64,000 bases of DNA from Candidatus Latescibacterota bacterium. Lineage in GTDB: Bacteria; Latescibacterota; UBA2968; UBA8231. The position numbers were made by a program, and so were the translations under genes. Under the pieces are notes generated by a model. It was not told where the DNA came from, searched no databases, and saw only the letters and a list, made by a program, of their open reading frames with translations. Where the stretch lies: assembly GCA_965223905.1 (NCBI GenBank), contig CBDCXV010000010.1, positions 448,001 to 512,000 on the forward strand, given 5' to 3'. This document shows positions 1 to 64,000 of the stretch, in pieces; positions within the stretch are counted from its first letter, which is position 1; the number at the start of each line of letters is the position of its first letter.

Positions 1-968
1 TCAAGGATCTCGCCATGAGCGTGATGATGGGTGTGTACGACGAAGACACCGTTTGTTCCCTTGCCGGCCGCCTCGCCCGACTCAATCGACAACTCGACCA
101 CGCTGAGCAGGAACGTATCCAAGAAAAGGCTGGCGGTATCGAACTCACCAACATCGTCGGCAATCTGCTGAAGGCCATCGACCCAGACCAAATCGAAGCG
201 AAAGCCCGCGAGACCGAGCGTGTGCCCGACGAGGCCGAGCCGTCACCGGCCGCACGCGAAAAGGCTCGGGAGCAGCTAGTCCGTGACGCCGCCAACGTGT
301 TCAACGGCGAGCTGATCGAGATGATCGACTCGATTCGTCGCGACAAGGAACAGACCATCGACCATGACAGCCTGGATACCGTGGAGCGCGCCGAATGGGA
401 AGGCGACGCGAACGAGAATGCCGAAGCCATGGCACAGGAGTTCCGCCAGTATTTGGAAGCGAATCGAGACAAGATCGAAGCCCTGACCATCTTCTATGAC
501 CAGCCGCACAGGCGCAGAGAACTGACCTACGAGATGATCCGGGAGGTTTGCAACAAGCTCAAAAGCGACCAGCCTCGACTGGCCCCTTTGCGGGTCTGGC
601 AGGCATACTCCTTGCTGGATGAGTACAAGGGCCGCCAACTGGCCAGTGAGCTAACCGCGCTCGTGGCCTTGATCCGCCGCGTCTGCGGTATCGACGCGAC
701 GCTGTCTCCCTATTCGGAAACCGTGCGCCGCAATTTTCAGAATTGGATTATGGCACACCACAGCGGCAGCGGAGAGAAGTTCAACGAGGAGCAGATGGAC
801 TGGCTGCGCATGATCCGTGAGCACATCATCACCTCGTTTCATCTGGAACGCGACGATCTGGACATGGCTCCGTTCGATGGCAAAGGTGGGCTGGGGCAGA
901 TGTACAAGCTCTTCGGCGACTGGATGGATGAGGTGATTGACCAGTTGAATGAGGCATTGGCTGCATGA
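1..968 (+). CDS. hsdR: Type I restriction enzyme R subunit, C-terminal part (EcoEI_R_C-like); gene starts before the window
   Basis: C-terminus FNEEQMDWLRMIREHI...PFDGKGGLGQMYKLFG is typical of HsdR; stop overlaps the hsdS start (ATGA). Confidence 0.85.
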   Translation, partial: KDLAMSVMMGVYDEDTVCSLAGRLARLNRQLDHAEQERIQEKAGGIELTNIVGNLLKAIDPDQIEAKARETERVPDEAEPSPAAREKAREQLVRDAANVFNGELIEMIDSIRRDKEQTIDHDSLDTVERAEWEGDANENAEAMAQEFRQYLEANRDKIEALTIFYDQPHRRRELTYEMIREVCNKLKSDQPRLAPLRVWQAYSLLDEYKGRQLASELTALVALIRRVCGIDATLSPYSETVRRNFQNWIMAHHSGSGEKFNEEQMDWLRMIREHIITSFHLERDDLDMAPFDGKGGLGQMYKLFGDWMDEVIDQLNEALAA

Positions 969-2548
969 GCCGTGAGCCAGAATCGCGATGGGCACTACCT
1001 AATAGCTGGGTGTGGACCAAGCTATCAGCACTCGGCGACATCGTCGCAGGTGGAACGCCGTCAACCAAAGAACCGACATATTGGAAAGATGAGGTCAATT
1101 GGATTTCACCAGCCGACTTGACTGGGTACTCGGCAAAGACCATCGAGAGAGGGACAAAGAGCATTTCCAAGATCGGCCTCGCGAATAGCTCGGCGAGGGT
1201 GATACCAGCCGGTAGCGTACACTTTTCCTCACGCGCACCAATTGGCTACGTCGTCATTAGCTCGGAGCCGCTAGCCACAAATCAAGGTTTCAAAAGCCTC
1301 GTTCCCGCGCCTAGTATTTTCAACGAGTACGTCTACTACTACTTGATGGCGTCACGAGACTACGCGCGCAAACGTGCGAGTGGTACGACGTTCTTAGAGC
1401 TATCTGGTAGAGCCTTCGGCGACCTTCCGATACCTCTCGCTCCAACAGCCATGCAACACAAGATTGTCGCCAAGATCGAGGAACTTTTCTCCGAACTGGA
1501 CAAGGGCGTCGAGAGCCTGAAGACGGCACGCGCACAGCTCAACGTCTATCGCCAAGCCGTGCTCAAGCACGCCTTCGAAGGCAAGCTCACAGCCAAATGG
1601 CGCGAAGAGAACAAAGACAAGCTTGAGACGCCCGAACAATTACTCGCTCGCATCAAACAGGAGCGGGAGGCACGTTACGAACAGCAACTTCAGGAGTGGA
1701 AGGCCGCCGTCAAGAAATGGGAGGAAGGCGGTAAGTCAGGCAAGAGGCCGGCGCGGTCAAGAATGCCCAAGCCAGTTTCAATGATGGCAGAAGAGGAGAT
1801 TACCCACCTAGAATCACTGCCGAGTGGTTGGCTATGGTTGACCGCCGAGTCTGTAGGAATCGTCCAACTTGGTCGACAACGTTCTCCAAAGAACAGGTCT
1901 AAGGATTACCCCACGAAGTACATCCGAGCTGCGAACATTACAGAACAGGGTTTGGATTTGGACGACGTTCTCGACATGGACTTCCTTCCTCACGAACTAA
2001 GCGCATATCGTCTGGGAAAGGGTGATTTGGTGCTGTCTGAAGCATCCGGCAGCGCAGCGCAAGTCGGAAAGCCAGCGATTTGGGACGATCAGATTCCGAA
2101 TTGCTGCTTTCAAAACACCGTTATCAGACATCAACCATATTGTCGTGACTATGCGGTTTATCTGCTTTGGTTGTATCGCTTCTTCTATGTGAGCGGGAAA
2201 TTTGCTCAAGTTGCAGGCGGCGTGGGAATCAACCACTTAAGTGCATTCAAGTTTGCTCAGATCGCGCTCCCTCTCTGCTCTCTGGCCGAACAGCATGAAA
2301 TTGTCCGACTGTTGGAGGAGCGATTCGCGGCGATCGAGCAGCAGGAGCGAGAGATCGATTCGGCCTTGAATCAGGCGGAGATGCTGCGCCAATCCATCCT
2401 GAAGAACGCCTTCTCCGGCCAACTCGTCCCGCAAGACCCGGATGACGAGCCTGCATCCATCCTTCTTGAGCGCATCAAAGCCGAAAAAGCTGCACGATTT
2501 CAAAACAACACGCGGGCAAAACGCAGAAGCATAACGGCAACAGCATGA
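965..2548 (+). CDS. hsdS: Type I R-M specificity subunit
   Basis: LPNSWVWTKL and LPSGWLW repeats, two TRDs, conserved IVAKIEELFSELD and LRQSILKNAFSGQLVPQDP segments. Confidence 0.95.
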   Translation: MSREPESRWALPNSWVWTKLSALGDIVAGGTPSTKEPTYWKDEVNWISPADLTGYSAKTIERGTKSISKIGLANSSARVIPAGSVHFSSRAPIGYVVISSEPLATNQGFKSLVPAPSIFNEYVYYYLMASRDYARKRASGTTFLELSGRAFGDLPIPLAPTAMQHKIVAKIEELFSELDKGVESLKTARAQLNVYRQAVLKHAFEGKLTAKWREENKDKLETPEQLLARIKQEREARYEQQLQEWKAAVKKWEEGGKSGKRPARSRMPKPVSMMAEEEITHLESLPSGWLWLTAESVGIVQLGRQRSPKNRSKDYPTKYIRAANITEQGLDLDDVLDMDFLPHELSAYRLGKGDLVLSEASGSAAQVGKPAIWDDQIPNCCFQNTVIRHQPYCRDYAVYLLWLYRFFYVSGKFAQVAGGVGINHLSAFKFAQIALPLCSLAEQHEIVRLLEERFAAIEQQEREIDSALNQAEMLRQSILKNAFSGQLVPQDPDDEPASILLERIKAEKAARFQNNTRAKRRSITATA

Positions 2549-3995
2549 CCGGCAAACTTCCCATCAACATCGACCACCTGCTGCGCCAGCGCCCCATCGA
2601 AGGCGAACGCATCGAGTACAAAGCTGGTTGGAATCCGCAGAGCGTGCTGCGCGCCATCTGCGCCTTCGCCAACGACTTCCACAATCTGGGCGGCGGTTAC
2701 GTGGTCTTGGGCGTCGAGGAACAAAATGGCCGCCCAATTTTGCCGCCCAAGGGCATCAGGCCCGATGCCATCGATGCGATACAGAAGGAACTACTCAATC
2801 TGGGGCATGCCGCCATACAGCCGCATTACCATCCCCTCACCGCTACCTATAACGTCGATGGCCAGACCATCCTCGTCCTCTGGGTGCCCGGCGGCGAAAC
2901 CCGTCCCTACAAAGCCAAAGTGAATCTGAGTGCGGAGCGCAACGATTGGGCTTACTTCATTCGCAGACACAGCAGCACGGTTCGCGCCAAGGGTCAGGAC
3001 GAGCGTGAGCTGCTCAGTCTGGCGGCCACAGTACCTTTTGACGACCGCTATCGCCAGACTGCTTCGCTTGATGACCTGTCCCATCGGCTGATCCGTGAGT
3101 TTCTCGGGGAAATCGGCAGCGAACTGGCATCGGAAGCAGAGGGCCTATCTGTTGAGGACTTGGGCAAGCGCCTGAATATCGTCGGCGGCCCGCCCGAGGC
3201 GATGTTTCCGAAGAACGTCGGTCTGCTGTTCTTCAATGAGCGGCCGGACAGGTTTTTTCCGGCCACCCAGATCGATGTCGTGTGGTTTCCCGATGGGCCG
3301 GGCGGCGATCAGTTCGAGGAGAAGGAGTTCCGCGGGCCGTTGTCCATCATTCTCAGCGAGGCGATCAGTTACATTGAGCGGAACTACCTGAAGGAAACCG
3401 TCGTCAAGTATCCCCACAAGCCGGAGGCCGAGCGATTCTGGAATTTTCCGATTGGTGCCATCGAAGAGGCGCTGGTGAACGCCATCTACCATCGCTCATA
3501 CGAGGAGCGGGAGCCGGTTGAAGTTCGGATCACCCGCGAAGAGTTGCTGGTCTTGAGTTATCCCGGTGCGGACCGCTCCATCCGTATGGATGACTTCAAG
3601 AAGGGGCAGGCCGTGAGCAGGCGCTACCGGTGCATGAACGGGCCTCGCTTGCGGCGACCGAACATGAGACCGAACAAGATAAGTCATTGAAAAATAAGAA
3701 GAAAAGTCAGGACACCCCACAAGACACCGTACATGAGACCATACATGTCACAGAACATGTTGAACGCCTGATCTCGATCCTCACGGGGGAAATGAACCGT
3801 CCTCAGCTACAGGACATCCTGGGCATAAGTAACCGGCCTCACTTCGTGCAAGCATACCTTGGCCCCGCCCTCAAGGCCGGTCTGATTGAAATGACCCTCC
3901 CGGACAAACCGCAAAGTCGCCACCAGCGCTATCGCCGAACTGCCGGCGGCGAGGCTTTGGCTGTGCGACTCAAAACAAGCGATGCCCCCACATGA
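2545..3995 (+). pseudogene. Schlafen/AlbA_2 + HATPase_c_4 + C-terminal HTH protein, split into ORFs 2545-3690 and 3630-3995
   Basis: EGERIEYK...ICAFAN...GGYVVLGV (AlbA_2); EALVNAIYHRSY (HATPase_c_4); LIEMTLPDKPQSRHQRY tail lies in another frame; frame breaks after RRYR near 3630. Confidence 0.75.
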
Positions 3996-5485
3996 ACACC
4001 GCTCCCATCGTCTCCAAAGTCTGGAGCTTCTGCACCACCCTGCGCGATGACGGGGTGAGCTATGGCGATTACTTAGAGCAGCTCACCTATCTGATCTTCC
4101 TCAAGATGGCCGACGAGTACGCCAAACCGCCGTACAACCGCGACGTTGGCATCCCAGCCGAATTCAACTGGCAGAGCCTGAAATCGAAGAACGGTGCGGA
4201 ACTCGAAAACCACTACGTAGCCTTGCTTCGCGCGCTTGGTACCAAGACGGACATGCTGGGCCAGATCTTTACCAAGGCCCAGAACAAAATCCAAGACCCG
4301 GCGAAACTGTATCGCCTCATCGACATGGTGGACGACACCGAATGGGTGACCATGGGTGCCGACGTAAAAGGAGATATTTACGAAGGACTTCTTGAGAAGA
4401 ACGCCGAAGACACCAAGTCAGGTGCCGGCCAGTATTTCACGCCGCGCGCCCTCATCCGCGCCATGGTCGAATGCGTCCGGCCCGAACCTGGCACCCTCAT
4501 CGCCGACCCAGCCTGCGGTACAGGCGGTTTCTTCCTCGCCGCCTACGACTTCATCACCAATCCAGACAACTTCAACCTGGACAGGAATCAGAAGGCATTC
4601 CTGAAGTACGAGGCGTTTCACGGCAACGAGATCGTCGCCAATACACGCCGTCTGTGCCTGATGAACATGTTCCTGCACAACATCGGCGAGATCGACGGTG
4701 GCGTGTCCATATCGCCAAACGATTCGCTCGTAGCCGATAGCAGAGAGCGCTTTGATTACGTCCTCGCAAATCCGCCCTTCGGCAAGAAAAGCTCAATGAG
4801 CTTCACGAACGAGGAAGGAGAACAGGAGAAAGACGACCTCACCTACAACCGGCAGGACTTCTGGGCGACGACCTCGAACAAACAACTCAATTTCGTGCAG
4901 CACATCCGCACAATGCTCAAGACCACTGGCCGCGCTGCCGTCGTCGTTCCCGACAACGTGCTGTTTGAAGGCGGTGCCGGTGAGACGATCCGCAAGAAGC
5001 TGCTGGACACCACCGACCTGCACACCATCCTGCGCTTGCCGACCGGCGTGTTCTACGCGCAAGGCGTCAAGGCCAATGTAATCTTCTTCGACAACCACGA
5101 AGCCAGCCCGAACCCCTGGACGAAGCAGGTCTGGTACTACGACTACCGCACCAATATTCACCATACGCTGAAGAAGAGCCCAATGCGCTTCGAGGATCTG
5201 TCGGATTTCGTCAACTGCTATAACCCACAGAACCGGCATCAGCGCAAGGCGACTTGGGACGAAAACGACGCACCGGAAGGACGTTGGCGCAGCTTCAGCT
5301 ACGAGGAAATCAGCGCACGCGACAAGACCAGTCTCGACATCTTCTGGCTCAAGGACAAAAACCTGACGGACCTGGACAACCTGCCCGAACCCGACGACCT
5401 CGCCGAAGAGATCATCGAGAACCTGGAGGCAGGTCTCAATAGTTTCCGCGAGGTGCTCGCAGGTTTGCGGATGTCAGATTCTTGA
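3992..5485 (+). CDS. hsdM: Type I R-M N6-adenine methyltransferase subunit
   Basis: GQYFTPR, DPACGTGGF (motif I), NPPF (motif IV). Confidence 0.97.
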   Translation: MNTAPIVSKVWSFCTTLRDDGVSYGDYLEQLTYLIFLKMADEYAKPPYNRDVGIPAEFNWQSLKSKNGAELENHYVALLRALGTKTDMLGQIFTKAQNKIQDPAKLYRLIDMVDDTEWVTMGADVKGDIYEGLLEKNAEDTKSGAGQYFTPRALIRAMVECVRPEPGTLIADPACGTGGFFLAAYDFITNPDNFNLDRNQKAFLKYEAFHGNEIVANTRRLCLMNMFLHNIGEIDGGVSISPNDSLVADSRERFDYVLANPPFGKKSSMSFTNEEGEQEKDDLTYNRQDFWATTSNKQLNFVQHIRTMLKTTGRAAVVVPDNVLFEGGAGETIRKKLLDTTDLHTILRLPTGVFYAQGVKANVIFFDNHEASPNPWTKQVWYYDYRTNIHHTLKKSPMRFEDLSDFVNCYNPQNRHQRKATWDENDAPEGRWRSFSYEEISARDKTSLDIFWLKDKNLTDLDNLPEPDDLAEEIIENLEAGLNSFREVLAGLRMSDS

Positions 5486-5754
5486 ATGAGCTAGGTAGGG
5501 CTCCCGTGAATCACCGCTTTTCTGTCCAGATAAGGTCTCCCCGGACCGAGTGGTCCCCGAATCTCAACAGTCAGGAGGGCAACCGTAGTGGCGAAGAGCA
5601 ACGGGAAGAAGAAGATCGAACCGTCAGAGGTCTGGAAGGTAGTAGGAGACGAGAAGCTTTCGTCCGGAGCTCTCCGCGTAGAGCCCACGATCAATGTCTT
5701 CTGTTGACTCGGGAACCGCGTCTCTTGTCACTTCCTGTCCAAGGAATCCTCAAT

Positions 5755-6127
5755 TTATCCAAATGGTTTTGAGCTTGCTGGGTGGTAATCATGGAGCCCA
5801 GCGTTATGCCCACCCGTAAGGCACATCAACCGAACAGTGCTGAAGGCTTCAATTTTGGTAAAATCTGCAACCCAGATCTCCATAAACCCAGTTTTATTTT
5901 TTAATTCCTCAAGTATTTCTGCTTCAAGAAATTGCTCAACAAATTCAATTGGGGCATCATACAACGCAAGGACAAGGATTGTTGAATCGGGAAGTTCCCA
6001 CCCAACAGAGGCTCTCTTCTCTTCCTTTTTGTGCACCAATTCCTGCAGTCGAATAGCGGTATCAAATGGGTTAATAAATTCATCCCCAGTGAAAATGCGC
6101 CGCCAAAACCGGGTCTGGGGGTCTGTA
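5755..6127 (-). pseudogene. C-terminal remnant of a low-GC hypothetical (possibly PD-(D/E)xK-like) protein, cut off at the IS left end
   Basis: AT-rich open frame TDPQTRFWRRIF...GFMEIWVADF...KPFG* with no start of its own. Confidence 0.55.
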
Positions 6128-6133
6128 TTATTA

Positions 6134-7511
6134 CTGGACTTTTGCAAAAGGCAGAATTCCTGGGATAATCGGTCAAGGATAGAGGGTAGCGCGAACTCGA
6201 TGGAACTTGGTATGTTTGGTAGGACGAAGGCATCCCCCGCTTTCGTTTCCCCTGGCCATGAGAGAGGTTGTTCATGCCAGGTATTGTTGATTTTCCCACG
6301 GTGGTTGAAGACGCGGTGGCAGAGTTCGGCGGCCTCTTCGCCAACGCCCCGGAGCGCCGGCATTTTGGCGAATACCTGACCGGGCTTCTGGTGACGGCGC
6401 GCAAAAACGTATCGGCGATCAACGCCGAGTTTGTCGACACCACGGACCAGTCCTGCCTGAATCGCTGGATTACGCAGGTGCGATGGGACGGGAAATGGCT
6501 CAACGAACACCGCCTGGAATGGTTGCAGGATCGTCCCTCGACGCGCTATTCGGGGCGCGGGGTGATCGCCATCGACTACCTTGGTCGGCCACAGCGGAGA
6601 CAAGATCGAGGACGTGGGTTGGTTTTGGGATCACTCCGACCAGCGCTATATGATTGCCCACGACTACGTCATCGCCAACTACGTGTGCACCTCGGGGAAA
6701 TACTATCCGTTGGAATTCCGTCGCTTTCGCAAGCGCCAGGAAGGGGAGACGGACACCTCCTTCAAGAGCCATACCGAGCTGTTCAAAGAGCTCGTGGACG
6801 GGGTCGTGTTCCGCCAGATCCCGGGCGATTTCGCCTTCGACTGCTACTTCAGCAGTGTCGAGTGTCTCGATCACATCCATAGTCATGAGCGCGGCTACGT
6901 AGGGGCCCTGAAGAGCAACCGCAAGGTCGAGTTCAAGGGCGGCCTGATGAAGGCCACGGAAGTGGCTGCGAATATCCCGCCCGAGGATCGCAAACAGGTC
7001 AGCATCGGCAAGCGCAAACAATGGTATTTCACCAAAACCCTGAGTCTGCCCAAGCTCAAGCACCGGGTTCGCCTGGTGATCCTGTGGGATCGCAAGAACG
7101 GCAGGGAAGCGGTCAAGTTTCTACTGACCAATCGCGTGCACTGGGAGATCAGTCGTATTCTGAATGTTTATCGCAAACGCTGGACGGGCACCGAGACTTT
7201 TCATCGGGACGGCAAGCACCATCTGGGCATGGGAGACTGTCAGTTACGCAGCGGCGAGGGCCAGACTCGGCATATGTACCTCGTGATGCTGACGCACAGT
7301 CTGCTCATGGCACGGATGCGGCAGGGCCGTGCGCGTGACTGGGCTCATACCGTGCTGACGACCATTGGCGAGGCCTGTCGAGCCGTGTCGCGAGAAACGC
7401 TCAGTAAAACCATCACCTGGGTAGTGGACCAAGCCACAATAGGGTGGACGCAGGAGAGAATCGTCGCACACCTAAAACTTGTGTAAAAAAGCGGAGTTTG
7501 CAAAAGTCCAG
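6134..7511 (+). mobile_element. IS701-like insertion sequence, 1378 bp
   Basis: 15-bp perfect terminal inverted repeats CTGGACTTTTGCAAA (6134-6148 and 7497-7511); TTATTA direct repeat on both sides (6128-6133, 7512-7517). Confidence 0.9.
6274..7486 (+). pseudogene. IS701-family DDE transposase, frameshifted near 6576
   Basis: RHFGEYLTGLL...GVIAID then frame shift to TLVGHSG...AFDCYF...YRKRWTGTETFHRDGKHHLGMGDCQLR. Confidence 0.8.
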
Positions 7512-7622
7512 TTATTACGTAACGGGGAAAAAGCTGTTTTGCCTTGCCTGTGGGGAACGCCCGGATTTCATTGTGGGTGACGAGAAGGGAAGTCGCTATG
7601 GGCTTGAATTGACTCTAGTTAT
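7512..7622 (+). pseudogene. Internal fragment YYVTGKKL...GERPDFIVG...GLELTLVI, probably from the same gene as 5755-6127
   Basis: E-x-PDF...G-x-E-x-T motif; joins in frame to the minus-strand remnant if re-inverted. Confidence 0.45.
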
Positions 7623-7758
7623 TAGGCTGCCCGGTCAGTCAACAACCCTTCGAAGGCTTTCCTGCAACAACTCCCCAGCCAGCCGGGCCACCGGATCGAA
7701 CCACCCCAAAGTCACCACCTGTCCCGGAGCGTCCCGTCAAACCACATAGCCAAATGCG

Positions 7759-7854
7759 AGGGAGTGGGCGGTCGTGCATCGAGACGATCTGCTGGAGAAC
7801 TGGGACCTATGCCGTCAACTGAAGCCGCCGCAACCGATCCCACCGCTGGAGTAG
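7759..7854 (+). pseudogene. 3' remnant of a DUF4160-family protein
   Basis: REWAVVHRDDLLENWDLCRQLKPPQPIPPLE* matches the typical DUF4160 C-terminus; 5' part absent; overlaps the DUF2442 gene. Confidence 0.65.
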
Positions 7855-8144
7855 TTCCCCCGCCTCGACCCTCCGCGCCCTGGCGGGTGCAAAGCGTCAA
7901 GGCGCTGCCTGGACTGCGGTTGCAGGTCCGCTTTGCGGACGGCACATCGGGCCAGGTGGACATGAAGAGATTCCTCGGGAGCCCGGACATTCGTGGCACT
8001 GTCTTCGAGCCGCTCGTAGACGAGAGCTTGTTCGGCCAGGTCCGGGTTGACCTGGGAGCCGTCGTCTGGCCAACGGGGGCTGACCTGTCCCCCGATGCCA
8101 TGTACGACGCCATCCGTGCTTCAGGAGAGTGGGTCCTCGAGTAG
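7809..8144 (+). CDS. DUF2442-family protein (partner of DUF4160, TA-like)
   Basis: VQSVKALPGLRLQVRFADG...VFEPLVD..LFGQV...VVWPTGADLSPDAMY. Confidence 0.8.
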   Translation: MPSTEAAATDPTAGVVPPPRPSAPWRVQSVKALPGLRLQVRFADGTSGQVDMKRFLGSPDIRGTVFEPLVDESLFGQVRVDLGAVVWPTGADLSPDAMYDAIRASGEWVLE

Positions 8145-8239
8145 TTCGGGATCCCTCGCCAACGCCAGCCCACCAAGCCGGCACCCCCCACCCGGGGCGC
8201 GGGGGTTCCAGGTGAATCCCGCCGCCCTCGTTCGCCTGC

Positions 8240-9274
8240 TTACCCGCGCGGGCACTCCTCCTCCGGCACTTCCACGATCTCCCACAGCCACTGCTTGAAC
8301 ACTCCGGGGTCCCCCCAGGCGCCGTCGTCCAGGCGGTTGCTGAAGGCGAGCTTCGGGGGCCCGGGCTCGAACGGCGTCCACAGCGGGCACATGTCCGCGG
8401 CCCCGTGCTGGGGCCGGTCGCTCGTCGTCGCCAGCACCTCGTCGTTGACCAGCTCCCAGTGCAGGGGGTCCTTCCCGCGGAAGTGCCCGTAGCGCCGCGG
8501 TTTGGCGTCCCCGGGAAGGCTGTACTGGAGCGCGAACATCTGCCACTCGCCGCCGGTGCGAAACACGCGGGGGGACTCCACCCCGCGGTCGGTGCGCAGT
8601 ATCGGCTCGGGGTGAATGCGGTAGGGGCCCTCCGGCCGGTCGACGGATGTGCGGGCGACGCCGAAGACGCGGTTGGCGTGGGTCTGGCCCGGGCCCATCC
8701 CCTTGAAGAACAGCAGCACCTCCTCCCCGGTCACCACGGCGTTGGGGTCGTCGTGCCGTATCGAACGCCATTCGGCGTCGTAGTCGGTCACCGGTCCCCT
8801 CTTCTCGAACGGCCCCGCCGGAGCCCCCGTTTCGTCCGCCGGCGCCACGGCCAGGTGAATGAGGCCGGGCAGGTCCTCCCGGTTGGTGGTGCGCGCGAAC
8901 GGCCCGGCCGGGTTCGCCGGCCCCTTGCCGGCGTAGAACAGCAGCACCTTGTCTCCCGCCACAGCCACCCCTGGACTGGCGACTCCGACGCAGTCGCCGT
9001 CCGAGCGCGCCACGTCCCCCCGCCAGCGGCCCCGGGTGAGGGCGAAGCCGTGATCCTGCCAGCTCTGGAAGTCGGTGGTCGTGAGGTAGCGGGGCTCCGC
9101 TTCCCATGAATCGAGGGGATCGTCGAAAGCCGTCTCCCTGCGCGGGTCGTAGGCGTCGGTGAACAGGTGGACGGTACCGGCGCGGTCCCGGTAGGCCGCC
9201 ACCATGCGGGTGCACAGCGGGGCGAGGCTGAGAACGGGGCGGTCCCGCGCGGGCACGAAGCGATAGCTGTTCAT
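8240..9274 (-). CDS. Five-bladed beta-propeller glycoside hydrolase-like protein (GH43/GH32 clan)
   Basis: ASPGVAV, HDDPNAVV, GPYRIHPEPIL, VESPRVF blade motifs; ATG at 9274 with AAGGA RBS. Confidence 0.6.
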   Translation of the reverse strand: MNSYRFVPARDRPVLSLAPLCTRMVAAYRDRAGTVHLFTDAYDPRRETAFDDPLDSWEAEPRYLTTTDFQSWQDHGFALTRGRWRGDVARSDGDCVGVASPGVAVAGDKVLLFYAGKGPANPAGPFARTTNREDLPGLIHLAVAPADETGAPAGPFEKRGPVTDYDAEWRSIRHDDPNAVVTGEEVLLFFKGMGPGQTHANRVFGVARTSVDRPEGPYRIHPEPILRTDRGVESPRVFRTGGEWQMFALQYSLPGDAKPRRYGHFRGKDPLHWELVNDEVLATTSDRPQHGAADMCPLWTPFEPGPPKLAFSNRLDDGAWGDPGVFKQWLWEIVEVPEEECPRG

Positions 9275-9354
9275 CTCATCCTTCCTTTGAGCTGGATCTC
9301 CCTGCGGCCTCGGCAGGGTGCGGACAGGTTGGACCCGGCTTAGGTTATGCCGCC

Positions 9355-10272
9355 ATGACCGCCGGGACTCCACGCATACTGAGCATCGAAAAGATCTGGG
9401 ACCGGGCACCGCACAACGCCTTCACCGACCTGCTGCGCCACCGCGGCCGCTGGTGGTGCGCGTTTCGCGAGGCCGACGACCACGGCGCCAGCATCGGCAC
9501 CCTGCGGGTGCTGGTGTCGGACGACGGCGCCCGCTGGTCGAGCGCCGGCCACGTAAGCGAGGAGGGGATCGACCTCCGCGACCCCAAGCTCTCGGCGATG
9601 CCGGACGGCCGCATGCTGCTGGTAGCGGGCGGCTCCATCCTCGACGATGAGGGCAGGTACCTCACCCGCTCTCCGCGGGTCGTATTCTCGGACGACGGAA
9701 CCTCCTGGACCTCGCCGGTCCGCTGCCTCGCCGAAGACCACTGGCTGTGGCGGGTGACCTGGCACCGCGGCACCGGGTACTCCCTCTCCAAGCTCGGAGA
9801 GGGGAGCAATCCCCGCCGGGGCCTGCTCTACAAGACCACGGACGCCCTTGATTGGCAGTGGGTCACCGAGTTCCGCCTGCCCGGCAACGTCTGGACCACC
9901 AGCGAAACCACGCTGCGCATCATGCCGGACGAGGAGATGATCGCCCTGGTCCGGCCCGACTGGATCGGCCGCAGCCTGCCCCCGTACAGCGACTGGTCGT
10001 TCACTCGCATCGAGGCCGGGCTGGGCGGCCCCAACTTCATCCGCGTGCCGGACGGCACTCTGTGGGCGGGCTCGCGCGGCACCCACGGCGAGCACGGCAC
10101 CGTCCTCGCCCGCATGACGGCAACCCGGTACGAGACCGTTGCGCGCCTGCCCAGCGGCGGCGACTGCTCCTATCCCGGGATGGTCTGGCACGACGGCCTG
10201 CTCTGGATCAGCTACTACTCCAGCCACGAAAAGAAGACGAGCATCTACCTGGCGAAGGTCGACGTCTCCTGA
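9355..10272 (+). CDS. BNR/Asp-box sialidase-like propeller protein
   Basis: HNAFTDL, SDDGARW, SDDGTSW, GDCSYPG motifs. Confidence 0.75.
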   Translation: MTAGTPRILSIEKIWDRAPHNAFTDLLRHRGRWWCAFREADDHGASIGTLRVLVSDDGARWSSAGHVSEEGIDLRDPKLSAMPDGRMLLVAGGSILDDEGRYLTRSPRVVFSDDGTSWTSPVRCLAEDHWLWRVTWHRGTGYSLSKLGEGSNPRRGLLYKTTDALDWQWVTEFRLPGNVWTTSETTLRIMPDEEMIALVRPDWIGRSLPPYSDWSFTRIEAGLGGPNFIRVPDGTLWAGSRGTHGEHGTVLARMTATRYETVARLPSGGDCSYPGMVWHDGLLWISYYSSHEKKTSIYLAKVDVS

Positions 10273-10333
10273 TCCGGGGCGCGGGCCGGATCCGCATCCC
10301 GCAACAGCTGTTCCACCCGTTCACCGGGCCGCC

Positions 10334-11425
10334 TCACTGCGGCAGGTAGGAGGCGTAGAACCGGTGCCAGTTCCCGTACATGACGTTGGCGACGTCCTCG
10401 CTGTCGTAGCCGCGGCGCTCGAGGATGGGGGCGAGCTTCTGGTAGTCGGCGATGCTGTCGATCTCGAACGGGGCCCCGTCGATCCCGCCCTGGCCGTCGG
10501 TGTCGCCCCCGATCCCGGCGTGCAGGGAGTTGCCGGCCAGCTGGCAGACGTGGTCGACGTGGTTGGCGATATGCTCCAGGGTCACCTCTTCGCGCGCGTA
10601 GTACTCCCGCCGCGGGAAATCCTGGGTGCGGGACCAGTCGAGATCCTGCTTCTCGCGCAGCATCCAGGTGTCCATCGAGGCCCCGACGACGCCGTCCCGC
10701 TCGATCACCGCCCCGATCTGCCCGTCGCTGAACTGGCGCTCTCCCGGGGCCAGGGCGCGGCAGTTCTGATGGCTCGCCAGGATCGGGCCGGAGTAGTGGT
10801 CGAGGGCTTCCCAGAAGCTGCGGTCGGCGATGTGAGTGGTGTCGAGCAGCATGCCGCAGGCCTCCATCTCCCGCAGCAGCTCCGGTCCGGGGGGCAGCAG
10901 CCCTCCCTCGGTCCCGGTGCCGGTGCCGTGGGCGTAGCGGCTGCGGCCGTAATGCGTCAGGCTGACCACGCGCACCCCGTCTTCCCACCACTCGCGCACC
11001 TGCCCGGGCGTCAGGATCGGGTCCGCCCCCTCGATCCCGAGCAGGCAGCCGACCGGCAGCCGGGAGTCCCCTTCCCCCTGCTCCCACTGCCCGGCGAGCG
11101 CGCGCAGTTGTCCGGCGGTGGTGACGACGACCGCTTCCCCGGTGCTCTCCAGGCCGCGGTAGAGGGCGAGCTGCCCCTTGGCCACGGCGTACGTCACCTC
11201 CTTGCCGCGATACCCCGGCAGGATGCTGTCCTTGCGCAATCGCCGCGCCGCGATCTTCATCAGCGCGCAGTACACCCCCCCTCTGCGCATCTCCGGGAGG
11301 CAGGCGAAGGGAATGTTGGACGGGTTGGCGTCCTCGGCGCGCACCTCGTCGAGCGGAAGCGTCAGGTCCCTGTTGAGATCGAGGGCACCGTGCGCCATCG
11401 GGTAGTCGCCGTCGAAAATCAGCAC
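10334..11425 (-). CDS. Membrane dipeptidase family (M19) amidohydrolase
   Basis: IEGADPI, SLTHYG, LDTTHIAD, ASHQNCRAL..ERQFSD, GIGGDTDG; GTG at 11425 with AAAGGAG RBS. Confidence 0.85.
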   Translation of the reverse strand: MLIFDGDYPMAHGALDLNRDLTLPLDEVRAEDANPSNIPFACLPEMRRGGVYCALMKIAARRLRKDSILPGYRGKEVTYAVAKGQLALYRGLESTGEAVVVTTAGQLRALAGQWEQGEGDSRLPVGCLLGIEGADPILTPGQVREWWEDGVRVVSLTHYGRSRYAHGTGTGTEGGLLPPGPELLREMEACGMLLDTTHIADRSFWEALDHYSGPILASHQNCRALAPGERQFSDGQIGAVIERDGVVGASMDTWMLREKQDLDWSRTQDFPRREYYAREEVTLEHIANHVDHVCQLAGNSLHAGIGGDTDGQGGIDGAPFEIDSIADYQKLAPILERRGYDSEDVANVMYGNWHRFYASYLPQ

Positions 11426-11974
11426 GGCTTGTCTCCTTTCGTTGTCGGCAGCTGTTTCTGGAAGATTTGGCGGTCCCGGGTTGCCAGGGCCGGTGGAACT
11501 CCGGGCTGACGGAGCGGTTTCGGCAACCGCCGCTGACCGCGGGGAAAGGTCGCTTTGCAGGGATGGCCGGGCAATCGTCGGCCCCTCTTTCCCGAAGCGA
11601 TCGCGCGACCGCTTGCACGGGACCCGCATCAGCATCAATTCAGTCCCGCGGGCGGGCATTTCGTTCAGCATCGCCCAAGGCAACGAGTGGGGACTGTACT
11701 GGTTGCCGGCGCCCATGCCGGCAGGCATCCGTGATCCGCATACGCCCCAGGCCAGACTCCCCGGTTGCCCCCGGCTTCACCGCATTGGATATGTTTGGGC
11801 CGCACGGGACGGAAGGGGCGCCGCAGGCACCCGGGCCCTGAGCTGCCGGAAGAACCCGCCGCTTCCCTGTCCCGCCGCCCCAGGAGCCGCTGAAACCTCC
11901 TGCACCCAGGCGCCCCTGCGAGCTCCCGCGGCAGAAGCAGAATTGCCAGCCACCACCCTTTACCCGATCTGCCC

Positions 11975-13453
11975 ATGAAAGCCGCCCTCGCCCAGTTCAT
12001 CTTCGAAAGCAACACCTTCGCCCCCGGCCTGGCGGAGATCGACCTCTTCAGGAAAGGGGGAGTCTTCCTCGAAGACGAAGCCCGGGTGCGCGCCTGGGCC
12101 GCGGGGACCGACTCGCAGATGCACGGCAGCCTGGAGGTGCTGGCCGCAGCCGGCTGGGAGACCGCCCCCTGTTTCGCCGCTCTCTGCGGCTCTCCCGCCG
12201 GCCGCCTGAGCGCCGCCTGCTTTCGCGAGATCGGCGGCACCCTGCTCGACCGGGTCGGCGCGGCGATGCCGTTCGACGTCCTCGTCCTCCACCTGCACGG
12301 GGCCGCGGCCGCCGAAGGGGAGGACGATCCCGAGGGGTACCTCCTCGAGAAGGTGCGCAGCGACCTCGGCTACCGCGGCCGGGTCGTGCTCTCCCTCGAC
12401 CTGCACGCCAACTTCACCCGCCGCATGCTGCGGCACGCCGACGCGGTCACCGCGTACCGCACCTTCCCGCACATGGACTTCACCGCCACCGGCGAGCGCG
12501 CCGCGCGCCTGGCTCTGCACCCCGGCCCTTTCACCCGCGCCGCGGCGAAGGTGGCGGCCCTGATGTCGCCGGCGGACAGCACCCATTTCGAGGGGCACCT
12601 GTGCGATCTGCTGACCCGCGCCCGGGAGCTGGAACGGCGGCACGGAGACGTCCTCGACGTCTGCATCCTGCCGGTGCAGCCCTGGATGGACATCGACGAA
12701 ATGGGCTCCTCGGTGGTCGTCACCGCTGCCGGAGGCGGCGTCCCGCTCGATGAGCTGCAGAACCTGGCCGGCGAGTGGTACGCCCAGCGGCACCACTGGA
12801 GAAACCGGCTCACCCCTTGGCCCGAGATTCTGGAGAACCTCCGGGGCAAGGGGCCGGAGCCCTGGGTGCTGGTCGACACTTCGGACGCGACCGCGGGAGG
12901 CTCCCCCGGTCACAGCGCCGAGGCGCTGCGGCGGCTGCTGCCCCTCCGGGAGGACCTGCCCGGCAAGGTGCTGCTCTGGGTGGTCGATCCGGGCACCGTC
13001 GCCGCGGCCCGCCGGGGAGAAACCCGCTTCGCCACCGGCGACCCCCCGGTCTCCTGGGAAGGGCGCGTGACCTGGACGGGAGAGGGGAACTACAAAGCGC
13101 GCGGCGGAGCCTACACGGGACAGGCCTTCTCGATGGGGGAAGCCGCGGTCGTCGAGTCGGGGCAGATCCAGCTCGTCGCCTGCTCGTACCCGGCGCTGAC
13201 CCCGGACCCGGCCTTCTACGAGTGCGCCGAGCTGCAGCCGGACGCCGCCCTCGCGGTCATGGCCAAGAGCATGACCGGCTGGATGGCCGCCTTCGGAGCC
13301 GGCTGGGAGCGCGGCCTGCTGTTCGACGGCCCCGGGGTCTGCACCCTGGACTTCGCCTCCATCCCGTTCACGGGGAGCGGCCGCGGACTCTGGCCGGTCG
13401 ATCCGGACCCGGCGAGCCCGGTAGCGATCTGGGAACCGGACGCGGCCGGCTGA
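11975..13453 (+). CDS. MlrC-like M81 family metallopeptidase
   Basis: FESNTF, LHLHGA, LDLHAN, YRTFPHMD, DTSDATAGGSPG. Confidence 0.85.
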   Translation: MKAALAQFIFESNTFAPGLAEIDLFRKGGVFLEDEARVRAWAAGTDSQMHGSLEVLAAAGWETAPCFAALCGSPAGRLSAACFREIGGTLLDRVGAAMPFDVLVLHLHGAAAAEGEDDPEGYLLEKVRSDLGYRGRVVLSLDLHANFTRRMLRHADAVTAYRTFPHMDFTATGERAARLALHPGPFTRAAAKVAALMSPADSTHFEGHLCDLLTRARELERRHGDVLDVCILPVQPWMDIDEMGSSVVVTAAGGGVPLDELQNLAGEWYAQRHHWRNRLTPWPEILENLRGKGPEPWVLVDTSDATAGGSPGHSAEALRRLLPLREDLPGKVLLWVVDPGTVAAARRGETRFATGDPPVSWEGRVTWTGEGNYKARGGAYTGQAFSMGEAAVVESGQIQLVACSYPALTPDPAFYECAELQPDAALAVMAKSMTGWMAAFGAGWERGLLFDGPGVCTLDFASIPFTGSGRGLWPVDPDPASPVAIWEPDAAG

Positions 13454-13473
13454 GCCGCGCCGCCGCAACGACC

Positions 13474-15078
13474 GTGACCCCGGACGACCCGCATGCGGCC
13501 GCCGCCGCCCGGCAGCGCCGCATCATCTTCCAGGACGACATCCTCGCCAACGCCGCCTTCCGCTGCGGCGAAGTCAGCATCTCCCGCCTCGACAGGCTGA
13601 TCGATTTCTACATGAGCCGCCTCGAGGCTCCCAACCAGATCGACAGCGTCTGGCACGAATGGGGCGAGGGCAACACCGCGGTCTGGCCGAGCGAGGTGCT
13701 GCCGCGCACGGAGAACGTCTTCCCCGGCTGGTGGGAGGCGGGCATCGACCCGGTCAAGGTGCTCCTCGACGAGACCCGGAAACGCCGGCGAGAGGTCGTC
13801 TTCTCCTACCGGATCAACGGCTCCGACAACGACGACCTCTTCGATCCCCCGCACCGCCTCGATGGTCCCACCCCCCTGAAGGCCCGGCACCCGGACCAGC
13901 TCATACACAAGTGGCACGTGTACTGGGACTTCCGCTGCGAAGGGGTGCGCGACTTCAAGCTCGCGGTCCTGCGCGAAGTCGCTTCGATGTACGACTACGA
14001 CGGCATCTCCATCGACTTCGCGAGGGTCCCGGTGCTGTTTCCCGAGGGGGAGCAGTGGAGACACCGGGACCTGTTGACCGGATTCATGCGCGAGGTCCGC
14101 TCCGCCCTGCACGAGATCGGCCGCCGCCGCGGGCGGCCGTACCTGCTGGCCGCCAGGATCCCCGAAGACATCCCGGGATGCCGCTTCGACGGCATCGACG
14201 TCGAGACCTGGATCGCCGAGGGGGTGGTCGACATCCTCGTGATCGGCACGCGCACCGCGGCCGCGGACGTGGCCGGCTTTCGCGCCCTGGCCCGCGGGAC
14301 CCCGGTCAGGCTGTACCCGAGCTGGGACGATCACCACTCCTCGGACGGCTACCGGCACCCGACAATCGAGGTCTGGCGCGGCGTCTGCGCCAACTGGTGG
14401 CGGCAGAACCCGGACGGCATGCACACCTTCAACCTGATGTTCCCCTCGCCGGAATCGGAGCGCGGCCTCGGGATCGAAACCGCGCCCGAACATCGCCGCG
14501 GCAGCCTTGGCGGAGGAGCGCTGCTGTCCGACTGGGAGACGCAGTGCCGGGTCTTCGCCGAGATCGGCAGCCCCGAAACCCTCGAGGGCGGCGACAAGAT
14601 CTTCCTCGTGGAGCGCCGGAGGGGCGGCCACGGCAGGGACTTCGTACCCGCGCCCGACGATTGGTACACACCGCGGCACAGCTATTTCCAGACCAACATG
14701 CGAGCGCAGCTGCCCGCGGAGCTGGGGGCCGGCGGCTCCCCGGATACGCTGCTTCTCCTCGACGTCGCCGACGATCTCGGCGCCGCGGCGGACTGCCTCG
14801 ACAGCCTGACGCTGAAGCTCGCCCTCACCGCCGACCCGGAGGAGGGGGCAAGCGGCCTGCAGGTCGAGGTGAGGATCAACAACCTCCTTCTCGATACTCC
14901 GGTCCGGGAAACGGGAAGCGCGAACCGGCTGAACGCCGGCTTCGACCACTGGCTGGTCTTTGCCGTGCCGCCGCGGTTCCTCGCGGTCGGGACGAACCTC
15001 CTCGGCGTCTGCCGTACCGACCGGACGGCCGCGGCGGTGCGGATCGAGAAGCTCGAGCTGCACGTCCGCTACGCCTGA
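13474..15078 (+). CDS. Glycoside hydrolase-like family 10 (GHL10/DUF187-type) TIM-barrel protein
   Basis: SYRING, WDF...VRDFKLAVLREVASMYDYDGISIDFAR, DVETWIAEGVVDIL, DGMHTFN. Confidence 0.6.
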   Translation: MTPDDPHAAAAARQRRIIFQDDILANAAFRCGEVSISRLDRLIDFYMSRLEAPNQIDSVWHEWGEGNTAVWPSEVLPRTENVFPGWWEAGIDPVKVLLDETRKRRREVVFSYRINGSDNDDLFDPPHRLDGPTPLKARHPDQLIHKWHVYWDFRCEGVRDFKLAVLREVASMYDYDGISIDFARVPVLFPEGEQWRHRDLLTGFMREVRSALHEIGRRRGRPYLLAARIPEDIPGCRFDGIDVETWIAEGVVDILVIGTRTAAADVAGFRALARGTPVRLYPSWDDHHSSDGYRHPTIEVWRGVCANWWRQNPDGMHTFNLMFPSPESERGLGIETAPEHRRGSLGGGALLSDWETQCRVFAEIGSPETLEGGDKIFLVERRRGGHGRDFVPAPDDWYTPRHSYFQTNMRAQLPAELGAGGSPDTLLLLDVADDLGAAADCLDSLTLKLALTADPEEGASGLQVEVRINNLLLDTPVRETGSANRLNAGFDHWLVFAVPPRFLAVGTNLLGVCRTDRTAAAVRIEKLELHVRYA

Positions 15079-15282
15079 CAGCCCGTTGATAATGTTGCTC
15101 TGCAGGCGAGGCCGAGTCATGGCGGTCGAAGGCAAGGCGCGCGACCGAGTCGAATCGCAGGGGGTTCGGGAAGGGAGCGCAACGACTGTCTGCGGAACGC
15201 TCTTTCGAGCGTTCCGCACCCGAGGGTTCGCGACCGCCAGGGCCGGCCGCAGCCCGGATGGACTTATTCAACGGGCTGCTGA

Positions 15283-16371
15283 ATGAGAATCACCGAGGTA
15301 ATCACCCACCGCCTCTCCTGCCCGGTCGAGCGGCCCTGCCGCGCCCGCCGCACCGACTGGATCCGCGAACGGACGGCGACAATCGTGGAGGTCAGGACCG
15401 ACGACGGGGTCACCGGCTGGGGAGAAGGGGATGGGGCGCTGGCGCGGGAATCGACTGAATCCCTGCTGATCGGGAAGAGCCCGTTCGACCGCGAGAAGAT
15501 CTGGGACAGCCTGACGGCCCGCGGGAAGGACATCCCCGCTGCCTGCGGAATCGAGATGGCCCTCTGGGACCTCGCCGGGAAGTCGGAAGGCAAACCGGTC
15601 TGCGAACTCCTCGGGGACGCCCGGCGAGACAGGGTGGCCGCGTACGCCAGCGGGTTCTTCCAGCCGCAGGGAGAGGACCACCTTGCCCACGCCGCCGCGG
15701 AAGCCCGCCGCTGCCGGGACCGGTTCGCCGCGGCCAAAGTCCGCATCGGCTTCGGCCCGGAGGAGGACGAGCGCATCGTCGCCGCCGTGAGGAACGAAAT
15801 CGGCAGCGAGGTGAGGCTCGCCGTCGACGCGACCCAGGGGTACGGCCTGCCGGGGACGATCGAAGGGGGTAACCGGCTTGCCCCCTACGACGTCATGTGG
15901 TTCGAGGAGCCGATCCCCGGCGAAGATCTCGACGGGTACCGCGAGCTCCGGCAGGCCCTGCCGATGCCGGTAGCTGGCGCGGAGGGGCGCAGCGGACTCG
16001 GCTCTTTCCGCGAGGTCGTCGAGAGCGGCGCCATGGATATCATCCAGCCCGGCATCAGCCGCGCCGGCGGGTTCACCGAGGGAATGCGGATCTGCGAGCT
16101 CGCCGCGGCGAACCGGGTCCACGTGATCCCGCACATGTTCGGATCGGTGGTCAGGCTGGCGGCGACCCTGCACTGGCTGGCCGCGGTCCCGGAGGACCCG
16201 CGCGGACAGCTTCCCCCCTATCTCGAGCTGGACGTGACCGAGAACGGACTCCGCACCGGCCTGTCGCGGACCCGGTTCGATGTCGAGGACGGAGCCGTCC
16301 GCATACCGGACCGTCCCGGGCTCGGGGTCGAGATCGACGCCGAGGCGCTGCGGAGATACAGCGTTACATGA
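15283..16371 (+). CDS. Mandelate racemase/muconate lactonizing enzyme family protein
   Basis: TDDGVTGWGE, IEMALWDLAGK, KVRIG, VDA, WFEEP, PGLGVEID. Confidence 0.9.
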   Translation: MRITEVITHRLSCPVERPCRARRTDWIRERTATIVEVRTDDGVTGWGEGDGALARESTESLLIGKSPFDREKIWDSLTARGKDIPAACGIEMALWDLAGKSEGKPVCELLGDARRDRVAAYASGFFQPQGEDHLAHAAAEARRCRDRFAAAKVRIGFGPEEDERIVAAVRNEIGSEVRLAVDATQGYGLPGTIEGGNRLAPYDVMWFEEPIPGEDLDGYRELRQALPMPVAGAEGRSGLGSFREVVESGAMDIIQPGISRAGGFTEGMRICELAAANRVHVIPHMFGSVVRLAATLHWLAAVPEDPRGQLPPYLELDVTENGLRTGLSRTRFDVEDGAVRIPDRPGLGVEIDAEALRRYSVT

Positions 16372-17669
16372 CTCCCGGCGAAGCCTCCAGGCCGGTCCCC
16401 CTGCGCGTCAACGACCGCTTCTTCTACGGCTGGCTGATGCTCGGGGCCGGAGCCCTCGGCCTCTTCGCCAGCGGCCCCGGCCAATCCCACGCCTTCAGCG
16501 TCTTCATCACCCCGATCGGCGAGGACCTCGGGGTTTCGCGCACCGCGGTCTCCGCCGCCTACGCCGCGGCGACCCTGGCGGCCGCCTGCGGCCTGCCGTG
16601 GGTGGGGCGTCTCGTCGACCGCTTCGGAGTCCGCGCCGTACTGCTTTCGGTGGGGGTCCTGTTCGGGGCCTGCGCCGCGGCCTTCGGGCAGGTCCCCGAC
16701 CTGTGGCTGCTGGCCCTCGGATTCGCCGCCCTGCGCTTCCTCGGGCAGGGGTCGCTGATGCTCTGCTCCTACAACCTGGTGGCGCAGTGGTTCAGCCGGA
16801 AACGCGGTTTCGCCATGGGCCTGGCGAGCCTCGGGTTTTCTCTCAGCCTGGCGGTGCATCCCCCCCTGGCCCAATGGCTGATCGACGAAGCCGGCTGGCG
16901 CCAGGCCTGGCTCTGGCTCGGGATCTCGACCTGGGTGCTGCTGGTGCCGTGCGCCCTCCTGGTGGTCAGGAACAGACCGGAGGATCTCGGTCTGACGCCG
17001 GACGGCGACCCCGGCGGCCGCGATACCGGGAATGCCGGCGAGTCGGAGGATACCGCGGCAGCCGGCTTCACCCTGGGGGAGGCGCTGCGGACCTCGACCT
17101 TCTGGATCTGCGCCGTTGCCGTCGCCACCATGTCGCTGCTGATCACGGCGGTCTTCTTCCACCAGGTCTCCATCCTCGAGTCGCGCGGGTTGAGCCCCGG
17201 CGTGGCCTCCCGCGTGTTCGCCGTATCCGCCCTGACCATGGTCGCCTTCATGCCGGTTTTCGGCCGCCTCCTCGATCGCCTGCGGACGCGGACGGTGTTC
17301 GCCGGCGGCCTGCTGCTGATGTCCTGCTCCCTGGCCGCTCTCACCGCGGTCTCCAGCGTCGCTTCAGCAGCTCTGTTCGGCATCGTGTTCGGCGCCGCCA
17401 ACGCCGGCAGCCACAACCTGCTCGCCTACATCTGGCCCCGCTTCTTCGGGCGCCGGCATCTCGGCAGCATCCAGGGGGCATCGCAGATGATCAGCGTTGT
17501 CGGGGCCTCCGTCGGACCGGTCCCGTTCGGGGTGGCCTGGGATCTTTACGGAAGCTATACCGGCGCCCTGTTCGCCTTCGCCCTGCTGCCGCTGCTGTGC
17601 GCAGTGGCGGTCTGGTTCATCCGGGAGCCCGGGGGGCCGCCCGTGCATGAGGGGGGAATGATTCGGTGA
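16368..17669 (+). CDS. MFS transporter
   Basis: About 12 hydrophobic segments; motif A GRLVDRFGVR and GRLLDRLRTR. Confidence 0.9.
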   Translation: MTPGEASRPVPLRVNDRFFYGWLMLGAGALGLFASGPGQSHAFSVFITPIGEDLGVSRTAVSAAYAAATLAAACGLPWVGRLVDRFGVRAVLLSVGVLFGACAAAFGQVPDLWLLALGFAALRFLGQGSLMLCSYNLVAQWFSRKRGFAMGLASLGFSLSLAVHPPLAQWLIDEAGWRQAWLWLGISTWVLLVPCALLVVRNRPEDLGLTPDGDPGGRDTGNAGESEDTAAAGFTLGEALRTSTFWICAVAVATMSLLITAVFFHQVSILESRGLSPGVASRVFAVSALTMVAFMPVFGRLLDRLRTRTVFAGGLLLMSCSLAALTAVSSVASAALFGIVFGAANAGSHNLLAYIWPRFFGRRHLGSIQGASQMISVVGASVGPVPFGVAWDLYGSYTGALFAFALLPLLCAVAVWFIREPGGPPVHEGGMIR

Positions 17670-17825
17670 GACTTCAGGCTTCCAACCTGCCCTGTCGTGG
17701 AACGGTCCCGTATCAAAGGCCCGCTGTCGAGCTCTGAACCAACTGTCGGCGACCGGCCAAGGGGGGCACGCCCAAGGCCCGCCGCAGGTCCGGGCTTATA
17801 TTTTGGCGGATCTGGAGACGCCAAG

Positions 17826-18272
17826 ATGAGTCGCCCCAAGCACACAACTGACACCGAAACGCCGGATAGCGCCTTGCGCGAGTTCTTCCACCGGGTGCGG
17901 CCGGTCGGAGTGGCCTCGGTCTATCTGTACGGAAGCGCAGCACGAGGACAGGCGCATGCCGATAGCGACGTCGACGTCGCGGTGCTGTTGGACCGCGCCT
18001 GCTTCCCCTCCCGCGAACAACGAGCCGAGGAACGGGTCCGCCTCACCGCCGAACTGATCCACGTCCTGGGGAACAACGAAGTCGACCTCGTCCTGCTCAA
18101 CGACGTGCCTCCCGGCCTCGGACGCCATGCAATTACGGAGGGGGTCCGGGTTTACGTTGCCGACCCCGAGGCGGATCACGCCTTCTGCCGGGACGTCCAG
18201 CTGCGCGCCGCGGATCTCGACCCGTTCCTGCGCCGAATGCGGCTGATAAAGCTCAGGGCTCTCTCCTCGTGA
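17826..18272 (+). CDS. mntA: MntA-like minimal nucleotidyltransferase antitoxin (type VII TA)
   Basis: LYGSAARG...SDVDVAV (GSx10DxD), VDLVLLND. Confidence 0.85.
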   Translation: MSRPKHTTDTETPDSALREFFHRVRPVGVASVYLYGSAARGQAHADSDVDVAVLLDRACFPSREQRAEERVRLTAELIHVLGNNEVDLVLLNDVPPGLGRHAITEGVRVYVADPEADHAFCRDVQLRAADLDPFLRRMRLIKLRALSS

Positions 18273-18685
18273 CCTACCTGGTCGAACGGCTGGCCGAGCT
18301 GCGCAAACACCTCGACCACCTGAGAATGCTGGAACCGAAGGTCGAGGGACCCCAATCCCTTCGGGACGACCTGAGCCTTCACAACGACGTCCTCTTCTCC
18401 TTGTTGACCGCTGCTCAGCTCGTCATCGACATCTCGGGGGAACTTGGCGCGCGTCGCGGGCTGCGCTTCGAGGATTACACCGAGGCCGTGAGGAACCTGT
18501 CGGCCTGCGAGGAGTTCCCGCAGGAGCTCGTCGATCGCCTCGCCCGCCTCCCGGGCTTCCGCAACATCCTCATTCACGAGTACGTCTCTCTCGACTACGA
18601 GCAAGTTGTCGGGGCGATCCGGGATCTCGAGCCCATCGCCGAGTTTGCCCGTCTTGCAGCCTCCCTCGAACAGAAAGAGCAATAG
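18269..18685 (+). CDS. hepT: HepT/DUF86 HEPN ribonuclease toxin
   Basis: RxxxxH motif GFRNILIHEY; overlaps the mntA stop. Confidence 0.85.
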   Translation: MTYLVERLAELRKHLDHLRMLEPKVEGPQSLRDDLSLHNDVLFSLLTAAQLVIDISGELGARRGLRFEDYTEAVRNLSACEEFPQELVDRLARLPGFRNILIHEYVSLDYEQVVGAIRDLEPIAEFARLAASLEQKEQ

Positions 18686-18811
18686 CCGGATTGACTGGCC
18701 GCTCCCGCCTGACCGGCCCCGGTCAGACCGTTGCGATATCAGGATACCCAGCCGAGGATGGCCGAAAAACAATTGGCATTCGGTTAAACAGCAGATCGCA
18801 GAGGACTCGCA

Positions 18812-19993
18812 ATGAAGATCACCGGCATCAGGACCTACAAGTTCACCCACCTCGGCGAAGGCCAGACCATCACCGGCGACCAGGGCGAGCTGCTACCCGC
18901 CACCCCCGCAAAGGACTGGCTCTTCCTCAAGATCGAGACCGACGCCGGAATCTCCGGCTGGGGGGAAGGCTCCGGCGAATGGCTCACTTCCCCGGTCGAG
19001 GCGATGCTGCGCGACTGGGAACCCCTGCTGGCCGGCCGGGACCCCCTCGGGATCGCGGCGATCACCGAGGACATACAGAGCCGCAGTCCCTGGAAAGGAG
19101 GGGCCGTCCTCGGCACCGCCGTCGCCGCGGTCGACATCGCCCTCCACGACCTCGCCGGCAAGGCCTGGGGTGTCCCCGTCCACACCCTTCTCGGAGGGGC
19201 CCGCCGCGACCGCATCCGCGTGTACAGCGGCGGCGACTTCAGCACCCCGAAAGCCGCCGCGGCATCGGCGCTGAAAGTGCAGGCCGCCGGGTACGCCGGG
19301 GTCAAAGGGAACCCGCTGGAAGATCGCCTCTGGCCGATGGACGAGCAGGCCCTGGGCAACAGCGCTGCGGTGGTCGCCGCCATGCGCGAGGCGGCAGATC
19401 CCGGGTTCGACATCATGCTCGACACCCACGGCAGCCCGCACCCGGAGCTGTCGATCGAGTACGCCCGCCGCGTCGCCCCGTACCGCCCGCTCTTTCTCGA
19501 GGAACCCTGCAAGATCGGCTCGCTCGAGGCCCTACTCGACGTCTCCCGCAACAGTCCGGTGCCGATCGCCACGGGTGAGAAGATCTTCGACCTGCCCGGG
19601 TTCGAGCCGCTCATCCGCGCGCGGGCCGTCTCCTTCCTGCAGCCCGACATCGGGCACAGCTTCGGCCTGACAAGCTACATGGAGATCGCCCGCCGGGCGG
19701 CCCAGCAGCAGATCCTCATGGCCCCCCACCTCGGGGTCGGGGGACTGCTGTACGTCGCCTCCCTGCACGCCGACGCGGCTACGGCAAACTTCCTGATCCA
19801 GGAATCCCACCAGCTGCAGCATTTCGGCAGGTACATGGAGCACGACCTGCGCATCGAAGGGGGGTACGTCAACACTCCGGGGGGACCGGGCCTCGGGGTC
19901 GAGGTGAAAGAAGCGGATATCGCAAAGCTGCCTCACGTGCCCATGGAGTACCGCCAGTACCGGCACGAAGACGGGAGCTGGAAAGGCTGGTAG
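18812..19993 (+). CDS. Galactonate dehydratase-like enolase-superfamily enzyme
   Basis: KIETDAGISGWGE, VDIALHDLAGKAWGVPV, DTHG, FLEEP, ATGE, tail YRHEDGSWKGW. Confidence 0.85.
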   Translation: MKITGIRTYKFTHLGEGQTITGDQGELLPATPAKDWLFLKIETDAGISGWGEGSGEWLTSPVEAMLRDWEPLLAGRDPLGIAAITEDIQSRSPWKGGAVLGTAVAAVDIALHDLAGKAWGVPVHTLLGGARRDRIRVYSGGDFSTPKAAAASALKVQAAGYAGVKGNPLEDRLWPMDEQALGNSAAVVAAMREAADPGFDIMLDTHGSPHPELSIEYARRVAPYRPLFLEEPCKIGSLEALLDVSRNSPVPIATGEKIFDLPGFEPLIRARAVSFLQPDIGHSFGLTSYMEIARRAAQQQILMAPHLGVGGLLYVASLHADAATANFLIQESHQLQHFGRYMEHDLRIEGGYVNTPGGPGLGVEVKEADIAKLPHVPMEYRQYRHEDGSWKGW

Positions 19994-20057
19994 CAGTGAT
20001 TGGGATGCCCAAGAGCTGTTCTGTGTTCTGGTCCGGCTGCGCTAAAGAAAGAATCTT

Positions 20058-20858
20058 ATGAACCGATTTCTGATCCTTCTGATTCTTGCGGGCATGGCTC
20101 AAGCGCACAGCGGGAATCGGCTGTACCCCTTCTACGAGCTTACGGACGAGATGCTGGAGAAGATCGATATACACGATGGATTTATCGACGAGTGGTATGA
20201 GATCGGCGAACCCAACAAGAACACGCATGATGAGTCTGGAGAGGGTATTTTAAGTGTGATACACCTTAACTACAGCATTGTCCTCTACCTCGATGCGGAT
20301 CACAGCGGCGGCAGAGGATTCGTCGATGGATACGGTGTACTTGAGGATAGGGTGCAGATTTATGGACGAACGCAGAAATATGATGCCATTCCTCAAACAG
20401 TAAGCGGCCCAACCTTTTCCAACGGACACAGCTATCTCCAACCCTGGCATACTTTCCCACCCTACGGAGATGCGGGTGGAGGTGTAGCTGGAGGAAACCC
20501 CGTTGTCTGGATTGTCGAGATGTATGTCACGCCACAGGACGGATGGGGCGACAGCATGGACGAGACCCCTTTCAGCGAGCTGTCCGCCCATCAGATCGTG
20601 GGTTTCGCTCCTGTAATCTACGACTGCGATCCCTCTGTTCGGAGTGCAGCCATACCTTGGAATCCGGAAGCCATAGACGATGAGGATGCCTTTTTGAGGC
20701 TTTACCAAACTATGGCGGACATCTTCCTCGATGGGCTACTGGTTCCCGCTCAGGATACCACAGTCGAATCCGATACATGGGGACGGATCAAGCGACTTTG
20801 GAATAGGCCCTCTTTTTCCTCCTGCTCTTGCTCGCTCAAGCGGATGCGCCCGATCTGA
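20058..20858 (+). CDS. Secreted hypothetical protein with TVESDTWGRIK C-terminal motif; possibly damaged
   Basis: Signal peptide MNRFLILLILAGMAQAH; lower GC than neighbours; similar to the remnant at about 24.2-24.5 kb. Confidence 0.55.
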   Translation: MNRFLILLILAGMAQAHSGNRLYPFYELTDEMLEKIDIHDGFIDEWYEIGEPNKNTHDESGEGILSVIHLNYSIVLYLDADHSGGRGFVDGYGVLEDRVQIYGRTQKYDAIPQTVSGPTFSNGHSYLQPWHTFPPYGDAGGGVAGGNPVVWIVEMYVTPQDGWGDSMDETPFSELSAHQIVGFAPVIYDCDPSVRSAAIPWNPEAIDDEDAFLRLYQTMADIFLDGLLVPAQDTTVESDTWGRIKRLWNRPSFSSCSCSLKRMRPI

Positions 20859-20976
20859 ACGGGAGCGCATACTGCACACAGAACGGTCAGGCTCGACGGC
20901 TCTCTGATTTTGGAGCCTAACCCGATCTGGTCGCCTGAATCGGCCGCTGTTCTCCCAGCGTCAGTGACTTCCCGAT

Positions 20977-21696
20977 TCAGCCTCGTTCCGCCCGGTGCCG
21001 GGCCACCAGTTCCGCCATGCTGTCGAACCGGAAATCTGGCGTAACCTCCTCTTGCGCCGCCGCCGTCGCCCCGCCGCCGCGGCCGGCGCGCCGGTCGATC
21101 CAGGCGGTCGTCAGTCCCATTTCCTTGGCGGGCACGTGGTCGTGGAAGAGGCTCTGCGCAACGTGCAGAACGCTTCCGGGACCGCAGCCGAAGTCGGCTT
21201 CCACCCGTGCGAGCAGGTATTCGAAGTTTGCCGCCGCGGGTTTGTACGAGCCGATCTCCTCGGCGGTGAACACCGCGTCCCAGGGATTCCCGAGCCGAGC
21301 GGCGCTTCCCCGGTAGCTGGCGCGGTCGCAGTTGGTCAGGGTGACCAGCCGGTGGTGGCCCTTCAGATAGGCCAGCGAATCGGCAGCGTCCTCGAAGGCG
21401 GGCCAGTCACCGACGGACCGGCCGAAGCGGATGCTCTCGGCATCGTCCGGTTCGCTGCCCCAGTTCCGTGCCAGGGTGCGGTGAGCGGCCGCCAGAATAT
21501 CGGCGTAGAGCAGTCCGGGAGTTGCCTCCTGGCAGGCGGACTCCGCTTGCGCGAATGCTTCCAGGGCGGCTTCCCGGGCCGGTGGGTCGGCCAGACGCGA
21601 GCAGAGCGGCTGCAGGGCCTCCCGGATGCCCGTCTCCCAGTCGATCAGGGTTCCGTAGGTGTCGAAGGTCAGTACGGGAAAATCACACAGTCGCAT
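20977..21696 (-). CDS. Haloacid dehalogenase type II-like HAD hydrolase
   Basis: TFDTYGTLIDWE, TLTNCD, IGSYKP, LHVAQSLFHDH. Confidence 0.9.
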   Translation of the reverse strand: MRLCDFPVLTFDTYGTLIDWETGIREALQPLCSRLADPPAREAALEAFAQAESACQEATPGLLYADILAAAHRTLARNWGSEPDDAESIRFGRSVGDWPAFEDAADSLAYLKGHHRLVTLTNCDRASYRGSAARLGNPWDAVFTAEEIGSYKPAAANFEYLLARVEADFGCGPGSVLHVAQSLFHDHVPAKEMGLTTAWIDRRAGRGGGATAAAQEEVTPDFRFDSMAELVARHRAERG

Positions 21697-22174
21697 GGGG
21701 CTGCTCGAAGTGCCGGGGTTTCGGAGCGCCCACAACCGGTTGGGTGTTCTTCTTGCGATCGCGTGCGTCCTCCCCTACCGGGAGCGCCCCCATTTTATTT
21801 TCTTGATGGGGGCCCGAAAATAACGTACCTCTCCACCATATCCATTTGCGTAGTGCGAAAAATCCCCAAGCGCATAGACCTGACTGTTGCCGGGTGTAGC
21901 AGAGTGACGTTGACGTCGGGATCCGTGTTTTCCCTATGAGCTCGCTGGTCAGGGAAACGATCATAGTGGCCGGGCAATTGGCTCGGTTACCTCAACGAGT
22001 TGCCCATATGCAGCAGGCCTCGAATTTGCGGCCTTCTGCGGTACGGCATGGAATCCGATTTCTGAGACAGTTTTTTCCCCACTGGTGGCACCATTCCTGC
22101 CGCCCAAATCCTTCCGTGACCGCCACGGGAGGTAGGGCGCTGGAAAGTGACACCATCAATCGCAGGAGGAAGAA

Positions 22175-22507
22175 ATGGCAGTCAGAATCATCGTTGGCCT
22201 GATCACCCTGCTGGCCATCATTCAGGGCCTGGCAGGCGACCCCATCGCAGGGGGCATCCTGACCCTCGCGCTGGTCATTCTGGGCCTGGCGTACGGGGCA
22301 GTGGGGGTCGATGCCGAGGACGCGACCGCCTACCTGGTGGTCACCCTTGCCGCCGGAGGTGCAGCGGGCATGAACGTGCTGGACCAGGAGATTCTCGCGA
22401 TGGTTGGCGACCGCCTGGACGCCATCCTCGATCAGGCTGTAGTCGCTCTGTTCGCCGGCGCCGTGACCGTACTCGTCACGAGAACGATCAACCGGCTCAA
22501 AGGCTGA
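22175..22507 (+). CDS. Small multi-pass membrane hypothetical protein
   Basis: AGGAGG RBS; three to four hydrophobic helices; coding-like codon usage. Confidence 0.7.
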   Translation: MAVRIIVGLITLLAIIQGLAGDPIAGGILTLALVILGLAYGAVGVDAEDATAYLVVTLAAGGAAGMNVLDQEILAMVGDRLDAILDQAVVALFAGAVTVLVTRTINRLKG

Positions 22508-23107
22508 AGCCGAGAATAGCCGTATCAAGACACTTTTTGATCGATACCCTGCAGGGTGCAAGTGCCGAGAGCGCTCGCAAGGGCCTCGCGGGTTTCTGAA
22601 TTCCGCTAGCGCTCTCGCAGGGTCGTTCGAAAGTGCCTGCCGTACCGTCCTGCTTCCTGTGTCGGCATCTCCGTGCTGCCGGCGCAGGAGGCGTTCTACT
22701 CCAACTCCCGCTGTCGCCGGTCCTGGCCCCTGGCCAGCCACCTGACGGAGGCGTGGCTTCCATACCCGCGCGGCGGCCGAACTAGGTCGCGCGGAGATGG
22801 AAAGCGCCAAGGTAGCTGCCCCCGCCTCGCTGATTACCGCCCTTAAGCGCTGCTTTCTCCACGAAGCCCGACCTCGGGCCTCGGTCGACCCCCCTACGTC
22901 CGCGCAATAAAAAACATCCCCGCGACATAGTGGGCGATGGTCGGGCTCGCATGTGTCCGGCAAATCGGGGCGACTTCTGCCCGGAGACCTCCCCTGACCC
23001 GGGCGTGCCGATCCCTTGACAGAGAATCGAACATGGTGCCTTTCTCTACCTGTGAACCGCGCAGGGTGCGGAAACCCATGCCTCTCGCCAGAAAGGGGTG
23101 CTTCAGG

Positions 23108-23935
23108 ATGGATGAGGAACAGCGCTTCGCCTTCGACACCTGGGGATTCCTCACCGTAGAGAATGCGATTACCCCCGGGCAGGTTGCGGAGCTGAAGGCA
23201 ACCGTCGACGCAAAAGGCCCGGAGCTCCATTCGCAGCACGCCGACCGGGGCGGTTTCTGGTCCCAGGCGTTCGTCGATCTTCTGGACGTCCCGGTGATCT
23301 CCGAAATCCTGGAAGAGATATACGGGGGCGGACGGCCCGGAGGACTCCCTTCCTTTCGCATCGACCACATCAACGTCCACACCCACGGCACCTTCAACAA
23401 GGACCTCGCCGGGGGGCGCCTTCACGGCGGCAACGGTCGTCTGCTGAATCCCGGCCGCCCGCATGAGCTGACACCCATCTACTTCGCCCGCGATCCCGAG
23501 ACCGGAGCTTATTCCAACGGTCTGGTGACCGTGGCCTACGAGCTGGAGGACACCGTCTGCAACGGCGGCGGCTTCGGATGCCTGGCGGGCTCGCACAAGG
23601 GGCATCTCCCGGTCCCGGAAGCATGGATCGATCTGGCCAGGGGGGTGCATCCGATGGTCACCCGGGTGCCCGCCCCTGCCGGCACCGCCATCATCTTCAC
23701 CGAGGCCCTGTTCCACGTAACCCTGCCCTGGACGGCGCCGAGCACACGGACCACGCTTTTCTGCAAGTACACCGAGCGGGGGGAGGCCTACTCCGGACCC
23801 GACAACTTCTTCAGCCCGGCCGACGCCGACTCATGGGAAGGGGTCGACGAGCGCAAGCGCGCCATCCTGACGCCGCCGCCGCCGGAGTTCGTCGAGCGCA
23901 AGGCGGAGCTGGCCAGAATGACCGCGGTGCGGTAG
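23108..23935 (+). CDS. Phytanoyl-CoA dioxygenase (PhyH) family protein
   Basis: FDTWGFLTVENAI, LHGG, GFGCLAGSHKG, AGTAIIFTEALFH. Confidence 0.85.
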   Translation: MDEEQRFAFDTWGFLTVENAITPGQVAELKATVDAKGPELHSQHADRGGFWSQAFVDLLDVPVISEILEEIYGGGRPGGLPSFRIDHINVHTHGTFNKDLAGGRLHGGNGRLLNPGRPHELTPIYFARDPETGAYSNGLVTVAYELEDTVCNGGGFGCLAGSHKGHLPVPEAWIDLARGVHPMVTRVPAPAGTAIIFTEALFHVTLPWTAPSTRTTLFCKYTERGEAYSGPDNFFSPADADSWEGVDERKRAILTPPPPEFVERKAELARMTAVR

Positions 23936-23949
23936 TCGGCGCTTCGATT

Positions 23950-24800
23950 CTTTGGAGGGTACGGATTGGGCAATGGAGGACTGGTATGGCCCAGGTGTTT
24001 TTCCATTGGCCCATCATGTCCGCTATTTGGAGTGTTTCAGGCGGACTGGAACAGGCAATTGCCGCCAGGGTGAGCAAGGCGGATCCATACCCGAAGACAC
24101 AGGAACAAACGGTTCGGCTATGGTTCATACTAGTCGGCATGTGTTGATGTAGTCTGGTAGATAGCTTGGCTATATCATATAGTTCAAGACCGAACCCTAT
24201 CGTTTTTCCGGGAAAAAATCGGAGATGATACTTTGCTCCTGGTCATCCCAGATCAGCCGGTCAAATGGAGTGACGTAAAATTCCACTACACCGAAGTGCG
24301 GCTGACTGGAAACCACCGCACCGCCGCCATCGGCATAGGGTAGCTGGTGCATCCAGTCCGCATGTGGACTGCCCGGAAACAGAGGGACGTTGTTGTCGTT
24401 GTTATATGTTCCCGGAAACGCACTATACCATTGTGCCTGCTCCATCGGATATGTGAGCCCGGATGCATTGTCTATGAGCATCCCGGGGATCAGGATCACG
24501 CTCCAGTACTTCTCTTCCAGTCCCCGATCGTTGTAGGACGGTAACTTAGGCTGCCGGGCTGCGCGGCTTTTTCCGGCGCGGTTTCCCCTGGGAGACAGGG
24601 GGCCGCTGCTTCTCCTCTTCCTCTTCGCCGGTGGCGATCCGGCACACCTTCACGGCGCATCCGATCACGTCGGCAGGGCGCTTTTGGCCTTGGGGTCCAA
24701 TAGGCATCAGGGATGTCCCTCGAGGTGTCGATCAATAAGGGCAGCCAGAACTACCAGTGTCGGAACAATCACATCCCATTCCATCGCACGGATCTCCCGA
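23950..24800 (-). pseudogene. Fragmented paralogue of the 20058 secreted-protein family
   Basis: YADGGGAVV...VEFYVTPFD...ISDF aligns by eye with YGDAGGGVA...VEMYVTPQD...FSEL; several stops and frameshifts; boundaries approximate. Confidence 0.5.
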
Positions 24801-25039
24801 AAAGGATTGTTCTGAGTATTATAGAACAGGTATAGTCCCCGCGACCATTGCATTTCCTGGGAACCCGATCACGTCGGGTCCCCCCCTGAATACAACAGCC
24901 TGAAAACCCGGTGACGGGGTAACTCCCCGGAACCTGGCGAATAGGCGGGGTTGTCCCGTGTTCCTAGGGGTGCAATGGTCAGGCCCCTAGTAATACACGT
25001 GGCCCGATTCCTAGTGTATTGCGACCGAGTAGCATTCTT

Positions 25040-25531
25040 CGTCACAGCCCAATTACGGCCTTTTGATTCGGCGGAGCTGGCTGCCTATCTGAATTCCCTC
25101 CCTTACAGGCTGATGGTGTCTGAACTGGAGAGGATAGAGCGAGAAGCCAAAGTGTATTCAGTCCCTGTTTTCCTGGAACCCACCGCATTCGCCTTCGGTT
25201 CGGAGCGGGGAAGCGCACCCGGCCTGGGAGGCTGTTCACTTCCCCGGACGATTCCTGGATCGACAGAACGCGCCTGCTGGCGGCGAAGGTGGCCGAAGTG
25301 GAGGGGTCGAACTGGTCTGCCCGAGCGATCTACCGGATTCGATTGAACCGGCACGATCGCGAACAAGCGCATAAACTCATCGAGCAACGCGACCCATGGC
25401 GGCAGAGCTACCTGCGCAACTTCCACAACGCCGACTGGAACGACCCCCTGCTCTACGACCTGACGATCAACACCGGCAAAATAGATCGAGAGGACGCCGT
25501 CGATCTTCTCCCCGGCTTCTTAGCCGAGTAG
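25040..25531 (+). pseudogene. Cytidylate kinase-like family remnant
   Basis: RDPWRQSYLRNFHNADWNDPLLYDLTINTG; fragments in several frames. Confidence 0.55.
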
Positions 25532-25555
25532 GGGCGACCGGCCGGTCGCCCTTAC
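25528..25555. repeat. GTAG-type REP-like palindrome
   Basis: GTAGGGGCGACCGGCCGGTCGCCCTTAC, a near-perfect palindrome beginning with GTAG. Confidence 0.55.
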
Positions 25556-25630
25556 AGATCAAACGAACGAGGCACCGGCCGCCCCCGTGCCCCGTGTAAA
25601 CTCGCGTCGGAGGTCAGGTATCGGTGCATG

Positions 25631-25667
25631 AAAAAGCGCCCGATGCCAAGGAGACACCGGGCGCTTT
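25631..25667 (-). terminator. Intrinsic terminator of the FN3 gene
   Basis: Minus strand GCGCCCGGTG-loop-CATCGGGCGC followed by TTTTT, about 20 nt after the stop. Confidence 0.75.
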
Positions 25668-25687
25668 GCAGAGGTCGAGGACCGCGC

Positions 25688-27532
25688 CTACTTCAGGTAG
25701 AGCAGGCGCTGAGTCTGCACCCCGCCCGGATAGTGCAGGCGCACCAGGTACATCCCCGCCGACACCAACGCGCCGCGCCGGTCACGCGCATCCCAATGCA
25801 CTTGGTAGGCCCCGGCGGCCTGCACCTCGTCCACCAGCGTGCGCATGGACTGCCCGAGGAGGTTGTAGATCTCCAGGCGCACGGGGCCGTCCGCGGCCAG
25901 GCGATATGGGATGAGGGTGTTGGCGTTGAAGGGGTTGGGCGCGTTGGGCGCGAGGCCCGGCGGCCCGTCCGCGACCGCCGGCTTGGACGCCGGGGCCGCC
26001 GGCGTGTCGATGTGGTACCAGCGGGACCGCTCGCTCGCCCCGTGCTCGTTGATCGCCTTGATCCGATAGGTGTACGTGGTGCTGGCCGCCACCGTGGCGT
26101 CGGTGTAGGTGGTGGCGGCGCTGCCCGTGTCGGCGACCAATACACTGAAGTCGCCCCCGGTATTGTTCACGCGCACGCGGCGCAGGATCACGTAGCCGGT
26201 GATGGAGTCGTCGCCGGGATCGTCCCAGGTGAGGGTCACCGAGTTGTGCGACGCCGTGGCTTCGAGGCCCGTGGGCTTGGCGGGTACGGGCGCTGCCGGG
26301 GTGTCGATGTGGTACCAGCGGGAGCGTTCACTCGTTCCGGCCCCGTTGATGGCCTTGATCCGGTAGGTATAGCGAGTCTCCGCCGCCACCGTGTTGTCGG
26401 TGTAGGTGGTGGCGGCTGTGCCCGTGTCTGCCACCAGCTCATTGAAGTGGCCCTCCGGGTCGACTCCGGGAATGCGCCGCAGGATCACGTAGCCGGTGAT
26501 GGAGTCGTCGCCGGGGTCGTCCCAGGTGAGGGTCACCCGGTCGTGGGTCGCCGTGGCTTCAAGGCCCGTGGGCTTGTCCGGTGCGGAGCCCGGCTCCTCA
26601 CTTTGCTTCTTCTGCCCGGATTGCTTCTTCTGCCCGGACGAGTCCTCCCTCTCCTCGGACGAGGACTGGGTGCGGGGGGCTCTCTTCGTCTCCGACCAGT
26701 CGCCGTAGCCGTCGCCGCTCAGCGCCTGCACGCGGACCTCGTACCTGGTCTGCGCTTCAAGGTCCGTGCGCTTCACGCTGGTCGGAGGGCTGTCGCCGCA
26801 TCCCTTTCCGGTGCCGCGAGAGCCGGGATAGGACTGCTTGTTCCGATTCGTCTCACCGCTGGGGTGGAGGAACTCGACCAGGTAGCACTCGATAGGGAAG
26901 GTGCCCTCTTCGGCCTCATCCCAGCTCACCTCCAGGGTCCCGTCCTCGTCCCTCGGCGCCGTCACGCTCACGTTCTCCGGCGCCGACGGGAGCACGCGCT
27001 CGTACACCAGCGCCACCTTGACCTCGTCGTCCTCTTCCCAGTCGAGGTCGGGGTCGATAAAACCCCAAGCACCTACACCGCCACGACCGAAGTTCGCCAA
27101 CCGAAAGCTCGAGTTGCCGATCCAGAGCGTGATCTTCCCGACGTTGGTTCCGGGTGCATCTCCTAAATTATCCCCCTCAACATTGAGGAGCCTCGGACCA
27201 CCCAAATACAAAGCTTCCACTTCGAATTGATAGTCGGGGTCGAAGTGATGTTTGCCGGGCGGGGACCAGGGCGGGTAGTTGAACTTCGCGCTGGTGCTGA
27301 GTTCTCCCCATCCTTCGCTCTTGTGGTATCCAAGAAGGGCGCTGGCCTTCCCCACCGTCATGGTGGTGCGCCAGAGGTAGAAGTGAGTGTGCTCCGGGCC
27401 GTGGGGCCCGTCGTCGGGGGTATGGGCATCCACCTCGGAGAAGAGCAGGCCCAGCACGGTGCCCGCCACGGCCAGCGCGGCGATGGCGGCGAACAGGACG
27501 GGTAATCGTCGTCTATCGGTGCGAGTCAACAT
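25688..27532 (-). CDS. Exported fibronectin type III repeat protein with FlgD-like C-terminal domain
   Basis: N-terminal hydrophobic signal; three FN3 domains (PSAPENV...W...Y...VQAL; twice KPTGLEA...VTLTW...YTYRIKAIN); PNPFNANTLIPY...GMYLVRL tail; AGGAGG RBS. Confidence 0.9.
   Translation of the reverse strand: MLTRTDRRRLPVLFAAIAALAVAGTVLGLLFSEVDAHTPDDGPHGPEHTHFYLWRTTMTVGKASALLGYHKSEGWGELSTSAKFNYPPWSPPGKHHFDPDYQFEVEALYLGGPRLLNVEGDNLGDAPGTNVGKITLWIGNSSFRLANFGRGGVGAWGFIDPDLDWEEDDEVKVALVYERVLPSAPENVSVTAPRDEDGTLEVSWDEAEEGTFPIECYLVEFLHPSGETNRNKQSYPGSRGTGKGCGDSPPTSVKRTDLEAQTRYEVRVQALSGDGYGDWSETKRAPRTQSSSEEREDSSGQKKQSGQKKQSEEPGSAPDKPTGLEATATHDRVTLTWDDPGDDSITGYVILRRIPGVDPEGHFNELVADTGTAATTYTDNTVAAETRYTYRIKAINGAGTSERSRWYHIDTPAAPVPAKPTGLEATASHNSVTLTWDDPGDDSITGYVILRRVRVNNTGGDFSVLVADTGSAATTYTDATVAASTTYTYRIKAINEHGASERSRWYHIDTPAAPASKPAVADGPPGLAPNAPNPFNANTLIPYRLAADGPVRLEIYNLLGQSMRTLVDEVQAAGAYQVHWDARDRRGALVSAGMYLVRLHYPGGVQTQRLLYLK
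25985..26575 (-). repeat. Two tandem, highly similar FN3-coding repeats of about 297 bp
   Basis: Units 26279-26575 and 25985-26278 share TLTWDDPGDDSITGYVILRR and SERSRWYHIDTPAAP. Confidence 0.9.
26603..26638. repeat. Perfect 18-bp tandem duplication (SGQKKQ twice)
   Basis: TTGCTTCTTCTGCCCGGA twice. Confidence 0.9.
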
Positions 27533-27702
27533 GGTTCCTCCTTGTGCTGGTGCGGGGGTATGGGACGCAGCCCGTCCGCTCCGCAGGCGTAAGCCGATAG
27601 CGGCGCGGAGGGCGCGTGACAGCCGGGCAAGGATGTCGGACGACCCGCTGACTCGGCTGCCTGCCTAACTTCCACGTGGACCCTCCTACCGCTCGTGCTC
27701 GA

Positions 27703-27734
27703 TTGCTCCTGATAACAATAGTTATCGGGAGCAA
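27703..27734. other. Putative loxP-like recombination site L
   Basis: TTGCTCCTGATA-ACAATAGT-TATCGGGAGCAA: 12-bp inverted arms (1 mismatch) around an asymmetric 8-bp core, just upstream of the recombinase. Confidence 0.75.
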
Positions 27735-27780
27735 CCTCCTCCGGACGTATATCCTTGTCCCAAAGTCAGTTATGCCAATT

Positions 27781-28758
27781 ATGCCCGCAGGAGATGTGAC
27801 CGACCTTCCCGACCCGGCCACTTCCCGGTCACAAACCGGCGAGCGCCTGACCGAGTACCTGGGGGACGCCGATGGCGCCCTCAGCGGCAACACCGTGCGG
27901 GCGCTGAAAGCGGACCTGGAACGGTTCGCGGCGTGGTGCGCCGAGCGGGGGGTCGCTCCGCTGCCGGCGCGCCCGGCCACGCTGGTGGCCTACATCGAGG
28001 CGATGGCGAGCGAGCGCGCGCCGGCCACCGTGCGCCGCTACGTGTCGAGCATCGCCGCCGTGCACAAGGCGGCCGGGGAGCCCGGCCCGCTCGATCGCGT
28101 GACCGTGCGGCGGGCCCTACAGCGCATGCACCGGCGCAAGGGGTGCCGGCAGAGGCAGGTCAAGGGGCTGACCTGGACGCTCCGCCGGCGCCTGATGGAG
28201 GCTGCCGGCGACCGGGTGATCGACGTGCGGAACCGCGCCATCCTGGCCGTGGCCTACGACGCCATGCTCCGCCGCTCCGAGCTGGTCGCGCTGCAAGTCG
28301 TTGACGTGACGATGGATAGGAGCGGCTCGGCCTCGCTCCTCGTGCGTCGAGCGAAGACCGATCCGGAGGGCGGCGGCGCGATGCTCTACCTGCACCGCGA
28401 CAGCGTCAAGCTGCTCTCGGCGTGGCTGAGCGCGAGCGGCATCGCCGGCGGGCCGCTCTTCCGTTCCGTGCGCAAGGACGGCACGGTGGGCGGGAGGCTC
28501 GATGCGAGCCAGGTGCCGCGCATCTACAAGGGGATGGCCGAACGCGCCGGGCTGCCGGCGCGGATCGTTGGGCGGCTCTCCGGGCACAGTCCCCGCGTGG
28601 GCGCGGTTCAGGACATGATCGCCTCGGGGATCGGGACCCCGGCCATCATGCAGGCCGGACGCTGGAAGAGCGCCCAGATGGTGCAGCGCTACGGCGAGCG
28701 GCTGCTCGCCAAGCGGAATGGCGCCGCGCAGTTGGCACGGCTTCAGAAACGCGGATGA
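27781..28758 (+). CDS. Cre-like tyrosine recombinase (start at 27781 or 27796)
   Basis: N-terminal SAM-like domain (NTVRALKADLERFAAWC); catalytic set LRRSE, RAKTD, SGHSPRVG, AGRW, VQRYG. Confidence 0.92.
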   Translation: MPAGDVTDLPDPATSRSQTGERLTEYLGDADGALSGNTVRALKADLERFAAWCAERGVAPLPARPATLVAYIEAMASERAPATVRRYVSSIAAVHKAAGEPGPLDRVTVRRALQRMHRRKGCRQRQVKGLTWTLRRRLMEAAGDRVIDVRNRAILAVAYDAMLRRSELVALQVVDVTMDRSGSASLLVRRAKTDPEGGGAMLYLHRDSVKLLSAWLSASGIAGGPLFRSVRKDGTVGGRLDASQVPRIYKGMAERAGLPARIVGRLSGHSPRVGAVQDMIASGIGTPAIMQAGRWKSAQMVQRYGERLLAKRNGAAQLARLQKRG

Positions 28759-28804
28759 GCCCCGATGACGTCCAAGGCTTTCCGGTCACAAGATTTGCCG
28801 CAGG

Positions 28805-28836
28805 TAGCTCTCGATTACTATTGCTATCAGGAGCCA
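28805..28836. other. Putative loxP-like recombination site R, inverted relative to L
   Basis: TAGCTCTCGATT-ACTATTGC-TATCAGGAGCCA matches the reverse complement of site L at 27 of 32 positions. Confidence 0.7.
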
Positions 28837-29009
28837 ACTTGGAAAGTAAGCCATGTTGTGTGAGCTAAGTGTGACTTACGGGGCGAAAGCTCGTGACCAT
28901 TAGTGACTTCCCGCGCGAAACGCGCTATCCTCCACTCCCGCCCGGTCCGGCGGAAACGCGGCCGGACCGATCATTCGGAGCCCAGTGAGCTCCGCCTTAC
29001 CCTGCGGCA

Positions 29010-31370
29010 GTGAGTGGAGCATTGAACGATCCAGACCCGGCCGGTCCCGGGAGCGGCGCGTCCGGGGAGCGCATCTCGCGGCTGAGCGCGGCGATCCTGC
29101 GCATCAGCGCGAGCCTCGACCTGGCCACCGTGCTCAAGGAGGTGGTCGACAGCACCCGCGCTCTCACCGGCGCCCGGACCGGTGTCATCACGACGATCGA
29201 CGGGCGGGGACGGGTCCAGGACTTCGTCACCTCCGGCCTCGCCCCGGAGGAGCGCCGGAAGATGGTGGAGTGGCCCGACGGGCCGCGGCTCTTCGCGCAC
29301 CTGCGCGACCTCCCGGCGCCGCTCCGGGTGGCGGACGTGCAGGACTACCTTCGGTCGCTCGGCCTCTCCCCGAACCCGTGGGGCTCGAAGACGATGCAGG
29401 GGACCCCGATGCACCACCGGGGCGAGCATCTCGGCAGCTTCTTCCTGGCCGACAAGGAGGACGGCGAGGCGTTCACGAGCGAGGACGAGGAGATCCTCGT
29501 CCTGCTCGCCTCGCAGGCGGCGACGGCGATCGCCAACGCGCGCACGCACCGCGAGGTCGAGCGGGCGCGGGCCGACCTCGAGGCCCTGGTCGAGACCTCG
29601 CCGGTCGGCGTCGCGGTGTTCGACGCCGCAACCGGCCATCCGGTCTCGTTCAACCGCGAGGCGCGGCGCATCGTCGAGCGCCTCCGCACCCCCGGCCACC
29701 CCCCGGAGCAGCTGCTCGAGGTGATCACGTGCCGGCACGCCGACGGGCGGGAGGTCTCGCTCGACGAGCTTCCCCTGTCCCGCCAGCTCGGGAGCGCGAC
29801 GACGATGCGCGCCGAGGAAGTCGAACTCTCCGTGCCCGACGGACGGAGCGTCCGGACGCTCTTGAACGTCACGCCGATCCGTTCGGACGACGGAGGCGCC
29901 GTGTCGGTCGTCGTCACCATGCAGGACCTGGAACCACTCGAGGAACTGGAGCGGCAGCGGGCGGAGTTCCTCGGCATGGTGAGTCATGAACTGCGCGCCC
30001 CGCTCACCTCGATCAAGGGCTCGGCCGCGACCGTGCTGGACGCCGCCACGCTCCCGTCCCAGGCCGAGATGGTGCAGTTCTTCCGCATCATCGGCGGGCA
30101 GGCCGACCACATGCGGGGCCTCATCGCGAACCTGCTGGACGCGGGGAGCATCGAGGCGGGCACGCTCACCGTGCAGCCCGAGCCCTCGGACGTGGCGGTC
30201 CTGGTGGACCGGGCCCGCAACACGTTCCTGAGCGGCGGCGGCCGCCAGGCCGTCCTCATCGACCTGCCGCCGGACCTGCCGCCGGCGATGGCCGACCGCG
30301 AGCGCATCGTGCAGGTGCTGAACAACCTGCTCTCGAACGCGGCCCGGCACGCTCCGCCCTCGTCGCCGATCCGGGTCGAGGCGGGGCGCGAGGGCGGCTC
30401 CGTCGCGATCTCGGTCTCCGACGAGGGCCGGGGGATCCCGCCCGACGAGCTTCCGCATCTCTTCGGGAAGCCCGCCCGGCCGGCCGGAGGCACCGGGCTC
30501 GGGCTCGCGATCTGCAAGGGACTCGTCGAGGCGCACGGCGGCCGCATCCGCGCCGAGAGCGGGGGCACGGGCCAGGGCGCGCGCTTCACGTTCACGATCC
30601 CCGTGGCCGGGGAGGTCGCACCGGAAGCGGCCCCGCCCCGCGGCCCGACGCGTACGCCGGGGGAGGGGCGGGAGAAGACGCGCATCCTGGTCGTGGACGA
30701 CGACCCGCAGACGCTCCGCTACGTGCGGGACGTCCTCTCCGATGTGGGATACGCCCCGCTCGTCACGGGCGATCCGGACGGGCTGGGCGGCGTGATCCGC
30801 GCCGAGAAGCCCCGCCTCGTGCTCCTCGACCTCATGCTGCCGGGCACGGACGGGATCGAGCTGATGCGGCGGGTCCCGGAGTTGTCCGACCTCCCGGTCA
30901 TCTTCATCTCCGGGTACGGCCGCGACGAGACCATCGCCAGGGCGCTCGAGAGCGGCGCGGCCGACTACATCGTCAAGCCCTTCTCGCCGACCGAGCTCGT
31001 CGCCCGGGTGCAGGCGGCGCTGCGGAACAAGGCCCAGGCCGAAACCTTCGTGCTCGGGGAACTGGCCATCGATTACGGCCTGCGGCGCGTGAGCGTGGCC
31101 GGTCGCGCGGTCCCGCTCACGACCACGGAATACGAGCTGCTGCGCGTCCTGTCGGCGGGCGGCGGACGGGTCGTCACCACGGAGGCGCTCCTCCGGCAGG
31201 TGTGGGGGCGCCGCGGCTCGGACGACACCGACCGCGTGCGCACCGCCGTCAAGAAGCTCCGGGCCAAGCTCGGCGACGACGTCGCCAACCCGACCTACAT
31301 CTTCAACGAGCACGGGATCGGCTACCGCTTCGCGAGGCCGGGCAGGGCCCATGAGGCGGTAGCCGGCTGA
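29010..31370 (+). CDS. Cytoplasmic hybrid sensor kinase/response regulator (GAF-PAS-HisKA-HATPase-REC-OmpR wHTH)
   Basis: SHELRAPLTSI, NLLSNA, DEGRGI, GTGLGL, ILVVDDD, LDLMLPG, DYIVKPF, LTTTEYELL...GIGYRF; no transmembrane segment seen. Confidence 0.92.
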   Translation: MSGALNDPDPAGPGSGASGERISRLSAAILRISASLDLATVLKEVVDSTRALTGARTGVITTIDGRGRVQDFVTSGLAPEERRKMVEWPDGPRLFAHLRDLPAPLRVADVQDYLRSLGLSPNPWGSKTMQGTPMHHRGEHLGSFFLADKEDGEAFTSEDEEILVLLASQAATAIANARTHREVERARADLEALVETSPVGVAVFDAATGHPVSFNREARRIVERLRTPGHPPEQLLEVITCRHADGREVSLDELPLSRQLGSATTMRAEEVELSVPDGRSVRTLLNVTPIRSDDGGAVSVVVTMQDLEPLEELERQRAEFLGMVSHELRAPLTSIKGSAATVLDAATLPSQAEMVQFFRIIGGQADHMRGLIANLLDAGSIEAGTLTVQPEPSDVAVLVDRARNTFLSGGGRQAVLIDLPPDLPPAMADRERIVQVLNNLLSNAARHAPPSSPIRVEAGREGGSVAISVSDEGRGIPPDELPHLFGKPARPAGGTGLGLAICKGLVEAHGGRIRAESGGTGQGARFTFTIPVAGEVAPEAAPPRGPTRTPGEGREKTRILVVDDDPQTLRYVRDVLSDVGYAPLVTGDPDGLGGVIRAEKPRLVLLDLMLPGTDGIELMRRVPELSDLPVIFISGYGRDETIARALESGAADYIVKPFSPTELVARVQAALRNKAQAETFVLGELAIDYGLRRVSVAGRAVPLTTTEYELLRVLSAGGGRVVTTEALLRQVWGRRGSDDTDRVRTAVKKLRAKLGDDVANPTYIFNEHGIGYRFARPGRAHEAVAG

Positions 31371-31419
31371 CGTTCAGGGATACCGTGCGAGCGGGAAGCG
31401 AGTGTCGAGGATCCCGGAT

Positions 31420-31707
31420 CTCACTCCCGGTCCACCGCGGGAGCGCGCCGGAAGGCCCACAGACAGATCAGGAAGGCGGCGGCGGTCTCCACCAGCAGGA
31501 TGGAGATGGGGCCACCCCGGCGATCTGTCGGGTCGAGGCGGTCAGGAAGACCGCGGTCAGCAGGTCGCGGAAGGGAGCGCCGGGAGCGCGGGGTCGAAGC
31601 GGCGGGCGCGGGCTTCGGAGTAGAGGTGGAGGAGAACGGCGACTCCGCCGGTCAGGCCCAGAATCAGACCGCAGGAGATCAGTACTGCAGGCTTGCGGGA
31701 GGTCATG
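31420..31707 (-). pseudogene. Degraded small membrane-protein gene
   Basis: MTSRKPAVLISCGLILGLTGGVAVLLHL... ends at an early stop; further hydrophobic fragments in other frames. Confidence 0.3.
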
Positions 31708-32076
31708 CCATCCAGCTCCACCTTACAATACAATAGAAAGGATCACCCCGGCTTCGCTTCGCCGACCTCCCGACCTTGCCCCCCGCGCTTGCCGGTGGTG
31801 ACCAAGGTGAGGAACACCTTGCAGAGGGGGGGGCGAAAGTCAAGGGGTTTATTTCAATTTTACCTTGTTACAATCAGGTGAAATTTCCAGGTGAAATCTC
31901 GTCGGGCGACGGATGGGGCTGACGGCCATCTACCCTCCGGCTCCCCCATCCCGGCGATCTAGCGGCCGAATCAGGTGTGGTGCGCGAACCTGCCCTACAT
32001 TTCGATGCAACGAGGTTTCACTATCTGGCGGCGATGAACCCGCCTCTACCACCCACCACCCTGGCATTCGGTGCCC

Positions 32077-33285
32077 ATGAAATCCCACACTGAAATCGAA
32101 GGCGTCCCGGTCTGGGGGAAACCCCTCGACAACGCGGTAAGGCAGATCGTCAACTGCGCCCGCAGCGCCGAGCACGCCGCCCTCATGGCCGACCACCATC
32201 TCGGCTACGCCATGCCGATCGGCGGGGTGGCCGCCTACCGCGACGCCGTCAGCCCCTCCGGGGTCGGCTACGACATCAGCTGCGGCAACAAGGCGGTCCT
32301 GCTCGACGCCGATCCCGATCTCGTCGCCTCCGAAACCGGACCCATCATGGACGAGATCTGGGAGACCCTCTCCTTCGGCATCGGCCGCAGGAACGACGAA
32401 CCGGTGGAGCACGTGCTGTTCCGCGACGATCCCGCCTGGGACATCGACGTCGCGGCAAAGCTGAAATCCCTGGCGCAAAGCCAGCTGGGGACCATCGGCT
32501 CGGGCAATCACTACGTCGATCTCTTCCTCGACGAGGAACGGCGCGTCTGGTGCGGGGTGCACTTCGGCTCGCGCGGCCTCGGCCACAAGCTGGCGACCCA
32601 TTTCATCAAGGCGGGCGGCGGCAAAGAGGGAATCGACGTCGATCCCGTGCTCCTCGGCACCGGCTCCCAGCTCGGCCAGGAGTACGTCGCCTGCATGAAG
32701 CTCGCCGGCCGCTACGCCTATGCCGGCCGCGACTGGGTGTGCGCCAAGGTCGCCTCCCTGCTGCACTGCAACATCGTCGCGGAGGTGCACAACCACCACA
32801 ACTTCGCTTGGGAGGAAGAGCATTTCGGCGAGAAGCTGTGGATCGTGCGCAAGGGGGCCACCCCCGCCTTTCCCGGGCAGCGCGGCTTCATCGGCGGCTC
32901 CATGGGAGACATCTCCGTGATCGTCGAGGGGGTCGACGGCGAAGAGAGCGCCAAGTCCATGTACTCCACCGTTCACGGCGCCGGGCGGGTGATGTCGAGA
33001 ACCGCGGCCGCGGGCAAGCGGCGCTGGAAACGGGCGCGGCGCAAGGCCGGGAAGAAACAGATGCAGGTCAAGGCGGGCGCCATCAGCCGCGAGATGATGA
33101 TGGAATGGGTTTCGCGGGAAGGGGTGGTGCTGCGCGGGGCCGGAACGGATGAATCGCCCCATTGCTACAAGCGCCTTCCGGAAGTGTTGGAGTATCACTC
33201 CGCGGGGATTCGCATCCTGCACACCCTCAAACCGATCGGGGTGGCGATGGCCGGGGCGAACGAGTACGACCCGTTCCGCGACTGA
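32077..33285 (+). CDS. rtcB: RtcB RNA ligase
   Basis: MADHHLGY.MPIGG, VGYDISCG, LGTIGSGNHY, HFGSRGLG, HNHHN, RKGATPA, HGAGR, DESPHCYK. Confidence 0.95.
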   Translation: MKSHTEIEGVPVWGKPLDNAVRQIVNCARSAEHAALMADHHLGYAMPIGGVAAYRDAVSPSGVGYDISCGNKAVLLDADPDLVASETGPIMDEIWETLSFGIGRRNDEPVEHVLFRDDPAWDIDVAAKLKSLAQSQLGTIGSGNHYVDLFLDEERRVWCGVHFGSRGLGHKLATHFIKAGGGKEGIDVDPVLLGTGSQLGQEYVACMKLAGRYAYAGRDWVCAKVASLLHCNIVAEVHNHHNFAWEEEHFGEKLWIVRKGATPAFPGQRGFIGGSMGDISVIVEGVDGEESAKSMYSTVHGAGRVMSRTAAAGKRRWKRARRKAGKKQMQVKAGAISREMMMEWVSREGVVLRGAGTDESPHCYKRLPEVLEYHSAGIRILHTLKPIGVAMAGANEYDPFRD

Positions 33286-33348
33286 TGCCGTGCCCGTCCG
33301 GAGGGCCGGGGTCGCCCCGAGCGATCCGATTTCCAGGAGAAAGCCAAC

Positions 33349-34446
33349 GTGATAGAGGTCAAATCGACAGGGCTCATCTACCGCAACCCCAAGCCCTACC
33401 TCAGGTCGATCCACGCCTGGCACCCGACCATCGTGCCCCTCGGGGGCGGGGAGATGCTGGCCGGCTTCGACCTCGCCGAGGCGATCTCCGCGGCGAACTA
33501 CCGTTCCTACGTGTCGAGGTCGAACGACGGGGGCGAGACCTGGAGCGAGCCGCGCCGCCTCGTGCCCGGCCACACCGAAGTCACCGATTTCATCCGCCTG
33601 AGCCGCCTGTCCGACGGCACCGTCCTCGGGGTGGGCCACCGCAAGGAGCCGGACCTGGAGACCCAGAGCTGGAACCCGGAGACCTACGGATGCCGCCCCG
33701 GCGAGTGGTTCACCATCCGCAGCGCCGACAACGGCGAGACCTGGAGCGAGCCCGCGGTTTTCGAGCCGGCGATCACGGGACAACCCTGGGAGATCTGCCA
33801 CGCGGCGCTGGAAGTCGGCGACGGCCGCCTGCTGCTGCCGGCGGGATTGCTGCGCACCTGGGAGGGGGAGGCCCCCAACGGTCTGAAGACGGTCGCCCTG
33901 GTCTCTCACGACCGCGGGGCGACCTGGCCCGACCACCTCGAGCTGTTCAGCGACCCGGAGGGCGGGACCCTATTTCACGAGGTCAGTCTGATCGAGCTGG
34001 CGGGCGGCGGCCTGCTGTCGGTCGCCTGGCCGTTCAACCCGGAAGTGGGGCGCACGGTGACGAAGGTGCCGTTCGCCCTGGCGCCCGACGGCAGGGAGTT
34101 CAGCCTGCGCGGGTCGACGGAAATACCGGGAGAGACCACCAAGCTCGTCGGCCTCGGGGGCAACCGCGTCATGTCCTTCATGCGCAGGACCGACCGGCCC
34201 GGGTTGTGGGCCTGCGTGTCGCGGATCGAAGGGGACCGGTGGATCAACGAAGCGGAAGCCCCGGTCTGGCAGGGGGCGGAATCGCGCATGCTGGGGGATG
34301 GCCGGGCCGCGGAAGAGCTGGCGGCCCTGCAGTTCGGTTTTCCGAACCCGCACCTGCTGGAGGACGGGGACGTCTTCGTCGCCTTCTGGTGCCGCGAGGA
34401 CTGCATCCACAACATCCGCTGGGTGCGGCTGGGTGTGGCGCGGTAG
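33349..34446 (+). CDS. BNR/Asp-box sialidase-like protein
   Basis: SNDGGETW, SADNGETW, SHDRGATW Asp-boxes. Confidence 0.8.
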   Translation: MIEVKSTGLIYRNPKPYLRSIHAWHPTIVPLGGGEMLAGFDLAEAISAANYRSYVSRSNDGGETWSEPRRLVPGHTEVTDFIRLSRLSDGTVLGVGHRKEPDLETQSWNPETYGCRPGEWFTIRSADNGETWSEPAVFEPAITGQPWEICHAALEVGDGRLLLPAGLLRTWEGEAPNGLKTVALVSHDRGATWPDHLELFSDPEGGTLFHEVSLIELAGGGLLSVAWPFNPEVGRTVTKVPFALAPDGREFSLRGSTEIPGETTKLVGLGGNRVMSFMRRTDRPGLWACVSRIEGDRWINEAEAPVWQGAESRMLGDGRAAEELAALQFGFPNPHLLEDGDVFVAFWCREDCIHNIRWVRLGVAR

Positions 34447-34664
34447 GGAAGGGACCATTAACCGGCTCGACCCGCCAGGGGGGAGGGGTATCCAGGGTCC
34501 GGCGGGGACCGGAGGTTCCCTAGGGCTTAACTGTGGCCACCGGGCCGGGTATTTCGGAAACCAGGGGTGGGGCCTTTTGGATAATAGTGGGTTTTGGTAA
34601 AGAAATGAAGAAAGCCCGAACCAAGGAAAATAAGAAGATTGATAAATTATTTAAATATATTTGT

Positions 34665-36470
34665 TTATTTTAACTGGTTCCAAAGCCACTCAGCTTGCTG
34701 GGACCCTTCAATAACGATCCCAATCTCACGTGCGTTTTTGAATGTCCCAAAAGGGTCAGCGGAAAGAAAATTATAGCTACTCACGCAGGCAAGGTTATCC
34801 CTAACAATAACTTTCCCATGAAATTTGGGTTGATATTCAAGAACCCCATTTCCATTTTCTATTATTTTGGAAACCTTCTGGAGTCGAGTCTCATCATCGA
34901 AGGGATGCCCGTAAATAACCCTAAAGGAAAAGGATGCTGGGCGGTTAGAGGTAGAGGTAGAGGTAGAGGTAGAGGTAGAGGTGGCTAATCGGGTCTCGGA
35001 TGCGTACCCAAGTTTATGTGAAGTTATAAGGAGTCTATTTTGGGCAGTTTTTATCCACTCATAGAGAAGCGATTCATGTTCCCGATCAAGCATGAGACGT
35101 ATTTTAATTTCGTTTTCAGACGGAACATAATTGGTGGCTTCCCGTTCCAGCTCGGCTGCAGTTCGCCGCCACCGATCGGCAGTGCTGGAAAGGATTTCGG
35201 AATCAAAATCACCCCAAAGGGCTGCCCCGCACCGGGCAAGTGCAGCGATTGCACCGGGGGTGAAAAATCGTATTGTGACTTCCAAAGGATTTGAACCTTC
35301 CTGTGGGTTAACCTGATGGGACAACCAGTTGTAAGAACCTATACATGCTTTAAACCCGGAGGGCCCATCCCATATCATGTATTTTCCGTGGGAATTGGAG
35401 GGCTCTCTATTAAAACGTACCTTCCCCCAACCACGATGCTTTTTGGCTTCATGAGAAACCTTACTAAACCAATCAACAACTGATTTCTGATCGCAATAAT
35501 TACCCAAATATCCCCAAAGAAAATCGAGGTTAACACCACGTTCCAATGCAGAAAAAATGTCGTTTTTAAGATGCTCTAGCTTCTGGGTATTTACAAATGC
35601 AGAGGCAAGAAAAAGTGAAGTTTGAACTTCACTAAATGCCAAAGAAAAAAGTTCTTCGTGGTCATTTTCAGTAAAGAAAAAATCGTCCTTTGAAATACGG
35701 GCCTGCCAGCCTTCGGAGGTAATTAAAGGAGTTATTGATCTATTTCTCTGATAATTGGACTCAGACCGGGTGATTCTTTGAGGAGCCAATTGAAGTGCCC
35801 GACCTTTTTCACCAAGTGCCTCCCTTTCTATAACGCCCAGTGCTTCATCAATTACCGTAGCTCGTAGCCGTGGACCCCAAGCGTCGGGTAGCCCTACTAT
35901 CCCTTCGCTATCCAAGTCTACGTTAATGGGTACCCAATTCGAGCCTTTGGTTACCATATCGATCGGGCCAATCCAACGAACCCATTCGCCCTGCCTTCGA
36001 GGCAGGAGGTGCTGAACCTGCCCCTCATCCACTCGATTGTCTGTTACCAAGGGAGTAACCCGAACGGTCTGATCCCAAACATCTTCTAATTCTTTCTGTG
36101 AAAAGAATTTCACATCATTGTTGGGAATCAAAGCACCTGTAATTCGTTCCATAACGATGGTTGCTTGACGAGAGGCTACTTCTGTAATAGATGGTGGTTG
36201 ACCGGTACCCACGGCATCAACCCCCGCTGAGGTTAGGACAAAGCCCTGATGTCCTATCCCGCCAATAGAAACCCAACCGGCATGGGTTAATGTCACAAGG
36301 GCTTCAATAAGTAATCGGGGGTGAATTGAAAATGTCCTTTCAAGGTCAGAAATTTCGTCGGCGCCCTCTTCGATTGCCCGCAGTATCAATCTCTCGAGTT
36401 GAGAGAATGGACGCCCTGTGGCCACCTCGTAGGAAATTCGAAACCGGCTTATGGGTACCAATAAAATCAT
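34665..36470 (-). CDS. Double-PLD protein, MkoB-like (Mokosh type I)
   Basis: Two HxKxxxxD motifs (HGKYMIWD...GSYNW; HGKVIVRD...SSYNF); starts 2 nt after the kinase-helicase stop; low GC. Confidence 0.8.
   Translation of the reverse strand: MILLVPISRFRISYEVATGRPFSQLERLILRAIEEGADEISDLERTFSIHPRLLIEALVTLTHAGWVSIGGIGHQGFVLTSAGVDAVGTGQPPSITEVASRQATIVMERITGALIPNNDVKFFSQKELEDVWDQTVRVTPLVTDNRVDEGQVQHLLPRRQGEWVRWIGPIDMVTKGSNWVPINVDLDSEGIVGLPDAWGPRLRATVIDEALGVIEREALGEKGRALQLAPQRITRSESNYQRNRSITPLITSEGWQARISKDDFFFTENDHEELFSLAFSEVQTSLFLASAFVNTQKLEHLKNDIFSALERGVNLDFLWGYLGNYCDQKSVVDWFSKVSHEAKKHRGWGKVRFNREPSNSHGKYMIWDGPSGFKACIGSYNWLSHQVNPQEGSNPLEVTIRFFTPGAIAALARCGAALWGDFDSEILSSTADRWRRTAAELEREATNYVPSENEIKIRLMLDREHESLLYEWIKTAQNRLLITSHKLGYASETRLATSTSTSTSTSTSNRPASFSFRVIYGHPFDDETRLQKVSKIIENGNGVLEYQPKFHGKVIVRDNLACVSSYNFLSADPFGTFKNAREIGIVIEGSQQAEWLWNQLK
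34946..34981. repeat. (TAGAGG)6 microsatellite, in frame, encoding a poly-(Thr-Ser) tract
   Basis: Six perfect hexamers; protein reads ATSTSTSTSTSTSN. Confidence 0.95.
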
Positions 36471-36472
36471 GA

Positions 36473-39400
36473 CTATTCCGACGGTGAAGGCTGACCAGCC
36501 ATAATACGTATGGAACGCCCAGTCAGGAACCATTCATCCAAGGTAGAAAGCACTTTTTTCCAATGCCAAAGATGATGATAGGGATCATCAAGTGTAACGG
36601 CACCGAGTTGATGCTGAAAAAACTCCCAGCTACCAACAAGAATCAGGAGGCGTTCTGCCCTGGATAGGAGAACGTTGATCCGTGGCGCTTCATCAAGAAA
36701 CCCAAGTCCCTGCCCAATTGGAAATGTATTGTTTCGGACAAGGCTAACGGCAATAATATCGGCTTGGTTCCCTTGAAACGAGTCTACCGTGTGCGCTACT
36801 CTTTCTTTTGTTCCTTCCTGGTTTTTTCCAGGGCGGTTTCTAAGCGCCTTTTTTAGAACCAACCCGGCATCTCCAATCGACCTCCGCAAATTTTCATCCC
36901 GGTTTATTTGAACCACCTGTTGATTGTAAGGCGACAAGACAGCTGCCGTTAGTGCTCCAGAAGTATTATAATTTACCAAATCCCGGCTCTGTCTTAACCC
37001 GCCAAAGAAGGACCCAAGAGCTTTAATTTCTTCGGTGTTTGAGAACCGGGGTCCACCGGTGGAAGGTCCCTTTTCGGAAAATTCGCTTCGAATAGCCGAC
37101 CACGGTAAGTCAAGCCAAATAATGGCCTTTTCGTGGATTTTGCCCGGGGCCTGAAACGGGTGACGTAGCCGGTGCAACGGAAATCCACTTTCATCGAATG
37201 TCTGGTTTTTAAGTTCCCCATTATAAAAGGTTGTGGAAATAAGATCCCCTATAACAGGATGCATCCGATGCTGATGAGAGAGCATACCTGCCGCGGCTCC
37301 TTCAACTTCACTGTCGGTATATTTCTCGGTGCCAGTGGCAACGCTACAATACTCAAAAACACGCTCGAAGGTGTTCAGCCACTGACGGGCATAATTTTTA
37401 AACTCTAATTGATCGCCGGGGTTAAGATCCCTCCAAGAACGTATCCATTCCATGTCAAGAAGGCCACCGCCCCGATCAGGAAGCTGTTCGAGGGCGTTTA
37501 CAGCATCGTCAAGGAAATCTAACCCTTCCCGGTAATCCTTAAACCGGTAAGGAGGGAGTTGTTTGTGGTCACCGATGAGAAGCCATCGATGTCCAGCTTG
37601 TAGCGGTAGTGCAAGGTCAAACCCATGCGCCTTACCTGCTTCCTCTACAATGGTCCAGTCAAATGACTGGTTTTCCTCAGCGAGAACTTCAAGGTCACCA
37701 GCACTCGTCGTACAATAAGTAACATTGGCACCCCGCTTAACCATCTGGCAAAAATCTGGCGCAGTACTTTCAGGAGCCCGGTTCATGAAAGAGGACTCCA
37801 TTTCAACGACGGAATTTAACCATTCATTTTGTAAAGGCGTCCTATACGGTAAATCTTTTAAACGGCGTTTAGCTTTTTGAAGAATTTGAAGACTCACTTC
37901 CTCCGATGAGCCTTCTCCTGGCGTGGAATCATTGGGGTCAGAGGGACGAAGCCTGACCGCTAATGGCTGCTGTTCTTCCGAAACGCCGTGAAACGCTTCG
38001 TCACGAACCTTGGCTCTCAAAACATCTACGGCCCCATGCGCTTGGGCAGTTATAAGAACTTGGGCAACTGGATCGTCTTCAAAAATTTGTCGCAGTAAAT
38101 GGGCCACAAGGGTGGTTTTCCCGGTTCCGGGCGGACCCTGCAATGCGTATATGGGCCGGACTCTAAGAATGTCTTGAATGGCAACCTCCTTTGCTTCATC
38201 CACCAACGACCTTTCTATTGGCACTGGCAAAGGGACTGAACCAGTATCCATGTAAACTTGCCCCGGGGAAGAAAGGGATCTCAGCAAGTAGGAATGATTT
38301 ACAATTCGGTCAATAGCTCGTTTCCTTCGTCGGATCAACGCTACCTGACCGAACATCCCCCATGTCCTGATTACGCCCTCTCGGGGTGGTGAATTCCCCG
38401 GTTCACCAACGCGGACGCGAGTAAGAGTAACCAGACCCAGATTAGAATTTATTTCTTCTATTTTCCAACCATCAGTCTTTGTTATCGAAGGCAACATGAG
38501 CCCATCGTTTTCTTTTTCAGTCAAAACAACAAGATTGCAATCAGGTTTTCCCGACTCGAGTTCCCGAATCAAATACTCCGCCATTCCCCCTTCGATTCGA
38601 CAGAATGTCGCCGTTGGCCGCAGTCGACTACTCTCCTTGATTTGAATGCGATCAACACCAGGGGAGGGGGAATGTTGAACCAGAGAGTAATGGAAAATTT
38701 CGGAATCTCGGATCAGGAGTTCCAACTGATTCGTACACCGTAGAAAATCGTAGAACCGTGAAAGGCTCATTCGTAAAGCTACTGAAGCGTCAAGAGTTGG
38801 TAGGTAACGTTCCCAATTTCGAGCGTTTTGACGAATGGTTCGATTGGAAAGATCCCATTTTGTACGTACAACAACCAAGTCTTTTGGAAGAGTCGCGCAG
38901 GCAGCCCCACCCTCGTTCCATCGTAGTTCGCCAACTCCTTGGCAGAAGGCAAGATCCCATGTCGACCCTGAATCATCCTGAAAAGGCGTAATTTGGAGAA
39001 TGAGTTGCTCCCCGATTAGCAAAAAGTAGGATGCCTTTGGAACGACGTACATTTGCGGGCGGGAAAGATCCTTTTTTACAAACTCAGTCAGCCCAGCGAC
39101 ATGTAGTGGAGCATTTGGATTAAACGCATCATATTTTTTATCTGGATTTGGTACGAATCCAAGTTCTAAAACGCGATCCAGAAGCTCTCTACATGTTCTT
39201 GGATTAATAACCAGAACAAGAGCCCCCTTGTCACCTTGAGAGTTTACCCCTCGGTCCAAGGCCCTCATGATTTCCTGTATGGCGGTATCGACTTCATAAC
39301 CTCGTGTGATCCGGTCCTGGGGGTTTGGTGCGATCAGACGGAATAAAAGTGTTTGTTCTAAATCCGAAAGCAGGGCCCCAGGTTTCTCAATCTGTCTATA

Positions 39401-40126
39401 AACTCCCTCCCAGCGGGAAACAGGTTTTTCCCTGGCATACGGTTCTACATTCAACAATAACCGCGCAGCCAGCATCCCGAATCCAAACCAATCCGTTTCC
39501 GGTCGATAACCAAAAACCTCTTCCCGAAAAAACTCTGGAGGGGAAGACCAACTTGGGGGAGGTGCCTGCGCCTGCGGAGTACCCAGCCTGACACTCCACT
39601 CAAACCCACCTAGCCTCAAAGAGTCGGCTGCTATTTCTTTGTTAAAAAACACTGCATCCGCCCCCAAATTCCGATGTAATATATTTTGATCGTGCAAGAG
39701 CCGAATTCCTGAAGCCAAACGGCGGATGCTTGCCCAGAGTCTGCGGCGAACCTGAAGTTCCTTTGTTGCCAGCCACGGTACCCCACCCCTATGAGTCACC
39801 ACTGTCTCCAAGCTTTCATACCCCGGGGCCTCTAGGACCATGACAAAACATCGATTTTCCCGATCAACCCCAGCATCACGAAGTACGAGGAGGGACTCTT
39901 CAGCCCCAGGTGAACTTCCGACACGGTAGAGCATTCGGAGCTCCGCGTCCCAAAGAGCCCGCCCTAGGTCATCAGGTCGTTCAGTCTCGAACATCCAAAT
40001 TTTGATAAGGTATTGTGTATTTTCTTCATCAACGCCCAACCAAGCTTGCGCTGCCGCGTCGGTGGTAACCGGTCCCGAAACCAGTCTGTATTTCGCCTTT
40101 AAAAGCTCCACCCCAGGCTCTATCAT
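36473..40126 (-). CDS. Ser/Thr kinase-like domain fused to a UPF1/DNA2-type SF1 helicase, MkoA-like (Mokosh type I)
   Basis: YLIKIW, ILHRNL, DWFGFG kinase-fold motifs; QGPPGTGKTT, IVEEAG, GDHKQLPP, QHRMHP, SPYNQQ, TVDSFQG, RINVLLSRA helicase motifs. Confidence 0.85.
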   Translation of the reverse strand: MIEPGVELLKAKYRLVSGPVTTDAAAQAWLGVDEENTQYLIKIWMFETERPDDLGRALWDAELRMLYRVGSSPGAEESLLVLRDAGVDRENRCFVMVLEAPGYESLETVVTHRGGVPWLATKELQVRRRLWASIRRLASGIRLLHDQNILHRNLGADAVFFNKEIAADSLRLGGFEWSVRLGTPQAQAPPPSWSSPPEFFREEVFGYRPETDWFGFGMLAARLLLNVEPYAREKPVSRWEGVYRQIEKPGALLSDLEQTLLFRLIAPNPQDRITRGYEVDTAIQEIMRALDRGVNSQGDKGALVLVINPRTCRELLDRVLELGFVPNPDKKYDAFNPNAPLHVAGLTEFVKKDLSRPQMYVVPKASYFLLIGEQLILQITPFQDDSGSTWDLAFCQGVGELRWNEGGAACATLPKDLVVVRTKWDLSNRTIRQNARNWERYLPTLDASVALRMSLSRFYDFLRCTNQLELLIRDSEIFHYSLVQHSPSPGVDRIQIKESSRLRPTATFCRIEGGMAEYLIRELESGKPDCNLVVLTEKENDGLMLPSITKTDGWKIEEINSNLGLVTLTRVRVGEPGNSPPREGVIRTWGMFGQVALIRRRKRAIDRIVNHSYLLRSLSSPGQVYMDTGSVPLPVPIERSLVDEAKEVAIQDILRVRPIYALQGPPGTGKTTLVAHLLRQIFEDDPVAQVLITAQAHGAVDVLRAKVRDEAFHGVSEEQQPLAVRLRPSDPNDSTPGEGSSEEVSLQILQKAKRRLKDLPYRTPLQNEWLNSVVEMESSFMNRAPESTAPDFCQMVKRGANVTYCTTSAGDLEVLAEENQSFDWTIVEEAGKAHGFDLALPLQAGHRWLLIGDHKQLPPYRFKDYREGLDFLDDAVNALEQLPDRGGGLLDMEWIRSWRDLNPGDQLEFKNYARQWLNTFERVFEYCSVATGTEKYTDSEVEGAAAGMLSHQHRMHPVIGDLISTTFYNGELKNQTFDESGFPLHRLRHPFQAPGKIHEKAIIWLDLPWSAIRSEFSEKGPSTGGPRFSNTEEIKALGSFFGGLRQSRDLVNYNTSGALTAAVLSPYNQQVVQINRDENLRRSIGDAGLVLKKALRNRPGKNQEGTKERVAHTVDSFQGNQADIIAVSLVRNNTFPIGQGLGFLDEAPRINVLLSRAERLLILVGSWEFFQHQLGAVTLDDPYHHLWHWKKVLSTLDEWFLTGRSIRIMAGQPSPSE

Positions 40127-40361
40127 AAGTACTTAAGACCTCCCGAAAATTTGGATAAATTTATCAGGTACTTTCGTATCCCGTACCTGCCCAGTCTTTC
40201 CCCATTATTCTCACTACTGATTAGGGATTTTAAAATGTGGCAGGCAACATCCCTTCTCATTGAAACAGATGCCTAGCGACCACTCCACAACTTCAAACAC
40301 ATTTCCCCAATCGGAGTAATTCCAAATACCTGTTTTTCTTCCTAGGTCATGCATTTACCTT

Positions 40362-40613
40362 TTAGCCGAAGGGCGTCAGTGAACCCCCACGGTCCAAAAT
40401 CCCATAGGCAATCATCCCGAGCTTCGTATTATTCGCGAGTTTCCGGCGATTGTAGTCGCTGGTCTTGTGGCCTTGGAAATAGGTGAGTCGCACCACTTCC
40501 TCAAACCCGTGCCAGTCGCCGCCATAGGTGTCCGCTAGTTCCAACACCGTCGTAAGCTCAACCTGCGAGGGCGAAAACTCACTGCCGAAAGGAAGGTCGC
40601 TCCTCCTTCTCAT
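40362..40613 (-). pseudogene. N-terminal fragment of a probable restriction endonuclease
   Basis: MRRRSDLPFGSEFSPSQV...KLANNTKLGMIAYGI with AGGAG RBS; stops after 83 aa at a GC shift; family assignment from memory of similar proteins. Confidence 0.45.
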
Positions 40614-41186
40614 TCTCCTACCTTTCTGGAAGACCGTTGCGCGTTCCATGCATCCCCCTCCCCGATGTAGCCTGATCGGACCTGAGGTTATGGATGTGGG
40701 GGACTTGGATAATCGCTGGCTTTTTTTCGGATGGTCCAGGAGGTTAGCCGGTTTTGTACCCCTGCAAACGCAGTCATAGGTATTCGACATCTGCTTTGAA
40801 CAAACCCTCAAGCATGCGGGTTTTCTTTCCACCCGGGCCATCGGTGTGCCTGCCTACTACATCTGGTATTTCTCACCCCTCCTTTTCCACAAAATACAAT
40901 ATATGATGACTTGATCAATAGACGAAACCGCTCGACCTTCCCTGAGGGACCCCCAAAAGTTCGTTTACAGTGTCCGCAATCTTACCTCCAGTGTTTGAGA
41001 TTGGACAGACGGCTTGGGACTTTGGAGCATATTCCCTGCTCCGTGCGGACGATATTTTGCCGGCCTCATCGGCGCGGTCATTAGCCGGAAACCCGTTTTT
41101 CCAGCTCAATACCGGTCCATTTTGGACGGGCCGCCACCGGGGCAAACCCACACTTTCCGCCCTCACCTTTTTGTGGAGTGGACCCC

Positions 41187-41948
41187 ATGCCCCTTCTGAC
41201 CGAATCAGACCGCGAGTATTTCCGCCGGCACGGCTTCGTCCTGCTGCACGACCTCGTTTCGGCCGCCGAAATCCAGCGGTTCCTCGACCTCTTTCACGAA
41301 GACCGGAAGCGGGCGCCGCTGCGCTGGGCGCGGCGCGGTTCCCAGACCATGAACTGCGACGCCCTGTGCACGACACCCGAGTTCGACGAAATCGTCCGCC
41401 ACCCGCTGATCCTGCAGGCCGTCGGCGAGCTGATGGGCGGGCCGGTCTGCTTCAGCGAGCTCTGCATCCGCCACATGGAGCCCGCCGACAGCCCGGGCAG
41501 CGGGGGCTGGCACCGCGACCGGGGCCACTACCCCGAGCACCCGTTGCGCATGGACTACATCCAGCTCATGCTCTACCTGACCGACGTCGACGAGACCACC
41601 CACTGCTTCTCGCTTTCCCCGGAATCGGTCGACGAGCCGATTTTCGAAGAGGCCGGAAAGCAGCTCGAGCGCGGCGGCGGCTTCGATGTCCACGGCCCCG
41701 CAGGCACCGTCTGCCTCTTCAACGTGGCGGTCCTGCACCGGGCCACGGTCCGCAAGACCGACAAGGAGCGCATCAGCATCCAGGTCTACTACGGCCACCG
41801 CGACCGCCCCTACCTCGCCGACGACTCGCTCATCCCGCCGCTGTTCTTCATCAACCACCCCGACCCGGAGGTGCGCGCCTTCTACGGCAACCTCAACGGC
41901 ATCACCCGGATGTACATGCGCGCCTTCGGAATCGAGGAGCCCGGCTGA
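41187..41948 (+). CDS. PhyH-family dioxygenase
   Basis: YFRRHGFVLL, GWHRD, GPAGTVCLFN...LHRA. Confidence 0.88.
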   Translation: MPLLTESDREYFRRHGFVLLHDLVSAAEIQRFLDLFHEDRKRAPLRWARRGSQTMNCDALCTTPEFDEIVRHPLILQAVGELMGGPVCFSELCIRHMEPADSPGSGGWHRDRGHYPEHPLRMDYIQLMLYLTDVDETTHCFSLSPESVDEPIFEEAGKQLERGGGFDVHGPAGTVCLFNVAVLHRATVRKTDKERISIQVYYGHRDRPYLADDSLIPPLFFINHPDPEVRAFYGNLNGITRMYMRAFGIEEPG

Positions 41949-42027
41949 AGCCCGGTTGCCGGCCGCCCTCGCGCGATCCATCCGGGCCCGGCCGGAATCC
42001 CCGCCATTTCCAAGAGACAGGAACAGG

Positions 42028-42852
42028 ATGCCCGAACACCCGACCTTCACCCCCGACCGCAAGCAGGAGGCCCTCGACTTCTTCGCCGCCTGGAACTACG
42101 TCGTCGTCCGCGACGCCCTGCCGCCGGGCAACATCGACACCCTCACCCGGTTCGTCGACCGCTCCGAGCGGGAGATCGCCTCCGAGTGGGGGCCCGACAG
42201 GCTCGGCTGCCGCTCGCACGCGCAGATCCTCGTTCACCACCCCGAGCTCGACGGGCACGTGCGCCCGCCGCTGGCCTGGGGCCTCGTCGACGCCATCCTG
42301 GGGCCGGACACCCGCTTCGCCCAGTTCGACTTCCGCGACCTGTGGGACGGGGCCGCCGCCGGGCCGATGCGCTGGCACAGGGACCGCTCCTACCGGCCGC
42401 GCGCCGCAGACGATCCCAATCCCCGCTGGGACTGCAGCTACGTCTGCGCCATCCACTACCTGACCGACGTCGGCGAGGAACAGCCCTGCTTCGCAGTGGT
42501 ACCCAACTCGCAGCGTTGTGGGAGTTTCGATGAAGCGAGGGAGGAGCTGGGGGAGGACTTCCGCATCGTGCCGGTGCGCGGGCCCGCAGGCACCGTCGTG
42601 CTCTACAACATCGGCATCCTGCACACCCGCGTTAACGGCGCCGGCCGCCGCCTGACGCAGCACAACTACTTCAGCCGCGAGCAGAGCCCGCCGCTGACCG
42701 ACTGGGTGATGCTGCCCCGGCGCCTGACCGAGCACCCGGACCCGGAGGTGCGCACCTTCTACAACCAGTGGACGGAAGCGACCCGGGCGTTCGCCGCGGC
42801 AGGATACCCGGACGAGTACTACTACGCCAACGTCATGGACAAGCCGACGTAG
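42028..42852 (+). CDS. PhyH-family dioxygenase
   Basis: YVVVRDAL, RWHRD, GPAGTVVLYN..ILHT. Confidence 0.85.
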   Translation: MPEHPTFTPDRKQEALDFFAAWNYVVVRDALPPGNIDTLTRFVDRSEREIASEWGPDRLGCRSHAQILVHHPELDGHVRPPLAWGLVDAILGPDTRFAQFDFRDLWDGAAAGPMRWHRDRSYRPRAADDPNPRWDCSYVCAIHYLTDVGEEQPCFAVVPNSQRCGSFDEAREELGEDFRIVPVRGPAGTVVLYNIGILHTRVNGAGRRLTQHNYFSREQSPPLTDWVMLPRRLTEHPDPEVRTFYNQWTEATRAFAAAGYPDEYYYANVMDKPT

Positions 42853-42868
42853 CAGCCGCTGGAGAGGC

Positions 42869-43762
42869 TCAGCCCCTGTCGGGGAACCGCAGGATCCGCT
42901 TGGCCGCGCCCCCCATGACGGAGTCGTGCTCCTCGTCGCCGACGTCGGGGACCAGCTCCCTCAGCAACCTCACCATTTTGTCGTACCCCGGCTCGACGCA
43001 GATCCAGGGGAAATCGCTGGCCCACATCAGCCGCCCCGGAAACGTCCGCAGCAGCAAGCGGGCGTTGTCGGCGAAGTCGCGCCAGGGCCACGGTTCCTTG
43101 CTGAAGGCGTAGTGCCCGGAGAACATCATCGACACGTTCTCGAACCGCGACAGGCGGTAGACGTTGTGCCACAGGAAGTACAGGTTGGGGTTCTCGACGT
43201 GGGGGCGCCCGTGCCCGTCCCAGGAAAAGCTGCCGCTGCCGGGGCTGACGCCGAGGTGGTTGAACACCACCCGCACCTGGGGGAACGCCTCGATCAGGTA
43301 GCCCGCCCCGTAGATGTCGGCGTGCCCGAGGTAGAGCCACATCACGTAGTCGCGCTCGGCGGCGTGCTTCCAGATCCGGTAGGTCCCGTAGTCGCGCAGA
43401 TCCATCGGGGTCAGGGGGTCGCGCGGCCCCCCGAGGCCGCCGAGGCGGAAGCCGATGAACTGCCTGTCGCCGGCGACCCGGTCCATGTGCTCCTCCGGCT
43501 TGTCGCAGTCGGCGGGGATCAGCCCGATCCCCCGGAAACGGTCGGAGTACGTGTCGATGCAATGGCGGACGTAGTTGTGGTGCTCCGGCTCGGCGCCCCC
43601 CATCTGCGTCAGCACCGCCTGGTCGATGCCGTTCGCCTCCATCTCGCCGAGCAGCTTCTCCGCGGTCTCCTCGCGGTCCGCGGGGTATACCTCCGACACC
43701 TCGCGCGGAAACTGCGCGGACTGTTTCGCGAACACGTGCAGGTGGCAGTCGATCCTCACCAT
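42869..43762 (-). CDS. Amidohydrolase_2 family (lactonase-like) protein
   Basis: IDCHLHVF, VVFNHLG, RLMWASDFPW. Confidence 0.88.
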   Translation of the reverse strand: MVRIDCHLHVFAKQSAQFPREVSEVYPADREETAEKLLGEMEANGIDQAVLTQMGGAEPEHHNYVRHCIDTYSDRFRGIGLIPADCDKPEEHMDRVAGDRQFIGFRLGGLGGPRDPLTPMDLRDYGTYRIWKHAAERDYVMWLYLGHADIYGAGYLIEAFPQVRVVFNHLGVSPGSGSFSWDGHGRPHVENPNLYFLWHNVYRLSRFENVSMMFSGHYAFSKEPWPWRDFADNARLLLRTFPGRLMWASDFPWICVEPGYDKMVRLLRELVPDVGDEEHDSVMGGAAKRILRFPDRG

Positions 43763-43772
43763 CTCTTCCTCC

Positions 43773-44489
43773 TCATTCCAGTCCGAAGAGCCGCCGGCGC
43801 TCCGGCGTCTTCAGCTTGCCGGCGAGCCCGGCGAAGGCATCGGAGGCGGCCTGTTCCGCGACGCGCTCGTGGAAGCCCATGATGATCGACTTGCGCGGCT
43901 CGCCGGTGGTGTTGTCCATGGCGGTGTGCAGGCCCCGGTTGTCGAAGAGAACGGCGGTGCCCGCCTTCCCGGTGAAGCAGACGTGCCCCGGCTGGGCGTC
44001 GTTGCGCCCGGGGCGGTACCAGGTTCCCGGGGCGGCGAGGTGGCTTCCAGGCACGTAGGCGAACTCCCCTCCCGCGGCAGGCACGTCGTTGACGTAGAGC
44101 TGCATCTTCACCCTGCGCACCCCGTCGTCGGCCCGGTCGGGGTGCCAGCCGGTATAGCTGACCGGCCAGCAGGGCACGGTGCGCACCTGGGGGTTGCCGG
44201 ACACCACCGGGTCCCCGCCGCAGAACTCCGCCACCAGCGGGAAGTAGCCCGGGTGGTCGGCGAGGTCGATGAAGACGTCGTCCCTGGCGAAGGGATCCGG
44301 CACGTCGTACCAGGTCGGGGACGCCTCCCCGCGCTCGATCGCTTCGACCCATTCCTCCCGGCAGGCGTCGGCCCAGTAGTCGAAGGCGGACTGCAGCCGC
44401 TGCAGCTGCTCGCCGGCGATCGCCCCGTCGACGCGGACGTACCCCTCCTGCTCCCATTGCCTCCGCTGTTCCTCGGTTGCCCCTGCCAT
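43773..44489 (-). CDS. PhyH-family dioxygenase
   Basis: QEGYVRVDGAI, GWHPD, YVPGSH, AGTAVLFDNRGLH. Confidence 0.88.
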   Translation of the reverse strand: MAGATEEQRRQWEQEGYVRVDGAIAGEQLQRLQSAFDYWADACREEWVEAIERGEASPTWYDVPDPFARDDVFIDLADHPGYFPLVAEFCGGDPVVSGNPQVRTVPCWPVSYTGWHPDRADDGVRRVKMQLYVNDVPAAGGEFAYVPGSHLAAPGTWYRPGRNDAQPGHVCFTGKAGTAVLFDNRGLHTAMDNTTGEPRKSIIMGFHERVAEQAASDAFAGLAGKLKTPERRRLFGLE

Positions 44490-44835
44490 TTCCGTGTAAA
44501 TCTCCCTTTCGCTTTGCCGCCCCCGGGTCCCGGACACCCGATCCGGACCTGCTGGGAGGCACCGGATCATCCGGGTTCGTTCGTGAGCTCCTTCACGCTT
44601 CCCAACCCCGGATCCGCTTCCGGTCGGGCCCGAATCGCCCGGCCGCGGCGAATTCCGGCGGGCCGGAAAACGGGCGGCCGAAGCGGCTGTTTTCGACAGC
44701 GCCGTCGCCCTACCGGGGCGGGAGATATAGGTCTATTTTCCCGGCACCGGCAAGAACGCGCAGCCCTGAAAACCACCGCGCATCCGAAACCGCGCTCCGC
44801 CCGCAACACCCCGCGGCATTCCCCGGACATCCTCG

Positions 44836-45681
44836 ATGGCGATCCGAACCCACGACTGCAAACCGACCCTCAACGACGAGCAGGTCCTCGACTTCTGCCG
44901 CAAGGGATACCTCGTCCTCGAAGCCGTCGTCCCGGAGGACGTCAACAGAAGGTCCTGCGAGCTGATGGACCGCATCGCCCGCGAGCGCCTGCCGCACGAG
45001 ACCATCCTCGAGCAGGACTGGTTCGTCGACGGCGTCCTCCTCGAGCCGGCCGCGGCCGGCGCCGTGCGCTCCCTGCTCGGCCGCAACTTCCGCATCACCA
45101 TGCCGTTCCTGCACAACCACCGCACCGAGGAGGCGGACCCGAAACCCCAGGGCTGGCACCGCGACGGCGGCTCCAAGCACACCCACGAGCTCGACTCCCT
45201 GCAGGTGTTCTACTACCCGCAGGACGTCCCCAGGGAACTGGGACCGACCGACATACTTCCCGGGTCGCACCTCCTCTACGCCGCCAGCCAGTTCATGCAG
45301 CACTACCGCAGCTTGCGCGGCGCCGTTTCCACCGCGGCCGCGGCGGGCAGCATCTTCCTCACCGCCTACAACGTCTGGCACCGCCGCTCGACGTCGACCG
45401 CGTCCGGGCCGCGCAACCTGCTGAAGTACTGGTACGTCCGCACCTGCCCGCCGCGGCGCGACTGGGTCGTGCAGCCCGACTTCCCGCTGATGCACGCCTA
45501 CCACCCGCCCGACGAGTGGTGCGACCACCGCGAGAGCCACCGCGCCCGCGACGACCACGCCGGCATGTTCTTCTGGCTGTGCGGGGAGTACGACAAGTAC
45601 CTCGCCCAACGGAACAACCTGCCGGTCTACTACTACGAGAACGACAGGCCGTGCAACTACTGCGGCGGCGTGGTGAGTTGA
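44836..45681 (+). CDS. PhyH-family dioxygenase
   Basis: KGYLVLEAVV, GWHRDG, GPTDILPGSH, AGSIFLTAYNVWHR. Confidence 0.88.
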   Translation: MAIRTHDCKPTLNDEQVLDFCRKGYLVLEAVVPEDVNRRSCELMDRIARERLPHETILEQDWFVDGVLLEPAAAGAVRSLLGRNFRITMPFLHNHRTEEADPKPQGWHRDGGSKHTHELDSLQVFYYPQDVPRELGPTDILPGSHLLYAASQFMQHYRSLRGAVSTAAAAGSIFLTAYNVWHRRSTSTASGPRNLLKYWYVRTCPPRRDWVVQPDFPLMHAYHPPDEWCDHRESHRARDDHAGMFFWLCGEYDKYLAQRNNLPVYYYENDRPCNYCGGVVS

Positions 45682-45785
45682 TTCATATCGATTGACCGGC
45701 CTCGCCGGGGCCCTTCGACGGCCATCGGCGAGCGCGAGGCCGGGCTTGCCCGGTCCCCTTTCAGTCCATCACAGGGGAGGAACCC

Positions 45786-47663
45786 TTGGCGACCTTCACG
45801 AGCACGAAACGAACCGAGCCGCCGGTATGGGCGGTCCTCGAACGGCGGCTGATCGACGCCCTGAACCAGGCGGCGCCGGTCTACATCGACAAGTACACGC
45901 GCACCGGCGGCTCCCTCGTCTGGACCGAGCAGTACCCCGGAGACGGGGTCTGGGTCGACGATCTCTACGAGGCCTTCTTCAACTGGCCCCTGCTCCATGC
46001 CCTCGGGGGAAGCGAGTACATCGGCGAGAAGGCGGTCGACCAGTGGAACGCGGTGACCCGCCAGATCACCTACGACTACGGCCGCATCGCCAGGGAGTTC
46101 GTCTGCGACGACGACTGGTTCCACAGCAGCGAGAACTACGTCTACTTCTACGCCATCGGGCTCGCCGACCCGGCCAACGCCGAGATGATGCGCCGGGCGC
46201 GGCGCTTCTCCGGCTTCTACATGGCCGAAGATCCCGAGGTGCCCAACTACGACCCGGAGCACCGCATCATCCGCTCGCCGTTCAGCGGCAGCGCCGGCCC
46301 GATGTTCCACGCCCGCTGGGACGACGTGCAGTACAACATCGAGCACGGCCACGTCAAGCTCTCCCCGACCTTCGAGATCCCTCCCGAGTGGATGGAGCGC
46401 AGGTCGACCCCGGAGGAACGGGAATCGCACCGGAGCGAAGGGGGCGACGCCGGCCTCTGGTTCGAGGACCCGGCCAAGCGGGAGCGAATCCATGCGATGT
46501 TCGACAAGATCGTCATGGAGGGAGACGTGCCGGTGAACCTCGGCGTCGTCGGCCTCGTCGCCCACACCTACACCCTGACCGGCGACGACAAGTACCGCAC
46601 CTGGATCGCCGACTACGTCGAGGCCTGGATGGAGCGGATCGAGCAGAACGGGGGCATCATTCCCGACAACGTCGGCCTCAACGGCCGCATCGGCGAGAAC
46701 CGGCAGGGGCAGTGGTGGGGCGGCTTCTACGGCTGGGCGGCCTCCTCCTCCTACCAGATGATGTTCAACGCCATGACCGTGGCCTCGACCTGCGCCCATC
46801 TCGTCACCGGCGACAAGGGGTACCTCGACCTCGCCCGCTCGCAGTTCGACATGCTCCTCGAGCGCGCCGTCGAAAGGGACGGGCGCGTGCTCATCCCCTA
46901 CCGGCACAACGAGGAGGGCTGGATCGGCCACGCGCCGATGGGCTGCCAGCAGCCGATCCAGCTGTGGTTCGCCTCGCAGGAGGAGCGGGACTGGCAGCGC
47001 CTCGAAACGATCCGCAGGGGGGCGGAAGAGGAGTGGGGCAGCGTGCGCCAGAACGACCCGCGCGGCGCCGACGACCGCGCCTGGACCCGCTACCTCGCCG
47101 GCGACTGCCCCGGTTTCCCCGAGGCCGTGCTGCAGGCCAACTACCGGGAGATGATGCGGCGCATGGACCTGATCGAAAGCGACGACGCCGACCTCACCGA
47201 CCTGTCGCAGACCGACGAGCACCACTGGCTGCAGCGCAACCCGGTGGTCACCGAGGCGCTGCAGCTGCTGACCACCGGCGGCCCCCAGACCAACTACTGG
47301 GGCGGCCTCGCCCGCGGCCGGGTGCGCTACTTCGACCGCGGCAGGCAGCGTCCCGGCCTGCCCGCCGACGTCGCCGCCCTGGTGTCGGGGGTCCGCCCGG
47401 ACGGCGTCGACCTCACCCTGGTCAACCTCAGCCCGCACCGGAGCCGCGAACTCACCGTGCAGGCCGGCGCCTTCGGCGAGCACCGCTTCACCACCGCGGC
47501 CGAGCCCGGGGACCCCGCGGCGGCGGTCCCCGTCAACGGAAGGCATTTCGACGTCGAGCTGCGGCCCGGCACCGAGATCGAGCTGGGCATCGGCATGGAC
47601 CTGCACTGCCACCGGCCGAGCTGCGCCTTTCCCTGGCACGGCGGCTCCATCCCGTTCCGATGA
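45786..47663 (+). CDS. Conserved hypothetical protein, probably an alpha/alpha-toroid enzyme
   Basis: 625-aa ORF with strong GC3 bias; TTG start with GGGGAGG RBS; Trp/Tyr-rich; function not recognised. Confidence 0.7.
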   Translation: MATFTSTKRTEPPVWAVLERRLIDALNQAAPVYIDKYTRTGGSLVWTEQYPGDGVWVDDLYEAFFNWPLLHALGGSEYIGEKAVDQWNAVTRQITYDYGRIAREFVCDDDWFHSSENYVYFYAIGLADPANAEMMRRARRFSGFYMAEDPEVPNYDPEHRIIRSPFSGSAGPMFHARWDDVQYNIEHGHVKLSPTFEIPPEWMERRSTPEERESHRSEGGDAGLWFEDPAKRERIHAMFDKIVMEGDVPVNLGVVGLVAHTYTLTGDDKYRTWIADYVEAWMERIEQNGGIIPDNVGLNGRIGENRQGQWWGGFYGWAASSSYQMMFNAMTVASTCAHLVTGDKGYLDLARSQFDMLLERAVERDGRVLIPYRHNEEGWIGHAPMGCQQPIQLWFASQEERDWQRLETIRRGAEEEWGSVRQNDPRGADDRAWTRYLAGDCPGFPEAVLQANYREMMRRMDLIESDDADLTDLSQTDEHHWLQRNPVVTEALQLLTTGGPQTNYWGGLARGRVRYFDRGRQRPGLPADVAALVSGVRPDGVDLTLVNLSPHRSRELTVQAGAFGEHRFTTAAEPGDPAAAVPVNGRHFDVELRPGTEIELGIGMDLHCHRPSCAFPWHGGSIPFR

Positions 47664-47789
47664 CGCGTCGCGAACCCGGGGCCCCTGCGAGTTTGCCGCC
47701 ACCTGATCTGCACGGGTGTGGCGCGCGATTGCGGCGCTGCTCAAGGTTTGGGTAGAAACGCTTTCGTTCTTCTACCCTGGAAAATGGGA

Positions 47790-48047
47790 ATGAGCCTGAA
47801 CATCAAAAACGAGGAAACCTGCCGGCTTGCCGCCGAGCCCGCTCAACTGACCGGCGAGACCATGACCGGGGCCATCACCGTGGCGCTGAGGCAACGCCTG
47901 GAACGCGAGAAACGCGAGCGCAACGTCGAGACCCGCCTAAAAGAGCTCCGCGCCATCGCAGAGCGCTGTGCCGACCTGCTGGGCCCGGGCCCCTCTGCCG
48001 TCGAGCATGGCGATCGGCTCTACGACGAGCGTGGATTGCCCAGGTGA
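47790..48047 (+). CDS. vapB: VapB-type (Rv0623-like) antitoxin
   Basis: MSLNIKNEETCRLA...TGETMTGAITVALRQRL...LYDERGLP. Confidence 0.85.
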   Translation: MSLNIKNEETCRLAAEPAQLTGETMTGAITVALRQRLEREKRERNVETRLKELRAIAERCADLLGPGPSAVEHGDRLYDERGLPR

Positions 48048-48429
48048 TCGTCGAAAGCTCGGGGATTCTCGCCTTGCGGCGCCGCGAACCGGATGCGAAC
48101 CGCTACGAGACGGCGATCGCGTCAGCACTGAATTGCCGCATGTCGGTCGCCAACCTGCTGGAGGTATTCATCGTCGTGGAAAGCCGCGGTGGCGCTGCCG
48201 CCGGGCACGAATGCGATGCGTTTTTCGACAAGGCCGGTATCGAGTGGGTGCCGGTCACACCGGAACATGCCGAGGCTGCGCGGCGCGCCTGGCGGCGCTT
48301 TGGAAAGGGGAACCATCCGGCAGGGCTGAACTTCGGCGACTGCTTCGCCTACGCCCTCGCGCGCACGGCCGGGGAACCGTTGCTGTTCAAGGGGAGGATT
48401 TCACCCGCACCGATATCGAGGCGGCATAA
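48044..48429 (+). pseudogene. vapC: VapC PIN toxin, frameshifted near the C-terminus
   Basis: RFGKGNHPAGLNFGDCFAYALA; LLFKG then EDFTRTDI is out of frame at GGGG 48391-48394; first acidic motif reads IVESS instead of IVDSS. Confidence 0.8.
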
Positions 48430-48459
48430 TCGGAGAAATTCCGCCTGTCGTCGTCGCCC

Positions 48460-48510
48460 TCAGGGGTCCTCCACGTCGACGACGGCGCGCGCCTCGGGGG
48501 ACAGTCGTGC
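48460..48510 (-). repeat. Diverged copy of the last 51 bp of the phyH gene at 52591-52641
   Basis: 44 of 51 bases identical; encodes ARLSPEARAVVDVEDP* versus ARLSPQARAVVDVDDP*. Confidence 0.85.
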
Positions 48511-48574
48511 TGCAAGGCCAACTACACGGGACCCGACCCGTGCTCCGGGCTCTCCCGGCCCGGAATCCGCCCCC

Positions 48575-50148
48575 TCACATGCCCCACACGGTGATTTCCT
48601 TCTCTCCCGTGCCGTCGCGGCGGAATATCTTGTCGTCCCATGACACCCCGGGGGTGCGGTCGAAGACCACGAGATGCCCCTCCTCAGCGGCGCAGCGATT
48701 CATGTACGCGCCGGTCTGCTCCAGACCCTCGCGCACGGTCTGCTCCAGGCTCCTGTAAAGCAACTTGCATTCGACCACCGCCTTCTGCACCGCTTGACCC
48801 GGCCGGGTGTCCCCGGGCAGCGGCCACAGGATCAGCAGGTCCGTGCGCTTCCGCCCGAGGCCGTACTCGCGCTCGATGCGACCGCCGCTGTTTACGATGC
48901 GCTGCAGGAACGCCTGAAGCAGCAACTGCGGACCGGCCTCCTTGTACTGGAAGCGCTCGACCCAGCGCTCGGAATGTTCGCGGAAGAACGCCTGGAAGGC
49001 GGCCAGCAGGTCGGCGAGGCGCAGGGTGCCGTCCGCATCGACGTACCAGGCCGGGTCTTGGTGGATGGACATCTCCTGGGTGGTCCAGGTCAGATCGCGC
49101 GGGATCACCTCGCGGTAGATCGGGTTGGCGATGCGGACGGGGCTGTCCCGCGCCACCAGGCCGAGGTCATCGGCGGGGATCGACTCGGGGGCGACCCCGC
49201 TCAGCAGCGGCTCGATCACCCGGCGCACCCTCTCCTCCTGCAGCTTGTCGGTAAGTTGATCGAGGTGGGTCTCGCGGCGCAGGATCAACTGCTCGCGGGC
49301 GTCCTGGACGGCCTCGGCGGTCACCTCCCGGCTGCGGTCGCGGCCGGCCTTGTTGCGGAAGCAAGCCTCGTACGCCAGGCGTTCACCAGCCAGGGCTGGC
49401 CACGGGTCAGTGCCCAGATCTCGTTCCGAGCCTCCCCGGCGAACACCTGCCCGGTCTCTTCGGTGTGCTGAGCCAGCAGTTCGCGCACGTCGCCCTCGGT
49501 GAAATCGCCCAGGCGCAGGGATTCGGCGCGGATGTTGAAGGCGCTGCCGCCGGCGACGACGGCGTTCTCGGCGCTGGAGCGGATGCGGTAATCGCGCACG
49601 TCCCGCACCCCGCACAGGATGACGCTCTGCGGAAACCGGCGCGGGCGCTCCGGGTAGCCGGCGCGGAGTTGCCGCAGCACCGCCAGCAGGGTGTCGCCGA
49701 TCAGCGCGTCGATCTCGTCGATCATCAACACCAGCGGCTTGGCGCCGGCCGCGGCCCAGCGGCCCAGCACCTCCTGCAGCACGCCGTGGGGGCCGGCCTC
49801 TTCGCTCACCTCGCGCACGACCTCTCTCAGGCTCCGGTTGCCCAGAATTTGTTCGGCCCTCGAAGCCAACTGACCCAGTATCGCCCGCATCGCCTCGGCC
49901 ATGTCCTCGCGGGCGGACTGGCCGATCTCCACGTTGACGTACACGCAGCGATACCGGCCGCTGCCGTTCAACTCCTCCATCAACGCCAGCAGCGCCGAGG
50001 TCTTGCCCGTCTGCCGGGGCGCGTGCAGCACGAAGTACTGCTTGCGCTCGATCAGCAGCAGCACCTCGTCGAGATCAAGCCGCTGCAATGGGTGGACGTG
50101 GTAGTGATCCGCCGGGATGATGGGGCCGGCCGTGTTGAAGAAACGCAT
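48575..50148 (-). pseudogene. AAA-like ATPase with C-terminal PD-(D/E)xK domain, frameshifted near 49378
   Basis: MRFFNTAGP, HAPRQTGKTS, MIDEID, GQPWLVNA then frame shift to LAYE, REYGLGRKRTDL...VVECK. Confidence 0.8.
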
Positions 50149-50828
50149 GGGCCTGTCATGGAACCGGGATCGCGCCTGCTCCCCGGCCTCGTATGTCAGC
50201 GATCTGTTGGTCACCAGCTTTGCCTCCTTTATCCGGGACCGCCCAAAGCAACGGCGATCACTTCGGGGGTCGAGGTCATGGAGGGGATCTCCGGGGTTGG
50301 GCCGGCCTCATTGCCGGACCTCTCAATATCCGACTTGCGCGGGACCTGCTGAGATTTTGCGACCGCGTGGACGCAGGGGGGCCGCGAACCCTCGGGGTCA
50401 TCACCGGTTGCGGCTACAGCTACCTCCGTGAGGGTGTAGTCGCCTACCGATCGCCGCGCTGGGCCCATCACAAAAGCTCCTGCGCCACGCACCAGAGCCT
50501 CTTTCCCTCGCACCCTTGCAGCCCAAGGAGATCTGCCGTATATCAGGGCTGCTGTCGGCCCCGACAAAGGAGAGCCGGCCCATGCTCCGCAGCAAAAAGC
50601 CCCCCAGTTCCGCTCCATCGTTCGGCGCGAACCGCCTTCGCAAGCGCGGCCGCAAACCACCACCACACCCCGGTCAAGAGTCACCCGGCGCCATCGTCAT
50701 CACCCCGCGCCGCAGCACGCACCATCGCCCATCCCGGCGCCGCGGACGGCACAGACGCAGCTACGGTCTCCTGGAGCCGTACCGTGAGGATTGCGGTTCA
50801 GGGATCGAGGAAAAAAAAGAAGTCGCCC

Positions 50829-51084
50829 ATGACTACGCGCATTTTTTCAGTAGAATATCAGGCAATCGTGCGCGCAGGCTTGCGCGCGATAATTGGAGGG
50901 CAAACGCGACATCGAGGTCGTCGGCGAGTCCGGATACGGCCGCACGGCGGTCGACATGGTCCGCGCCAGTCTGCCTGATGGGGTGGTCGTCGGCGTCGCC
51001 CTGCCGGAATTGAACGGCATCGAGACAGCGCGCCAGATCCCACGCAGAGGCCCCCGGCGTAACGGTGGTGGCCCTTGTCGCTGA
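50829..51084 (+). pseudogene. NarL-type receiver-domain remnant
   Basis: IVRAGLRAI then frame shift to DIEVVGE...PDGVVV...LPELNGIETARQI; acidic residues lost. Confidence 0.6.
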
Positions 51085-51187
51085 AAAAGATCCTGATACC
51101 CGTCACCGGTGGGAACAAAATTGCAGAAAAATCGCGATAAGCCGGTTTTTCGACCGTGACAAACATGCAAGAAAGAGATCATAAAGT

Positions 51188-52213
51188 ATGAGAAAAACAC
51201 TGCCTAGCGCAGAGCCACCCATTTGGGGGACTGTCGTTTATGCCTTTCCTCTATCGATTCTGGCGTCATCCGAGGACTATCTTCCATGGTTTTACAGCAG
51301 TTTCATTCAGCTCTGTGTTCCCAACTCCGATCCCCGTGCCGGGAACGCAGAGGTGTTCTTATACCAACCGTGGTTAACATCCATCGATGATCTTCTCCCA
51401 TGCCCCTTGTTGAAAGTCGCCACACTCGACCAGGAACTGGCAGCCAATTTGTGTAGGTCGGACATCATTAACTTCCTTATAGATTGCTTAAACGCTGACT
51501 ATTATGTTAAGCTTGAGGTAGACTACTTTTTTTTGCCTCCCATGCAAGGGTATAAGCAACGACATTTTGTACACCCGATACTTATTTTCGGCTACGACAC
51601 CGACATGGAGAGCTTCCAAATTCGCTGTTACGATTCTCGCGGACAGTTCGCGCCACACCAGGTTAAATTTCACGAGATCAGAGACGCGCAGGCTATTTCT
51701 GGCAAAAGACCGACAATCTTATACAAGTACCGCAGAGATCCAAACTTCCATTTTGCGTTTGATCCTGATCTCGTAATCCAGTTCATGTCTGACTATGTCA
51801 ATTCAGCGGATAGCGCTGCTCGATTTAGGATCATCAAGGAGACGGTGGATGTCTGGGGGATTGGCGTTTATGACTGGCTGACCGAGCAAATCAGTGATCT
51901 TTCCAAACAAGATAAATTGGGATTGCGGAGTGCGCTTATAAATTCATTCCGGATCCTTTGGGAGCATAAGAAGTGCATGGTGGCGCGGATTCAATACATG
52001 TGCGAACACGGATATTTACAGGAGGAGAACGCCTCGCTTGACGTATTCATGGAGATAGAACAAAAGATGGATATGGTCCGGTTGGTTATGCTGCGTTGGT
52101 CGATTAGCAGGCGCGTCGGGACGCTGGAGCACGTCAAGTCCTGGATACGGGAGATTGCAGAGCTGGAGAATGAAGCGTTGAGAGCCACGCTGAAGTCTGT
52201 ACAGGGACAGTAA
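51188..52213 (+). CDS. Low-GC hypothetical protein, BtrH_N/papain-fold-like
   Basis: WFYSSFIQL, VDYFFLP...HFVHPILIFGYD, LWEHKKCM. Confidence 0.6.
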   Translation: MRKTLPSAEPPIWGTVVYAFPLSILASSEDYLPWFYSSFIQLCVPNSDPRAGNAEVFLYQPWLTSIDDLLPCPLLKVATLDQELAANLCRSDIINFLIDCLNADYYVKLEVDYFFLPPMQGYKQRHFVHPILIFGYDTDMESFQIRCYDSRGQFAPHQVKFHEIRDAQAISGKRPTILYKYRRDPNFHFAFDPDLVIQFMSDYVNSADSAARFRIIKETVDVWGIGVYDWLTEQISDLSKQDKLGLRSALINSFRILWEHKKCMVARIQYMCEHGYLQEENASLDVFMEIEQKMDMVRLVMLRWSISRRVGTLEHVKSWIREIAELENEALRATLKSVQGQ

Positions 52214-52289
52214 TCACCTGACACCTCTGTAAGAGCTTTTCGCCAAGCTCGAATGTAAGCTGCTGAATCGTCAAGGGTTGACCTATCCC

Positions 52290-52440
52290 TGCGTCATCCT
52301 TCGGTTGTATAGCGCATGGGCTGTCTGGCCAGCGGGGCCCCTTCCAAGTCTACGACGGCATTATAGTCCGCAAGCGCCCCCTCAGTGTCGCCAATTCGTC
52401 CCCGTATTATCCCACGGTTGTTGAGCGCGCGGGCGAATGT
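52290..52440 (-). pseudogene. TPR-protein fragment
   Basis: ARALNNRGIIRGRIGDTEGALADYNAVV then frame shift to AHALYNR. Confidence 0.55.
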
Positions 52441-52590
52441 CAACGCCATTTTTCACCCGCCCACGGCTCGTGGTGGGATCGCCGATCCAGGCATCCAAAC
52501 GGTCTTCCCCTACCACTCGCGAAGTCCTTCCCTTCGTTTCAAGCAGACGGGGTCGCCACTCTCCATGCTCGCTACCCTCCCTCACTGTTC

Positions 52591-53364
52591 TCAAGGGTCG
52601 TCCACGTCGACGACCGCGCGCGCCTGGGGCGACAGCCGCGCCACCGTCCCGGGGCTGAGCGAGCGGCGCTGGTCGGTCTGCTGCGGGACGCTGCGGCGGC
52701 AGTAGTACCCGTGCATGCCCCAGCGCTTGCAACCGCTGGCATTGAACGTCCCCCCGTGCCAGAGGTGTCCGTTGAAGACCACCACCGTCCCGGCCGGCGC
52801 CTGCAGCTGCACCTGCTCAGGGTGAAGGTCCGTGGGGTCCTCCATCGCCTCGGCAGGGGTCCTGCGGCTCAGGTGCGATCCCGGCACCACGCGGGTGGCG
52901 CCGTTCTCTGCGGTGAAATCCGTTAGCAGCCAGACCGAGTTGCAGACCTGGAACTCCCCCGGCTCGACCCCCGTTCCCCAGTCGGCGTGGAAGCCCTGCA
53001 GCCCCTGCCCAGGGTGGGATGCCCGGGCGTTGAGCGAGGACAGCCTCAGATCGTCGCCGATGACGTGCCGGACCGCCGCCAGCAACCGGCGGTCGGTGAC
53101 GCACTTCTCGAACAGCGGGTCCTTGTCGATCAGGTTGGCCAGACGCGTGGTGCCCTCCTCCTGGTGCACCTCCTTGCCGGCCTCCTCCCCCTCCTTTTCT
53201 GCGAGCTCCTCGAGGCGGGCGACGAAGGCCGCCACCTCGGCCGGGGTCAGGACTTCGGCGAACGGCAGGTACCCCTGCTCGTCGAGGAAGGTCTTCTCCT
53301 CCGTCGAGAGCACGCCGTCGTGCACGCCGAGGCTGGCGAGGGCTTCCCGAATCTCCATGGTCAT
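52591..53364 (-). CDS. PhyH-family dioxygenase
   Basis: FLDEQGYL, GFHADW, NGATRVVPGSH, AGTVVVFNGHLWHG. Confidence 0.9.
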   Translation of the reverse strand: MTMEIREALASLGVHDGVLSTEEKTFLDEQGYLPFAEVLTPAEVAAFVARLEELAEKEGEEAGKEVHQEEGTTRLANLIDKDPLFEKCVTDRRLLAAVRHVIGDDLRLSSLNARASHPGQGLQGFHADWGTGVEPGEFQVCNSVWLLTDFTAENGATRVVPGSHLSRRTPAEAMEDPTDLHPEQVQLQAPAGTVVVFNGHLWHGGTFNASGCKRWGMHGYYCRRSVPQQTDQRRSLSPGTVARLSPQARAVVDVDDP

Positions 53365-53393
53365 TTCCGCCTGACTCCCCGGGGCTTACGCGG

Positions 53394-54299
53394 TCACGAC
53401 ATCCACGGGTACATCTCCCCGGCGAACGGCGCCGGCCCCTGCGGCCGCGGGTATCCCACCTTCTTCGGGTGCTTCTCCAGCGCCTCTTCCCAGGCGGCGG
53501 CCCACTCCTCGTAGGCAGTCAGCGCCCCGGGGTTCTCGCGGCTTCTCGCCACCAGGCCCGGCCACTCCGGTCTCGGCGAGGGGGTGCCGAGCCGCTGGTA
53601 GCGCAGGTCCATGCTCCAGCGGATACCGCCGGTCGCGTTGGGCCCGGAGCCGTGCGGGCAGAGCTTGTGGATGAAGATCACGTCCCCCTTCCGCATCGGC
53701 ACAGTCGCCGCTTCGTACTCGGGGAGCGAGCCGCCCCAGTACACGATTCCGCTTCGGTGCACCCGCCGCCCGACCTGCAGGCAGCCGTTCCCGGCGGTGG
53801 CCTCGGTCAGCGGCAACCAGACGGTCAGCACGAAGAGGTCCCGGGCCTCGGGAGTGGTGAAGATCGCGTCCTGGTGCCGGCCGGCGATGTTGGAATCCCT
53901 GTTCCGCGATTGGTCCGAGGGCAGCTTGGCGCGGATGTGGGAGATGGAGTTGCAGGAGATCTCCGGCCCGACGAACCCCTCGACCAGGTCGAGGAGATTG
54001 CCGTTGCGCATGAACTCGAAGGTCCCCCGCGGACGCGCCTGGCCGACGTCGAGGAACTCGTCCGAATCGAAGTAGGTCTCCTCGTCCTCGTCGCAGATGC
54101 GCGCCAGCCGCGTGTCGAACGGCTCCTCTTCGTGCAGGCGTGAAATCCGCCCCTCGGCGTGCAGCTTCTTCGCCAGGTCGGCGACGATGGCGGAGTAGTC
54201 GTCGATCACCGGCTGCAGGTCGCCGTCGGTCAGCGCCCCCTCGACCACTACGTATCCCTGGTCGACGAACTGCTCGCGGTGTCGTTCGCTCAGTTTCAT
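53394..54299 (-). CDS. PhyH-family dioxygenase
   Basis: FVDQGYVVVEG, HQD, VWLPL...NGCLQV, KGDVIFIHKLCPHGS, RWSMDLRY. Confidence 0.88.
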   Translation of the reverse strand: MKLSERHREQFVDQGYVVVEGALTDGDLQPVIDDYSAIVADLAKKLHAEGRISRLHEEEPFDTRLARICDEDEETYFDSDEFLDVGQARPRGTFEFMRNGNLLDLVEGFVGPEISCNSISHIRAKLPSDQSRNRDSNIAGRHQDAIFTTPEARDLFVLTVWLPLTEATAGNGCLQVGRRVHRSGIVYWGGSLPEYEAATVPMRKGDVIFIHKLCPHGSGPNATGGIRWSMDLRYQRLGTPSPRPEWPGLVARSRENPGALTAYEEWAAAWEEALEKHPKKVGYPRPQGPAPFAGEMYPWMS

Positions 54300-54679
54300 G
54301 TTCGCTCTCCAAGTGCCCTTCGGCGCAAGTATTCTCACCTGCCATCCTCAACAGCGGGTGAAACCCGAACCCATGCCATCTCCATGAATCGGAAATAAGG
54401 GTGTCGGTGCGCCCGAACCGCAAGGCGTGCTGCCCGGTAGCATCGGGTGGGATGCGGCGGAAAAGCGGATGCGACGGCTGCGTGCCCGGGTGAAACGGAC
54501 GATCTGCCTTGAGCGCGGGCGGCCATCGTCCTATATCATTTCCGGTGAAACGGGCCGGGCCGGGGTGACCGGCCAGGGTCCACGGGGATTCCGCCCACCA
54601 GTCAGCAGGTCTGATGGAACGACAACCGCTGCACGATTTCGGAGCAAATACTCTTCAACGGCGTCGCCCAAACCGTCGC

Positions 54680-54783
54680 GCGGGAGTGAGAGCGACCTCC
54701 CGGCGCCGCGGGGCAGGCCGGTGCGGCTGCGGTTCGCAGGTGCCTCGGTGAAGCTGTACGCGTTTCAGTCTGTCGGCGCCTGA
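54680..54783 (+). pseudogene. C-terminal remnant of a deleted gene
   Basis: GRPVRLRF...KLYAFQ tail ending immediately before the next ATG; no body upstream. Confidence 0.35.
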
Positions 54784-54784
54784 C

Positions 54785-56458
54785 ATGCCCGGCAACCCGC
54801 TACCCTACCGGTGGCCGCCGCGGATCATCTTCAATACCGACGGCTGCCTGGTCTTCAAGTACCTCAAACGCCGCAATTCCGACGACGTCACGGCCATGAT
54901 GGTGCCGCTGGCGGACACCGCCGTCGACGTCGTCTCCGTGCTCGTCGGCATCAACGACGACCTGAGCTGGCGGGGCAGCCCGCACGGCGAGCTGTGGGGG
55001 GAAACCATAGGCGCGCCGCCGCAGGGAATGGCCCCCGGCGATCTCCTGCAGAAGAACCTCGCCGCCATGGTAGAGGACGGGCACGACGTTTTCCAGCTGT
55101 ACGTCGATCGCGCGCGCCAGTCGGGCCTGGGCATCTACGCCTCCTTCCGCATGAACGACGCCCACCGCAACATGGAGCACCGCATGGCGGACGCGCGCCG
55201 CTCGGCCCTGATGCTGAATCGTCCCGATCTGCTGATCGGCTCGCCGGCACCCGGCGGCGCGACGGGGTACGCAGAGGACTTCAACTTCTGCTGGCAATGG
55301 GATTTCGCCCAGCCCGGGGTGCGCGGCCGTTTCCTCGGCCTGTTCGACGAAACCATGGCGCGCTACGATGTCGACGGCCTGGAGCTGGATTTCTGCCGAA
55401 CCCCCCCTTTCTTCAAACCGCACCAGGGATTCAAACAGAGCGCCACGATGACGGAGTTCATGCGTCAGGCGCGCGCGATCGTGCGCAGCCACGCAGCCGG
55501 GAAGGGCAGAGAGATGAAGCTTTGCTGCCGCGTCCCCTGCAGCTTCGACGCCTGCATGGAGCTGGGACTCGATCCGGAAACCTGGCTCGAGAACGGCCTG
55601 GTGGATATCGCGGCGGTTTCCTCCTCCGGAGGCTGGCAGCTGGAAATGGATGTGGAGCGAGCCGTGACCGCGGCGGGGAAGAGCGGGGCCCTCGTGTACG
55701 TCGGGTCGGCCGGGACGTACAAAGCGTCGCCGCAGGAGGGCTACGAGAGCGGCCAGCCTTCGCTGCGGCGCGCCATCGCCCTCAACGGCTATCGGCAGGG
55801 AGCCGCCGGCATCCATCTCTTCAACCACGACTACGCCAACCATCGCGCGCAGCCGGTGGCGGAGGGGGACGCGAGCGACATGCCCCCGGTCGCATCACCG
55901 CCACTCTACAGTGGGCTGCAGGCTTCGTTCGATTCGGACCGGTTTACGAGGAAGGACCTGCAGACTCTGTGCGATCTGGGCGATCCGCAAGCCCTGGCGC
56001 GGGTCGATCGCTGTTACCACCTGAACGACGGTTCCTACCTGGGCGACTTTCGACCGCAACTGCCGCGCAGGCTGGCCCTCACCGGCCGCGGGGCAGGTCC
56101 GGCCCACGCCCTGCGGCTTCCCATCGAGGACGACATCGACGGCGGACGGGCTGACGGGCGCATCGTCGGGACGGAGCTGCGCCTTCGCCTCACCGGGCAC
56201 GAGCCGTGCCTGCCGCGGATTCGCTGCGAGGTCAACGGACGGCGCGTCGACCTGCTGTCGGCGTGGAAAGTGCGGAACTCGCTGGACGAGGAATGGCTGG
56301 CGGTGGACGACCCCCCGCTGCGCCGCGGTGAAAACCGGGTTCTGGTGGTGATCGAGGGGTTCGACCTGCCGGAAGGGTACGAGCAGAAGGGGCCGGGACC
56401 GGGAGCGGGTTGGCCGACCTTGCATCAGTGTGAGCTGCTGGTCCGGTGCGCCGATTAG
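54785..56458 (+). CDS. GHL10/DUF187-like TIM-barrel protein (paralogue of 13474)
   Basis: RIIFNTDG, ASFRMNDAH, WDFAQPGVR, YDVDGLELDFCR, GIHLFN. Confidence 0.65.
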   Translation: MPGNPLPYRWPPRIIFNTDGCLVFKYLKRRNSDDVTAMMVPLADTAVDVVSVLVGINDDLSWRGSPHGELWGETIGAPPQGMAPGDLLQKNLAAMVEDGHDVFQLYVDRARQSGLGIYASFRMNDAHRNMEHRMADARRSALMLNRPDLLIGSPAPGGATGYAEDFNFCWQWDFAQPGVRGRFLGLFDETMARYDVDGLELDFCRTPPFFKPHQGFKQSATMTEFMRQARAIVRSHAAGKGREMKLCCRVPCSFDACMELGLDPETWLENGLVDIAAVSSSGGWQLEMDVERAVTAAGKSGALVYVGSAGTYKASPQEGYESGQPSLRRAIALNGYRQGAAGIHLFNHDYANHRAQPVAEGDASDMPPVASPPLYSGLQASFDSDRFTRKDLQTLCDLGDPQALARVDRCYHLNDGSYLGDFRPQLPRRLALTGRGAGPAHALRLPIEDDIDGGRADGRIVGTELRLRLTGHEPCLPRIRCEVNGRRVDLLSAWKVRNSLDEEWLAVDDPPLRRGENRVLVVIEGFDLPEGYEQKGPGPGAGWPTLHQCELLVRCAD

Positions 56459-56666
56459 AGCGGGTGCGCAGGAATCGTCGTCTACGGCTGGTATCGGGCG
56501 TTGCCGGCCGGCCGCCGGGGCAGCGACAAGCAACTGCAGACGGAGCCCGCGCCCAGCTGACGACGCCGGTCTCGGGTAATTGCCCCCGCAACCGATTCCG
56601 ATCCACCTTATCCGCGGTTTTCGCCAAGCCCACCTGTCACCTCAACCCACCGGAAACTTTTCATCC

Positions 56667-57077
56667 ATGTCCGAAGTCACCGATCAGACCATCCAGCAGG
56701 GGTTCGAACAGTTCGCCAGGATGGCGGGCGAGGAACGCGCCTCGCAGCTGCGCGAAGCCTGGCACCGCATCTCGCCGGACTTCGAGCATTTCGTCCTCGG
56801 CGCTCTGGGAGGCCAGGTCTGGACCCGGCCCGGCCTCGACCCGCGCACCCGCAGCCTGGTCACGATCTCGGCGCTGGCCGCTCTCAACCGCCCGCGCGCG
56901 CTGAGCCTGAACATCGAGATGGCCCTCGGCAACGGCGCCACCCGCGAGGAGATTCGCGAGACCCTGTTGCAGATGGCCTTTTACGCCGGCTTCCCGGTCG
57001 CCTGGGAGGGACTCGCCGCAGCCGATGAGGTCTTCAGGCAGCTCGACGCCGACTGTTCGGGAACGGCACCCATCTGA
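56667..57077 (+). CDS. Carboxymuconolactone decarboxylase family protein
   Basis: VWTRPGLDPRTRSLVTI...ALGNGATREEIRE...FYAGFP. Confidence 0.9.
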   Translation: MSEVTDQTIQQGFEQFARMAGEERASQLREAWHRISPDFEHFVLGALGGQVWTRPGLDPRTRSLVTISALAALNRPRALSLNIEMALGNGATREEIRETLLQMAFYAGFPVAWEGLAAADEVFRQLDADCSGTAPI

Positions 57078-57222
57078 TCGATGCGGTCCGTTTTTCGCCG
57101 AGCCGAACCGGTATGGGTGATCGCAGCCCGGGAGCGCGGCTTTGAGGACTGCGGCTATTTGCCCCTGCACGCGAGACTTTCGGATGCAGCGGTAGAGGGG
57201 CTTCGCAGCGTGATGGCACCTC

Positions 57223-58322
57223 TCAGCTCAGCTGCACCCGCCGCCCGGTGCGGGACGATTCGTACGCGGCGTCGATTATGTGCAGCACGCGCCGGGCATC
57301 TTCGGCGCTGACCAAAGGCCGCTCGTTCTCCCGCACGGCCTTAACGAACGCGGCGACGAACTGATACCCCCACTCATCTGCATACACGGGCCGGGGAGCG
57401 ACCTCCATGCGAAAGCTGCGCACCGGCGCCCCCTGCCATGCCGGCAGGGCGCTGGCGACGGCAAGCTCACCGGCGCCCGGCGACGGCCAGGTCGCCGTAC
57501 CGAGGGTGCCGCGCAGACCGAAGTAAGTGTCGTTTCGGGGACCGACACCGGGCAGGAGATACCCCATGTGCAGACAGGCGTGCACGCCGTTGTCGAATTC
57601 CAGCGCGACCGTGGCCACATCTTCCAGGCCCTCTTCCATGGCGCCGATCGCGCGGCCGCACAGGGCGGTCACCGACCTGACCTGTGCGCCGCTGAAGAAG
57701 TGGAAGAGAGTGAGCCAGTGGCCGCCCTCCATATGGAGGATGCCGCCCCCTTCGCCGGCGCTGGTGTACATCCAGTGTTCCGGGTCGCGCATTCCGGGCC
57801 CGACCTGGAGCGTGACCAGGCGGGCCTCCATGGCCACCAGGTCGCCGAGAAGACCGGCGTCGATATGGCGCTTGATCTCGAGGGCGACCGGATGGCAGAC
57901 CCACGGGTACCCCGCTTGAATCACCAGACCCCGGTCGGCCGCAACCCTGCAAAGCGGGTCCAGCTCCGCGGCGGTTCGCGCCGCCTGTTTCTCGATGTAC
58001 AGGTGCTTGCCCGCCTCGGCCAGGCGCAGAGCTGCCGAGGCCGCCTCCGACGGCGGCAGCATGACAAGGGCGGCGTCGAATTCCACATCGGCCAACAGGG
58101 CGGACAGATCCGTTTGGATGCCGGCCTCAGGGTCCGCTTTCCGGATCGCCTCGAGGGCGGCGGCTTCCGACCGATCCCATTCGCAGTAGGCGACCACATC
58201 CACATCGGGCTGGGCCTTGAACGATTTCAGCAGGCCGTGATTGCCGTCCGGATCGAGGTCCCCTGCGTGGATGCGCAGGCCGACTACGGCGGTTTTGAGA
58301 GAGGGCTTTCACAGTGGCCATA
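57223..58322 (-). CDS. Gfo/Idh/MocA oxidoreductase; apparent 1-bp frameshift near the start
   Basis: AGKHLYIEK, GGGILHMEGGH, IDAAYESSRTG; the LKTAVVGL N-terminal strand is preceded in frame by TGA near 58310. Confidence 0.75.
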
Positions 58323-58616
58323 TTCATCACCTGCTCAGGGCGGGAGGTTGTGTTGGTCAGCGCTATTCAGAAATATCGCCTGTCTCGACTGCGATTCCAT
58401 CGGTACCCGGGGAATGGGAGTCGAGGCGCAGGCGAGCATGGTACGCTCATGAACGCATCCGCCTTTACGGAGTGCCTCCAGCGCGCTGGAAGCAGCAGCA
58501 CAAGTCATCAGGGGCGAACCTCATGTCATCCACCGCGGAAGATGCGATGATTCGATGGCCGGGGGGTCCAATCCTCGAGGGATGACCCGGGAGAACACAT
58601 GAGGGAGACGGAGACG

Positions 58617-59660
58617 ATGTACTACCGACGTCCGCTGCATATCCTCAGTGGGATCTATCGCCCCCTGCCGGCACGGCGCTTCGTCATGACGACGATGGGC
58701 GGGTACTGGCCGGTCCTCCAGAAGCTGCACAACGGCCACCTCGGCGTCGTCACTCGAGACGGCGATTTCCACCTTGGAGAGCGGGGCCGCCTGGTCTTCG
58801 TCCATTCCCCGGACGGCGGGGAGTCGTGGAGCCGTTCCATCGCGATATCGGAAGAGGGATCCGACAACCGCAACCCCGCCTTCGGGGTCACATCCCGGGG
58901 GACGCTGCTCGCCTCTTTCATCAAGCAGGTGAACTACACGGACGGCCTGTACGACAGGGTCCATACGGTGCCGACCCCGCTGTACCTGGCGCGCTCCGAG
59001 GACCACGGGCAGACCTGGGCAACCGGGCTTGCCCAGGTGGAAGGCCACGACGAATTCATCGTCGGGTCCCCCTTCGGCAAGATGATCACCCGTGCCGACG
59101 GGGGCGTGACCATGCCCTTCTACCGGGACGGGGCCAGCGCCTTCATCACCTCGTGGGACGACGGACGGACGTGGAGCGCACCCAACGTCATCTCTGACCG
59201 CGGCTACAACGAGACGGGACTGTGCGACCTGGGCGGCGGCCGCTTCCTTGCCGTGTTCCGCGACGACGGTCAGGGCGCGTTGTCGCAGTCCGTCTCCGGC
59301 GACGACGGCGCCACCTGGTCCGATCCGGTGCGGATTACCGAACCTGCAGAGCATCCGGGCGACGTCATCAAGCTCGCCGATGGGCGCCTGCTCCTCACCT
59401 ATGGCAGGCGCACGACCCCGTTCGGGGTCTTCGGTCTCGTCAGCCGCAACGATGGCGAAACCTGGGACCGGGACAACCGGCTGCTCCTCGTCGCCGACGC
59501 GGGCAGCGATCTGGGATACCCGAGCAGCATCCAGCGCGACGACGGCGCGGTCGTGACCGTCTATTACTCGGACCAGCTGCATATCCGCCGTGGACCGCGC
59601 TCGGAGACCATAGGTATCCACGGCGCCGCGGTCGTTTACCGCCCCGAAGACCTGCCATGA
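58617..59660 (+). CDS. BNR/Asp-box sialidase-like protein
   Basis: SPDGGESW, SEDHGQTW, SWDDGRTW, SGDDGATW, SRNDGETW, DLGYPSS. Confidence 0.85.
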   Translation: MYYRRPLHILSGIYRPLPARRFVMTTMGGYWPVLQKLHNGHLGVVTRDGDFHLGERGRLVFVHSPDGGESWSRSIAISEEGSDNRNPAFGVTSRGTLLASFIKQVNYTDGLYDRVHTVPTPLYLARSEDHGQTWATGLAQVEGHDEFIVGSPFGKMITRADGGVTMPFYRDGASAFITSWDDGRTWSAPNVISDRGYNETGLCDLGGGRFLAVFRDDGQGALSQSVSGDDGATWSDPVRITEPAEHPGDVIKLADGRLLLTYGRRTTPFGVFGLVSRNDGETWDRDNRLLLVADAGSDLGYPSSIQRDDGAVVTVYYSDQLHIRRGPRSETIGIHGAAVVYRPEDLP

Positions 59661-59676
59661 GAGGACTCGTCAAAAG

Positions 59677-60705
59677 ATGAAAGCGCTCGTGAAAACCGCG
59701 GCAGGGGTCGGCCACATCGATCTGCTGGATGTCCCGGAGCCGGCGCCGGAGTCCGATCAGCTCAAAATCGAAGTGATGGCGGCAGCGATCTGCGGCACGG
59801 ATCTCCACATCCACGACGACGAATACCCGAACAACCCTCCCTTCATCCTGGGTCACGAGATGTCGGGCGTCGTCGTCGAGGCGGGCGACAGCGTGACCGC
59901 CTTCAAGGTCGGCGACCGGGTGAGCTCCGAGAGTTTCCGGCATACCTGCGGACAATGCCGGTTCTGCCGCAGCGGACTCATCGGACTCTGCATCGAGCGC
60001 CGCAGCATGGGCGTGCACGCCGACGGGGCCTTCGCCAGGTACGTGTGTCAGCGGGAGGAAAGCGTGCACAGGCTCCCGGCCAACGTCGACTTCGAAAGCG
60101 GCTCCCTGTGCGAGCCGACCGCAGTAGCCGTGCGTGCCGTGTACGAACGCGCCTCCGTATCCCCGGGCGATGTGGTCATGATCTCGGGACCAGGGCCCGT
60201 CGGCCTGCTCTGCCTGCAGGCGGCCAGGGCCCTCGGCGCCACGGTCGTTCTGGTCGGAGCTTCCGGAGATGAAGCCCGCCTGGAGCTCGGGAAAGCACTG
60301 GGCGCCGACGCCGTCCTTCAGGTGGGAACGGACTCTTTCGATCAGCTGCAGGACCGGACCGGCGGACTGGGAGCGGATATTGCGATCGAGTGCGGCGGGT
60401 CGCCGGCGTCGCTGCATCAGTGCATCGCCCAGGCCCGCAAGGGGGCGCAGCTGGTGCTGGTCGGCCTGTACAGCGGCGATGTCGCGGTCGATCTCAACGC
60501 CGCGATCATCAAGGAGCAGACCCTGCTCCCGAGCTTCACCTACGGGCACGAGACCTGGGAGCGGGCACTGCAGTTGCTCGGTGAGGGGAAGATCGCGACT
60601 GCCCCGCTGATAAGCGGCCGTTTCCCGCTGGCCGAGTGGGAACAGGCATTCGCGACCGTGCGTTCCCGGCGCGGGCACAAATACCTGCTCCTGCCGGAGG
60701 CGTGA
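59677..60705 (+). CDS. Zn-dependent alcohol/polyol dehydrogenase (MDR)
   Basis: ICGTDLH, GHEMSG, CGQCRFC...C, GPGPVGL. Confidence 0.92.
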   Translation: MKALVKTAAGVGHIDLLDVPEPAPESDQLKIEVMAAAICGTDLHIHDDEYPNNPPFILGHEMSGVVVEAGDSVTAFKVGDRVSSESFRHTCGQCRFCRSGLIGLCIERRSMGVHADGAFARYVCQREESVHRLPANVDFESGSLCEPTAVAVRAVYERASVSPGDVVMISGPGPVGLLCLQAARALGATVVLVGASGDEARLELGKALGADAVLQVGTDSFDQLQDRTGGLGADIAIECGGSPASLHQCIAQARKGAQLVLVGLYSGDVAVDLNAAIIKEQTLLPSFTYGHETWERALQLLGEGKIATAPLISGRFPLAEWEQAFATVRSRRGHKYLLLPEA

Positions 60706-60856
60706 ATTTCCGGCGCAAGTTATCCGTGGGACGCGGCTCTATGAGGCAGTTCGACAGGGTCGGTTCGCTGCTTTCCGCCCCCGGTCACCGACCGCCAACC
60801 CGCCAAACCAGGCGCCGGCCTGTAGAAGGCCTTTGTCAATCAATGCGAGGCGGCGG

Positions 60857-61528
60857 TCAGCGCTCGCGCACCAGCACCGCCCGCCCTCCGGTGATCGCGC
60901 GCAGCGAGCGCACGGCACCCGACTTCATCAGGGCGACGTCTTCCTCGACCAGCACCGCCTGCGTGCCGTCGACGCCCAGCTCGATCTCGCCTCCCGACAC
61001 CAGCCAGTGTTCGTTCGACGGCAGGGCTTCCTCGGCAGCCAGGGTCTCGCCGGCGTCGAAATGGATCTCGCGGAACTCGCTCAACGGACAGCGTTCCCCC
61101 GGGTCTGCAAGCGGCCCGCGGTTCTCGGCCCCCGGGACCACGAAACCCTCCCCGGCCGGCATCGGCTCCCCCTCCTCCACCAGTATGTGGGCGGCCCGCT
61201 TCCTGCCTTCCATCGGCGTTACGATCGCGGTGTTCTCGTAGGGCTCGAACATCTGGAAACGATGCACCACCCCCATCGGGGTGTAGACCATCGTGTTCGG
61301 GGTCACCTCCCGTTTCCGGTCTCCGACCCAGACCTCGCCGCGGCCGGAGCGGAACAGCCAGATCTCGTCGTTGTCGTGGTAGTGCGGCTCGACGCCGTGT
61401 CCCGGAGGGGCGGTCGTGAACAGGCGCAGGCAGTTGAGCGCCGTCCAGGACGGAAACTCGTCCTGCTCCCAGTACACGAGGTTGGAGTTTTGCGAACGGA
61501 TCTCGAAGCGATCCCCGCGCAGAATCAT
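60857..61528 (-). CDS. Cupin-domain protein
   Basis: PHYHDNDEIW...G...YTPMGVVH. Confidence 0.8.
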   Translation of the reverse strand: MILRGDRFEIRSQNSNLVYWEQDEFPSWTALNCLRLFTTAPPGHGVEPHYHDNDEIWLFRSGRGEVWVGDRKREVTPNTMVYTPMGVVHRFQMFEPYENTAIVTPMEGRKRAAHILVEEGEPMPAGEGFVVPGAENRGPLADPGERCPLSEFREIHFDAGETLAAEEALPSNEHWLVSGGEIELGVDGTQAVLVEEDVALMKSGAVRSLRAITGGRAVLVRER

Positions 61529-61643
61529 CGGCGGCCTGACTCTGTCAGGGGACTACACTGAACTTGGGAAAATCCACAATCAACGGAAGGACCGCGGGGA
61601 TATCGTCCTGCTCTTCTTCGCCCAGGCACGAAGCCCTTTTCAG

Positions 61644-61868
61644 TCAAGGGGGGGAGACAAGGACTGCATCGACGGGTTGAGGGATAGGGATCCCTTCGTT
61701 TGCGAGCATGTCCAGATGTTCGGAGACGGCTTCCGCTATCAGTCGTTCGGTCTCTTCCTTGGTATCGCCGGCGGCTACGCAACCGGGTAAATCGGGCAAG
61801 TAGGCGGAATAGCCGTTGCCGGTCCGTTCGAAAACTACGGTGTAGACTTTCAAGGTTGTTGGGGTCAT
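61644..61868 (-). CDS. hicB: HicB antitoxin
   Basis: YTVVFE...YSAYLPDLPGCVAAGDTKEE...IPIPQP. Confidence 0.88.
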   Translation of the reverse strand: MTPTTLKVYTVVFERTGNGYSAYLPDLPGCVAAGDTKEETERLIAEAVSEHLDMLANEGIPIPQPVDAVLVSPP

Positions 61869-61878
61869 TAATGCACCT

Positions 61879-62069
61879 CTATGGCAATAGGCCGGCTTGC
61901 CTTAGGATGCTGCGAAATGTTTTTGGGGACAAGTCTTTGCTGGCTTCCCGGCTATAGTTACAAGGCCTGGCTTGAAAGGATGTTTGTAATGGCGATGGCT
62001 GCCTTTGTGGCGCACCTGTCGCCAACCATCATCTTCGATTCTTCGAATCGCATCCGATACTTTTGGCAC
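61879..62069 (-). pseudogene. hicA: HicA toxin with a 1-bp frameshift
   Basis: IEDDGWRQVRHKGSHRHYKHPFKPGLVTIAGKP then frame shift to SKDLSPKTFRSILRQAGL. Confidence 0.82.
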
Positions 62070-62243
62070 GGTGTCAACGACTCCAAGTAACCCGCATTCA
62101 GGAGTCTAAGTATTGCAGGCGCAAGACGGGAAGCGGTGCTTCCCTTGTGCTGATTGTCGTCGCGCAGACTGCAGGTATGGCATAGGCCGGCGATGCGGCG
62201 GGCGATCTGCTGGACATCGTCCCTTCGGATTACAGGGGAACCC

Positions 62244-63200
62244 CTACACGCAGGCAAGGGCGGCGAGCAGCGCCTTGATGTAGCCGACCGAGTAGGCGAA
62301 CGAGTGGGTGTTGCCGTCGACCCGGGTAACGTCCCCTTCGAGGCGGGGGTAGTGATCGGGATTGAGGCAGCCGTCGAAACCGACGCGCCTGAGCTCGAGC
62401 AGGATCTTGAACATGTTCATGTCGCCGTCGTCGAGCAGCACCTCCTCGAAGGCGCCGGCGGTGGCGAAGCTGGCGCGCACGTTGCGGAGGTGGATCTCGA
62501 ACAGCTTCCCCTTGCGGCCGTAGTTGTGCAGCTCGTCGAGCACCAGGGGCAGGCCGCCGGCCTGGGCGCGGGTGCCGCAGCAGTACAGGTACCCGACGCT
62601 CGGGCTGGGAAAGGCGTCGATCAGCCGGTGCAGTCCCAGGCTGCCGAAGAGCGCGTCGGCGTTGGGCGGGTCCGAGGGGTGCATCATCAGCTTCACCCCG
62701 TTCTCCTCGGCGATCGGGACGAAGCGCTCGTACGCGGCGCAGACCCTCGACCAGCGCTGTTCCTGGACCTCGGCGGGCGGCGGCGGGGACTTGTCCTCCG
62801 CCCGCGCCAGGCTCCCGCCGCGGGCGAGGTAGCCGCCCCTGTGAGGGGCCTCGTACCCCCCGACCATCCAGTCGTAGGTCGTGTAATGGAAATGGACCCG
62901 GCCCAGGGGATACCCCGCCTCGCCGAGCACCCGCAGCGAGTCGCAGGCCACGTCGAGCTCCTCTTCTGCCCCCTCCTTCTCGTCCATGAAGGCTTCGCCG
63001 AGGTTCGGCATGCTGACCCGGTTCACCTGCATCCCCCAGGAGTGGATCTTCCTGCGGATCTTCAGCGCCTCGTCGAGATCGAAGACCCCCCGGTCGTCGG
63101 TCGGAAGCGGCATGCCGTCGCAGCAGTCGACGCCGAGCTGGCACAGCCGCTTGAGGTTGGAATCGGAAAGGTCGTGGCACCATCCGGCTACTTTGATCAT
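62244..63200 (-). CDS. Mannonate dehydratase (UxuA)-like protein
   Basis: PIAEENGVKLMMHPSDPP, YCCGT, IHLRNV, FEEVLLDDGDMNM, PDHYP, AYSVGYIKAL. Confidence 0.8.
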   Translation of the reverse strand: MIKVAGWCHDLSDSNLKRLCQLGVDCCDGMPLPTDDRGVFDLDEALKIRRKIHSWGMQVNRVSMPNLGEAFMDEKEGAEEELDVACDSLRVLGEAGYPLGRVHFHYTTYDWMVGGYEAPHRGGYLARGGSLARAEDKSPPPPAEVQEQRWSRVCAAYERFVPIAEENGVKLMMHPSDPPNADALFGSLGLHRLIDAFPSPSVGYLYCCGTRAQAGGLPLVLDELHNYGRKGKLFEIHLRNVRASFATAGAFEEVLLDDGDMNMFKILLELRRVGFDGCLNPDHYPRLEGDVTRVDGNTHSFAYSVGYIKALLAALACV

Positions 63201-63234
63201 CCTGCTTCTCCCGTTGTGTCGGCGCGCTCGCGCG

Positions 63235-64000
63235 CTACCAGGTTACTTTGCGGGCCCCGCCCCTGGGCCCGGCCTTCAACACCGCTTCGGCGACGGCCAC
63301 TGCCTTGATCGCCTCGGTACCGGGAGAGATGCACTCCTCCTTCCCGGCGACGCAGGCGAGGAAATGGCGCGCCTGCTTCCGGTACATGTCTCCCGATCGG
63401 CCCCGCGTCCGGATCAGCTTCTCCCTGCCGCCGCCATCCGTAAGGCAGTAGAAGGTCTGGCCAGGCCTGGCGTTTGCCGGGGGTTTCAGCGAACCGGTGC
63501 CGGTGGCAATCGATCCCCTGCTTCCGAGGACGTCGAACAACCGGGTGCCGCGCACCGCCCACGACCAGCTCATCATCAGCTTGTTGCCGCGCCCGTACTC
63601 GACGACCGCGGTGCCGGTGTCGACCGCGGTGACCTCCTCGTTCAGCTTGATCGAGCTCGCCACCACGCTCAACGGATCTCCCCACATCCTGTTGGCGAAG
63701 TCGTAGTTGTGCACGGCGCCGTCGAGGAGCGGGCCGCCGCCGATCCGGTCGTCCATGAACCACCGGTCGTTGAGGAAGGCCGAGACGTCGCGCCAAAGCA
63801 CCGGGGCGCCGATTCGCCCCTCGACGACCGCCTTGCCCCAGGCCCCCCAGATCGAATCGAAGCGCCGGCAGTGGGCGACCATCAGCAGCTGCCCGGTCTG
63901 CTTCGAGACCTCGATCATCCTGCGGCAGTCGGCGACGGTGCGCGCCATCGGCTTCTCCGTCATCACCGGCTTGCCCGCGCGCATGGCGTCGATGGCTGTC
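63235..64000 (-). CDS. Gfo/Idh/MocA oxidoreductase; 5' end beyond the window
   Basis: AGKPVMTEKPMA, VAHCRRF, GGGPLLDGAVHNYD. Confidence 0.88.
   Translation of the reverse strand, partial: TAIDAMRAGKPVMTEKPMARTVADCRRMIEVSKQTGQLLMVAHCRRFDSIWGAWGKAVVEGRIGAPVLWRDVSAFLNDRWFMDDRIGGGPLLDGAVHNYDFANRMWGDPLSVVASSIKLNEEVTAVDTGTAVVEYGRGNKLMMSWSWAVRGTRLFDVLGSRGSIATGTGSLKPPANARPGQTFYCLTDGGGREKLIRTRGRSGDMYRKQARHFLACVAGKEECISPGTEAIKAVAVAEAVLKAGPRGGARKVTW

Follow-up and report, generated by a model that had tools for sequence, protein, structure and literature searches.

The window, the whole 64,000-nucleotide stretch of DNA analysed here, contains a gene for a Cre-like recombinase that is enclosed by a pair of inverted lox-like sites and lies between a surface-protein gene and a gene for a hybrid sensor kinase and response regulator, which raises the question of what such an enzyme does to a segment that includes its own gene. 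A sequence-only reading of this DNA had proposed a self-inverting switch between the two neighbouring genes. The answer that we favour, at a probability of about 0.6, is a self-inverting cassette that switches the adjoining surface-protein gene, within a module that was acquired horizontally and duplicated. The features on which the argument depends are the following (positions within the window):

23917 to 32077: 8.2-kb island with the surface gene, the cassette and the kinase-regulator gene, missing from a same-genus genome
25688 to 27532, minus strand: 614-aa surface protein with fn3 and FlgD_ig domains (Pfam), reading away from L
27617 to 31510, plus strand: 3,894-bp module with sharp ends, comprising L, the recombinase, R, the kinase leader and the kinase-regulator gene
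27703 to 27734: site L (upstream), with the 12-bp arm TTGCTCCTGATA, the 8-bp core ACAATAGT and the 12-bp arm TATCGGGAGCAA
27735 to 27771, plus strand: 37-nt spacer from L to the ATG, with a conserved GACGTATATC-TTGT block; it moves with the cassette
27772 to 28758, plus strand: intact Cre-like tyrosine recombinase of 328 aa (PF00589, PF02899)
28766 to 28794, plus strand: weak outward promoter-like element TGACGT-17-CAAGAT at the 3' end of the cassette, read from in-register sequence
28805 to 28836: site R (downstream), TAGCTCTCGATT-ACTATTGC-TATCAGGAGCCA with the core ACTATTGC, inverted relative to L
28903 to 28931, plus strand: kinase-regulator promoter-like element GTGACT-17-TATCCT, outside the cassette
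28930 to 29019, plus strand: structured leader ahead of the kinase start codon (fold -47.8 kcal/mol, z-score -3.6)
29010 to 31370, plus strand: 786-aa hybrid sensor kinase and response regulator with GAF, PAS, HisKA, HATPase_c, Response_reg and Trans_reg_C domains (Pfam)

The recombinase gene, from its ATG at 27772 to its stop codon ending at 28758, is the only gene between L and R, as the sequence-only reading had stated. Among solved structures Cre is nearest to its product (E 8e-30, residues 12-317) and XerD, far weaker, is the best chain outside Cre (E 2e-4); this full-length similarity to Cre, over Xer or phage integrases, identifies the enzyme as Cre-type. R167, K195, H272, R275, W298 and Y307 align with the catalytic set of Cre, and these catalytic residues do not vary among 19 aligned homologues, which bears out the earlier description of an intact R-K-HxxR-W-Y set. 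The flanking genes were also assigned correctly, with the FN3 gene reading leftward and the kinase-regulator gene rightward, both now with Pfam domains.

Both sites were re-read at the positions first proposed for them (27703-27734 and 28805-28836). The arms of L are complementary at 11 of 12 positions and its central 6 bp (27716-27721) read CAATAG; those of R (28818-28823) read CTATTG, the complement. Recomputing the match gave the same value as before, with L and the reverse complement of R identical at 27 of 32 positions, as against 23 of 32 when R is read directly, and the cores do share seven of eight bases. Because the cores differ solely at position 1, L and R agree in the central 6 bp. 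The claim that R is the more degenerate site also stands: its arms match each other at 8 of 12 positions and one arm ends in GATT rather than GATA, while its central 6 bp are intact and its arms follow the consensus at 23 of 24 positions. A repeat search ranked the pair first by length among the inverted repeats of the region, at 33 nt with 88% complementarity and a separation of 1064 nt. Searching the window with up to three mismatches found L alone (expected 0 from 100 shuffles), and a scan of the 7.9-Mb genome, tolerating up to nine mismatches to L, R or their complements, matched only L, R and an identical second pair 1.17 Mb away.

The second pair lies in a second copy of the module (G000:C10:1641711-1645604; 99.67% identical), and both copies encode an intact 328-aa recombinase, with two residue differences between them. 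The module ends are defined by independent comparisons: 87% nucleotide similarity to genome G168 starts exactly at 27617, synteny with G002 resumes at 31508 and the contigs of four public runs end loose at 27616-27618. There are no target duplications and no terminal repeats at these ends. The same-genus genome that lacks the island (G001) has 41 bp in place of window 23917-32077, with flanks that align at 91-93%. The GC content of the module is 0.709, as against 0.63 in its flanks, and the recombinase is absent from 40 relatives and from the other 167 genomes of the phylum. Native paralogues of the kinase-regulator on contigs C2 (67%) and C9 (59%) have neither an upstream recombinase nor a site, and yielded no empty-site form of the module. 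Taken together, these comparisons indicate that the module was acquired horizontally, from another lineage or phylum; it is found duplicated here.

Because the relatives within the phylum lack the recombinase, comparison was centred on the order of G168, in which 21 of 301 sampled genomes gave 41 matches; these, all of them retained, and the two copies in this genome make up the 43 instances considered below, with up to seven copies of the module per genome. A related-locus search with the single protein gave 3 usable loci, and a broader search showed roughly 2,000 homologues. A site flanks the recombinase on each side in 41 of the 43 (39 of the 41 outside loci), always in inverted orientation, so that the segment is bounded as an invertible switch would be, and the two exceptions that lack paired sites are truncated cassettes. 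In 38 of 43 instances a homologous upstream site is placed about 68 nt ahead of the ATG; in related loci the homologous downstream site is found 50-314 nt past the stop codon. A kinase homologue follows the recombinase on the same strand in 31 of 43 instances, and in two it precedes the recombinase on the opposite strand. Both sites, their inverted orientation and the kinds of flanking gene are hence conserved, in a comparison that the sequence-only reading had asked for. Conjugation genes occur within 5 kb in only about 6 of the 43, and this genome has none of them; the G168 module adjoins ArdC and type IV secretion genes (VirB4-like, CagX, TrbI, TrbL, coupling protein), and ArdC with small neighbours flanks four other loci.

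The comparison of partner sites within loci points to where the recombinase exchanges strands. Among 29 distinct pairs (from 35 loci with adjacent sites), the outer arm accounts for 42 mismatches between partners and the inner arm for 33, together 75 in the arms; core position 1 has 10 and core position 8 has two, and the central 6 bp have none (0 of 174 positions). Different loci have 20 distinct 8-bp cores, with a mean core identity of 4.58/8 between them. The central 6 bp are also common to the partners in six pairs with displaced or degenerate sites, and partners in 13 metagenome loci likewise agree there. Such a mismatch pattern is what would be expected of a Cre-type 6-bp crossover region, and the sites have the composition of Cre-type targets: two inverted arms, an asymmetric 8-bp spacer and, as judged from sequence covariation, a central 6-bp crossover. 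Position-by-position mismatch counts can in this way locate a recombinase crossover region from genomes alone. We also considered whether copies within one genome always differ in crossover sequence; G421, which has three copies with CTGTAG and four with TTGTAG, contradicts this.

A natural inversion is visible between two near-identical loci. L064 (G345) and L050 (G416) share 98.1% identity over 4 kb of the surface gene, 98.6% on the kinase side and 96.5% in the cassette, and have the cassette in opposite orientations. Junctions predicted from the L050 sites match the observed ones at 112 of 112 positions in G416circ and at 111 of 112 and 104 of 112 in L064, as against 74-83 of 112 for unrecombined control junctions. 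Homologues thus occur in both orientations with breakpoints inside the sites, and the inverted state, seen between L064 and L050 and in G416circ, is a between-genome difference and not one within a single population. With inverted sites conserved, a crossover region that covaries between partners and both orientations present among orthologues, the earlier proposal of a self-enclosing inversion cassette is upheld. One orientation is shared by 31 of the 33 kinase-linked instances. In both of the inverted ones the recombinase is damaged, once by an insertion of the IS256 family and once by replacement of its 3' end, and these two seem to trace to a single event; given that dominance and this damage, switching may be rare or strongly biased. 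The stretch is present in seven public runs, and four of these, stored as short contigs of 100-270 nt, were examined. Within the short contigs of these four runs L (27696-27862) and R (28677-28948) are bridged in the reference orientation alone and no strand-switch joints are listed; this result carries little weight, as such contigs drop rare variants.

In 38 of 43 instances the gene to the left of the cassette reads outward, and it nearly always encodes a large beta-sandwich surface protein; of 10 left neighbours tested, 8 carry fn3, Calx-beta, cadherin, CARDB or Ig-like domains. In 23 of 29 loci with a scored start (a start preceded by a Shine-Dalgarno motif, found by our own heuristic) the left gene begins 14-70 nt from the site. 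In the window, where the start of the surface gene is 170 nt away from L, there is space for that gene to have its own promoter, and the window is in this respect a weak example. Residues 47-285 of the surface-gene product match the protein encoded to the left of a homologous cassette (L033/L048) at 61% identity, and many copies of the C-terminal 270 nt of the gene, at 71-76% identity, occur in same-genus genomes. At a further locus, L097, the recombinase (56% identical) lies outside a segment of about 390 bp that is bounded by the same kind of inverted sites, contains a promoter-like element and is located directly upstream of the gene for a 689-aa fn3/Ig protein.

Possible promoters were sought at both ends of the cassette. 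The GACGTATATC-TTGT block is kept across loci aligned in register, and we regard the 27735-27771 spacer as a candidate recombinase promoter and leader. At the other end, L006 has TTGACT-16-TATCTT 16 nt before its downstream site, the sole match in 1.7 kb (expected 0.0), and similar outward motifs, some stronger than that of the window, can be read by eye in other loci. A consensus promoter and terminator scan of window 27400-29100 gave no matches, nor did a promoter scan of L061. We claim no precise promoter in the window because placement by eye gave geometries that were inconsistent between subclades. Outside the cassette, the promoter-like element of the kinase-regulator gene falls below the threshold of the consensus promoter scan and is conserved as GTGACTt-N16/17-TAT(C/T)CT in an alignment of 22 distinct leaders; the outer stem of the leader, CTCCACTCC...GGAGTGGAG, is also conserved. 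Rfam has no family for this leader, a search of 27400-29200 giving one chance-level match. With a promoter-like element of its own, the kinase gene need not depend on the orientation of the cassette. The suggestion that a flip would take transcription away from the regulator is hence less likely, as both the element and the leader lie outside the cassette.

We propose that the recombinase and a short leader form a 1.1-kb invertible cassette between lox-like sites with opposed asymmetric cores. The Cre-type enzyme would bind the four 12-bp arms and pair L with R, and strand exchange across the central 6 bp of the core would flip the gene of the recombinase itself. In the orientation of the window, which is also the common one, the recombinase would read toward a kinase-regulator gene with its own promoter, and the surface gene would face no promoter-bearing DNA. 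Inversion would bring the 3' end of the cassette to face the surface gene, which recombinase read-through would then transcribe, and in some lineages an outward promoter would add to this transcription; the outcome would be on/off, phase-variable expression of the surface protein. A DNA-inversion switch is the most likely interpretation because mirror-image sites are kept in dozens of loci and the segment is flipped between a near-identical pair. The inversion module itself is real, and we infer its switch role from sequence context, including the presumed ON orientation for the surface gene, the putative places of the promoters and any control that the kinase-regulator may exert over these.

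Several alternatives share part of this evidence. The cassette could invert without switching the surface gene, and instead tune its own expression or read-through into the kinase leader, or it could be functionless, persisting with sites kept alike through their mutual recombination. Inversion itself is well supported under this explanation too, and it is consistent with the lack of a detected promoter in the window cassette, with the 170 nt in which the surface gene could have its own promoter, with the promoter-like element of the kinase gene and with the single orientation of nearly every locus. We nevertheless consider it unlikely, since the left gene faces away in 38 of 43 instances and mostly begins within 70 nt of the site in scored loci, a close apposition to one gene class that is hard to explain if the surface gene is unaffected, and since the L097 sites form a small invertible element directly before an fn3/Ig gene. 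It is less probable again that the sites serve a mobile element, in multimer resolution, integration or cassette exchange, with inversion as a by-product. The conjugation neighbours in G168, ArdC at four more loci, the passage of the module across phyla, its multiplication to as many as seven copies per genome and the G416circ junction, which could stem from recombination between two copies, are all compatible with such a role; however, resolution or integration needs a single site or direct repeats, whereas an inverted pair brackets 41 of 43 cassettes, and only recombination between partners would force L and R to agree in their central 6 bp amid divergent cores. Moreover, the unit that was duplicated and transferred is not bounded by the sites, and conjugation genes are near few instances and none in this genome. 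Two specific candidates were rejected: a prophage or integrative-element integrase, given inverted sites 1.1 kb apart and a transferred unit that they do not bound, and Xer/dif dimer resolution, given two sites per gene, up to seven copies per genome and weak similarity to XerD.

We find little reason to regard the cassette in this genome as a locked relic, foreign and with a degenerate R, in which switching has been lost. The foreign GC content of the module, its absence from G001 and the other 167 genomes of the phylum, the 8-of-12 match between the R arms and the absence of an inverted junction from the short contigs of four runs would all fit a relic, but both copies retain an intact recombinase only two residues apart and identical L and R sites, and R holds the matching central 6 bp and 23 of 24 consensus arm positions. 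Least credible of all is an IS-like element with L and R as its terminal inverted repeats, a possibility suggested by the small gene between inverted repeats and by the several multi-copy genomes. The repeated unit extends 86 nt past L and 2.7 kb past R (27617-31510, not 27703-28836), the cassette is never between unrelated genes and always has the same kinds of neighbour, each end is a two-armed recombinase site with an asymmetric core and the module ends have no target-site duplication; on the extent of the unit and the constancy of its neighbours we rejected an insertion sequence.

If the self-inverting switch is confirmed, it would be evidence of phase variation in Longimicrobiales-type marine lineages, none of which came up in the full-text literature searches, as well as in the genome, of a different phylum, into which the module has passed. 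Because some donor loci lie beside conjugation genes, the switch may act on a mating or attachment adhesin. The family also comprises dozens of natural recombinase/site pairs which, as arms and 6-bp crossover sequences have co-diverged, are candidate orthogonal tools for genome engineering. A broader conjecture, which we offer tentatively and think possible, if on the doubtful side, is that the three genes constitute one transferable sense-flip-display unit on conjugative elements, in which the flip would join the recombinase transcript to a giant, promoterless adhesin-like gene and the kinase-regulator would tie flipping or its output to a signal. GTGAC, predicted to be the likely binding motif of the kinase-regulator, recurs in the kinase leader and at both inner ends of the cassette. 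DNA bearing GTGAC lies at 28860-28910, at 28780-28790 and near 27760. Were the conjecture right, the unit would act on a mating or host-attachment adhesin as a programmable phase switch that has crossed phyla, and it would also be a natural library of Cre/lox-like pairs with at least 20 different spacers.

Among known systems, Cre/loxP and the Cre-type enzymes Vika and Dre stand close to this one: the recombinase matches Cre best, along its whole length and with the catalytic residues in common, and its site likewise has inverted arms and an asymmetric 8-bp spacer near the gene. Cre exchanges strands in a central 6-bp crossover region, and covariation indicates the same here; the arms are 12 bp long as against 13 in Cre/loxP. 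The loxP site of P1 serves circularisation and dimer resolution as a single site, unlike the two inverted sites that bracket the gene here, a geometry that allows inversion alone. Palindromic sites within 1 kb of Cre-type genes accompany the new Cre-type recombinases of PMC10250229, in passages of which paired inverted sites are not mentioned.

As in Hin/hix of Salmonella, the recombinase lies inside its own segment, which would also bear an outward promoter for the surface gene. Hin belongs to the serine recombinases and depends on an enhancer and on Fis, whereas the enzyme here is a Cre-type tyrosine recombinase with lox-like sites. A passage of PMC5903667 gives Hin as the example of a recombinase within an invertible segment. 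FimB/FimE at fimS and RecV of C. difficile resemble the present system in that a tyrosine recombinase flips a short segment by a surface-structure gene, and the layout of L097 is the same as theirs. Their recombinase genes lie outside the segment, their inverted repeats are short and host factors are needed; here, in contrast, the segment encloses the recombinase gene, and each of its sites is a complete lox-like site with two arms.

In the shufflon, recombination at several sites rearranges the coding ends of pilV, and rci lies outside; this differs from the one site pair found here, which lies outside any long surface-gene open reading frame. The abstract of PMC9045228 describes the Rci shufflon of IncI plasmids, in which a tyrosine recombinase on a conjugative element varies, by inversion, a surface adhesin for mating. 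The likeness here is that some loci adjoin conjugation genes. In Flp/FRT, on the 2-micron plasmid of yeast, the segment that a tyrosine recombinase inverts likewise lies between inverted sites and contains the enzyme's own gene, and this enclosure is the feature in common; Flp/FRT serves to control the copy number of a eukaryotic plasmid, its sites lie inside 599-bp repeats, and the enzyme here is no close relative of Flp. Full-text literature searches gave no account of a Cre-type enzyme that is bracketed by inverted lox-like sites of its own and tied to a one-protein two-component system and a giant surface-protein gene. DNA inversion is a familiar kind of switch, and what the locus presents is a new layout for a known mechanism.

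The recombinase gene of the window is enclosed by two inverted lox-like sites, L (27703-27734) and R (28805-28836), each consisting of a 12-bp arm, an 8-bp core and a second 12-bp arm. The positions and letters that the sequence-only reading had given for both sites were correct on re-reading the sequence, its count of 27/32 matches between L and the reverse complement of R was reproduced (the direct orientation gives 23/32), and the enclosed segment contains, as it had claimed, only the recombinase (328 aa, 27772-28758), with no other gene between L and R. The arms of L are complementary at 11 of 12 positions, the L/R pair is the longest inverted repeat of the region, and the sole core difference falls at core position 1, outside the central 6 bp that form the strand-exchange region. 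Because shuffled windows gave no match to the site, and a search of the whole 7.9-Mb genome allowing up to nine mismatches gave no further sites except an identical second pair, chance cannot account for L and R.

The recombinase carries the Pfam domain Phage_integrase and an N-terminal SAM-like domain, and its closest solved structure is Cre (E 8e-30 over residues 12-317; XerD reaches only 2e-4). The catalytic set previously described as intact is indeed so: all six residues line up with their Cre counterparts, and none of them varies among 19 homologues. Its sequence, its catalytic residues and the design of its sites make the enzyme a Cre-type recombinase. The window's genome (G000) encodes six more Cre-like paralogues, 32-36% identical to the recombinase, most of which have their own upstream palindrome (such as ATCCCGTACCG-GTACT-CGGTACGGGAA, in three near-identical copies); no partner site was seen downstream of these six genes.

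Cre-like paralogues in the window's genome (contig:positions)
C10:45327-46169
C9:419239-420102
C9:475065-475907
C9:787892-788725
C11:195889-196728
C11:382045-382902

To place the cassette (L, recombinase, R) in its family, we sampled 301 genomes from the order of G168, a genome labelled Longimicrobiales; the gene occurs in 21 of them, with 41 matches and at most seven per genome. All 41 matches with 5-kb flanks, together with the two copies in the window's genome, make up the analysed set of 43 instances. The standard bracket, with one site roughly 68 nt upstream of the ATG and the second 50-231 nt past the stop codon, is present in 35 of these; six further instances have both sites, one of them displaced or degenerate, and the last two are truncated cassettes (L043 and G416circ, a recombinase copy across the start of the circular G416 record). 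The two-site arrangement is therefore conserved among homologues (41/43), and the cores are inverted in every pair. The flanking gene types recur as well: the left gene is directed away from the cassette in 38/43 instances, and in 31/43 a kinase homologue follows the recombinase on its own strand, which is the arrangement of the window (10 have no kinase homologue). The same two-site bracket was found in 12 of 17 metagenome loci.

Instances with a displaced or degenerate site
L044: one site pushed away by an IS66-family element
L064: one site pushed away by an IS256-family element
L058: one site pushed away by 2.2 kb of extra DNA
L050: match to the recombinase truncated, upstream site beyond the search range
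L046, L073: sites degenerate, failing the first filter

Cre-type enzymes exchange strands across the six central base pairs of the spacer, and partner sites must match there. We counted mismatches by position between each site and its inverted partner for 29 distinct site pairs.

Mismatches between site and inverted partner, 29 distinct pairs
Outer arm: 42
Core position 1: 10
Central 6 bp: 0 (of 174 positions)
Core position 8: 2
Inner arm: 33

The central 6 bp are also identical in six extra pairs and in the metagenome pairs, as read from the printed sites. These columns vary between loci: 20 different cores occur, and when a core is compared with the partner site of a different locus, an average of 4.58 of the 8 positions agree. 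Such agreement between partners, at positions that are unlike between loci, indicates that recombination between L-type and R-type sites has accompanied the family through its whole history.

Both gene orientations, which the sequence-only reading had proposed looking for among homologues, do exist. Relative to both shared flanks, the cassette is inverted between loci L050 (genome G416) and L064 (genome G345), which are 98.1% identical over the surface-protein gene (over 4 kb), 98.6% on the kinase side and 96.5% in the cassette. Junctions computed from an exchange between L050's own two sites agree with those observed at 112/112 positions in G416circ and, in L064, at 111/112 on the kinase side and 104/112 at the other junction; the unrecombined arrangements, used as a control, agree at only 74-83 of 112. 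These inverted or related states are frozen, since the recombinase is interrupted at its 5' end by an IS256-family transposase gene in L064, has its 3' end replaced by the end of a trbI-like gene in G416circ, and has a stop at codon 7 in the L050 lineage; they probably trace to a single event. The G416circ copy spans the origin of G416:C1 (end of L059 and start of L051), and the replacement of its last residues marks a rearrangement at or near the downstream site. Both orientations thus occur in nature, though one is dominant among assembled genomes.

The consequences of inversion depend on the flanking genes, both of which read as previously described: a 614-aa fn3/FlgD_ig protein on the left and a 786-aa GAF-PAS-HisKA-HATPase-receiver-OmpR-type protein on the right are each directed away from the cassette. 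Among ten left neighbours scanned, eight have fn3, Calx-beta, cadherin, CARDB or bacterial Ig domains, often in proteins longer than 1,600 aa; the other two are a protein without family and a hexapeptide transferase. Using a heuristic of our own (a leftward frame of at least 150 aa that begins at most 300 nt from the site and has a Shine-Dalgarno-like motif upstream of its start codon), we found a start in 29/39 loci, G416circ being left out as its left gene is the kinase gene. In 23 of these 29 the start lies 14-70 nt from the site. That spacing is too short to accommodate a promoter outside the cassette, so that transcripts of those genes would have to originate within it and cross the site. 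When the cassette is in its common orientation, the inside DNA facing the surface gene is the recombinase 5' leader, pointing the opposite way; after inversion, the recombinase 3' end would face it, and read-through would yield a recombinase and surface-gene operon. In some lineages a clear promoter-like element directed outward lies immediately ahead of the downstream site (in L006, TTGACT-16-TATCTT, the single hit in 1.7 kb with 0.0 expected in a promoter scan), and other loci show motifs that resemble it. In the window the element is no more than weak (28766-28794), and the scan found nothing there, nor did it in L061. In one subclade (L006 6068-6105) a T run follows the downstream site, and the scan calls this stretch terminator-like; the site itself might also act as an RNA hairpin. 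The metagenome locus L097 (recombinase 56% identical) has its gene outside a ~390-bp segment (2143-2531) bounded by inverted sites of the same type with matching central 6 bp; the segment directly precedes a 689-aa fn3/Ig/SWM-repeat gene, and its inner promoter-like element now points away from that gene. This classical invertible-promoter layout, on one contig only, supports the switch reading.

The kinase-regulator gene shows no obvious dependence on the cassette. Its leader (170-250 nt), which is conserved among 22 distinct loci, holds a GTGACT-N16/17-TAT(C/T)CT element (window 28903-28931) followed by a stable, conserved hairpin (28930-29019; z-score -3.6) whose 3' arm, GGAGTGGAG, touches the start codon; it matches no Rfam family and may be a translational control element. 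GTGAC/GTCAC motifs recur in the window (28789, 28871, 28903, 27627) and in related loci, with three in the kinase leader and others ~20 nt before R, left of L and, in relatives, near the recombinase start; they are candidate binding sites of the OmpR-type domain.

The module (L, recombinase, R, kinase leader and kinase-regulator gene; 3,894 bp, 27617-31510) is present twice on the same contig, 1.17 Mb apart (second copy G000:C10:1641711-1645604, locus L001 9915-13808; 99.67% identity), with neither a target duplication nor a terminal repeat found at its ends. To the left of the second copy lies another fn3 protein (911 aa), which has only its C-terminal part in common with the first. The final 270 nt of the window's fn3 gene (25688-25957, a FlgD_ig-like C-terminal domain) recur dozens of times, at 71-76% identity, in two genomes of the same genus, and residues 47-285 are 61% like the protein encoded to the left of a Longimicrobiales cassette. 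The gene may have arisen by fusion of a transferred N-terminal part with a C-terminal sorting domain of host type.

The module did not originate in this lineage. Its recombinase, searched for at E 1e-60 or 1e-80, is absent from 40 relatives and from the other 167 genomes of the phylum; the same-genus genome G001 has 41 bp in place of an 8.2-kb island (23917-32077), and in G002, of the same genus, synteny is lost at 24480 and returns at 31508. Module GC is 0.709 versus 0.63 in the rest of the window. The left 1.8 kb of the island (23917-25687; GC 0.573) has only short open frames, with no Pfam match. The nearest relative of the module, in G168, is 87% identical in nucleotides and begins exactly at 27617, and protein homologues at 70-92% identity are numerous, those named being Candidatus Palauibacter or Gemmatimonadales. 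The genes that follow the module in G168 are three small ones, one ArdC-like gene and those of a type IV secretion cluster (VirB4-like ATPase, CagX, TrbI, TrbL, coupling protein, AlpA; L083 7299-18919 and L004 8617-10974). ArdC and its small neighbours adjoin four other loci and a coupling-protein gene adjoins two; none of these genes was found in the window's genome. Judging by these neighbours, at least part of the recombinase family appears to ride on conjugative elements, which fits transfer into another phylum. A role for the recombinase as the integrase of such elements is ruled out, since L and R are inverted relative to each other and separated by a mere 1.1 kb.

We conclude with high confidence (roughly 0.85-0.9) that the Cre-type recombinase inverts its own gene and that L and R are genuine sites on which it acts as a functional pair; that inversion turns the neighbouring surface-protein gene on and off is the reading we favour, with considerably more reserve. 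The interest of the system lies in its architecture, its cross-phylum spread and the ready-made set of diverged recombinase/site pairs that it offers. Flp of the 2-micron plasmid inverts a segment with its own gene, in copy-number control. The fim and RecV switches also use tyrosine enzymes, but these are encoded outside the segment, whereas here the gene is enclosed. Our full-text literature search found no description of the present arrangement; passages of the Cre-type discovery paper describe a search for single palindromes lying no more than 1 kb from genes of this type and do not mention inverted site pairs, and its supplementary lists may include family members (PMC10250229). The Rci shufflon varies a conjugation adhesin through rearranged coding DNA (PMC9045228). 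The nearest functional precedent is Hin, whose gene is likewise located inside its invertible segment (PMC5903667), but Hin is a serine enzyme. Cre/loxP is alike in sequence, residues and site design, with the difference that here two inverted sites surround the gene itself. The system is thus of a known kind and new in its arrangement, a Cre-type gene enclosed by its own two inverted sites.
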